From a virus (lineage: Duplodnaviria > Caudoviricetes): a stretch of DNA of 32,189 nucleotides. Under the pieces are notes generated by a model. That model saw nothing but the letters and a program-made list of their open reading frames with translations, searched no databases and was not told where the DNA came from. Every line of letters begins with the position of its first letter. Within the stretch, counting starts at the first letter, position 1. A program made the position numbers and the translations under genes. Location of the stretch: the IMG/VR virus record IMGVR_UViG_3300033076_000047, positions 1 to 32,189 of that record; one strand, given 5' to 3'. This document shows, one piece after another, positions 1-32,189 of this stretch.

Positions 1-167
1 AACAACACAATCGACAAAGTGACTACGCCAACAACGAACCACTTTGTGTCCTCACGAGCCATCCGAGCGACAGCATGAACGCCCACATCCACAGAACCAG
101 AAGAAACACCAGCACCGAAGTTACCGCCCGATCTACCCTGTGATTGCGTAGGAGTTCGCGTTGCCAC
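1..167 (-). CDS. 5' part of a probable small membrane protein, truncated at the left edge
   Basis: Own translation: open frame from GTG at 167 (or ATG at 62), ...MAREDTKWFVVGVVTLSIVL, running off the window; hydrophobic segment; overlaps the 3' end of the 254-aa gene. Confidence 0.4.
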   Translation of the reverse strand, partial: MATRTPTQSQGRSGGNFGAGVSSGSVDVGVHAVARMAREDTKWFVVGVVTLSIVL

Positions 168-787
168 TTTGCATCTCTTTCGTTTTTGCGTTTGAGTTGC
201 CTAGCAAACTCTTGTTCTTCCAAGATTAAGTCGTACATCTCAAGGAAACGGCTGTATATGTCCCGAAGTTCTTTCGGTGCATAGACCATCGATTCTCTGA
301 TTTGAACAGTCATATTCTCAAGCTGAAGCTCGATTTCTACCCTGTCAATCGCACTATCTTCAATTGTCGTTGTCGTTTTACTGACTTCTTCCAATTCAAG
401 GCAATGCGCTTTTAGTGTCCTGCGAATCTCAAAGAATGTTTTTAGTTGCTCACAGACTTGGTGAATTGCTTGGGTTTGATATTCCTCATAACTTAGCTCT
501 GGCTCTTTGCTATGTTTCTCAGTCTTCTTAGGCGTTGCAATCTCTTTCGCCACTGCTGGCGTTGGCGTTGGCTTAGTTTGATTGGCTTTCTTGTTGCCAA
601 ACAGACCCAAAAGCCAAGACCAAAGCCCAGTAACTTCGTTGTAGATTGCTTTTGCATCGCCTATCCCTTGTTCAACAGTCTTTTTGAGCTTGCTGATCTC
701 GGCCTTCCCTTCAGACAGCATCTGACAGCCTTTACGGACCGCTGCGACAGCCGCTTGTGCTGCCATGAGAAGGGAAATAGGGTCCAC
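23..787 (-). CDS. Hypothetical coiled-coil protein with C-terminal transmembrane helix (lysis-region gene)
   Basis: 254 aa; amphipathic N-terminus, charged helical core, C-terminal TM segment VLVFLLVLWMWAFMLSLGWLV; starts 1 nt after the 67-aa gene. Confidence 0.7.
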   Translation of the reverse strand: MDPISLLMAAQAAVAAVRKGCQMLSEGKAEISKLKKTVEQGIGDAKAIYNEVTGLWSWLLGLFGNKKANQTKPTPTPAVAKEIATPKKTEKHSKEPELSYEEYQTQAIHQVCEQLKTFFEIRRTLKAHCLELEEVSKTTTTIEDSAIDRVEIELQLENMTVQIRESMVYAPKELRDIYSRFLEMYDLILEEQEFARQLKRKNERDAKWQRELLRNHRVDRAVTSVLVFLLVLWMWAFMLSLGWLVRTQSGSLLA

Positions 788-788
788 A

Positions 789-992
789 TCACAAGCCGAT
801 CAGACGTTTGAAGAACTCAGCCGCAGCGCCTGGGCCAAACAACACAGACGCCAAAACCGCATAAATAAGATATTCCATCTTGTCCATGCGCTTCTTACCG
901 CTTTCAAATTGCTCGTTGATGCGCTCATAACGCAACGCGCAAACAGCCTCGTGACTATTTAAGCGCGCCTCTGTTTCGTCAATATCAGCCAT
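789..992 (-). CDS. Small coiled-coil plus TM protein, holin/XhlA-like candidate
   Basis: 67 aa; ARLNSHEAVCALRYERI coiled coil followed by hydrophobic YLIYAVLASVLFG; position after the tail genes. Confidence 0.6.
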   Translation of the reverse strand: MADIDETEARLNSHEAVCALRYERINEQFESGKKRMDKMEYLIYAVLASVLFGPGAAAEFFKRLIGL

Positions 993-994
993 GA

Positions 995-1735
995 TTATGA
1001 TTTCATAATGTACGCCAAAGCGTAGTAAGGTGGCAGATTGGCATTGGTTCCGCTTACGCCAGTGCTTGTGTTGGTTGTTGCAACCGTAATGCCAGTGGTG
1101 TTGGAGTTGATAACAATATCAGCCGCCAGTGTGTCAGCACCAGAAACAACATAACCAGTACCTGTTGCAGAATCAGAAACATCTGTCAAAGTGTGAGTGT
1201 GACCAGGGTCTGTAACAACAGATGTTGCTGTGTGCGTGTGGCTAACAACAATCGCATCGGCAGAACCGCCTTGACCACCAACAGAATAATTGTTACCAGC
1301 TCCAACAATAAAGCGGTCACGCAAATCAGGCGTTGAATTGTTACCGTCACACAACAGCCAACCAGCAGGAATTGAGCCAATTGAGCCAGACCACAAAGAA
1401 ATCAAACCAGCAGGAATGGTTGTTCCACCGCCAGACGACACAGCGTTTGGGATGCCATAAATATTGTCGTATGTGCCAATTGTGATGTTGTCGCTGTTGG
1501 CAAGGACAAATTTATAGCTATAACCATCAGTCAGCCAGATTTCTTGTGGCGGCCTGCCATCAGTTCCCAAAATAATTGGGTTTGAGTTGGCGACCAAAGC
1601 GCTTGGGTCTGTGTATGTGGTTACTGGAGAAGTTGAGCCAGCCTGATAAACATAAAGCAAGCCACCGTTCAACGGCAAGCCAAGGTTTGAAAAGAACTGT
1701 TGTCCGTTACCAATGGGTGAAAGATTTACTGCCAT
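995..1735 (-). CDS. Tail fibre/spike-like protein with tail-collar domain
   Basis: N-terminal QFF..G.PL.GG.LY.Y.AG attachment-type motif; collar motif IPAGWLLCDGNNSTPDLRDRFIVGAG; HTH metal-knot motifs; C-terminal NLPPYYALAYIMK. Confidence 0.8.
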   Translation of the reverse strand: MAVNLSPIGNGQQFFSNLGLPLNGGLLYVYQAGSTSPVTTYTDPSALVANSNPIILGTDGRPPQEIWLTDGYSYKFVLANSDNITIGTYDNIYGIPNAVSSGGGTTIPAGLISLWSGSIGSIPAGWLLCDGNNSTPDLRDRFIVGAGNNYSVGGQGGSADAIVVSHTHTATSVVTDPGHTHTLTDVSDSATGTGYVVSGADTLAADIVINSNTTGITVATTNTSTGVSGTNANLPPYYALAYIMKS

Positions 1736-1737
1736 TT

Positions 1738-3774
1738 TTAGTCCTTAGTTAAGCCGCCATAAGGATTCAACGCTTCTTTTGCGAATCCTTCTTTGTTTAG
1801 TTTTTGCATGAATTGTCTGGTTAATCCAACAGCAGGAATTGATGCGCCACCTGTCATAGCCGCTAATTTAGCCTCACCAGCACCAACCAAACCTTGTTTG
1901 GCCATGTCAGCCAACATTCCACTATAAGTGTTTGAATAGTTGAATGTGCCTGTTTTTGGCATACCAATTTTGCTGGTCAAAAGACCAAGTTCTGTAACAT
2001 CTTGCATGGCTTCAGGCGACAAAGTTTCACGCAAGACAGATTTGTTTTGCTTGTAAAACTTGGCAAATTGTTCAGGAGTCAAATTGCGACCACTTGCGTT
2101 GACAGCCGCGTTTTTGGCTCGTTCCAATTCGCTAAATGCGATGGATTGATTTGCAAGATCATCGCCTTCAAGTTCTACTTTCATGCGTCTAATGGCTTCT
2201 GGTGTTCCATTAGCGACATATTTTTTGTGGAACTTTTCAGCATTAAGGCTCTCGCCTTGTGATGTTGCTTCTTCCAAAGTGCCTGCCTCTTTTACCGCCG
2301 CACGATATGCAGGATTAGATTTAAGAACTTCAGCACGTTCACGAACCAACTTACGAGCATTGTCAGCCAAAGCCTTTAATTGGATAGCTTGTGGACTACC
2401 TGTGTTCTCGCCAAAAATAGGCAAGTTTTCAAGTTCTTGACGAACAATGTAAGCGGCAGCTCTTGCGTTTCCATTTGAGCTTGAGCGCATTTCATTTGCC
2501 AAGTTAGTCCTCAAAGCCTCATACGCTTCAAATGTTGGATTGGCGTAGAACTCACTCAAATCAGAAGTGATGGCAGGCGACAAGTGGCTTGTCTTCAATT
2601 GTGAAGTCAAGTTCTTTTTAATGTTGGCATCCAAACTTTGAATGTCAATTGGAAATTGACCACCATTAGCTTCTTGAAGTGCTTTGTAAGCCTCGCTGAT
2701 TGCTTTAGTTCGAACTTGGTCTTTTGCTGCCAAGCCGTTAATCATGTTTTGACCCAATTCAGACGCATCAGCATTAGATGGAATGTCAGGAGCATGACGT
2801 TGTTTAGACATTTCAAAAGCATTTGCAACTTGAACTGGTTGCTCGTTAAAGTGAGCGCCAAGAGCTTCAGTTTCTCCGCGCTTATTCCATTCTTGGGAAT
2901 AAAGCTGCGTGTCGCCTGTGCGTTGACCTGTTGTTAAATTAACTCCATGTTTTTCTTCCAAAGCGCGTGTTTCCAAAGCAGGAATGTTCACAGATTGAAC
3001 AGGCTTACTTTGAATGTGAGCTTGTAGTTCTGGCGATGCTGTTGACAAAGCAGCATCAATGTTGCCACGCAAAACATTTTCAGGAACAGCCGCAGCAGCA
3101 CCACCAGATTGCATTGCGCTTGGCTTGCCTGTCTTTTCAACACGCACCGTTGGCAATTCTGCTCGTAACTTTTCAAATCCAGCCTTTAACTGGGCAGGCG
3201 CTCCCATAGCTTGCTCAACAGCAGGACCAGCAACAGAAGCCAAACCAGCAGCTTCTGGCACACCAATAGGCGGTAATTTGCTTGCTTCAAAAGCACGTTG
3301 CAGATTTTGAACGTACTCTTGGCCTTGTGGTGTGCGTGGTTGATAAACCATTTGTCCCATCAAGTTTTTGGCTTGTTCTTCTGCCGCTTGAACGCCAGCT
3401 TGTGTGCCATAACCACCAGAACGCAAACCAGCCACAACACCAGTAGCAGCCGCCAAAGGAGCAGCAACAGCACCAGTTAAGGCTGTAAGTCCAGCCTCTC
3501 CCATGCCTTTTACTTGTTGGCGCATCTCAAACGCTTTTTTAATTGCGTCTGTGACCATGCCACCAGATTGTTGTTTTAATTGAGCAGGAGTTGCCGCAGG
3601 CGTGGTTTCCCACAAGTCAGCAATAGTCGCGCCTTGTGGCTGTGCCATTGGTTCATTGATCTCAATACCACCTTTGTAGGTACTGAATGACTTTTGTTTA
3701 GGGGCAATAACGTCAGAAGTGCCACCTTTAGGCTTTACTTCTGGTTCACCCCAAAGGTCAGCAACTGTTGCCAT
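1738..3774 (-). CDS. DNA ejection / internal virion protein (P22 gp16-like position)
   Basis: 678 aa, Ala/Gln/Gly-rich helical; last of three consecutive genes after the tail hub, as in P22 gp7-gp20-gp16. Confidence 0.65.
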   Translation of the reverse strand: MATVADLWGEPEVKPKGGTSDVIAPKQKSFSTYKGGIEINEPMAQPQGATIADLWETTPAATPAQLKQQSGGMVTDAIKKAFEMRQQVKGMGEAGLTALTGAVAAPLAAATGVVAGLRSGGYGTQAGVQAAEEQAKNLMGQMVYQPRTPQGQEYVQNLQRAFEASKLPPIGVPEAAGLASVAGPAVEQAMGAPAQLKAGFEKLRAELPTVRVEKTGKPSAMQSGGAAAAVPENVLRGNIDAALSTASPELQAHIQSKPVQSVNIPALETRALEEKHGVNLTTGQRTGDTQLYSQEWNKRGETEALGAHFNEQPVQVANAFEMSKQRHAPDIPSNADASELGQNMINGLAAKDQVRTKAISEAYKALQEANGGQFPIDIQSLDANIKKNLTSQLKTSHLSPAITSDLSEFYANPTFEAYEALRTNLANEMRSSSNGNARAAAYIVRQELENLPIFGENTGSPQAIQLKALADNARKLVRERAEVLKSNPAYRAAVKEAGTLEEATSQGESLNAEKFHKKYVANGTPEAIRRMKVELEGDDLANQSIAFSELERAKNAAVNASGRNLTPEQFAKFYKQNKSVLRETLSPEAMQDVTELGLLTSKIGMPKTGTFNYSNTYSGMLADMAKQGLVGAGEAKLAAMTGGASIPAVGLTRQFMQKLNKEGFAKEALNPYGGLTKD

Positions 3775-5084
3775 TATTGTGTCAATCCCATTTGTTTCAG
3801 CAGTTGAACACGGCGACCAAAATCAGCAATTTCAGCCTTGGACATTCTAGCTTTCATTCTAGCCACATCCTCTGGCGTTGCCTCTTGGAACAAGCGTGGG
3901 TCAGCCACTTGATTGAATACGTTGAGTTTTTCTTGATACTTGGCAGAATCTTGTGCAACAGGAGCAAGGAACTGAGCTTTTGCTTGGTTCATTTTTTCAA
4001 TACCAATCATTTGGTTTGAAATTTCCTTAATTGCGCGTTCGTTCAACTTCTTGTTTGGATTAGCAATTTCAGCCAACGAACGGGCAGCGTCTGTGTTACC
4101 ACCAGCCAAAGCCAGCAATGCAGAGTTCTTTGCCAATTCTTCAGTAGAAACTTTTTCGGCTTCATAAGCAGAAATGCCAACAGCGTTAAGAATACCAGCC
4201 GCCAATTCCTTGCGTGAGCCACCAGTGCCAGTAAACGCATCAGGAGCAAATTTCTTGATGTTTTGGAAAATTGCAATTCGTGGCTGTGCTTCAGTTGCGG
4301 CTTTTTGTGTTCTAGACCAATCTTCATTGGTCACATTAGTGGCAGCAGCGCCAGCAGGAGAAATACCAGTTGCCAACGCTGGAGCGCCAGTAGCTTGTGC
4401 GCCTGCTGGACCTTTGACATAAGGTGTGCCAGGTGGCAGACCTGTTCCATCGCCAGGCTGTGCAACCAATTGTTGTGTTGGTGGCAGTTGTGTTGTGTAA
4501 GCTGTGCCAGGTACAACCGAGCCAGCAGGCTGTGGCCCAAACTCACCAGTTTGAACTGTGTAACCACCAGCGCCTGTATTAACGCCAACACCACTTGCTG
4601 CAAGTGCAGATGTACGAGCGCCTTCATCCAAACCTTGAATGTGACGTTCTTTGTAATATTGACGCAAAGCCGCAGGATTGGTTGTTGCCAATTCAACATA
4701 AGGAGCAAGCAATTGGTCTGCTTGTTCTTGTGAAATGCCCAATGCTTTTGCGGTTGTCATGCCATTACGCTTAACAAGTTCAGCCAATTTTGCAGGGTCA
4801 ACAGCACTTGGATTTTGCTCTGCGGCAATAACCAAAGGGTTGTTAATCATGGAAATTTGGCTGTCAGCAATGTGCTTAAAACGTTTCTGTTGCAGACTCA
4901 TTGTGTCTGTTTCAGTTTTGAGCTTTGATTGTTTTGTTGCTTCTTGGGCTTGTTCAAGAGCCAAAGGGTTTACTTGTTCAGCTTGACGGAAAGCCTGTGC
5001 GTTACGCGCAATGCTCACCATGTCGCCAAGGCTCATGCCTTCTGCTGGTTTAATCCCTAATGCAACTGGTGTGAAATCAGCCAT
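3774..5084 (-). CDS. DNA ejection protein (P22 gp20-like position)
   Basis: 436 aa, Ala/Gln-rich; stop overlaps the next start (TAATG); synteny. Confidence 0.65.
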   Translation of the reverse strand: MADFTPVALGIKPAEGMSLGDMVSIARNAQAFRQAEQVNPLALEQAQEATKQSKLKTETDTMSLQQKRFKHIADSQISMINNPLVIAAEQNPSAVDPAKLAELVKRNGMTTAKALGISQEQADQLLAPYVELATTNPAALRQYYKERHIQGLDEGARTSALAASGVGVNTGAGGYTVQTGEFGPQPAGSVVPGTAYTTQLPPTQQLVAQPGDGTGLPPGTPYVKGPAGAQATGAPALATGISPAGAAATNVTNEDWSRTQKAATEAQPRIAIFQNIKKFAPDAFTGTGGSRKELAAGILNAVGISAYEAEKVSTEELAKNSALLALAGGNTDAARSLAEIANPNKKLNERAIKEISNQMIGIEKMNQAKAQFLAPVAQDSAKYQEKLNVFNQVADPRLFQEATPEDVARMKARMSKAEIADFGRRVQLLKQMGLTQ

Positions 5085-5093
5085 GATGTTTCC

Positions 5094-5819
5094 TTATGCC
5101 GCAGTAAATTCTGACATTTGAACAGGTGTGCCATATCCAGCTGGCGCAGCAGTAGGAGCAACTTGAGGCTTCAACATTTGAGACAACATATAGTTGTTGG
5201 CAGTATTTGTCAAAGCACCACCCCAAGCGTTTGCAGAACCAATTGTTCCAGCGGCTTGTGCTGTTCCAGCATTTGAAATTGCTTGTCCAATGTTTGCGCC
5301 AGCAGTTGTACTTGCTTGACCAGTCTGACCAAGAGATGTTTGACCCAAACCAGCAATTGATGCCAATGTGTTGTAAATGTTGCCACGTTGAGTTTGGTAA
5401 CGATTAAACGCATTAGCATACTCTTGGCTAGCTTGACCTTGTGTGTAATCTTGCAGACCAGTTAACGCATTACCACTCAAAGCACCACCACCAAGGTTTG
5501 CTTGGCGCATTGCTTGTTCTTGACCCATTTTCAAACGGAAAGCGTAACCAGGGTCTATGCCTTCTTGAAAATCTTTAGCATCAAATTGATGCTGAAGATA
5601 TGGCTTCATTGCAGCAATATCGCTCAAAGACGCATAACCAGCTTCACGATATGGAGCTTGTTGTTCGTTTTGAATATCGAACATCTGCTTTTGAACGTCA
5701 GCAGATTTTGTCGCCGCTTTTGCTTGGATATTAGCCGCATCTTTTGCAGCTTTAGAACCCATATACGCACTAGCAAGTTGCGACCCGCCAACGATTACTG
5801 CTGCTGTTACCCATGACAT
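5094..5819 (-). CDS. DNA transfer/ejection protein, P22 gp7-like
   Basis: Hydrophobic Gly/Ala N-terminus, PY..AG..L motif, DPGYAFRL..G...GG.LSG...L.DY.QG.ASQEY.NAF motif typical of this class. Confidence 0.75.
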   Translation of the reverse strand: MSWVTAAVIVGGSQLASAYMGSKAAKDAANIQAKAATKSADVQKQMFDIQNEQQAPYREAGYASLSDIAAMKPYLQHQFDAKDFQEGIDPGYAFRLKMGQEQAMRQANLGGGALSGNALTGLQDYTQGQASQEYANAFNRYQTQRGNIYNTLASIAGLGQTSLGQTGQASTTAGANIGQAISNAGTAQAAGTIGSANAWGGALTNTANNYMLSQMLKPQVAPTAAPAGYGTPVQMSEFTAA

Positions 5820-5820
5820 A

Positions 5821-6264
5821 TTATTTACCCTCTAAGGCTTGAACCTTAAGTTTGTTGCTTGAATCAAACAATGCCAGCTCATCTGGCTCAATCAATTCTT
5901 TCTCAATCTTGTCAAGATTTATCTTGTTTGTTTTATGAAAAGTAATGCCAATTGCATCTGTAACAGCCAAAGTAACGCGCTTTGTGCCTGCTTTTGATGC
6001 CAATACATCACCCTCATTTAACGTAACCATTCCTTTTTCTGACCAAGCAATGATTTGACCCTTGGCGCACAAAAAGAAATGGTCTTTTTTGTGGACTTTG
6101 CCAACAATTAAAGTTCCTGCTGGCCTAATCAACTTTCGGCAATACATACCACCTGAAAAATAATGCTCAGTTTCCAATTCGGCCTGTGGCATCTTTATCA
6201 TTTCATGCTGCAAACGCTCAATTTCCTCAAGCGTTGGCGTGTGGCTTTGAACTAATGCTGTCAT
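5821..6264 (-). CDS. Cupin-fold protein in the virion module
   Basis: HYFSGGMYCRKLIRPAGTLIVGKVHKKDHFF...KR...A.TD...TFH; start moved to ATG 6264, just after the upstream stop at 6266-6268. Confidence 0.65.
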   Translation of the reverse strand: MTALVQSHTPTLEEIERLQHEMIKMPQAELETEHYFSGGMYCRKLIRPAGTLIVGKVHKKDHFFLCAKGQIIAWSEKGMVTLNEGDVLASKAGTKRVTLAVTDAIGITFHKTNKINLDKIEKELIEPDELALFDSSNKLKVQALEGK

Positions 6265-6265
6265 G

Positions 6266-6508
6266 TCATTGATTGTAATAGGGAACTTTAAAAGGTTGCC
6301 CATTTACTGTGATGTTTATGAAGCCAACAGGGTTAGCAGGCAACGTTGGACCGCCTGATTGCGTACTAGCCGAATCAGACGATGAAAAGTTCAACAAGTT
6401 CAAAAAGAACTGCTGCCAAGCCCTTGTCGGTCTTTTTGTCGCTCCATCGAGAAACTCAGACTGAGGATAAGGGTTTACCTGTGATGAACTATAAAGACCG
6501 TTTGACAT
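6266..6508 (-). CDS. Small hypothetical virion protein (tail-needle gene position)
   Basis: 80 aa; TRAWQQFF motif and LPANPVGFINITVNG..KVPYY C-terminus; coupled to the gp10-like stop (TAATG). Confidence 0.65.
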   Translation of the reverse strand: MSNGLYSSSQVNPYPQSEFLDGATKRPTRAWQQFFLNLLNFSSSDSASTQSGGPTLPANPVGFINITVNGQPFKVPYYNQ

Positions 6509-8904
6509 TAGTTTTCTGCTCCAGACATTTTCAGATTAGCCGAAACAATGACCATTTTCACAGGGTCAGTAACTGAAACCTCAAAAACCCTGTCACGGGC
6601 CATGCCCAAACGCCGCCAGATGGCACGATTCTTGTATTTGCCTTTTTGACCCACAGAAGTCCAATATTCTTTGGACCATGTAGAGCCACCATCATTTGAC
6701 CAGCGCAACATTGCTTGTGGGTACGTTGTTGGCAACGATTCGTTCAACGAGCCAGTTGTTCCAATAATGTAGATGCCAAAAGGCAAAATTGTGTAGGTTT
6801 GATCTGGAGCAATCACCAAAGGGTCAGAAATGTTGATTCCGTAGCCAAAATTTGAAAGACCAGTTGTGCCAACACCAGGCTGGAACTGGATTTGCAGTTC
6901 TTCAAAATACTGGCGTTGAAAATCAGACACAAGGTGTGGCGCTCTGCGAACCCTGCGGATGTGCTGACCATCATCCGTGTAAACCTCGTTGTCAAGCTCG
7001 TAAATCTTGCCGTTTTCATAGTCTCCAACAAGAATCATGCCTTGGAACAACGCCGAACAGCTACCACGATGGCGCGTAAACTGGTTCTGATTGGTGTTGT
7101 AAAGCCATTTGTGCCACATTCCTGTTGCTATGTCATAAGCCCATGTCAATTCTATTGACGGGAAACTTACAACATAGATTTCATGGCCTTCAAGCTGGTA
7201 AGTCCAAGCATAAGCATCATCCACATATTCATTTGCCAATGTGTTCTCAACAGCGTGAGTTGAAATGCGAGTTGGCACATAACCATTCATTTGCATGATT
7301 TGCGCTTGACCACGGTTATTGCGTGAAACGTAAGCAAACGAGTTGCCCAATCGAGAAACCGAATCTTTTGCCGCAATGCCGTGTTGGGTAGATGTGCCAG
7401 GGATGCGCTGGAATGGGAATGGGAAAGCCCCCACATCTGTCCAAACTTCAGATGAAGTTTCACCCATTAGATAAACTTCACGATGGTCAACAATCAGAGC
7501 AACCAGATTGTCTGGCGCTCCATCTTTTGAACCAAAGCTCAGACCAGAACTGATTGGAGACAACACATTAGAAGACCCCCATTGTTGGGAATCTTTACGG
7601 CTGTAAACAAAGTAGTTGTCAATTATGTCAACTGTTGTGCCACCAACAAAAGGACCATCATTCGTTGGAATGATTGTGTAATCCAAAGCATAGATTGTTT
7701 CGCCTTCAGACGAATACATTTGCCGTGAGGCAATCGTTTGTGATTGGTCAACCGTGTAACTTGTGCCGCTAATTGCAGTAATGGTTACAGCAGTTGTGGT
7801 GCTGGTGTTCCATGTGCTACCGCTACCGCTACCGCTAATGTTTGATGTGATGCGAGTGCCAGGCGGCACGTTTGTGCCAGTAAGCACTTGACCCACAGAA
7901 ATAGTGCCAGATGACAAAACGCCAATAGTCAAAATGCCTGTTGTGCCAGCAATGACAGAGCCAGTTGATGCAAATGTGTTTACAGCGGTAATCTTGGTTG
8001 ATGCCAAAACATTTGCGCCGTACACATATTGATCAACCGCCAAAGAGCCAGAAATCACGTTCGTTGCGCTTAACACAGTGCCTGAAATTTGACCTGTGAA
8101 AGACGCATCGTATGCTGGAGTATTTTGGTCGTTGTTGACCGTATAGCTTCCAGTTCCACCAGTTCCAGAGCCAAATCCAGTAATGATGGTTGTGTTGGTC
8201 ATGCCTGTGCCTTGGATTGTTTGCCCAAGGTAAAGCGTTCCGCTTGTTACAGAATTAACATAAAGGTCAGTTCCAACAACTTGACCATTGAAAATTGCAC
8301 CAACACTTGAAGAAGTCAGGCTTCTGCTTGAAACAGTTGACGAACTGCTTAAAGTGTATGTGCCAAGGCCACCGCTACCAGTTCCAAAAGCAGTAATAAC
8401 TGTTTCAGGGTTTACGCCCAAACCAACAACCGTTTGACCGACTGCAATAGTCCCAGAATCAACACGAGTCACGGTTAATGTTGTTGTGGAAATTGAGCCT
8501 TCAAACACAGCAACAGTTGGGTTTGAAATGCGCCATGTGTAACGGTAATTGCCATCCACAATATAGACGTTTATGCCGTTGTCAGTAATGCCAACACGAC
8601 CAGTTGATGTGTTCAATGTGCCGACAAGAAGCGGCGACAAATTTGAGTTCAACACATAAACATAAGCGCCACAAACAACAACCATCTGTTGACCACCAGA
8701 GACGGTGCGCATACCACGCACTTCCTGCTGGTTTGGCAAGATTGACTTTGTAACAAGACCTGGCGTTGGGTAAAGAGCAACAACGCCCCTTTCGCCTGGC
8801 TGCTTTAATGGGTCAATCTCAGCATAGAAATTGATGCACTCTTGAGCATCTTGGTAGATGCTTGGAGCTTCATAACTTGGGCCAACAAAGCCAAAATCAG
8901 CCAT
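6508..8904 (-). CDS. Tail hub / packaged-DNA stabilization protein (P22 gp10-like) with inserted beta-repeat domains
   Basis: CINFYAE, LYPTPGL, D.PD.LV, GETSSEVW, YQLEGH..Y, LRWSNDGG.TW, WRRLG.ARDRVFEV motifs; about 270-aa Thr/Gly/Ser-rich insert. Confidence 0.85.
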   Translation of the reverse strand: MADFGFVGPSYEAPSIYQDAQECINFYAEIDPLKQPGERGVVALYPTPGLVTKSILPNQQEVRGMRTVSGGQQMVVVCGAYVYVLNSNLSPLLVGTLNTSTGRVGITDNGINVYIVDGNYRYTWRISNPTVAVFEGSISTTTLTVTRVDSGTIAVGQTVVGLGVNPETVITAFGTGSGGLGTYTLSSSSTVSSRSLTSSSVGAIFNGQVVGTDLYVNSVTSGTLYLGQTIQGTGMTNTTIITGFGSGTGGTGSYTVNNDQNTPAYDASFTGQISGTVLSATNVISGSLAVDQYVYGANVLASTKITAVNTFASTGSVIAGTTGILTIGVLSSGTISVGQVLTGTNVPPGTRITSNISGSGSGSTWNTSTTTAVTITAISGTSYTVDQSQTIASRQMYSSEGETIYALDYTIIPTNDGPFVGGTTVDIIDNYFVYSRKDSQQWGSSNVLSPISSGLSFGSKDGAPDNLVALIVDHREVYLMGETSSEVWTDVGAFPFPFQRIPGTSTQHGIAAKDSVSRLGNSFAYVSRNNRGQAQIMQMNGYVPTRISTHAVENTLANEYVDDAYAWTYQLEGHEIYVVSFPSIELTWAYDIATGMWHKWLYNTNQNQFTRHRGSCSALFQGMILVGDYENGKIYELDNEVYTDDGQHIRRVRRAPHLVSDFQRQYFEELQIQFQPGVGTTGLSNFGYGINISDPLVIAPDQTYTILPFGIYIIGTTGSLNESLPTTYPQAMLRWSNDGGSTWSKEYWTSVGQKGKYKNRAIWRRLGMARDRVFEVSVTDPVKMVIVSANLKMSGAEN

Positions 8905-8913
8905 ATCAATCCC

Positions 8914-9894
8914 TTAGACAAAGCCACCAGTAAGAATCCAACCCGCATCTTTTGCGCGTGTGGTTAACAACGCATCAGGGAATTGAGAAACTTGCAATGG
9001 AGCCATATTTGTACGTTTCAGAGTGGCTTTTGCCTGTGCAGCAAATGCGTTAATCATCTGAATCTGGGTTGCAGACGCTTTGCCATACATAGGCATCAAA
9101 CGCTCTGCTAAACACCAACGGAAAGCCATCATGTAGCCTTGTGGCATCACAATGCTTGAATACATTGAATCGTAACGACTAAACAATGTGTTCGCAAACA
9201 TATGGACTTCGCCCTGTGAAGGGTTAGGCCACAAGAACAGATTTCCTGAATCTTCGCCAGGGTTGTAATACAACGCTTTAGGCCAAGGACCGTTTAACGT
9301 TTTCAAGCCAATCATTTCATATTGCTGGAGCGCCAACACAGAAATTGGGTAATCCAAACCGCCATTAACAACGGGTTGACCGTTGGATGTTGTATTGATA
9401 CGCACAAAGGCCGAATCAATACTTAATGGCTTTTGGTAATACGCCGTGATGTTTGTTGAAGAAACGTTCTGAGAAATGTTCAGGAAATACGTTCCAACTT
9501 CGTTTACGTTGCCGCCTGCACCAGTGCCAAATTTCACAATCTTTGTGCCTGGCAAAATGCCCGTGCCACTCAATGTTTGACCCTGAGCCACAGCACCAGA
9601 GTTGATGCCAGTAACTGTAAGAATGTTTCCAGAGATAGACCCGACAAAAGACGCGCCAACAAAGTTTGGAGTGCTTGGGTCTGGACCAATGGTGTATTGC
9701 GTTTGACCGTTTACAACAGGGAAAATAATTTCAGTTACGTTGAACACCATGTAACTCTCGTTTGACCATTGGTCAATCAAGTCGTTAAACATATCAAACG
9801 CATCTTGGGCAGCGTCTGGTGTAGGTGTTTCGCCAGCTTCCAAAGCGCCAATGTCTTTTAAAGCTCTGCTAATAATGTCAATTGGCGTTGTCAT
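8914..9894 (-). CDS. Head-to-tail adaptor (P22 gp4-like) with one inserted beta domain
   Basis: T..DII.RALKDIGAL..GETP...AQDA...NDLIDQW N-terminus and P.GY..A....LA..L.P.YG C-terminus; directly upstream of the hub gene. Confidence 0.8.
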   Translation of the reverse strand: MTTPIDIISRALKDIGALEAGETPTPDAAQDAFDMFNDLIDQWSNESYMVFNVTEIIFPVVNGQTQYTIGPDPSTPNFVGASFVGSISGNILTVTGINSGAVAQGQTLSGTGILPGTKIVKFGTGAGGNVNEVGTYFLNISQNVSSTNITAYYQKPLSIDSAFVRINTTSNGQPVVNGGLDYPISVLALQQYEMIGLKTLNGPWPKALYYNPGEDSGNLFLWPNPSQGEVHMFANTLFSRYDSMYSSIVMPQGYMMAFRWCLAERLMPMYGKASATQIQMINAFAAQAKATLKRTNMAPLQVSQFPDALLTTRAKDAGWILTGGFV

Positions 9895-9903
9895 ACAGAT
9901 TCC

Positions 9904-10050
9904 TTATTCTTGTTCAGGCTGTGGCTTGAGTTGTGGTTGTGCTTGTTGGTCAATCTTTTGAAGGATTGGAGCTGCAAATTTGTAAGGCATTTCGTGCAAT
10001 GCCTGACTGATTATCTGCAATTCTTGCAACGTGAACTCAAGTTTTATCAT
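9904..10050 (-). CDS. Small hypothetical protein (48 aa), possibly fibre assembly-associated
   Basis: Own translation MIKLEFTLQELQIISQALHEMPYKFAAPILQKIDQQAQPQLKPQPEQE; ATGA overlap with the upstream gene; fills the gap; absent from the ORF track. Confidence 0.75.
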   Translation of the reverse strand: MIKLEFTLQELQIISQALHEMPYKFAAPILQKIDQQAQPQLKPQPEQE

Positions 10051-10358
10051 AGCTCTGGCGTGAATGTTTGAGGCAACCAAGGAGCAGGAACAGGCTTTGC
10101 CTTAATGTTGTTCAATTGCTCTTTCAGCCTAGATTTTATGGTGCTTTCACCATCAAATGTCGATTCATTTTCAATCCACTGCGCAATCATTTCTTCTGTC
10201 ACATCAGAAAATGGCACATTGGCTTTAGCGTCTTGGAAAGTCCAATAGCCTTCTGTCTCTACGCACTTGTTTTCTTCTTCTAACGAACAAAAGTAACGCG
10301 CAGATGTGATTGTTTCGCCATTAGCGAACACATCAAGGATTTTCCATGTATATGACAT
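10047..10358 (-). CDS. Tail-fibre-associated hypothetical protein
   Basis: 103 aa; YTWKI...PFSDVTEE.I..WI...PAPW pattern common downstream of fibre genes. Confidence 0.7.
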   Translation of the reverse strand: MSYTWKILDVFANGETITSARYFCSLEEENKCVETEGYWTFQDAKANVPFSDVTEEMIAQWIENESTFDGESTIKSRLKEQLNNIKAKPVPAPWLPQTFTPEL

Positions 10359-10367
10359 TTTTAGACC

Positions 10368-10598
10368 TTAAAGACCTAATGCTTGCTTGATTTCTTCGGC
10401 AGTAGTTGCAGAATCAACTTGAGATTGAATTGCCGCATACTTCTCACGGATTGCTTGACGAGCTTGTTCAGCTCCTTCAACTTGACCTGGGATTTGTTTG
10501 GCAATTGCATCATCAAAAGGTTTAAATTCTTCAGCACGCTTTTCACGGCGGATTGAATGACCAATTTCTTTTGCTTTGTTAATGTTTACGGTAATCAT
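10368..10598 (-). CDS. Tail-fibre assembly chaperone-like protein
   Basis: 76 aa helical; ITVNINKAKEI.H..RR..R..EF.P.D...RQAIRE; ATGA-coupled. Confidence 0.65.
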   Translation of the reverse strand: MITVNINKAKEIGHSIRREKRAEEFKPFDDAIAKQIPGQVEGAEQARQAIREKYAAIQSQVDSATTAEEIKQALGL

Positions 10599-10849
10599 TC
10601 AGTCACCTCTGGAAAAGAGTTTGATTCAGCACCAACACCGTCAGTCAATGTGGCAGAGTCAATTTCCCAAGCCGCTCTAAATGTTCGGTCACTTGGTATA
10701 TCTGCGGTAGCAACAATTTTGAATGGCTTTCCAGCAGGCACGTCTTTCAATGCAATAGATTCGATGCCGTACTGCTCAAGAGCTTCTGGCGAAGGAATAA
10801 CGACAGCCACGCCGCCTTCGTCTGTTTGGTAGATGATTCGTTGTGTCAT
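10595..10849 (-). CDS. Tail-fibre assembly-associated protein
   Basis: 84 aa; IIY...GGVAVVIP...IA.KDVPAG.PFKIV...IPSDRTFR.AW; AAGGA RBS. Confidence 0.7.
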   Translation of the reverse strand: MTQRIIYQTDEGGVAVVIPSPEALEQYGIESIALKDVPAGKPFKIVATADIPSDRTFRAAWEIDSATLTDGVGAESNSFPEVTE

Positions 10850-10858
10850 GGTTGTCCT

Positions 10859-11776
10859 TTAGCGGAAAACTGAAAGTTGAATGATTGATGTGTCTACTGT
10901 TGCGCGAGTACCGCCACCAGTAACGCGTGCCGTGATTACTGAAATTGCTGATGTCGATGAAACGCTAGTTGATGCCTCATTTATGTAACTACCAGATGCG
11001 TTTTGAGCAAATGATGCAACACAAGCAGCGTTTGTATCTGGTAATGCGGTTGTTAGATTAGCCGAATAGTCACCTGTACCATTATCCGTAATAGAACTGA
11101 CATTACCACTTGCACGAATCGCCACAGTGCCAGTGCCGTTGAAGTTCACCCAAGCGCGGCAGTCGTAGGCCTTAGCAACTGAGCCAGCACCGTTGGTTGT
11201 CCACATCTGACCGCTGGAGTCGATACGGGCGCGTTCTGCATTTCCAGTCGTGAATTTCATCGGGCCATAAGACCCAGACCCATAAAATTCAGCTACAAGG
11301 TTCACGCCGTTAGCAGGTGTTGCGTCATTCAGAATTCGGAACGAAGTGCCGCTGGCGTTGTATGCATAATCAATTTGAGCATCGCCGCCGCTAACGTGCA
11401 GTTTTCGTACTGGCGAACTCGTACCAATACCTACGTTGCCGCTGGTGTCCTTATAAAACTGACCAGAGCCAATGTTCACAACAGATGTATCACCTGTAAA
11501 ACCATTGATGGTTGGGTTGGTCAATGTCATGCCAGCAAATGTCGTTTTAGTTTCACCCAAAGACACAGCGGTTGAACCAAGCGTAAAACTTGAATTGACC
11601 AGCTTGGCGTTAGCAATTGAACCAGCCAACATTGTGTTTGTCACAGTACCTGTGTCGCCAGTTGTCACCATGTCACCAGACGTTGCAGGAACGTTGATGT
11701 TATAGGTTGATGCCGTGTTAGGTCCAACTAGGTTGACCTGACCGCCTAATGTGGCCTGAAATACAAGATTTCCCAT
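10859..11776 (-). CDS. Tail fibre protein (short)
   Basis: GNVGIGTSSP, ERARIDSSG and CRAWVNFNGTGTVAIRASGNVSSITDNGTGDY motifs of phage fibres. Confidence 0.8.
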   Translation of the reverse strand: MGNLVFQATLGGQVNLVGPNTASTYNINVPATSGDMVTTGDTGTVTNTMLAGSIANAKLVNSSFTLGSTAVSLGETKTTFAGMTLTNPTINGFTGDTSVVNIGSGQFYKDTSGNVGIGTSSPVRKLHVSGGDAQIDYAYNASGTSFRILNDATPANGVNLVAEFYGSGSYGPMKFTTGNAERARIDSSGQMWTTNGAGSVAKAYDCRAWVNFNGTGTVAIRASGNVSSITDNGTGDYSANLTTALPDTNAACVASFAQNASGSYINEASTSVSSTSAISVITARVTGGGTRATVDTSIIQLSVFR

Positions 11777-11785
11777 ATCTTTTCC

Positions 11786-14287
11786 TTATGGTGCAATTAC
11801 AAGCTGATTGGCGGTTAACGCGCCTGTGCTTGGGTTGAATTTTAGCTTTGTTGATGACACTGTGATAGCCCTATTACCAGAAGAATTACTGACAAAAGTA
11901 GGATAAAACACAGAGTTTGTTGTTGTGTCGTCTGTAACAGCCACATTATTGGCATTTGTTGCCGTTGTTGCTGTCGTGGCAGAACCAGCAGAGCCATCAA
12001 TGCTCACGCCTGTCAGAGATTGGCTGGCGCTTGAACGATTCAAAGCAATGGCTGTTGTGCCAATGTAGACAGTTGAATTGCCTAAAACACCGCTTGGAAT
12101 CGTGCCAGACAGGTTTCCAGCAGTCAAACTGGTCAAAGATGCGCCAGAACCATTAAAAGCTGTTGCAGTCAATGTTCCCGTTGAAGGATTGAACTGGAAT
12201 TTAGTGGAGCTGGTGTATTCCGTTGCAACCAAGCCTGTTGTCACATCAGCAAACAGCGGATAACGGGTTGCGTTGGTGGTTGTATCGTCTGCAATGTTTA
12301 CGTTGGCGGCAGGGCTTGTCCATGTTGGAGCGCCAGTGCCGTTTGACGTTAAAACTTGCCCAGACGTGCCAGCAGAGCTGAAAGCGTAGGCTGTGCCAGT
12401 GCCATAAGCAATTGCTCCAGCCGTAGGCGTGGCAGTTCCATTAGTTCCACCGCTTGCAATTCCAACAGTTCCAATAATGTGCTGAGATTCAACAGATTTG
12501 GTCTGAATTGCCACCAATAATTTGCCATTTACGCCGTGGCTGTAAATTACCACACCAATTTGGATTGAGTAGTTTGGTGCAGTAGGCTCTGTTGCCGTAT
12601 ATGCGCCAGCCACAGATGCAGACAAATAAACAGCATCTCCATCTGCAAATGCAGACGTATCCAGCCCGTTTACCGTTCCATTGATGGTCACATAGCCAAA
12701 ACCATTGTTTGCAATGTCTGTGGTCGTAACGCCAATCACATCAGCGGTTGTGTAAGAAGTGGCAATTGCCTTAGTCACCAATGGCGTTTGACCTGTTGCG
12801 CCGCTAATGTAGACAACCGTTCCGTCTGGAATAGTTGAGCCTGTCTGATTTCTTACACGAACAATCTGCTCTTGTCCGATATTGACGGACATTTGCGAAC
12901 TGTCGTTGTAATAGTTCAGCGTGTGGGCAGCAGAATCATAGAAGACACGACCTTCAGCGTATGTTGGCGCTGTTGTAGGCGTGTAAGCTGTGTAGTCAGA
13001 AACTGTTGGGTTGTTCAACGTGGCAGCAGTAGCCAAAGCCACTACCGTTCCAGTTCCAGTTGTCGAATATGACGTTCCCCAAGCTGTACCAGTGGAATTG
13101 GCAATGCCAGCGCCAGGGTAAGTCATTGGTGCAGCGTTAGAAATCGTTACAGCCGTTCCACCGTTGTATGTGGATGATGTAGCTGTGATTCCTGTGCTAA
13201 ATGTCAGATTAGCAAGGTTAGAACCAAGCGAAATGCCAGAAATGGTGCTATTTGCCAACTGAGCGTTGGAAATTGTGCCACTCAGGTCAGTTGTTGGAAT
13301 GGTTGATGAAGCTGTCAGAGCAGACGTGCCAGAACCCTTGACATAGCCTGTCAAGGTAGTTGCGCCTGTTCCGCCATTAGCCACATCAATTGTTGTTGCG
13401 TTCCAAGTGCCTGCGGTCAATGTGCCAACGCCTGTGATTCCCGTGTAAGAACCAGACAATTGAGCCGAATCAAGCGTTCCTGACGTGATTTGAGTGGCAG
13501 CAATTGCAATGTCTTGGTCTGTCAGGCTGGTCAATTGACCTTGAGCATTTACAGTCGCCGTGACGGTTTTTGATGCAGAACCTTTGGTTGCCGCAGTTAC
13601 GCCAGTGTTTGTAATGCTGAACGTATTAGCTGAAAGGGTAAGACCTGTGCCAGCGTAATAGGTTGATGCAGCCGAAAACTGAACCCAAGGCATTGCTGTA
13701 ACGCCAATTGTTCCAGTATCTGCGGCAGTACAAACCCAACCAGTTTGACCCAAAGTGCCATTCAAAATGACCGTGTATGCGCCAGGCACTTCTGACCACA
13801 CATCCATGTCAGATGAACGTGACCAAGCACCAGCACCAGCAATATAAATGCCGTTTTCAGCCGATGTGCTTTGATTCTTGACCAAAACCCTGTCACCAGC
13901 CAATGTGGTGTAAGTATCAATGGTCTGAAGCCCTGACAACGTAATGTTGGCAGTTGTGGCGCACTTGACCGCTTGTTTTGGGTTTAAGCCTTGAGCAATC
14001 GCATCCACATATTGTTTGTTGGCAATGTCTGTGTTTGCGCTTGGCGCTGTGGAAACTTGACCAGTTGTGGCACTTACGTTGGTGAACACGCCTGTTGATG
14101 GCGTAGTCGCACCAATAGTTGTGCTGTCAATCGTGCTGTCCGTAATGTGCAACCCTGACTGTTGTGGGTCAACGGTTGCATAAAACGGCTTGTTCTGACC
14201 GATAAAGGTCTGAAAGTTATCCTGCGCGTCAAAATATGCCTGAACAGGCAATAAGTTCTGTACTGAGGATTCTGCGGGGTCTGACAT
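11786..14287 (-). CDS. Long Thr/Gly/Ser/Ala-rich tail fibre protein
   Basis: 833 aa; ANKQYVD, NITLSGLQTID...GDRVLVKNQ...NGIY, GGTGAT repeats, GTSGQVLTSNG.GAPTW. Confidence 0.8.
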   Translation of the reverse strand: MSDPAESSVQNLLPVQAYFDAQDNFQTFIGQNKPFYATVDPQQSGLHITDSTIDSTTIGATTPSTGVFTNVSATTGQVSTAPSANTDIANKQYVDAIAQGLNPKQAVKCATTANITLSGLQTIDTYTTLAGDRVLVKNQSTSAENGIYIAGAGAWSRSSDMDVWSEVPGAYTVILNGTLGQTGWVCTAADTGTIGVTAMPWVQFSAASTYYAGTGLTLSANTFSITNTGVTAATKGSASKTVTATVNAQGQLTSLTDQDIAIAATQITSGTLDSAQLSGSYTGITGVGTLTAGTWNATTIDVANGGTGATTLTGYVKGSGTSALTASSTIPTTDLSGTISNAQLANSTISGISLGSNLANLTFSTGITATSSTYNGGTAVTISNAAPMTYPGAGIANSTGTAWGTSYSTTGTGTVVALATAATLNNPTVSDYTAYTPTTAPTYAEGRVFYDSAAHTLNYYNDSSQMSVNIGQEQIVRVRNQTGSTIPDGTVVYISGATGQTPLVTKAIATSYTTADVIGVTTTDIANNGFGYVTINGTVNGLDTSAFADGDAVYLSASVAGAYTATEPTAPNYSIQIGVVIYSHGVNGKLLVAIQTKSVESQHIIGTVGIASGGTNGTATPTAGAIAYGTGTAYAFSSAGTSGQVLTSNGTGAPTWTSPAANVNIADDTTTNATRYPLFADVTTGLVATEYTSSTKFQFNPSTGTLTATAFNGSGASLTSLTAGNLSGTIPSGVLGNSTVYIGTTAIALNRSSASQSLTGVSIDGSAGSATTATTATNANNVAVTDDTTTNSVFYPTFVSNSSGNRAITVSSTKLKFNPSTGALTANQLVIAP

Positions 14288-14304
14288 TCCTGCCCCCTTT
14301 TAAA

Positions 14305-14649
14305 TTAAGCGCCGACAGGAGTGACGTACACGATTGATGGGCCAGCAGCCGAACCAATCATACGAACATATGTAGGAGTTGTTGGGACTGCGAAAATCAA
14401 AGGCACAGTCATGCCAGCAGGCAACACAAAGTCACCAGTGGTTGAGCCGCTAACAGGCAAGACAGGTGCAGAAACACCAGTTGGGCCAAACTTAACAGCC
14501 ACTTGAGTTGCGCCAGTGTTGAGCAATGCCACGCAGTTGTTTTGGTCGTTACTTGCGTTGTTCACCAGAACTTGAGAAGTAGCGGATGCGCCGACAGACA
14601 CAGCGGTTGTTACGCCGATTGGTCGGACAAAATTGGTTACGGTTGCCAT
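14305..14649 (-). CDS. Hypothetical beta-rich virion protein
   Basis: 114 aa, Val/Thr/Ala/Gly-rich; AAGGA RBS; within the structural block. Confidence 0.7.
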   Translation of the reverse strand: MATVTNFVRPIGVTTAVSVGASATSQVLVNNASNDQNNCVALLNTGATQVAVKFGPTGVSAPVLPVSGSTTGDFVLPAGMTVPLIFAVPTTPTYVRMIGSAAGPSIVYVTPVGA

Positions 14650-14679
14650 AAAAATTCCTTTGCAAAGAATGGGCTAATT

Positions 14680-15339
14680 CTAACGATTTCTGAGCCAATC
14701 GCCAACGTGACCCTTAAAGATTTTAAGACCAGTGTGCCCCATGTGCATCTCTGGGTCTATCCAAACTTGACCACCAATTTTGCGCCAGCGAATACAGAAG
14801 CTGAAGTCCTCGCCATATTTGTAGCCATCCTCAAAGATGTGGTCAAACAATGGGTAAAACTGCTTGTCTCGTTCGGCTGTGTAGTAATGCTTTTCTGGAT
14901 AGGCTTCAATCAGCTTGGCAATGCAATTACGGCTGATTTTCATAAACCCAGTTGGCACAGACTTAACTTCCAACAACCCAGTTTCAGGGTCAGCCCAAAG
15001 CTCTGGCTTGTCAAGGTAGTGGATTGGATAAATCACAGGGTCACGGCGGGTTGGGTAAATACCAGCCACCAAGTCAACAGGATGGTCAATTAGCTTTAAC
15101 AAACCACCATCCTGCCAAGAAACGTCATTGTCAACAAACACTAGGCAATCACAGTCTGATTCCCAGAATTTAGTGGCAATTACGCCTCGGCTGTCAGCGA
15201 TTAAGGCATTGCCAATATCGTCAACAAGAGTAAAAGTGTCGCCCCTTTTAACCAATTTGAGAATGTCGTTCATCAACGATCTCATGGTTGCGACATGGAT
15301 TGTCCCCGTATAAGCGGGAATGGCAATCATAACGTGCAT
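14680..15339 (-). CDS. GT-A fold glycosyltransferase-like protein
   Basis: VMIAIPAY first strand, LI..SR, FVDND (DxD) motif, TGFMKISR, GEDFSFC.RW..IGG.VWIDP....H.G; GGAG RBS. Confidence 0.8.
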   Translation of the reverse strand: MHVMIAIPAYTGTIHVATMRSLMNDILKLVKRGDTFTLVDDIGNALIADSRGVIATKFWESDCDCLVFVDNDVSWQDGGLLKLIDHPVDLVAGIYPTRRDPVIYPIHYLDKPELWADPETGLLEVKSVPTGFMKISRNCIAKLIEAYPEKHYYTAERDKQFYPLFDHIFEDGYKYGEDFSFCIRWRKIGGQVWIDPEMHMGHTGLKIFKGHVGDWLRNR

Positions 15340-15353
15340 GGTGTCTCCAATGT

Positions 15354-15382
15354 AAAAAAAGCCATCCCCTTTCGAGAATGGC
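15354..15382 (-). terminator. Intrinsic terminator after the capsid-decoration genes
   Basis: Minus strand GCCATTCTC-GAAA-GGGGATGGC followed by T7. Confidence 0.85.
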
Positions 15383-15403
15383 CTTTAAGCAACTGCTTAA
15401 CGA

Positions 15404-15637
15404 TTAGGCTGTGAGGCCAACGTCTTGCAACGCAGTGATGAGGTCGTTCACAGCGGTGACAATCTCAGCAGTGGTGGGAGTTGCTGGCAAAGCGGTGATA
15501 GCACCAGCTTGCACGACAGGAGTTGTACCGTAGAAGCCAACTTTGCCGCCAGAAGCGCCAACCAACGAACCGTCAGCTGCGCCACCGTTGAGCAAATAAA
15601 TAGGGGTTTGGGTACTTGCTGGACCTGGATTAGACAT
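15404..15637 (-). CDS. Head decoration / head-fibre-like small protein
   Basis: 77 aa right after the coat gene; KVGFYG.TPVVQ...AVN.LI.AL..VGL.A ending; AAGGA RBS. Confidence 0.7.
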   Translation of the reverse strand: MSNPGPASTQTPIYLLNGGAADGSLVGASGGKVGFYGTTPVVQAGAITALPATPTTAEIVTAVNDLITALQDVGLTA

Positions 15638-15667
15638 TTTCAGTTTCCTTTAAAAAGAATTTTGAGA

Positions 15668-15689
15668 AGCGGGGGATTTCTCCCCCACC
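15668..15689 (-). promoter_or_regulatory. GC-rich GNRA hairpin downstream of the coat gene (stabiliser or weak terminator)
   Basis: Minus strand GGTGGGGGA-GAAA-TCCCCCGCT without a strong U-tract. Confidence 0.6.
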
Positions 15690-15696
15690 ATTTCAA

Positions 15697-16932
15697 TTAG
15701 CTGGCAACACGGCAAGCCAATTCAGGGTACAGAGGAGCCCAACCGTACAACACATCCAAACGAGTGGGGATGGAGTCGTTGTTGATGGTGTATTGACGCA
15801 CCACACGGATCGACAAACCTGCGTCTTTGTCTGCTGCACGACCAGCAAAATGCACGCCTTCTGGCAATTCCAAATCGGCAGAAGCCAATGTGAAAGCGTT
15901 TTTGTGCATGATGATGTTCTGTGGAGACACAGCGCCAGCCTTGTTGTAGAAGTTCACAGCGGCTGAACCAGCAGATGGAACGCTCACGTTTTGGAACTGA
16001 CCAGCAGTGATAACGGCGGGGCTAACAGTCACGTTGAATGTTGCGTTAGTGCCAGAAGCGGCAGACTTCACAACAAAGTTACGCAGCTTGTTAGAGCCGT
16101 AGGCTTGACGGTTTTGTGGGTTAACTGCGTAAACGCCATCAATAGTGATAACGTCACCAGCCAACAAGCTCACAGCGCCTGTCGAAGTGATGCTGATGGT
16201 AGAGCTAGAAGCCCAACCAGAGGTCAAGAAACCAGTAGCGGTTGAAGTGTTGCACACAGCAGTACCAGCAAAAGAGCCGAAAGTGTGTGCGGCAATGTTT
16301 TGGTCCATTTTCCAATCCATGCCACCAGTGTCACGACCCATCATGCCCTTTTTGTACTGGTTGCCGATAGTTTCGGAAGGCACAAACAGAGTTTTGAGGC
16401 TGTTCACAATGGTTGCAGAAGTGAATGGCTCGATCACGCAAGTGCGGCGACCATCGCGTGGTGCGCCTTCAGCATCCAGATAGGCTTGGGCGGTCAAATA
16501 AGTGCCCAAATCGCTAGAAGGAGTACCAGGAGTACCAACGATGTTAGCTGTGTTCAAAGCAGCCATTGTTGTACCGTCAAAGTCAATCTTGTTGGCGATT
16601 GCTGCGATGGCGGGCTTCAACACGCGGTCAGAGAACATATCCAACGACAAAGCCAAGTCCTGAGTGGTGAACTGGGTGTCAACGTGGAATTGGGTAGACA
16701 AAGTCACAGGCACTGAGGTTTCGTTGAAATCTTCAACGTTCAGGGCAGGACCAGTTGTACCGATGAAACGACCAGGCTTACGAACGTTCAAAGTGTTACC
16801 AATTTTCGCGCCAGCGACAGCGAATTGGTCATCATAAGAACGGTCAACGCCGCTAGAGAAAGTCAAACTGTTTTCCAAGACCATCAACGCTTCGTTGGTG
16901 ATCTTGCTAATGGTTAGCAAATTGTTGCTCAT
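15697..16932 (-). CDS. Major capsid protein, P22 coat (gp5) family
   Basis: 411 aa; N.LLT...IT.EAL..LEN, KIG.TL.VRKP, GDVITI.GV.AVNP, RLDVLYG...YPELACR; follows the scaffold gene. Confidence 0.92.
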   Translation of the reverse strand: MSNNLLTISKITNEALMVLENSLTFSSGVDRSYDDQFAVAGAKIGNTLNVRKPGRFIGTTGPALNVEDFNETSVPVTLSTQFHVDTQFTTQDLALSLDMFSDRVLKPAIAAIANKIDFDGTTMAALNTANIVGTPGTPSSDLGTYLTAQAYLDAEGAPRDGRRTCVIEPFTSATIVNSLKTLFVPSETIGNQYKKGMMGRDTGGMDWKMDQNIAAHTFGSFAGTAVCNTSTATGFLTSGWASSSTISITSTGAVSLLAGDVITIDGVYAVNPQNRQAYGSNKLRNFVVKSAASGTNATFNVTVSPAVITAGQFQNVSVPSAGSAAVNFYNKAGAVSPQNIIMHKNAFTLASADLELPEGVHFAGRAADKDAGLSIRVVRQYTINNDSIPTRLDVLYGWAPLYPELACRVAS

Positions 16933-16968
16933 GGTTTTACTCCAAGATATATGAACAAAAAAGGGTTC

Positions 16969-17880
16969 TTACCTGATCTTACCTTGCGATCGCATGGCTT
17001 TCCATTGAGCGTAACTGCCGTAAAACTTGCCATCGCTGTCAAGTGGTAGGTCAGCCACGCCTGATGTTGCCTTGAGAGGCTTGGCAGGAGCAGGCGCTTT
17101 ACTGCGGTTCACGGGTTGTGCGTCTTCAGCCTTTTGTGATTTCTCAAATCGGGCCTCAAGTTTCCCAATCTCTCGCATAGCTGCACGTTCAGACATACCA
17201 GCGATCTTTTGTGCCATTTCCTCATTCTCGGCTAAGTGGTATAGGATTTTTGGACCCACATCACTCTCAAGAATTGCGTCACGGATGGCATCGCCAACCA
17301 CAACGCTAGAACTAGCAACCATATCGTCAAAGTCAGGCAATTCTGCTTTGGCTTGCTCCACTCGTTGCGCCCAAGAATCAATGACCTTTTGGCGCTCTTG
17401 TGCAGCTTTTTCCGCAGCTTCTTGCTGTTTCATCGCCTCAATTCGCTTGTCAGCCGTGTACTCTGCGAGTGCTTTGGCATATTCAAACGCATCAGCGAAC
17501 TGACTTGGCTGTGGTTCTTCATCAACTGTCGCCGCCTGTTTGGGCTGTGACTGTTGTTTCAGTTCCTCAATCTGTCGCTCTAGAGCTTCCCTTGCTTCAC
17601 GTTCCCGTTGCGCTTCTTTACGCGCTTCTTCACGTTGCTTAGTAATCTCAGAAAATCTACGCTCAAGTTTAGGATTCTGCTTACGCTCATCCTGTGATTT
17701 GGCTTCCTCTTTCGCTTCTTCTGGTTCACTCCCGTCAGCTTCAACAACTTCTGGCTCTGCTGGAGTTTCCTCAACAACAGCCTCAGATGGTTGCTCTGCT
17801 TGGGCTAAACCCAGTTTTTGTGCATAGAACTCAGCCGCATTTTCGCTGGTCAAAATTTGACCCGCTTGTTTTTCAGACAT
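16969..17880 (-). CDS. Capsid scaffolding protein
   Basis: 303 aa; acidic N-terminus, coiled coil, PDFD, GPKILYHLA, EIGKLEA, SKAP.P; between portal and coat. Confidence 0.85.
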   Translation of the reverse strand: MSEKQAGQILTSENAAEFYAQKLGLAQAEQPSEAVVEETPAEPEVVEADGSEPEEAKEEAKSQDERKQNPKLERRFSEITKQREEARKEAQREREAREALERQIEELKQQSQPKQAATVDEEPQPSQFADAFEYAKALAEYTADKRIEAMKQQEAAEKAAQERQKVIDSWAQRVEQAKAELPDFDDMVASSSVVVGDAIRDAILESDVGPKILYHLAENEEMAQKIAGMSERAAMREIGKLEARFEKSQKAEDAQPVNRSKAPAPAKPLKATSGVADLPLDSDGKFYGSYAQWKAMRSQGKIR

Positions 17881-17902
17881 TACGTTGTCACTCCGAATTT
17901 GC

Positions 17903-17942
17903 CCAGTTAACCTAACTGGTAAGGTTTGTAGTTAATCTACCA
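17903..17942 (-). promoter_or_regulatory. Candidate extended -10 promoter and leader hairpin for scaffold/coat
   Basis: TG-G-TAGATT (17942-17934), then hairpin CCAGTTA-GGT-TAACTGG (17919-17903) ahead of a GGAG RBS. Confidence 0.55.
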
Positions 17943-17947
17943 CAAAA

Positions 17948-20071
17948 TCATTGACCCATCAAGGGATTTTGGCCATCGTCAATATCTTGAGCCGCGATTT
18001 GTGCATAAGCCATCTGCTCTGCGTTGCGTTTCTCAATCTCTTGAACCAAACGGTTTGTGTCCATGTGATGCAACAGAAGCTGAACAATCGCATCAATCTC
18101 GGTCTTGTTCTGACTTGTGATTGCGCGGGTGTTCTGGTCATTAACCTTGACCTCTGCCATTGTTTCCGTGTTGTGGGCGCGTGAAGTCACATCCATCAGC
18201 TTGCGCTTTGTTTCGCCATCTTGCTTCATCGCTTCAACGTCTTGACGGCTCTTCAAGACCAATTGCATTTGTTGCATTTGCTGTTCAGCTTGCTTCAACT
18301 GTTCTTGGAGTTGCTTAATCGCCATTTGAGCTTGTGGTGGCACATCAGATTTCTCGTCAATCTGAGCCAATGGGTTAAGCGTAGCCAAGCGGTCTGCAAT
18401 GATATCAGCGCCAGGGAAATCTTGATTTCTGAACCACAAGTCACCAATCTGAGCCATCAAGTTGGGGTCAGCCGCCAAGATTGGTGTCATAGCCTCAACT
18501 GCTGCCTCACGCTTGCTGTTGTAGCCTGGGCCTGTGTCCATCACCACGTCATATAAACCGACCATCAGGTTGTTGTTCACCACCTGATTAGCCGCATCAC
18601 GCTCGTTAACTGTGACCAATTCAGGCTTACCGTCATCACCAATGATTCGCAGCACTCGTTGTGTGTCGTAAATCTTGGGGATAAGGTCAAGAATCAATCG
18701 AGCCACTTGGCATTGAGACTTTGTAAGGTTGTCGTAAAAGTCAAAGTTTGACAGGTCAACCTGTTGTTGCTGACCATTCAACGCCTTGCCAGAGATATTG
18801 CCTTGACCAGCTTGTGCGGGGTCAAAGATGCCCATCAGGGTCTTAATATCGTCATCAATTGAGGCAGTCGCAGCCAAAATGCCTGTGGGTGGTGGCTCTG
18901 GTTGCAAACGCTGTGGTGCTGGCGCAGGGCGACCTTCAATGTCGGTTTGCTTATAGCGCAGCAGTGGGAACGACTTAATGTTGGCTGTTGCCCATTCGTT
19001 TTCGTGTCCCTCGTCTTGGCCTTCTGCCATAACCCATTTAGCCTTTGGAGCCAATGCCACAGATTCTGTGGTGGATGTTTGCCAAAAGTTATACATACGC
19101 TGTGCGTCTTTGGCATAGCGAACCATGCCGAATTTCTTGCGCTTGTCACCAATAACCACATGGCGACCATAGACGGGAATGATTGGCAAATATTTACCAG
19201 CCCATTCGCCTTCTTCCAGCACTTCCGTAGCTGTCAGCTTGCACCATTTGATTGACTTGCGAACGCTTGGGCGCTCATCAATTGGGTACACGCCGCCTTG
19301 AATGAACATTTCCTGTTGTTTCTTAAAGTCATCTTCAAAGATAGATGAACCATCGCTCAACAAGATCAGTTTTGAGGCTTTACGGACTGTGTAGAAATAC
19401 TCAGCAACGCGAATGTCCTCTTTGGTAATCCATTCGGATTGGCTGTCGCCTGTGCCGCGCTGTGTGAACGAATCCACATCTGCGCTTGGGTACATCTTTT
19501 TAAACGCCTTCTTGCTCATCATTGTGGTGATAAGGCAAGTCTCACCGTCTGAGCCATCAGGCAGAACAGAATTGGGGTCAAAGTAGACTGTGAAAGGGTT
19601 ATCTACTGGGTCAATGTAGATTTCTTGCTCAAACGAATCGTCTGAAACGTAGTCGGTGCGAACACGGATAAAGCCCCAACCCATGCGAACAGAATAGTCT
19701 GCGGCTGTGTCGTAAGCGTTGTCAGCGTTTGAATTGGCTTCAATGTGACGGATGATGCCTTGAATTACTTGGGCAACTTTCGCGTCACTTTGGCTGTTCA
19801 TGCCATGAACTTTGGGGCGTGGGCGCTGTTGACGGATTTGGTTAATCACTTGGCGGCAATAGCCATCAAGTTTGTTGATTGTCAAAACAGGGCGTGATTC
19901 CAGATTGCGTGAGTTCTGAAGCTCAATAGGCCATTGTTCGCCATTTACAAACTTCAAATCTTCCAACGCTTCTTGGCGGTTCATGGTATCGGCATCATTC
20001 GCCCATTCCAAGAACTTGATTGCTTCGCCAATGCGTGAATCAACGTCTGTTGTGTCTTCTTTGTGCGCCAT
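17948..20071 (-). CDS. Portal protein, P22-like
   Basis: 707 aa; EDLKF..GEQW, RP.LTINKL, G.YLPIIPVYG, KDAQRMYN, G.YDV..DTGP.Y.SKR; Gln-rich C-terminal coiled coil. Confidence 0.92.
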   Translation of the reverse strand: MAHKEDTTDVDSRIGEAIKFLEWANDADTMNRQEALEDLKFVNGEQWPIELQNSRNLESRPVLTINKLDGYCRQVINQIRQQRPRPKVHGMNSQSDAKVAQVIQGIIRHIEANSNADNAYDTAADYSVRMGWGFIRVRTDYVSDDSFEQEIYIDPVDNPFTVYFDPNSVLPDGSDGETCLITTMMSKKAFKKMYPSADVDSFTQRGTGDSQSEWITKEDIRVAEYFYTVRKASKLILLSDGSSIFEDDFKKQQEMFIQGGVYPIDERPSVRKSIKWCKLTATEVLEEGEWAGKYLPIIPVYGRHVVIGDKRKKFGMVRYAKDAQRMYNFWQTSTTESVALAPKAKWVMAEGQDEGHENEWATANIKSFPLLRYKQTDIEGRPAPAPQRLQPEPPPTGILAATASIDDDIKTLMGIFDPAQAGQGNISGKALNGQQQQVDLSNFDFYDNLTKSQCQVARLILDLIPKIYDTQRVLRIIGDDGKPELVTVNERDAANQVVNNNLMVGLYDVVMDTGPGYNSKREAAVEAMTPILAADPNLMAQIGDLWFRNQDFPGADIIADRLATLNPLAQIDEKSDVPPQAQMAIKQLQEQLKQAEQQMQQMQLVLKSRQDVEAMKQDGETKRKLMDVTSRAHNTETMAEVKVNDQNTRAITSQNKTEIDAIVQLLLHHMDTNRLVQEIEKRNAEQMAYAQIAAQDIDDGQNPLMGQ

Positions 20072-20074
20072 TTA

Positions 20075-21361
20075 TCAGCCCATCCATGAATTTGCACCAG
20101 CATAAATCTGCTGTTGTGGTTTTTGCCGTTGCCGACCTCTAGGTTCATTCACCATCAGACCAATGTAACGGAAAGCATCTGCGCCATGTGAATAATGGTC
20201 GTGCAAAGGATTTCTGCCAAATTGCCCTGTTTCAGCGTCTACCTCATATCGGTAATTTCTTAGGCATTGTAGCCCTTCGTGGCAGTTTTCTCTATCAAAA
20301 TAACACGCTCTGAAGATTGTTCGGGCCGCATTGATTGAATCAGCCACAGGCACTCTCTCAAGGATTTTGGTTTTATATCCTGCGTTTCTAACGATTTCCT
20401 CAATGCTTCTTCCATTGCTTGCAAGCGTTTTGTGCTGCGCGTCATGCGGGAGCCAGAGTGTGTCATACAGATACCCAAATGTTTGCATCTTGCCCAAAAT
20501 CTCGCTCATGGTTGTCTGATTGACTTCCCAATAACGGATTAAACGGGTTTCCATGCCAATGAACTGCACAAACCAAATGGCGGTCATGTCCGACCAGCCC
20601 AAGTCAAAAACCGCATGAACAGGCTTGATTGGGTCGTAAGGCACACGGGTAATGCGCCCATCCAGTTCAGCCATTTGCATTTCTTTGGCAAAGATAGCTC
20701 CATCAACGGTTTGGCGGCACATACCTTCCCAAACCACGTTATAGGCTTGAATATCTCTAGCTTTGAGCGCGTCTTTTTCTTCCCGCAGGGTATCAGGAAA
20801 CCAAGGGTTATCAGACCAGTTGATCTTGACCACCACAGCGTTTTCAGGCTGGTGGACCACAAACCGTTGGTAAGTTTCGTCTGTCTCCAGCTCAGGGTTG
20901 AACGTAATCCAAATCTCTGAGCCTTCCTTACGGATGGTAGGAATTAGCACGTTCCAGCTAATTCGGCTGGTCGTTTGGGCTTCTTCCACCCAACAAATAT
21001 CCACGCCTTCGTAAGACTTGACGTTGGCTACGTTGTTTTTTAAGCCAACAAAGCTGAACTCTGAGCCGTTTTTGCCACGGATGTTGGTTTGGGTAATTTC
21101 ATAGAACCCCATCAAGCCCAAAGCCTCGATTTGGTCGCACAAGAGCTTATGGACTGAATCGCGAATTGAAGTCTGAAACTCACGGGCGCAAAGAATACGC
21201 AATGGCTCTTTGGCTGCTTTAATCAGCAACGCCCTTGCAACGCCCCATGACTTAGCGCCACCACGACCACCGTAAAGGACTTTGTAGCGTGACTTCTCAA
21301 ACAAGCATTGGAGCTTGATTGGAAACTGTGCATTGGCAATTGCGCCTTGAATGTCACTCAT
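20075..21361 (-). CDS. terL: Terminase large subunit (PBSX/Sf6-like)
   Basis: Walker A YGGRGGAKS, CAREFQ.SI.DSV, Walker B WVEEA, FNP coupling motif, nuclease DLGWSD and H.ADAFRY. Confidence 0.95.
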   Translation of the reverse strand: MSDIQGAIANAQFPIKLQCLFEKSRYKVLYGGRGGAKSWGVARALLIKAAKEPLRILCAREFQTSIRDSVHKLLCDQIEALGLMGFYEITQTNIRGKNGSEFSFVGLKNNVANVKSYEGVDICWVEEAQTTSRISWNVLIPTIRKEGSEIWITFNPELETDETYQRFVVHQPENAVVVKINWSDNPWFPDTLREEKDALKARDIQAYNVVWEGMCRQTVDGAIFAKEMQMAELDGRITRVPYDPIKPVHAVFDLGWSDMTAIWFVQFIGMETRLIRYWEVNQTTMSEILGKMQTFGYLYDTLWLPHDAQHKTLASNGRSIEEIVRNAGYKTKILERVPVADSINAARTIFRACYFDRENCHEGLQCLRNYRYEVDAETGQFGRNPLHDHYSHGADAFRYIGLMVNEPRGRQRQKPQQQIYAGANSWMG

Positions 21362-21776
21362 TCTCTGGCTTGACGAAAGTTACGTTAATCCCTTGGAGCA
21401 ATGGCGCACCATCAGCCCCCGTAATCTCAGTCTTTGTGCTTTCACGATACTTCTTTGGGAATCGTGCAGCCATTGAGCGTGACCACAATCCTGTGTTCAG
21501 CTTGGCGCTTTCCTTCTCCTCAACCATGTAGCACTGCCCTTGATCTTCCCACCAAGCCTGCTCTAAAACCTTTGCATCTTCCAAGGCGTGCATAAATTCT
21601 TCGTGCTTATCTCTCCACAGGAATAAGACCCGTAAGGAAACGTTAAGGATTGCCGAGATTTGCTCAATAGATTTACCTTTACCGCCAAGCTCAATTACTT
21701 GCTCACAATAAGCAGGGTCATAAAGTGATGGGCGACCTACTGGGCGCTTTTCTTGGGGTTCGGTTGTTTCTGTCAT
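21354..21776 (-). CDS. terS: Terminase small subunit
   Basis: GRPSLY.P.YCE HTH, W...H.EF..A, EITGADGAPL tail; overlaps the terL start. Confidence 0.88.
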   Translation of the reverse strand: MTETTEPQEKRPVGRPSLYDPAYCEQVIELGGKGKSIEQISAILNVSLRVLFLWRDKHEEFMHALEDAKVLEQAWWEDQGQCYMVEEKESAKLNTGLWSRSMAARFPKKYRESTKTEITGADGAPLLQGINVTFVKPENE

Positions 21777-22672
21777 TTGATTGGTTGGTTGTTTCGTTCA
21801 AGAATGGTTAGATGGTTGGGGTCAAAAACAACAAAGTTTCTGGTTCCTTTTTGTTTGTCCCTGCTTAATTGGTCAAGATATTTAATTCCACGAATTCCAG
21901 CTTTTTCAAGCACTTGCTTGCCTTCTTCGCCTTTTCCAACTTTTTCCAATAAATCGCCACCAAGGTCATTCATGTCCATGCCCAAAGATTTCGCTAACTT
22001 ACGCACATGAGCTGGTTGATTCTTTAATGGCTCATCCCAATCCAACATTCTTCTTATGTGAGTATCGGGTAAATCAACTTTATATAAATTTCCAATGTTT
22101 TTTTGATAAGAACCAGATTCAATTGATTGAATTGCTTTTTGAATTAAATCTCTTGATTCTCCGCTGAATGTCGTTTCACCAACTTCAGGCATTACATAAT
22201 TCAAATGACTTAATGCTTTTTCTTTATTTCCCATCATAGAAACAAGATCGGCAGCGTAAGCATCGGGAGTAGAAGTGGGCTTTACTCCACCAGATGAAAT
22301 GTAGGTTTTAGCAACTTCTGGATTTTGAGCCGTATATAGACCTTTTCCATATGCTTTGCTTCCTTCTCCAGTTCCTATTTTTGAAAGATCAAACTTTTCA
22401 AACAAATGAGGCGAACCATGCCAAACAGTCATCCCAACAGGGTTATAAGCCTCACTCATGGTTTGCATGAGCTGTTGACCAGCAGGACCAGTTAGCTTGC
22501 CTGTTTGCTCCAACTCAGCCAATGCTTGGTCGTTCAACTGGTTGAAGTCCCTTGCTCGGTCATTTGCATAGCCCAAAATTTGTTGGAGACTTGCGCCAGG
22601 GTTGCGGATAAAGTCACCGCCCTTGCGTTGGGCTGTGTTGATGGTGCTGTAAATGTCGGCTAGGGTAGGCAT
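21773..22672 (-). CDS. ADP-ribosyltransferase-like protein (resembles the ART domain of phage polyvalent proteins)
   Basis: WHGSPHLFEKFDLSKIGTGEG..AYG.GLY.A....VA..Y, GNLYKVDLPD, LDWD.PL..Q, GIRGIKY.D..SR...GTRNFVVFD. Confidence 0.65.
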   Translation of the reverse strand: MPTLADIYSTINTAQRKGGDFIRNPGASLQQILGYANDRARDFNQLNDQALAELEQTGKLTGPAGQQLMQTMSEAYNPVGMTVWHGSPHLFEKFDLSKIGTGEGSKAYGKGLYTAQNPEVAKTYISSGGVKPTSTPDAYAADLVSMMGNKEKALSHLNYVMPEVGETTFSGESRDLIQKAIQSIESGSYQKNIGNLYKVDLPDTHIRRMLDWDEPLKNQPAHVRKLAKSLGMDMNDLGGDLLEKVGKGEEGKQVLEKAGIRGIKYLDQLSRDKQKGTRNFVVFDPNHLTILERNNQPIK

Positions 22673-22700
22673 TAGAAATCCTCTGGTTGTTTACCAGATT

Positions 22701-22862
22701 TTATTTCCTTTTGGCTGTTTTTGCCGATTCTTTAAAGGCTTTGGCTGTTGGTGCGCCAGCTTCGCCAGGCTTACGCATACGCTCAACAGGCTTTCCTTCT
22801 GCCTTTTGGCGCTTAATGCGTTCTTGCTTGGCGTGGATGTTTGCGTATAAACCTTGTTTCAT
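22701..22862 (-). CDS. Small basic protein (53 aa)
   Basis: Own translation MKQGLYANIHAKQERIKRQKAEGKPVERMRKPGEAGAPTAKAFKESAKTAKRK; TAATG coupling; absent from the ORF track. Confidence 0.8.
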   Translation of the reverse strand: MKQGLYANIHAKQERIKRQKAEGKPVERMRKPGEAGAPTAKAFKESAKTAKRK

Positions 22863-23134
22863 TAGCAATTCCAGTTTTTCAATGATGCCTTGGCTCGTTC
22901 TGCTGGACCTTTGGCGTTCTTTACTACGCCTTCCATCCTTGCACAGAAACTGGCTTTTCGGCCTTCATCCGCCTTGGTTTTTGGGTTTGGAGCAGGCGGC
23001 TTTAGATTTGCGTTGTTCTTTTTGTTGTACTCGGCACGACCTTTGGCGGTCATTCCTGCGCCTTTTTCCGTTGGGTTGTAGGTTTTATCTTTGCCAGTGG
23101 TCTTGTGAGGAATTGGCTTGTCGTGTTTTTTCAT
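22862..23134 (-). CDS. Small basic protein (DUF6321-like)
   Basis: GMTAKGRA.YN...NLK.P...R.SFCARM.G...SLK.W.C. Confidence 0.75.
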   Translation of the reverse strand: MKKHDKPIPHKTTGKDKTYNPTEKGAGMTAKGRAEYNKKNNANLKPPAPNPKTKADEGRKASFCARMEGVVKNAKGPAERAKASLKNWNC

Positions 23135-23268
23135 TTTTTAGCCTTTTTAGCAGCTTCACGCTTCTCAGCGTATGCGATTGCCACGGCTTGCTTGACAGGT
23201 TTACCCGCCTTCACTTCCGTTTTGATGTTTTCTTTAAACGCCTTCTGGCTGGTGGACTTCTTCAGCAT
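23131..23268 (-). CDS. Small basic protein (45 aa) with KQAVAIA motif
   Basis: Own translation MLKKSTSQKAFKENIKTEVKAGKPVKQAVAIAYAEKREAAKKAKK; GGGGA RBS; ATGA coupling downstream. Confidence 0.8.
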   Translation of the reverse strand: MLKKSTSQKAFKENIKTEVKAGKPVKQAVAIAYAEKREAAKKAKK

Positions 23269-23452
23269 TGGATTCCCCAAAAAATGACATTACATCAACG
23301 ACTTCGTTCAATTCTCTAAAGCGTTGCTCAAAGGAATACACGATTCCGTGATACATCTTATAGAAATATTTGTTCCGTGTCTTGTAATACTCAAGCTGGC
23401 GTTTTGCCAAGCTGTAAGCCAATGCCAACGTGTAGACGTTTTCAATCTTCAT
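23234..23452 (-). CDS. Hypothetical protein
   Basis: ATG 23452 overlaps the groES stop (ATGA); Tyr-rich 72 aa. Confidence 0.55.
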   Translation of the reverse strand: MKIENVYTLALAYSLAKRQLEYYKTRNKYFYKMYHGIVYSFEQRFRELNEVVDVMSFFGESNAEEVHQPEGV

Positions 23453-23733
23453 AGTTCTTCCACAAAGCAAACATCCTGCCAGCTCATCTTTAGGTGGCGT
23501 TGACCGTCAATCTCAATCGGCTCCCATTTCAGGTATTCATCGGCAGCCGTTGCGCCAACAGTTCCAAAATGGATTTTGTCGCCAATTTTCAGCCCTTGAG
23601 CCAAAGATTCATCACTTGCGGCAACCACATAGCCAACCGTGTCAGCGCCTTGGACTTTACTTAGGTCCAATAGGTCTGACTTAAAACGTTGTTCGGGTTT
23701 GACAATAATCTTGTCATGCAGAGGCTTGAACAT
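23449..23733 (-). CDS. groES: Co-chaperonin GroES (Cpn10)-like protein
   Basis: MFKPLHDKIIVKP, G.VVA, LKIGDKI.F, IEIDG...L.M...DV..V; GGGGAG RBS before ATG 23733. Confidence 0.8.
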   Translation of the reverse strand: MFKPLHDKIIVKPEQRFKSDLLDLSKVQGADTVGYVVAASDESLAQGLKIGDKIHFGTVGATAADEYLKWEPIEIDGQRHLKMSWQDVCFVEEL

Positions 23734-23941
23734 CGTTCTCCCCTTTCTTTGGGCGACCACGGCGCTTTACTGGCTCAACCGTTACGGTCAAAGATTCCTC
23801 ACCAACTGTGAACTGTTGCTCTTTTGCAACATACTCACCGCACCATTGGTGTTCGGCTTTTCCAATCTGCTCTGGATAACGCAAGCAAACGCCTAGTGCG
23901 TTGCCTTGGAAAAACTTACAAGTCTTACAAAAATTAACCAT
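23714..23941 (-). CDS. Small Cys-rich protein with KRRGRPKK tail
   Basis: CxxC..F...G.C.RYP...WCGEY; AT-hook-like RGRP; start ATG 23941 overlaps the HNH stop. Confidence 0.7.
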   Translation of the reverse strand: MVNFCKTCKFFQGNALGVCLRYPEQIGKAEHQWCGEYVAKEQQFTVGEESLTVTVEPVKRRGRPKKGENDVQASA

Positions 23942-24437
23942 GATTTGCAAACTCTCCATGATTTTTTGATCTGAATTCTTTTACAACTTTTTCAGCTTCT
24001 TGCAAGTCTGTAAACAATCCCAACCAATATGACTTTCCATTAACAGAACATCTAACAGAAAATTTTTGATATTGTTTGTTAAAATTTATGCCTTTTATGC
24101 CAGTTTTGTTTGATTTGTATATTTTTGTGTTATGAGAATTTTCAGAAAAAGTTGCTTTTCTTAAATTTTCAATTTTATTGTTTGATCTGTCACCATCAAT
24201 GTGATCTAAGCATTTAGGCAAATTGCCATGAAACATGGCGTAGATCAAACGATGAACTTGGTATTGTTTACCAAAAATTTTTGTTGTTTTGTAACCGTCA
24301 CCGTTTATACAACCAACTTCTTTGCCTATCAAGTCAGTTCGGTGTCTGGTTGTGTTTTTCCAAAATAGCTTTCCATCACGATAGTCAAACAGATCGTGTA
24401 GTAAGTCTTTTGTCAAGTTAAAATTATTATCAGCCAT
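23934..24437 (-). CDS. HNH homing endonuclease with AP2-like C-terminal domain
   Basis: VHRLIY..FHG...LDHIDGDRSNNKIENLR.AT..EN..N; NKTGIKGI...LGLF; visibly AT-rich. Confidence 0.9.
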   Translation of the reverse strand: MADNNFNLTKDLLHDLFDYRDGKLFWKNTTRHRTDLIGKEVGCINGDGYKTTKIFGKQYQVHRLIYAMFHGNLPKCLDHIDGDRSNNKIENLRKATFSENSHNTKIYKSNKTGIKGINFNKQYQKFSVRCSVNGKSYWLGLFTDLQEAEKVVKEFRSKNHGEFANHG

Positions 24438-24463
24438 GCAAAGACCCTTTCTTTGTTTGGTTA

Positions 24464-24527
24464 GAAACCCATTGGCGTTGTCTCCCGCCTTTGGGTTTCG
24501 CCTTTTATAATCGGCACATCAATTATA
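24464..24527. promoter_or_regulatory. Divergent -10 boxes and leader hairpin
   Basis: TATAAT on + (24506-24511) and on - (24527-24522); hairpin GAAACCCA-aa-GGCG-N8-CGCC-aa-TGGGTTTC (24499-24464). Confidence 0.55.
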
Positions 24528-24539
24528 GGAGCATTTTCC

Positions 24540-24707
24540 ATGATGACCAATTACACCGTTACGCAAAAGAAAAACAAGCCAACTCCCACTGGCTACTACG
24601 AATCCAAAGCGGAACACAAAGAAGAAATGCGCCGCATTGCCAACGTGGAAAAAGAGCTGAAAAAGCATGAGGCAAAGCCCATGTCTAAGGCTCACAAGAA
24701 GGGTTAA
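24540..24707 (+). CDS. Small basic protein (55 aa), counter-oriented
   Basis: Own translation MMTNYTVTQKKNKPTPTGYYESKAEHKEEMRRIANVEKELKKHEAKPMSKAHKKG; AGGAG RBS at 24527-24531; fills the only gap in minus-strand coding here. Confidence 0.7.
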   Translation: MMTNYTVTQKKNKPTPTGYYESKAEHKEEMRRIANVEKELKKHEAKPMSKAHKKG

Positions 24708-25017
24708 GCTCTTTGGGCCACTTCCCGTTGGCCTTTAATTTAGCAACGGTCTTTTGATAGGCCATTTGCCACAACATACGGCGCTGTTCTTTATTGAGCC
24801 TAGCGCCTTGGTCTAGTTCCGTGTGGCATTTTTGACACAAAGCGGCTGTGAATTCGTCACTAGCCTTGATTCCTCTTGCCTTGCCCCCTAAGTCTGACCA
24901 GTTGCTATGTGCCGCCTGAGTTTGCCCTTCAATATAGCAATTTTGACAAGGCAATTCAGCAACATTCATCAGATGTTTTCGACTTCTAAAGTATTGTTGT
25001 TTTGGTCTTGCAATCAT
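24685..25017 (-). CDS. Zn-binding His-Me finger protein (DUF968/YbcO-like, nin-region nuclease)
   Basis: RS.KHL..VA.LPC..C, QAAHSN, G.KASD.F...LC..CH...DQG; ATGA-coupled. Confidence 0.7.
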   Translation of the reverse strand: MIARPKQQYFRSRKHLMNVAELPCQNCYIEGQTQAAHSNWSDLGGKARGIKASDEFTAALCQKCHTELDQGARLNKEQRRMLWQMAYQKTVAKLKANGKWPKELNPSCEP

Positions 25018-25634
25018 TTTGATACAGCCATTTCTTGTGACCATCCACGCTTTAGTCTTTGCTGAACTTTGTCTTGGTTCAATCCATTTGCTTCACAGTA
25101 TTCTGACATTGTCATTGGTCTTTCGCCAACAGTAATGATTACATTATTGCTTCTGTTGTTTTGCTGTTCTTTTTGTGTTGCCCATCGACAATTTTCTTTG
25201 TAATAGCCTTTTGTCACATCAATCCTATCAATTGACATTCCTTTTGGACACTCGCCCATGTCTTCAAGAAACTTCTCAAATGAGCCAATCCATTCATCAC
25301 AAACTGTGATTCCAATCGCTCCATATCTGTGATATTTCTTGTTGTTTGGGTTGTAGCATCTTTGTTTCATGCCGCCCCAACTCCTGTAAGTGTTTGTTTC
25401 TGTCATTCCATGTATGCGTTTAGCCCTTCCTTTTTCGGCTGAAACATCAAGAAATAAGCACCCGCAACTTTTTGTCTGTCCAGTTCTCAAACACGAACTA
25501 GAAACATCTTTTGTGTTTCCACATTCACAAAGGCATTTCCAGAATACAGCTCCACTTGAACCTCGTCTGTTTGTTTTTTCAACAACAGTTAAACGACCAA
25601 ACTTTTCACCAAGCAAATTAACAAGCTGCCCCAT
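25014..25634 (-). CDS. HNH-like endonuclease with N-terminal FGRL/CxC zinc module
   Basis: G.KFGRLTV, W.C.CECG, SCGC, W.GMKQRC.NP, YG..GI.VC.EW, SIDRID...GY..ENCRWAT..EQ.NN. Confidence 0.8.
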   Translation of the reverse strand: MGQLVNLLGEKFGRLTVVEKTNRRGSSGAVFWKCLCECGNTKDVSSSCLRTGQTKSCGCLFLDVSAEKGRAKRIHGMTETNTYRSWGGMKQRCYNPNNKKYHRYGAIGITVCDEWIGSFEKFLEDMGECPKGMSIDRIDVTKGYYKENCRWATQKEQQNNRSNNVIITVGERPMTMSEYCEANGLNQDKVQQRLKRGWSQEMAVSK

Positions 25635-25637
25635 ATA

Positions 25638-25670
25638 AAACCTCTAAAGTCTTTAGATGTTTCTATTCTA
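25638..25670 (-). promoter_or_regulatory. -10 box plus RBS-occluding hairpin of the endonuclease gene
   Basis: TAGAAT (25670-25665), then AAAC-A-TCTAAA-GAC-TTTAGA-G-GTTT, whose 3' arm contains GAGG. Confidence 0.6.
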
Positions 25671-25672
25671 CA

Positions 25673-26146
25673 TCATGCTGTCACAGGCTCAATTTTCCGC
25701 ATTTTCCTTGCTTTGAACTCTTTTTCAATGTCTTGCAATGCCAGCTCCAAAGTTCTAACTGGGCATTGTTTTAACTGCTCATCGTGCAATAAAAGCACAG
25801 TTTCAACAGCCTGAAGCTCTAAGCCAGTAAAAACAAAGCTCTTTCCGCTAATCCCACGTTGAGCCATCGCAAAGATTGCGTCTTGAGCCTGTCCGATTTC
25901 CTCAAGCCAATCACGACCAAGCTGGCGTTTTGCCAAAGCCTCTGCACAATTGACCATCGTAATCAAGTTATCCACATGATGCGTGTCGCCTCTGCCTTCA
26001 CGGATTTCGTCAAAAGAAACGTGGTTTTTAATCATTAGCTTTGTTCCTGCGTCTGGAACGTCTGCGACTTTTTTGAATCCTGAGATAACCCAAGTCAAAG
26101 TGTCCATGCGAACGCCTTTTGGCTTGTATTTGCTTTTTTTACGCAT
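25673..26146 (-). CDS. Conserved-looking hypothetical protein
   Basis: MRKKSKYKPKGVR start at 26146 overlapping the HNH stop; 157 aa helical. Confidence 0.7.
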   Translation of the reverse strand: MRKKSKYKPKGVRMDTLTWVISGFKKVADVPDAGTKLMIKNHVSFDEIREGRGDTHHVDNLITMVNCAEALAKRQLGRDWLEEIGQAQDAIFAMAQRGISGKSFVFTGLELQAVETVLLLHDEQLKQCPVRTLELALQDIEKEFKARKMRKIEPVTA

Positions 26147-26630
26147 TTTGAAAAATTCCATGTGTTTGATAAATTTTTGATGCTTTTATGTAAGCTTTTC
26201 CAGCATCTTCTGCATTTTTATGAGCGCCAAGATTTATTCTTTTTCCTTTTACAAATATTTGCGCTCTCCATGCTTTGTCTTTTTTATTCCACCAAACGCC
26301 TTTATATCCAGATTTGTTATCTCTATGAATCTTTTGGTTTTGTAGATTTTCAAATGCACAAACATCTCTTAAGTTTTCAATTCTGTTATCAGTTCTTATG
26401 CCATTTATGTGGTCAATCATTCCTTCTGGAAATTTTTTATATACATAAAACCATGCTAATCTATGAGCATAGTAAAGCTTACTATCAAAAGATAACGTCA
26501 AATATCCATTCTTTGTTTTTGAGCCTAAAACTTTTCCAGATTTAGAGCCTCTACAAGCTTTTGCTCTTGTGAAAACACCAGTTTCTTTGTTGTAAGAGAT
26601 TTTTTCTGTAAGTTGTAGATAGTCAATCAT
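26139..26630 (-). CDS. HNH homing endonuclease with AP2-like domain
   Basis: YAHRLAWFY....P...IDHING.R.DNRIENLR; NKSGYKGV...W.AQI...LG; GAGGTG RBS before ATG 26630; the longer ORF-track start lies within a structured leader. Confidence 0.9.
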   Translation of the reverse strand: MIDYLQLTEKISYNKETGVFTRAKACRGSKSGKVLGSKTKNGYLTLSFDSKLYYAHRLAWFYVYKKFPEGMIDHINGIRTDNRIENLRDVCAFENLQNQKIHRDNKSGYKGVWWNKKDKAWRAQIFVKGKRINLGAHKNAEDAGKAYIKASKIYQTHGIFQNA

Positions 26631-26632
26631 GT

Positions 26633-26720
26633 CGCACCTCGTTATTGGTGGAAGCGTTACTAAGAGAATGTGGCAGGGCGGTAACGAATCGCCTTTTCCC
26701 CCGCTAAAGGTAGCCACGCC
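26633..26720 (-). ncRNA. Candidate cis-regulatory three-way-junction RNA, copy A
   Basis: GTGGC-TA-[CCTT-TAGC-GGGG]-GAAAA-[GGCG-ATTCGTTAC-CGCC]-CT-GCCAC; loop complementary to GTAACG (26660-26655) and TAACGA (26644-26639, overlaps RBS); TAAAAT just upstream. Confidence 0.65.
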
Positions 26721-26726
26721 CATATT

Positions 26727-27131
26727 TTACTCAAAAGTGATGCCGTTTGTAGCGCCCCAAGCATAAAGCCATTCAATAAACTGGCTTCCTTGTTCTTGCG
26801 TAAAGTTTCTTGTTTGAAATCCAAGTTGAACGATGCCTGTATTGTCCAAGTTAGGAACAACTTTCCCACTACTTTGCCCAATCTCACGCATAAACTGATC
26901 TACTAAAAGGCGCTTAAAGTCTTCTGCTGACCATTTAGCACCCATGTGCTGCGCCTGTTTAGCAATCTGTCCAATCAATTCGTGATACAGCTTCTCGGTG
27001 TCACGGCTTTTGCTCTGCGCCTTAATCTCAAGGGTAAGTTTCTTGCCAGACTTCAACGATTCTTTGACTTTAGGCCAAAGACCGTTCATCAATGCTTGCG
27101 CTTGTTCGTAGCTGTCAAGGTCGTACTTCAT
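26727..27131 (-). CDS. ninB: NinB/Orf family recombination protein
   Basis: KSR...KLYH..IG.IA.Q, W..EDFKRL, VVP.LD..G.V.LG..T..F.......IEWLYAWGA.NGI.F. Confidence 0.8.
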   Translation of the reverse strand: MKYDLDSYEQAQALMNGLWPKVKESLKSGKKLTLEIKAQSKSRDTEKLYHELIGQIAKQAQHMGAKWSAEDFKRLLVDQFMREIGQSSGKVVPNLDNTGIVQLGFQTRNFTQEQGSQFIEWLYAWGATNGITFE

Positions 27132-27379
27132 TTGAGCCTATCAGCCACCAAAGTGCTATATCCCGCAACGTCATGCCAACTGTCAAAGTAATCAGGGTCG
27201 CCATTAAGAATTCGCGCAATCTTATGACAAATCATCTCCAGAGCCTCGCACTGGTCAGGCGCTAAGTTTTGATAGTCGTATTTCCAAAGGACTGCTTTTA
27301 GTTCTTGGCTAATTTTTGCGTGTTCTGCAAATTCACCATAAGTCTTTTGACGTTGTTTCAAAGTTTTTTCAATGTTCAT
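27128..27379 (-). CDS. DUF6378-like protein
   Basis: L.QR...YG.F, EALEMI.HKIARILNGDP...DSWHDVAGY..LV. Confidence 0.75.
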   Translation of the reverse strand: MNIEKTLKQRQKTYGEFAEHAKISQELKAVLWKYDYQNLAPDQCEALEMICHKIARILNGDPDYFDSWHDVAGYSTLVADRLK

Positions 27380-27639
27380 ATCACTCCAATCATTCTCAAA
27401 GCCTGTTCAGGGCCTTCAATTCGCTCTAACCTACCACCAACCCACTTTGCAAAAAAGTCTTGTTGTAGCTTCGTTAAAGCCTTTTTAGGCCCACTCTTTA
27501 CTTCAACCAAGTAAGTTACTCCACCATAGCCAACCAGTAAGTCCACTGGTAAACCAATAATCCAGACGTAAGCACCAGCAGCGCGTAAAGCACTAACGAT
27601 TTGCTCTTGTGTAGCATCAACACGGGCTGCGTATCTCAC
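27376..27639 (-). CDS. Small PD-(D/E)XK nuclease (VRR-NUC/resolvase-like)
   Basis: RVD..Q..IV.ALR..GA.V, PVDLLVGY.G...LVEVK, LT..Q..F...W.G; GTG start with GGAG RBS. Confidence 0.75.
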   Translation of the reverse strand: MRYAARVDATQEQIVSALRAAGAYVWIIGLPVDLLVGYGGVTYLVEVKSGPKKALTKLQQDFFAKWVGGRLERIEGPEQALRMIGVI

Positions 27640-27791
27640 TTAGTCTCCAAAGGTAATTCAACAACAGGCAAAGCCAACATATTCTCTTTAGCATACTCAA
27701 ACCCAAGGTCGTATGCGTTTGACATTGCTGTGATTGTGTTTTCATCGCATCCAACGCCTCTCAGCATTGCAATCATGTCATCTTTGCTCAT
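27636..27791 (-). CDS. Hypothetical protein (51 aa)
   Basis: Own translation MSKDDMIAMLRGVGCDENTITAMSNAYDLGFEYAKENMLALPVVELPLETK; coupled on both sides. Confidence 0.7.
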   Translation of the reverse strand: MSKDDMIAMLRGVGCDENTITAMSNAYDLGFEYAKENMLALPVVELPLETK

Positions 27792-27982
27792 GTGTTTTTT
27801 CCCTTAAGTTTGGCTTCTGTTCTTTCAACAAGACCACGATAGTCTTCGTACTCTGTGTTTTCCACAAGGTCGTTAATCTCAAACACGCTCAATCCTTCCC
27901 ATGTGCGCTGTGGTGGAGCATCCCAAGCGCCACAAACGCACTCAGCCGCACTATGCGCTGCACATTCACATTCTTTTGTCAT
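27788..27982 (-). CDS. Hypothetical protein (64 aa, Cys-rich N-terminus)
   Basis: CxC...CxC, W.GLS..EI, EAKLK.KN tail; GGAG RBS. Confidence 0.65.
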   Translation of the reverse strand: MTKECECAAHSAAECVCGAWDAPPQRTWEGLSVFEINDLVENTEYEDYRGLVERTEAKLKGKNT

Positions 27983-27985
27983 GTC

Positions 27986-28453
27986 TTACTCCTTAATGCC
28001 GTGGGCGGCTTGGATGGCTCGGAAAGCAGCATCTGCTAGTTCTGTTTCGCTATAAGCGCCAAGCACACATTCTTTTGCGAACACCAATAAAGGGTTCTGA
28101 TTGTTCAGCGGCTTGCGCTGTGGTGTGGTGATGTAGAGAGGAATGGTATGTTCGTCAGTACGTTCCCACACAAAACAATCTGTGCAAGTCTCGTCTTTGC
28201 GCATCCACGCCACAGGCTCCTGCTCTGGCTGTGCCACTCCTGTTTTGCACTCAGTCTCAACAGCGCACCATTGACACTTGCGCTCATGCTCATGGTTTGG
28301 CTGAAAGTCAGCAAAACACTTTGGCTTTAAGTCGCGCTTTGGCTGTGCCAAGGCTTCAATTAGCGCCGCGCACACGATGTATTCAGGCGAGTTGGGTGAG
28401 TGGATTTCTACGCCTTCACGCGCCAGCTTCAATGCTTCTTTGTGTGTTGTCAT
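27986..28453 (-). CDS. Eaa/DUF551-like mosaic accessory protein
   Basis: EALKLA, AQPEQEPVAW, PLY..P.RKPL, AAHGIKE modules. Confidence 0.65.
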   Translation of the reverse strand: MTTHKEALKLAREGVEIHSPNSPEYIVCAALIEALAQPKRDLKPKCFADFQPNHEHERKCQWCAVETECKTGVAQPEQEPVAWMRKDETCTDCFVWERTDEHTIPLYITTPQRKPLNNQNPLLVFAKECVLGAYSETELADAAFRAIQAAHGIKE

Positions 28454-28698
28454 TTTGTTTCCTTCAACTCAACTTTGCCGACCATGTATTCAAACTTGTG
28501 GCTTTTTGGGTTTTTCTTTTTTACTTCTGCTGCGGCTTCTTTTCGTGTTGCATAAGTTCCATGAATCTCAAAAGCCTTCATGGTTGCAGTGCCACGGCAT
28601 CCGTAACTGATTCGTGGATGCTTGCGAACAATCCAAATAACAGTAGGCTTTTCTGCCATTGCTCGTAAATAATCTTCTTGGCTCAGATAGATATTCAT
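28450..28698 (-). CDS. Hypothetical protein (82 aa)
   Basis: Start moved to ATG 28698 (TGATG coupling): MNIYLSQEDYLRAMAEK... Confidence 0.6.
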   Translation of the reverse strand: MNIYLSQEDYLRAMAEKPTVIWIVRKHPRISYGCRGTATMKAFEIHGTYATRKEAAAEVKKKNPKSHKFEYMVGKVELKETK

Positions 28699-28805
28699 CA
28701 CATAGGGCTTTCTGGCAGTTGTGCGCGTTGTTGTTGCGCGTATTCTTTGATTTGCTTGGCAGTCCAAGGTACTGCGCCTGTTGATGGTGGAAAGGGCCAG
28801 TTCAT
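28698..28805 (-). CDS. Tiny protein (35 aa) with WPFP N-terminus
   Basis: Own translation MNWPFPPSTGAVPWTAKQIKEYAQQQRAQLPESPM; ATGA and TGATG coupling at both ends. Confidence 0.65.
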   Translation of the reverse strand: MNWPFPPSTGAVPWTAKQIKEYAQQQRAQLPESPM

Positions 28806-28954
28806 AGCTTTTCCAATGCAAAGTCAATGGCGACCAATGCTTTTTCTTCAAGATCAAACTGGTCGCTCATAAAGTTGGTTTCTGTACTTTCTAAGGCTTT
28901 ACGAGCCAACTGCAAGGCTTCTTTAAGCTGTTCAATCAAGGCTTGTTCACTCAT
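28802..28954 (-). CDS. Hypothetical protein (50 aa)
   Basis: Own translation MSEQALIEQLKEALQLARKALESTETNFMSDQFDLEEKALVAIDFALEKL; GAGGTG RBS; ATGA coupling. Confidence 0.7.
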   Translation of the reverse strand: MSEQALIEQLKEALQLARKALESTETNFMSDQFDLEEKALVAIDFALEKL

Positions 28955-29139
28955 TTGGTCACCTCTGCGTCAACAATACGAATCAAAGCGGCAATCATGT
29001 CTTTGGCTTGCTCTTTAGTCAGACTAACGTGGCATCGAGCTGCTTCAGTCACCAAGCCAATCCAAACGTCACCATCGTACAAATCCACGTTAATGTGTCG
29101 GCGCTTGTGTATCGTTTCAATCTTTGTGTCGAGTTCCAT
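28951..29139 (-). CDS. Hypothetical protein (62 aa)
   Basis: ORF with AAGGA RBS, part of the coupled chain. Confidence 0.7.
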   Translation of the reverse strand: MELDTKIETIHKRRHINVDLYDGDVWIGLVTEAARCHVSLTKEQAKDMIAALIRIVDAEVTK

Positions 29140-29149
29140 ACCTATCCTT

Positions 29150-29323
29150 TCATTTACGTTCGTTAACTCGTTCTCTTACAGCTTCAACCAACCCCTTAAA
29201 CAGTCCAGATTGATCGTCTTCAAGTTCTTGCGCCCTTTGCTTGGCGTAAGGTATCCAGCCCTTCTGTAAAGCCATCTTCGTCAGATGCTCCACTTGTTGC
29301 TCGAATACTTGGTTGAAATCCAT
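29150..29323 (-). CDS. Hypothetical protein (57 aa)
   Basis: Own translation MDFNQVFEQQVEHLTKMALQKGWIPYAKQRAQELEDDQSGLFKGLVEAVRERVNERK; overlaps the 68-aa ORF by 104 nt. Confidence 0.6.
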   Translation of the reverse strand: MDFNQVFEQQVEHLTKMALQKGWIPYAKQRAQELEDDQSGLFKGLVEAVRERVNERK

Positions 29324-29426
29324 CTAAGTCGCCTGTCAGTTCAAGTGCTTTGTTGATTGTGTCTAGATTATAAGACAGATTATCCTTAACCTGGTCAAGA
29401 ATTTGATGTGCCTGTATGTAATTCAC
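29220..29426 (-). CDS. Hypothetical protein (68 aa)
   Basis: GTGA coupling; A.QILD.V.D......I.KAL.LTGDL motif. Confidence 0.6.
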   Translation of the reverse strand: MNYIQAHQILDQVKDNLSYNLDTINKALELTGDLDGFQPSIRATSGASDEDGFTEGLDTLRQAKGART

Positions 29427-29704
29427 AACGCTTCCTGTGCAAATTTCAACGCAACCTGGTTTACATAAATTCCAGCTTGATGCTTATCAATGATGCGTTT
29501 TGCCCATGCTCTTGGGTCGCCACGATACTTGTCAAGCTCTGGCATATAGGCTGGCGCTTGTCTGCAATAAGAATGAAAACACGGTCCGCACATTGAGCCA
29601 TATTTAATCAATGTGTCTTGTTGCGTCATGTTTGTGCATTGAGAACAAGGCTTCAAAGGGCTTGAAACGCTGTTGGCTACGTCTTTAGGTTTTGCGAAAG
29701 TCAT
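29423..29704 (-). CDS. Small Zn-finger protein downstream of the initiator
   Basis: CxxC...CxxC, DP.AWAKRI...........FA.EAL; ATGA-coupled to the replication gene. Confidence 0.7.
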   Translation of the reverse strand: MTFAKPKDVANSVSSPLKPCSQCTNMTQQDTLIKYGSMCGPCFHSYCRQAPAYMPELDKYRGDPRAWAKRIIDKHQAGIYVNQVALKFAQEAL

Positions 29705-30468
29705 TTTGTATATTTCCCATCAATGATTTTTTGAAAGTTTGTTGCGTTGACTACCCATTCAAGATCAGGTCGCCACGTTCGACCATTACTTTCAAATCCG
29801 TTAGCCAAAGTTGTGTCGTTAGCTATGTAGCCAAAAAATGAATCCCACCACCTTATACCGTCTTCTGTGGTCTTGTAGCCATCAGGAGAATAGGCCGATG
29901 GTTTGCCAGCTTGAATCCAACGCTGCTTCATGTTGGTTTGGCGCGAACCTTCCCATGACCTCGGCTGCGTCAGGTGTGGGAGATGCTTTCCCCAAAGCAA
30001 CAAAAGCTCTTTATGTGGACAGGGCGGGAAGGCACTTCCCGACAAAGAAGGTTTACCTTCTTTAATAATTGGTTCTTGGTTAGTGGTTAGTGGTTTATGG
30101 TTAGGTGGCGCTTCGTCTACGACCTGTTCACGGTTCGTGCGTTTTTCTTTACGCTTCGCTTCTCTTTCAGTAGCGATTCGTTTGTTTGTGTCTGCGTTCT
30201 TGTGATAGTGCAGCAGTTCCTCAAGAATCCTGTCTTGCACATAACACCCATCTTTATCAAGCACAAAAAACCTGCTTAAAACAAACTTAACAGCTTCAAC
30301 CTCTGCCTCGGTCGATGCCCAAGTCCATTCCAATGCTTGTTCTAAAGTTGGGAAAACTTCACGGTCGTAACACGAATCAATAAGAAGCGTGTACGCTCCG
30401 TGTTGAAGCATGGTCAGCCGACCAGCTTTTTTGGCGTAATCGCCAAGATTGCGTTTGTAGTAGTGCAT
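29701..30468 (-). CDS. Replication initiator-like protein, DUF1376/YdaU N-terminus
   Basis: MHYYKRNLGDY....L...HGAY.LL.D..Y..E; C-terminal W..DLEW.....NF.KII.G.Y; lambda O-like position. Confidence 0.8.
   Translation of the reverse strand: MHYYKRNLGDYAKKAGRLTMLQHGAYTLLIDSCYDREVFPTLEQALEWTWASTEAEVEAVKFVLSRFFVLDKDGCYVQDRILEELLHYHKNADTNKRIATEREAKRKEKRTNREQVVDEAPPNHKPLTTNQEPIIKEGKPSLSGSAFPPCPHKELLLLWGKHLPHLTQPRSWEGSRQTNMKQRWIQAGKPSAYSPDGYKTTEDGIRWWDSFFGYIANDTTLANGFESNGRTWRPDLEWVVNATNFQKIIDGKYTK
30070..30104. repeat. Five tandem 7-bp TGGTTNN repeats inside the initiator gene (candidate origin element)
   Basis: TGGTTCT-TGGTTAG-TGGTTAG-TGGTTTA-TGGTTAG next to AT-rich TTTAATAAT. Confidence 0.6.
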
Positions 30469-30470
30469 AA

Positions 30471-30567
30471 AGCCCGCTTTTTAACAGCCCCTTTGATGAA
30501 GAAACGGCGGCAGGAGAAGGGGTAACTCTTTTCGGTCTGCTCATGACTTCAGACCTAGCCGTGTTTC
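30471..30567 (-). ncRNA. Candidate cis-regulatory three-way-junction RNA, copy B
   Basis: CGGC-TA-[GGTCTG-N10-CAGACC]-GAAAA-[GAG-TTACCCCTT-CTC]-CT-GCCG with outer GAAAC/GTTTC; loop complementary to AAGGGG (30493-30488) and imperfectly to AAGCGGG at the RBS (30479-30473). Confidence 0.65.
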
Positions 30568-30572
30568 AAAAC

Positions 30573-30581
30573 ATTATATCA
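30573..30581 (-). promoter_or_regulatory. Extended -10 promoter for the replication leader
   Basis: Perfect TG-A-TATAAT, 5 nt before the first stem of RNA copy B. Confidence 0.7.
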
Positions 30582-30728
30582 GTTGAACCACAAGTAAAAC
30601 CCGTGAAGGATGCCGATTGGAAAAAAGATAGCGCCAGCCACCAAGAAACCCCAAAACCCTTGTGCAAAACAAGTGAAGATGTGAGTTAGCCAAGCAGCTA
30701 GCACAGAAAAGCCAATGATGTAGCCCAT
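30579..30728 (-). CDS. Small two-TM membrane protein (49 aa)
   Basis: Own translation MGYIIGFSVLAAWLTHIFTCFAQGFWGFLVAGAIFFPIGILHGFYLWFN; TGATG coupling; AAGGA RBS. Confidence 0.75.
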   Translation of the reverse strand: MGYIIGFSVLAAWLTHIFTCFAQGFWGFLVAGAIFFPIGILHGFYLWFN

Positions 30729-31033
30729 CAGGATTCCTTTATAAACAAACCTTCAGCGTTCATGTAGCCTCGGCGGTCTTTGATTTGTTCGTAGGCAGCC
30801 TCAAGGCAGTCTGTCAGATTCACATCCAGCAAAGCACAGACGTTAATCAGGCAAACCACCGTGTCGCCAATGGCATCAATCGCATCGACTTTGTTGTTAT
30901 CACGCAACGCATCAACCAGCTCGTTGATTTCCTCAACGGCTTTGATTGACTGAGCAAACGGAGTGCTGTTCGGAATGATCTTTCGAGCTTCTGACCAGCG
31001 AATGACTTTGAGTTCTGTTTCAGCGTAGCTCAT
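30728..31033 (-). CDS. MazG-like nucleotide pyrophosphohydrolase
   Basis: Q..K..EE..EL, DAIGD..V.LI, CL..AY..IKDR.G....G.F.KE. Confidence 0.85.
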   Translation of the reverse strand: MSYAETELKVIRWSEARKIIPNSTPFAQSIKAVEEINELVDALRDNNKVDAIDAIGDTVVCLINVCALLDVNLTDCLEAAYEQIKDRRGYMNAEGLFIKES

Positions 31034-31185
31034 CAGAAACAGCTCGTTGTGCAGGATTGACCGTTACCGATGCAAGTTGTTGTGCAAGTCACAGTCTTGC
31101 CGTTCATCATGTAGGTGTTGGTATACATCTGTGCATTGGCGCTAATTGCCAGCGTAGCCAAGATGATTGCTAGTGCTTTTTTCAT
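31033..31185 (-). CDS. Secreted Cys-rich peptide (50 aa)
   Basis: Own translation MKKALAIILATLAISANA-QMYTNTYMMNGKTVTCTTTCIGNGQSCTTSCF; Sec signal with A-x-A site; coupled to both neighbours. Confidence 0.75.
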   Translation of the reverse strand: MKKALAIILATLAISANAQMYTNTYMMNGKTVTCTTTCIGNGQSCTTSCF

Positions 31186-31352
31186 TTTTTGCCTTTCAGT
31201 AGTTCAGGGAAAAGAAGTTTGATTTGCCAGATGCGTGATTGTGGAATTTTGTTGTTCTCCTTCCACAGCCACACAGTGCCTCGTTTAACTCCAAGAATAC
31301 GCGCAAGCTCACTCTGTGAGCCAGCACGATTGATAAGATTATTGATGTCCAT
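31182..31352 (-). CDS. Cro-like HTH repressor
   Basis: AGSQSELARILGVKRGTV..W....IP..R..QI....PE; start ATG 31352 has no RBS (leaderless). Confidence 0.85.
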   Translation of the reverse strand: MDINNLINRAGSQSELARILGVKRGTVWLWKENNKIPQSRIWQIKLLFPELLKGKK

Positions 31353-31358
31353 TTCGTT

Positions 31359-31387
31359 AGTGTATAGAAAAATTGACATAAATACAA
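31359..31387 (-). promoter_or_regulatory. Sigma70-type promoter for the cro-like gene (leaderless transcript)
   Basis: TTGTAT-N17-TACACT-N6-ATG. Confidence 0.7.
31361..31378. promoter_or_regulatory. Operator-like imperfect palindrome 1
   Basis: TGTATAGAAAAATTGACA, overlapping the leftward promoter spacer and -10. Confidence 0.6.
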
Positions 31388-31412
31388 CACATCTAAAAAT
31401 ATTTTTGCTTTG

Positions 31413-31442
31413 TTGGATTTTGTCTAGAAAACTTGATATAGT
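31413..31442 (+). promoter_or_regulatory. Rightward promoter for the recombination arm
   Basis: TTGGAT-N18-TATAGT with extended TG (TGATATAGT). Confidence 0.6.
31421..31438. promoter_or_regulatory. Operator-like imperfect palindrome 2
   Basis: TGTCTAGAAAACTTGATA, 15/18 identical to site 1 and 60 bp away. Confidence 0.6.
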
Positions 31443-31487
31443 TCAGTCATCCCGTAGCGCAACGCAAGCGGTAACTTAGGAAATCAA

Positions 31488-31682
31488 ATGAAACTCAACG
31501 ACACAACCCGCACATTCCCACGCACTCTGGCTGAGGCGTTTCCTGACAATGTTGAAGACCAGCAACGTCTGCAACAAGGCGAATGGATGGAACAACACCA
31601 GCCAGACCATGAAAAGTATCTCAACATCGTTTATTCCTTTGCTGCTGGCTTTGTCGTGGCAATGATTGTTTTCGGGGGTTAA
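31488..31682 (+). CDS. Hypothetical protein with C-terminal TM helix
   Basis: 64 aa; TRTFPRTL.EAFP motif; AGGA RBS; first gene of the rightward arm. Confidence 0.7.
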   Translation: MKLNDTTRTFPRTLAEAFPDNVEDQQRLQQGEWMEQHQPDHEKYLNIVYSFAAGFVVAMIVFGG

Positions 31683-31683
31683 T

Positions 31684-32189
31684 ATGAAAAACATCGCATC
31701 TGCTTTGGTCAAAGCACAAAAAGCCTTTGGCCCTGCTTTAAAGACCTCTACAAACCCTCATTTTCGTTGTAAGTATGCAGACCTCTCCGCTTGCGTTGAG
31801 GCTGTCATTGACGCTTTAAACAACAATGGCATCTTCTTGCTGCAAAAGAACTACGACTGCGCTGACGGCATCATGTGCGAGACAGTTTTTGTCCATGAGT
31901 CAGGCGAAATGTTGGAGTGTGGAATTGTTCACTTTCCAGCCGTAAAAAAAGACCCTCAAGGCTATGCTTCCGCATTGACCTATGCTCGGCGCTATTCATT
32001 GATGGCTGCTTGCGGTATCGCTCCAGAAGATGACGATGGCAACAAAGCCTCACGCCCTGCGCCTGTTGATTCAAACTTGATGGCTGACCACATCACAGCA
32101 ATTCAAGACGCTACCGATGAGGCAACGCTTAAAGCAGCCTACCAAGCCGCTTACAAAGCCTGTGGCACAGATGCAAACTGGCAAAAGAA
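31684..32189 (+). CDS. erf: ERF-family single-strand annealing protein, truncated at the right edge
   Basis: Own translation MKNIASALVKAQKAFGPALKTSTNPHF..KYADL...HESGE...DPQGYASALTYARRYSL.A..GIAPEDDDGN; missing from the ORF track because there is no stop in the window. Confidence 0.92.
   Translation, partial: MKNIASALVKAQKAFGPALKTSTNPHFRCKYADLSACVEAVIDALNNNGIFLLQKNYDCADGIMCETVFVHESGEMLECGIVHFPAVKKDPQGYASALTYARRYSLMAACGIAPEDDDGNKASRPAPVDSNLMADHITAIQDATDEATLKAAYQAAYKACGTDANWQK

Follow-up and report, generated by a model that had tools for sequence, protein, structure and literature searches.

An int-alpA-type leader RNA before a phage HNH endonuclease gene: a recognition loop matched by two covarying sites downstream of it, one of them at the ribosome-binding site

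Introduction

The C4 RNA of phage P1 is a leader-derived antisense RNA that acts through loop pairing. The CI RNA of phage P4 and the IsrK RNA of Gifsy-1 are likewise structured RNAs derived from leaders, which pair through a loop with short targets and act on replication or antirepressor genes, and in both systems one promoter yields a short regulator and its own read-through target mRNA, according to passages of PMC4825925. The targets of P4 CI lie both upstream and downstream, and pairing causes termination (PMC4825925, same passages). Two parts of the present subject were known beforehand: the RNA family itself, which is catalogued in Rfam, and the limits that RNA structure sets on the translation of T4-type homing endonucleases, as treated in part of PMC2988022.

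Here we analyze two leaders, copy A and copy B, in a virus record that is linear, 32,189 bases long and 93% complete (CheckV); this whole stretch of DNA is called the window. Both leaders resemble the Rfam family int-alpA (RF02996), which we take to be one of the candidate motifs of Weinberg et al. 2017. The term 'alpA' was not found in the main text of PMC5737381, the part of that source covered by our search. In the main texts of the open-access literature searched, no paper was found on the function of int-alpA or on the second target, fourth hairpin or palindromic loop described below.

Results

Genes for portal, terminase, capsid and tail proteins are present in the window, whose minus strand carries a replication/nin region. 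Copy A lies in this region, between a ninB-like gene and a gene for an HNH_3 + AP2 protein that is likely a free-standing homing endonuclease. The motifs and coordinates that a preliminary description gave for it are all correct to the base on the minus strand (Table 1 lists these and further features). Copy A consists of a three-way junction with hairpins P2 and P3, followed by two short sites, T1 and T2, complementary to the P3 loop (L3). T2 can form six Watson-Crick pairs with L3 and possibly a seventh, G.U pair, and overlaps the first two bases of the ribosome-binding site GAGGTG (GAGGUG in RNA, 26640-26635). The pairing of T1 with L3 is predicted to form an H-type pseudoknot, in which T1 would serve as a parking or decoy site. 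The duplex energies with L3 are about equal (-5.6 kcal/mol for T1 and -5.9 kcal/mol for T2), and the local minimum free energy (MFE) of the P4 hairpin around T2 is -5.7 kcal/mol. No -35 consensus was found for the TAAAAT box, the box itself was missing from a strict promoter scan, and no terminator was called after P1.

The second leader, copy B, has the same junction as copy A with different stems and precedes an unrelated gene, just as the preliminary description had it. Its T2 pairs with L3 only with a bulged C (-5.9 kcal/mol, vs -9.7 kcal/mol for T1). The DUF1376 protein encoded under copy B is likely a phage replication initiator.

Table 1 Features of the two leaders and their neighboring genes in the window
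Feature	Position	Strand	Remark
ninB-like gene	26727..27131	-	phrog_72; upstream flank of the cassette; relatives with and without cassette
-10-like box TAAAAT	26724..26729	-	overlaps ninB stop codon; predicted leader promoter
Copy A three-way junction, int-alpA type	26670..26717	-	RF02996 match; MFE of core
P1 GTGGC/GCCAC	26717-26713 / 26674-26670	-	
J1/2 UA		-	
J2/3 GAAAA	26698-26694	-	
J3/1 CU	26676-26675	-	
P2 hairpin CCUU/GGGG	26699..26710	-	two U.G pairs; UAGC tetraloop (L2) 26706-26703; predicted homodimer (kissing) loop
P3 hairpin GGCG/CGCC	26677..26693	-	9-nt recognition loop L3
L3 (DNA) ATTCGTTAC; as RNA AUUCGUUAC	26689-26681	-	
T1 GUAACG (DNA GTAACG)	26655..26660	-	6 bp with L3, flush at loop 3' end
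T2 UAACGA (DNA TAACGA)	26639..26644	-	within P4 loop
P4 hairpin CACC/GGUG, loop AAUAACGA	26635..26650	-	3' arm is GGUG of the ribosome-binding site
HNH_3 + AP2 endonuclease gene, 163 aa	26139..26630	-	start ATG 26630; gene under copy A
Copy B leader, whole	30466..30578	-	TATAAT 30578-30573; junction 30560-30509
Copy B L2, palindromic UCAUGA		-	
Copy B L3 UUACCCCUU	30525-30517	-	
Copy B T1 AAGGGG	30493-30488	-	
Copy B T2, bulged	30479-30473	-	ATG 30468
DUF1376 / 'primosomal protein' gene	29701..30468	-	gene under copy B

Taken by itself, copy A has no more stable a fold than shuffled sequences (z +0.49 to +0.91), and a loose junction pattern matched the window twice vs 0.43 expected, a number reached by 8 of 100 shuffles. 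The case for the element therefore rests on comparison across the family. We also note that the reading frame of the HNH gene stays open through the leader as far as an ATG at 26723, which lies 3 bases past the ninB stop. This upstream ATG (ORF 26139-26723) was rejected as a conserved feature, since the two closest cassettes, those of the leaders L531 and L543, have a stop in this frame inside L3.

The preliminary description had found no named RNA family to assign, a statement that is superseded by an Rfam match of both copies to RF02996 over the whole model (positions 1-71). Copy B scores 35.8 bits, equal to the gathering cut-off, and is the only gathering-level cmscan match of the window. 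Copy A scores 35.4 bits, 0.4 below the cut-off of 35.8, and is thus called int-alpA-type here and not a formal hit. The E-values within the genome itself are 1.6e-7 (A) and 1.2e-7 (B), and RF02996 had no match in 14 control genomes. Within 22500-32189, copies A and B are the only Rfam matches at E<=1. In the model alignments, both copies contain the UA, GAAAA, G-C and CU junction residues of int-alpA. Relatives that share P2 and P3 with copy A exceed the gathering cut-off, and those bearing its very loop (L269, L272, L296 and L309) score 36-43 bits. RF02996 was also checked in 50 viral records chosen from pattern hits of three scans (30+19+1), with longer records preferred: 45 match at E<=0.001, and 27 of the 50 reach the cut-off; two copies are present in 8. 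Judged by sequence, the RNA of copy A is a member type of the catalogued int-alpA family. The genes here, encoding an HNH nuclease and a DUF1376 protein, differ from the int and alpA of the family name.

The 3' tail of the RF02996 model is complementary to its own P3 loop and hence reaches T1. Its 71 positions do not extend to T2, P4 or the start codon. The printed structure line of the model is without a pseudoknot, and cmscan may leave such marks out. Rfam gives the type of the family as 'Gene; sRNA'.

A strict junction pattern has an estimated ~4100 matches in stored viral stretches, 121 of which were sampled. Both P2 and P3 have at least 3 pairs in 95 of these 121 viral loci, vs 8 of 120 loci from cellular genomes. 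The int-alpA family is, by this estimate, common in phages. The cellular pattern matches were mostly chance, with only 8/120 folding; among the loci that fold are some in records with the titles Planctomycetota, Chitinophaga, Desulfobacteraceae and Terriglobia. A search of the E. coli Sakai chromosome gave no copy, and BLASTN against annotated phages gave 3 records when copy A was the query and none when it was copy B. In the cultured Pseudomonas phage PS-1, a leader-like match precedes the HNH gene.

Two further scans were seeded on P2 alone, leaving P1 and J3/1 unconstrained. In these scans P1 shows compensatory changes (for example GGC/GCC, AGC/GCT, GCC/GGC, GGA/TCC and GAC/GTC), and UA, GAAAA and CU are kept. 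Altogether 326 of 365 loci could be parsed as a junction, and 255 remained after removal of duplicates and cut-off loci; the parser preferred CU and demanded TA or TG, so counts of the junction residues are partly built in. A TAnnnT box ending 4-18 nt before the P1 core is present in 193 of the 255 homologs vs 16 in a control window. Because this -10-like box stands just before P1, the RNA likely starts the transcript.

Family members precede replication initiators, homing endonucleases and antirepressors. The downstream peptides form 117 clusters among 236, and the two largest clusters (31 and 21 members) are DUF1376. A Pfam scan covered 52 proteins, namely the 2 of the window and 50 of the 116 other cluster representatives, many of them incomplete. 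It found 8 HNH-type, 5 DUF1376 and 3 HTH_36 proteins, and one each of AntA, Rha, ParB and ScpB, with 32 lacking a match. A related leader was also seen between lysis and terminase genes in Salmonella phage BIS08P22 (L487) and an E. coli prophage (L488); in such lambdoid/P22-like genomes it precedes small accessory genes such as DUF551. Another locus (L067) has a terminator-like hairpin and a U run right after T1 and is possibly a stand-alone small-RNA or attenuator form.

To assess loop-target pairing, we took one representative per distinct loop (n=114) and set the target windows by position alone. At least 5 Watson-Crick pairs with L3 were found in the T1 window of 97/114 representatives, vs 8.6 (max 17) with swapped loops, and in the T2 window of 78/114, vs 12.8 (max 21). 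In the coding and upstream windows, such pairing occurs in 3/114 each, equal to swapped loops. We note that the homologs are related and the counts tree-free, which overstates independence and significance, though more than 100 different loops are represented. A separate run with 92 viral loci gave the same covariation, and each of the first six T1 positions shows all four types of Watson-Crick pair. The preliminary description had proposed a modular leader with a loop able to pair with two sites downstream of it, one of which covers the ribosome-binding site, and had named covariation across homologs beforehand as the check that could overturn it; on this point the counts bear the proposal out, far exceeding the swapped-loop controls.

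The two targets pair with L3 in different registers. T1 is flush with the 3' end of L3 in 207/225 loci, and T2 in 41/225. T1 starts 10-15 nt past GCC in 97/104 loci, and its helix is 5-7 bp long in 95/104; by the established geometry, an H-type pseudoknot has this distance and helix length. Mostly, 1-11 nt separate the end of T2 from the start codon downstream, and T2 pairs with the first loop base left free by T1 in 45/79 loci vs 30.1 expected. This suggests that T2 was selected for pairing and is more than a duplicate, and a mere DNA duplication of T1 is disfavored by the same count. By simple helix energy, which lacks pseudoknot and tertiary terms, T1 beats T2 as the partner of its own loop in 174/225 loci, so the own loop should mostly be off T2. 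The length of P3 does not correlate with the distance to T1 (rho -0.03) and is uninformative on cis tethering.

Folding of the region around T2 predicts a fourth, weak hairpin, P4, which holds the ribosome-binding site and usually has T2 in its loop. T2 is within a hairpin loop in 68% of 225 loci vs 37% after shuffling of the 5' flank, and the MFE of the P4 segment is -3.64 vs -2.30 kcal/mol with the 5' flank shuffled. With a mean of -3.6 kcal/mol, P4 is a weak hairpin, and about one third of cases lack it. T2 overlaps a Shine-Dalgarno-like 4-mer in 117/187 loci, and T2 and the P4 arm together span 72% of such bases, a figure that has no control set. Loop-loop pairing of L3 with T2 would keep P4 and pair all six bases of GAGGUG, which would make it the off state.

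The P2 loop, L2, is often self-complementary. Among loci from the scan whose query lacked P2, a palindrome of at least 4 nt is present in L2 of 41 of 57 distinct P2 types, vs 17.9+-3.1 in 2000 shuffles (max 28), and the palindromic loops have ten different 4-nt cores. The control loop L3 has palindromes in 6/76 vs 11.2 expected and thus shows no excess. The 16 non-palindromic P2 types include five GACG and three UAGC tetraloops, and GACG tetraloops make loop-loop contacts in retroviral RNA dimers, as described in parts of PMC5874298 and PMC516450. The UAGC loop of copy A has no 4-nt palindrome; it contains only a self-complementary GC dinucleotide at the same two positions, through which copy A may kiss the L2 of a partner RNA.

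Next to ninB, leader and nuclease gene occur together or are missing together. We examined 80 relatives of ninB, 75 of which had sufficient downstream DNA. Leader and HNH-AP2 gene both follow ninB directly in 2/75, and in none of the 75 was one found without the other within 300 bases of ninB. In 8/75 relatives, the next gene of the window directly abuts ninB. A junction across 26128/26146-26756 in metagenome contigs, from related phages, also hints at a cassette-free form. Given this joint presence or joint absence, leader and HNH gene of copy A are, on genome comparison, an optional cassette after ninB that is presumably gained and lost as a unit. Beside the 7 nearest relatives found of the HNH protein (39-50% identity), the parser detected no int-alpA leader.

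The two related leaders L531 and L543 match window positions 26751-26693, from the ninB end through promoter, P1 and P2 up to GAAAAG; the match is exact for L531, and L543 differs by a few changes at the ninB end. Past GAAAAG, both have a different P3 loop with matching T1/T2 and an HNH protein only 37-39% identical. From these two loci, the block that carries the loop code appears to travel with the gene, with an exchange point at the junction.

Four HNH-family genes lie within 2.7 kb of the window (23934-26630, minus strand), just upstream of the packaging genes, and an int-alpA-type leader precedes only one of them. A second HNH-AP2-like gene (23934-24437) is 36% identical to the HNH gene under copy A. 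Its leader (24430-24525, minus strand) has a TATAAT box followed by two hairpins, the second over the likely ribosome-binding site, and differs in structure from the int-alpA type. The MFE is -32.2 kcal/mol (z -4.05), 0 of 200 shuffles were equally good, and no Rfam match was obtained for this leader at E<=1.

Discussion

The loop-target covariation and the position of T2 suggest that leaders of the int-alpA type very probably control translation through L3 pairing at T2. The preliminary description had proposed a translational switch acting in cis: the loop does covary with T1 and with a T2 overlapping the ribosome-binding site, and action in cis is one possible reading of this.

As to how the switch would operate, we tentatively favor, while giving it somewhat less than equal weight against all other readings together, a self-counting brake, in which the L3 of an RNA would rest on T1 of the same molecule, and a partner RNA, held by P2-P2 kissing, would lock T2. 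Transcription would begin at P1, and T1, being made first, would form an H-type pseudoknot with L3. Nothing but the weak P4 would then cover the ribosome-binding site of a lone mRNA, which would be translated; it should be on because T1 is made first and is usually stronger than T2. As transcripts accumulate, P2 loops would kiss, and a partner with a free L3 would bind T2 in the P4 loop, leaving GAGGUG fully paired. A second RNA that supplies L3 for T2 fits the palindromic L2, the place of T2 in a hairpin loop and the greater strength of T1. No more than 67/225 loci have a terminator-like U tract after P1, so that a universal intrinsic terminator there is rejected, and the simplest source of the partner is assumed to be a stable 5' fragment released by cutting in the U-rich linker. 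IsrK and P4 CI are precedents for a leader that yields both a short RNA and its target. The outcome, with the off direction assumed, would be an early pulse and then shut-off of nucleases, replication initiators and antirepressors, and the loop sequence would act as an address that prevents cross-talk between copies A and B. L3 differs in 7/7 parsed within-genome pairs (the window and 6 of the 8 two-copy records), which argues weakly for such orthogonality since most random pairs differ too. The assumed processing step, the overlap of T2 with a Shine-Dalgarno-like 4-mer in only 117/187 loci, the weakness of P4 and its absence in about one third of loci, the non-palindromic L2 of copy A and its near-equal T1 and T2 count against the self-counting brake.

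The last of these points, the near-equal energies in copy A, also fits a damper acting wholly in cis. Here one L3 would toggle between T1 (translation on) and T2 (translation off), with relative stability or the order of folding fixing a low rate of translation or a brief period for it after transcription. Covariation of both targets with L3 suits it, as do their shifted registers (T1 flush in 207/225, T2 in 41/225), which toehold exchange would need, and T4-type homing endonucleases are damped by cis hairpins (PMC2988022, in part). Such a damper leaves the palindromic L2 without a role, and T1, stronger in 174/225 loci, would make its off state a minor one. We consider this damper unlikely, if far from remote. 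The same parts could also work with opposite polarity: a lone RNA would lock T2 and be off, and dimerization through L2 would shift L3 to T1, turning translation on above a threshold, late in infection or with many genomes. IsrK, whose short form activates in trans (PMC4825925, in part), is a precedent, and T4 endonucleases are translated late, as stated in part of PMC2988022. Against this stand the ordinary cis H-type spacing of T1, its being made first and its being usually the stronger partner, and we regard opposite polarity as quite improbable.

The fixed junction residues, kept while stems vary, and the tight T1 geometry invite another reading, in which the invariant junction (UA, GAAAA, G-C, CU) and the T1 pseudoknot form an aptamer for a ligand or host protein that chooses between T1 and T2. 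The downstream proteins (117 clusters among 236) are too diverse to serve as a common effector, which would then have to come from the host. But only ~11 bases are near-invariant, perhaps just to build the junction, the downstream genes have no metabolic theme, and the L2 palindromes are left unexplained; none of the riboswitch models of Rfam matched copy A. We regard this reading as improbable. A role outside translation, in which the element attenuates transcription, affects stability or serves as a site at the level of DNA (single-strand or protein-binding) and stands before genes by coincidence, would accord with the U-rich linker after P1 (48% U), the terminator-like hairpin after T1 in L067 and the Rfam type 'Gene; sRNA'. 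It is very improbable given that T2 ends mostly 1-11 nt from the start codon, that the element stands right after the -10 box, and that the G.U pairs of P2 favor an RNA of the minus strand.

A wider claim, that int-alpA is a widespread protein-free 'RNA quorum' device which counts transcripts through dimerization and uses a re-codable 9-nt loop as its address, is possible but doubtful. If it holds, this portable leader would give each cassette private negative feedback, and in a lysogen or co-infected cell, silencing would strike, sequence-specifically, any replication or nuclease gene that enters with a matching code. Should action in trans prove true, the family would be a compact autoregulator with more than 100 natural orthogonal codes, of interest both to synthetic biology, as a part, and to the study of phages; should only action in cis prove true, it would be a neat but more ordinary translational damper. 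In either case, an orphan Rfam family gains a testable anatomy of two loops, two targets and one hairpin over the ribosome-binding site.

The likeness to C4 and CI suggested in the preliminary description helps as a matter of logic, but no C4-type or IsrK model of Rfam matched at E<=10, where only int-alpA and a chance SNORD31 match appeared. In contrast to CI, the int-alpA type has both targets downstream and reads them with one loop, its second loop being self-complementary; upstream complementarity to L3, as in C4/CI, is at chance level across the family. IsrK activates, according to part of PMC4825925, unlike the brake proposed here. Retroviral dimer-linkage loops are also self-complementary loops on short stems, and GACG is common to them and 5/57 P2 types, but they belong to an unrelated system that has only the type of contact in common, and the dimer here is a predicted one. 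A functional parallel to the effect proposed here comes from T4-type I-TevI, segB and mobE, mobile nuclease genes whose translation is limited by RNA structure that covers the ribosome-binding site, as discussed in part of PMC2988022. Each of those structures is a single hairpin, the effect of which is relieved by a late promoter within it (PMC2988022, same part), whereas the int-alpA type has a conserved junction and two alternative targets and stands before many unrelated genes.

Follow-up and report, generated by a model that had tools for sequence, protein, structure and literature searches.

A leader RNA of the int-alpA family ahead of a phage replication initiator gene, with a variable loop matched to two downstream sites and a candidate dimerisation loop

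In IncI, IncB and IncL/M plasmids, as in the phage leader described here (copy B), a hairpin loop pairs near the Shine-Dalgarno (SD) sequence of a replication initiator gene, and the loop code could give incompatibility; according to the portion of PMC4705826 drawn on here, IncI-type rep has one activating target, to which a leader peptide gives access and which an antisense Inc RNA from the opposite strand blocks. Copy B differs in having two targets, no conserved leader peptide and no antisense signal. The CI RNA of P4 and the C4 RNAs of P1 and P7 resemble int-alpA, the family to which copy B was assigned, in being multi-stem RNAs of phage leaders whose variable loop gives specificity and covers sites near the ribosome binding site of their own operon (PMC4825925, PMC5320573). 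Unlike C4 and CI, int-alpA has both targets downstream, with one loop reading both sites, and the cited portions of these two papers describe no self-complementary loop for C4 or CI. IsrK of Gifsy-1 acts in trans on its own longer transcript, as is proposed below for int-alpA, but arises at a terminator, has long complementarity and activates (excerpts of PMC4825925), whereas in int-alpA the U-run that follows the closing stem is weak and no Rfam family besides int-alpA was matched. Rows of a table in PMC2864571 are cited beside IncI rep, CI, C4 and IsrK for a variable loop near the ribosome binding site. Judged by analogy, our element appears to work like IncI rep control, P4 CI, P1 C4 and IsrK in this respect, but the defining traits of these systems that were looked for in the sequence were not found. 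Among RNAs that dimerise, the HIV-1 DIS carries a 6-nt palindrome flanked by purines in a hairpin loop, likewise copy B, and the GACG tetraloop of MoMuLV kisses through two pairs, likewise several relatives of copy B; self-kissing is known for GACG loops as well as for loops with a 6-nt palindrome (PMC7357161). The retroviral loops differ in their unrelated sequence and host and in their packaging role, and the likeness is a structural analogy only.

Rfam types the int-alpA family (RF02996) as Gene; sRNA. The motif is presumably a product of a survey of 224 motifs, and we take its name to imply an integrase gene upstream and alpA downstream, a matter of context rather than a scoring criterion. 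The family is not named in the main text of PMC5737381, as far as that text was available; it is a table row in the accessible part of PMC12370729, and in that of PMC13612085 "int-alpA" is used for a gene order. In our literature search, with most subscription papers and the supplement of PMC5737381 outside it, int-alpA was not the subject of any study, and neither a function nor a second target nor a loop that pairs with itself was described for it. The RF02996 model extends to the first loop target (T1) but not to the second (T2), and its consensus loop and 3′ end are complementary, so that the loop-T1 pairing may already be in the supplement of PMC5737381, which may hold the pseudoknot or the self-complementary loop.

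On comparison of sequences, the family has a scaffold, covariation of one loop (P3) with T1 and with T2, a T2 that lies over the ribosome-binding window, and palindromic loops on another stem (P2). We propose, tentatively and as a whole model that could easily be wrong in some part, that the int-alpA leader senses the concentration of its own RNA and represses translation of the initiator.

Layout of the leader, its family and its genomic setting

The window analysed is a whole virus record of 32,189 bases, 93% complete, with P22-like portal and coat genes. Copy B lies on its minus strand, between a 49-aa ORF (upstream) and a 255-aa initiator-type gene (downstream), and a second copy, copy A, precedes a nuclease gene. 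Their features are as follows, read from the sequence where no other evidence is given.

30579..30728, minus strand: 49-aa hydrophobic ORF, last in a cro-like/MazG-like gene row (ORF and Pfam/PHROG scans)
30581-30573, minus strand: extended −10 promoter-like element TGnTATAAT, whose first three letters are the stop codon of the 49-aa upstream ORF
30501..30567, minus strand: copy B three-way junction RNA of the int-alpA family, in the order P1, UA, P2, GAAAA, P3, CU, P1′ (Rfam RF02996, 35.8 bits; covariation)
30567-30558, minus strand: copy B P1 5′ strand, beginning 5 nt after the −10 element
30555-30534, minus strand: copy B P2 stem-loop
30540..30549, minus strand: copy B P2 loop, predicted self-kissing (dimer) loop, with a 6-nt palindrome at 30546-30541
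30533-30529, minus strand: copy B GAAAA junction strand
30528-30514, minus strand: copy B P3 stem-loop, with a 3-bp stem
30517..30525, minus strand: copy B P3 loop, the variable address, with complements at T1 and T2
30511-30501, minus strand: copy B P1 3′ strand
30494..30500, minus strand: copy B 7-nt pyrimidine-rich linker from P1 to T1, poor as a terminator U-run
30488..30493, minus strand: copy B T1, AAGGGG, the proximal P3-loop target and predicted decoy (six Watson-Crick pairs, −9.7 kcal/mol; H-type pseudoknot geometry)
30473..30479, minus strand: copy B T2, AAGCGGG, with one bulged C (−5.9 kcal/mol), overlapping the ribosome-binding position
29701..30468, minus strand: replication initiator-type gene, 255 aa, with a DUF1376 N-terminus (Pfam PF07120, E 3e-18) and a lambda-O-like C-terminus (PHROGs 3992, 5810, 345)
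26635..26729, minus strand: copy A leader, with a −10-like hexamer at 26729-26724 and the junction from 26721 (Rfam 35.4 bits)
26689-26681 and 26660-26655, minus strand: copy A P3 loop and T1; the copy A P2 loop is UAGC
26644-26638, minus strand: copy A T2, in the loop of an anti-SD hairpin
26139..26630, minus strand: HNH-AP2 endonuclease gene downstream of copy A (Pfam HNH_3 and AP2)

The structure given for copy B by the first-pass annotation, TGnTATAAT followed after a 5-nt gap by the three-way scaffold, holds letter for letter and at the spacing it gave, as does its match of the P3 loop to AAGGGG 7 nt past the structure and to the bulged AAGCGGG at the ribosome-binding position. Its interpretation as a whole is supported in part; it lacked the family name and the self-complementary P2 loop. 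T2 ends 4 nt before the ATG at 30468 and is partly held in a weak hairpin with 30487-30483 (−2.8 kcal/mol). The start codon of a 55-aa ORF (30544-30377) lies inside the P2 palindrome.

An Rfam scan of the window returned exactly two matches at E ≤ 1, both to int-alpA. Copy B (30565-30489) scored 35.8 bits, which equals the gathering cut-off (E 5e-4 against all families), and copy A (26720-26655) scored 35.4 bits, just under it. The UA, GAAAA and CU linkers of the int-alpA three-way junction are all present in copy B. Folding energy by itself falls short of significance (z = −1.6, with 14 of 200 shuffles folding as well), and the 3-bp P3 stem is absent from the centroid fold; copy B is therefore called real on the strength of its Rfam match and of covariation, with 96% of cells paired among 24 close relatives, none of 500 shuffles as high and slid controls at 36-55%. 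Other candidates (a hammerhead-like topology, C4, IsrK and repZ) gave no Rfam match. The element is real, and is a variant of a catalogued orphan RNA family with a specific proposed mechanism. It is like int-alpA in scaffold and score and unlike a typical member in its long P2 with a 6-nt palindrome, its bulged T2, the initiator downstream and the lack of an upstream integrase: in place of the context that the name implies, copy B has the 49-aa ORF and a MazG-like gene upstream. Among cellular copies scanned, an integrase gene lay directly upstream in 17 of 35.

Relatives were collected with a pattern, built from this window, in which the scaffold was fixed and the loops were free. An estimated 4,600 matches exist in IMG/VR, of which 121 loci were returned from 2 of its 64 parts, and most sampled matches were real; 19 of 20 pattern loci compared with Rfam matched int-alpA and 12 passed the cut-off. 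The exact copy B pattern had no match in viral contigs, and blastn of copy B against named phages gave only 29-nt chance matches. Both stems were found in 161 of 195 matches in the pooled phage sets (140 unique). Among cultured phages, Enterobacter phage Tyrion carries the RNA. A pattern scan of GTDB gave 122 matches, 115 of them without the two stems and dropped as chance, leaving seven. A separate cellular set was made of matches to the Rfam model, 51 of 68 being parsed, with four visible misparses (L346, L347, L371, L393) kept in the counts; int-alpA occurred in 25/121, 7/121 and 9/121 genomes in the three cellular samples.

Downstream ORFs in a scaffold-only scan (n = 85, PHROG tally) comprised 52 initiator-type, 11 HNH and four other genes and 18 without a match, bearing out the expectation that initiator and nuclease genes follow homologous leaders, although the sample is biased toward the subfamily of this window since the pattern was built from it. 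Other members precede YhcG nucleases, ORF6N, Rha and IS605 OrfB (TnpB). Two more HNH-type genes of the window (23934-24437 and 25014-25634) have no int-alpA match ahead of them, and a 299-aa ORF ahead of its terminase genes (21773-22672) gave weak ADP-ribosyltransferase-like (ART-PolyVal, below cut-off) and head-protein matches.

Several further settings were noted among the relatives. At L132-L135, L141, L145, L162, L190, L193, L199 and L200 (about 1268-1500) the RNA precedes a 76-77-aa ORF without family matches, whose stop abuts or overlaps the initiator start, so that control would go through translational coupling. Three initiator relatives (L155, L178, L203; about 1370-1500) have an unrelated leader in the same slot, without an Rfam match. 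In it a hairpin has a loop of UUGGCG or UUGGUCG type, the complement of that loop lies within a multibranch fold, and the stem that closes the structure carries a U-run. This leader also recalls C4. Its loop recalls the IncI target loop as it appears in a reference title in PMC4705826. One int-alpA copy (L330 886-800, minus strand, genome G025) lies between an IS200/605 left-end-like hairpin and an IS605 OrfB (TnpB) gene, and its T1 and T2 are exact repeats. Genome G248 has twelve matches (L369, L374-L384), several of which precede YhcG, ORF6N or Rha with different P2 palindromes; the targets of its tandem copies L374 and L375 are degenerate. In chromosomal islands (L342 1592-2287, similarly L338-L400; L328) the next gene is usually an ORF of ~200-250 aa without a Pfam match, followed at L342 by a small ORF that looks HTH/AlpA-like by eye.

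In the phage set a −10-like hexamer stood in 109 of 132 distinct upstream regions, with 12 nt to the scaffold core as the commonest spacing; shuffles with the stop codon held fixed gave 50. The claim of a promoter-like −10 at fixed spacing was thus upheld for the phage copies, and an artefact of the stop codon was rejected. A strict −35/−10 promoter scan of the window did not list the 30573..30581 element. Cellular copies showed a small excess (18/51 vs 11.7), which, with many copies lying just behind an integrase gene, indicates that a dedicated promoter is not universal; read-through transcripts from the cro-like/MazG-like row would carry the RNA too. The scan of 26 ORFs in the window turned up no CI-like repressor, and this may be the reason for an initiator with a promoter and an RNA leader to itself. 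At 31182-31700 the cro-like gene and a divergent erf gene have only a 64-aa ORF between them.

The first-pass annotation had likened the element to pseudoknot-controlled rep translation in IncI/IncB plasmids, in which the pseudoknot would activate the gene and an antisense RNA from the opposite strand would block it. A loop-target pseudoknot does lie ahead of an initiator gene, and among 80 initiator relatives the scaffold was directly upstream in 63, ahead of a short ORF adjoining the initiator in 11 and absent in five, with one too short (74 of the 79 evaluable relatives carry it). Antisense −10 elements, on the other hand, were depleted (10/146 vs 47) and absent from the promoter scan of the window, giving no support to an antisense promoter; a leader peptide is likewise not supported, an AUG falling inside P2 in only 39 of 147 records; the repZ pseudoknot family had no Rfam match in the window, where only int-alpA was matched at E ≤ 1; and there are two targets, not one. 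Control of this kind is very improbable, and the comparison stands as an analogy only.

The P3 loop and its two downstream targets

In the phage relatives, 68 of 76 distinct P3 loops form at least five Watson-Crick pairs with T1, a site 10-18 nt after the scaffold (loop-swapped null 7.4, maximum 17). In 117 of 132 records this helix runs right up to P3, with every loop base at that junction paired, and in 117 it leaves two to four bases on the other side. Such spacing is the geometry of an H-type pseudoknot. Pairing with T2 was found for 44 of 69 distinct loops (null 7.9, maximum 18). T2 typically lies 10-17 nt beyond T1 and ends 0-16 nt before the start codon; among the 116 of 129 records whose T2 duplex is −3 kcal/mol or better, it overlaps the −14 to −4 ribosome-binding window in 107. 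It is bulged in 31 records, and 25 of these bulges are a single C or U, as in copy B, in line with the earlier proposal of an AAGCGGG-type second target at the ribosome binding site, now with a recurrent pyrimidine bulge. Upstream of the scaffold, complements of at least 6 nt were found for 9 of 83 P3 loops against 8.2 expected, so that the targets on both sides that mark C4 and CI are not present.

Both pairings recurred outside the phage sets. The seven GTDB matches with both stems (of 122) had T1 in 7/7 and a T2 of at least five pairs in 5/7, and the 51 parsed cellular copies had T1 in 31/40 (null 7.5) and T2 in 25/31 (null 8.0). Phage, GTDB and cellular sets therefore agree in supporting an unchanging scaffold whose variable loop covaries with its targets, and homologous leaders keep the loop-target complementarity whose loss the first-pass annotation would have counted against itself. 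Translational control through T2 is very probable.

The codes are numerous and turn over rapidly. The T1 codes number 68, of which 34 differ from one another by two letters or more, and a tree of 49 initiators requires at least 25 changes each in the P2 core and the P3 loop, with rows of identical N-termini differing in both; these changes look like exchange of a few alleles rather than repeated independent origin. A single P2 loop is found alongside 22 distinct P3 loops, and P2 therefore falls short of a strict code for specificity. Within the window, loop and targets had been said to change together between the copies, and each loop indeed has its own T1 and T2, that of copy A included. That the copies would not cross-talk is correct for T1 (cognate −5.6 kcal/mol for A and −9.7 for B; crossed −0.9 and −1.3), holds weakly for T2 (cognate −5.9 and −5.9 vs crossed −4.0 and −3.7 kcal/mol, a margin of ~2), and fails as a general rule: among 54 same-genome pairs in cellular genomes, 12 share the P3 loop, five the P2 loop and two both, and strict orthogonality of co-resident copies was rejected. 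Genome G248 has five copies with one common P3 loop under four different P2 loops. In two-copy phage records both loops differed in 4/4, too few to show selection.

Downstream genes of the kinds that are needed in small amounts, and the fact that no trigger is required, would suit a static attenuator, in which loop-T2 pairing lowers translation by a fixed factor, T1 tunes it, and dimerisation stabilises or stores the RNA. A weak ribosome binding site would do the same more cheaply, and three covarying code sites with fast code turnover would be left unexplained; we regard this alternative as improbable.

The sign of the control is less firmly indicated than its site. We infer that the element limits expression, and repression by T2 pairing is moderately better favoured than activation. 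T2 lies in the loop of a pre-start hairpin in 35 of 116 records, copy A among them, so that binding could open rather than close the site and would fit activation too. Downstream hairpins were also stronger than those of shuffles (−2.5 vs −1.7 ± 0.14 kcal/mol), the short form of IsrK activates in trans (PMC4825925, portion cited), and IncI rep is activated by an SD-adjacent pseudoknot (PMC4705826, portion cited). In a model of opposite sign, a lone leader would be off, through a weak hairpin over the ribosome binding site or its own loop on T2, and dimerisation would switch translation on; synthesis of the initiator or nuclease would then wait for a threshold amount of RNA, reached through growing numbers of genome copies or through co-infection. 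This model is unlikely, since T2 falls in the −14 to −4 window in 107/116 records and 70/116 have no hairpin of −2 kcal/mol or stronger, and pairing would then cover the site. Two outliers, L083 and L069, have T1 but no near T2; the start codon of L083 is 58 nt downstream and L069 has a terminator-like hairpin after T1.

The P2 loop as a predicted dimerisation site

Palindromes of at least 4 nt were present in 27 of 37 distinct P2 loops, against 12.2 ± 2.6 in shuffles (maximum 22 in 2000), and in 16 of 28 distinct cellular P2 loops against 6.8 ± 2.0. P3 loops showed no such excess (7/76 vs 12.5). Twelve different 4-nt palindrome cores occur among the P2 loops, and of the 20 of 62 distinct loops without a 4-nt palindrome, 16 end in GC or CG, GACG included. 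In 24 gap-free aligned relatives the two central adjacent loop bases are complementary in 24/24 (AU 17, GC 7) and the flanking pair in 21/24 (CG 8, AU 7, GC 6), counts that are inflated by relatedness of the rows. A self-complementary apical loop with compensatory variation, as expected of a kissing-loop homodimer, is thus found.

Adjacent bases cannot pair within one strand. Of 28 palindromes, 25 are displaced to the 3′ side of their loop and none to the 5′ side, and on both counts pairing between two molecules is the simplest reading. A DNA operator or a dyad as the origin of the palindrome is disfavoured by the 12 cores and by the same placement. For copy B itself the predicted gain from a P2 dimer stands out only modestly, 18 of 300 loop shuffles doing equally well; its loop would pair with itself at −6.6 kcal/mol, copies A and B would not pair through these loops, and the copy A loop offers at most two pairs. 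Dimerisation through P2 is probable.

A simpler alternative would be a switch acting purely in cis, in which the P3 loop toggles between T1 and T2 on one molecule through folding kinetics, a host RNA-binding protein or a small ligand bound at the junction, and the P2 palindrome serves something else. Both targets can be reached in cis, the junction has conserved letters, and the T1/T2 layout is comparable to that of riboswitch expression platforms; no riboswitch family was matched by Rfam in the window. Against this, no more than 27 of 51 cellular copies have GAAAA as their 5-nt junction strand, the downstream proteins are mutually unrelated, making their product unlikely as a ligand, and a cis switch would explain neither the 12 self-complementary cores nor the diversity of T1 codes. 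It too is unlikely, to about the same degree as the model of opposite sign.

Proposed mechanism and implications

In the model that we prefer, in which the leader counts its own RNA and represses, the P3 loop of a lone transcript would be captured first by T1 as a pseudoknot, leaving the transcript's own ribosome binding site free, and the gene would be translated. As transcripts or processed leader fragments accumulate, two copies would dock through their P2 loops, and the partner's P3 loop would then pair with T2 and block the ribosome; the dimer would turn one loop facing two sites into two loops facing two sites. Expression would come as an early burst that is then shut off, and a co-infecting phage with a matching code would be repressed as well.

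The energies place some constraints on this scheme. T1 forms the stronger duplex in 88 of 129 records and T2 in 37 (mean −8.2 kcal/mol for T1 and −6.9 for T2), and because T2 is on average the weaker, two full-length leaders could exchange pairing only at a cost in energy, unless docking made up for it. A partner with a free loop would be easiest to obtain if a predicted fragment were cut between P1 and T1. At least six U in the 8 nt before T1 were found in only 39 of 139 records, and the terminator listing for the window has none at the linker (30494..30500); with so weak a U-run after P1, termination is unlikely to supply the short form, and the model has to assume processing.

The orphan Rfam family gains by this a concrete and specific mechanism proposal. 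More broadly, and with somewhat less assurance than for the initiator leader itself, int-alpA RNAs might be widespread self-counting leaders, in which a palindromic loop finds other copies and an address loop moves from a decoy to the ribosome binding site, so that phages and mobile elements would meter initiators, homing nucleases and TnpB by their own transcript level, without a protein or an antisense gene. If this is true, RNA immunity groups would follow from interchangeable dock and address modules, and control of translation through RNA homodimers would give lambdoid-like phages a new means of timing the initiation of replication and of detecting co-infection. Synthetic biology would also gain an orthogonal part ready for use, in the form of a 100-nt module with two codes that exists in dozens of natural variants.
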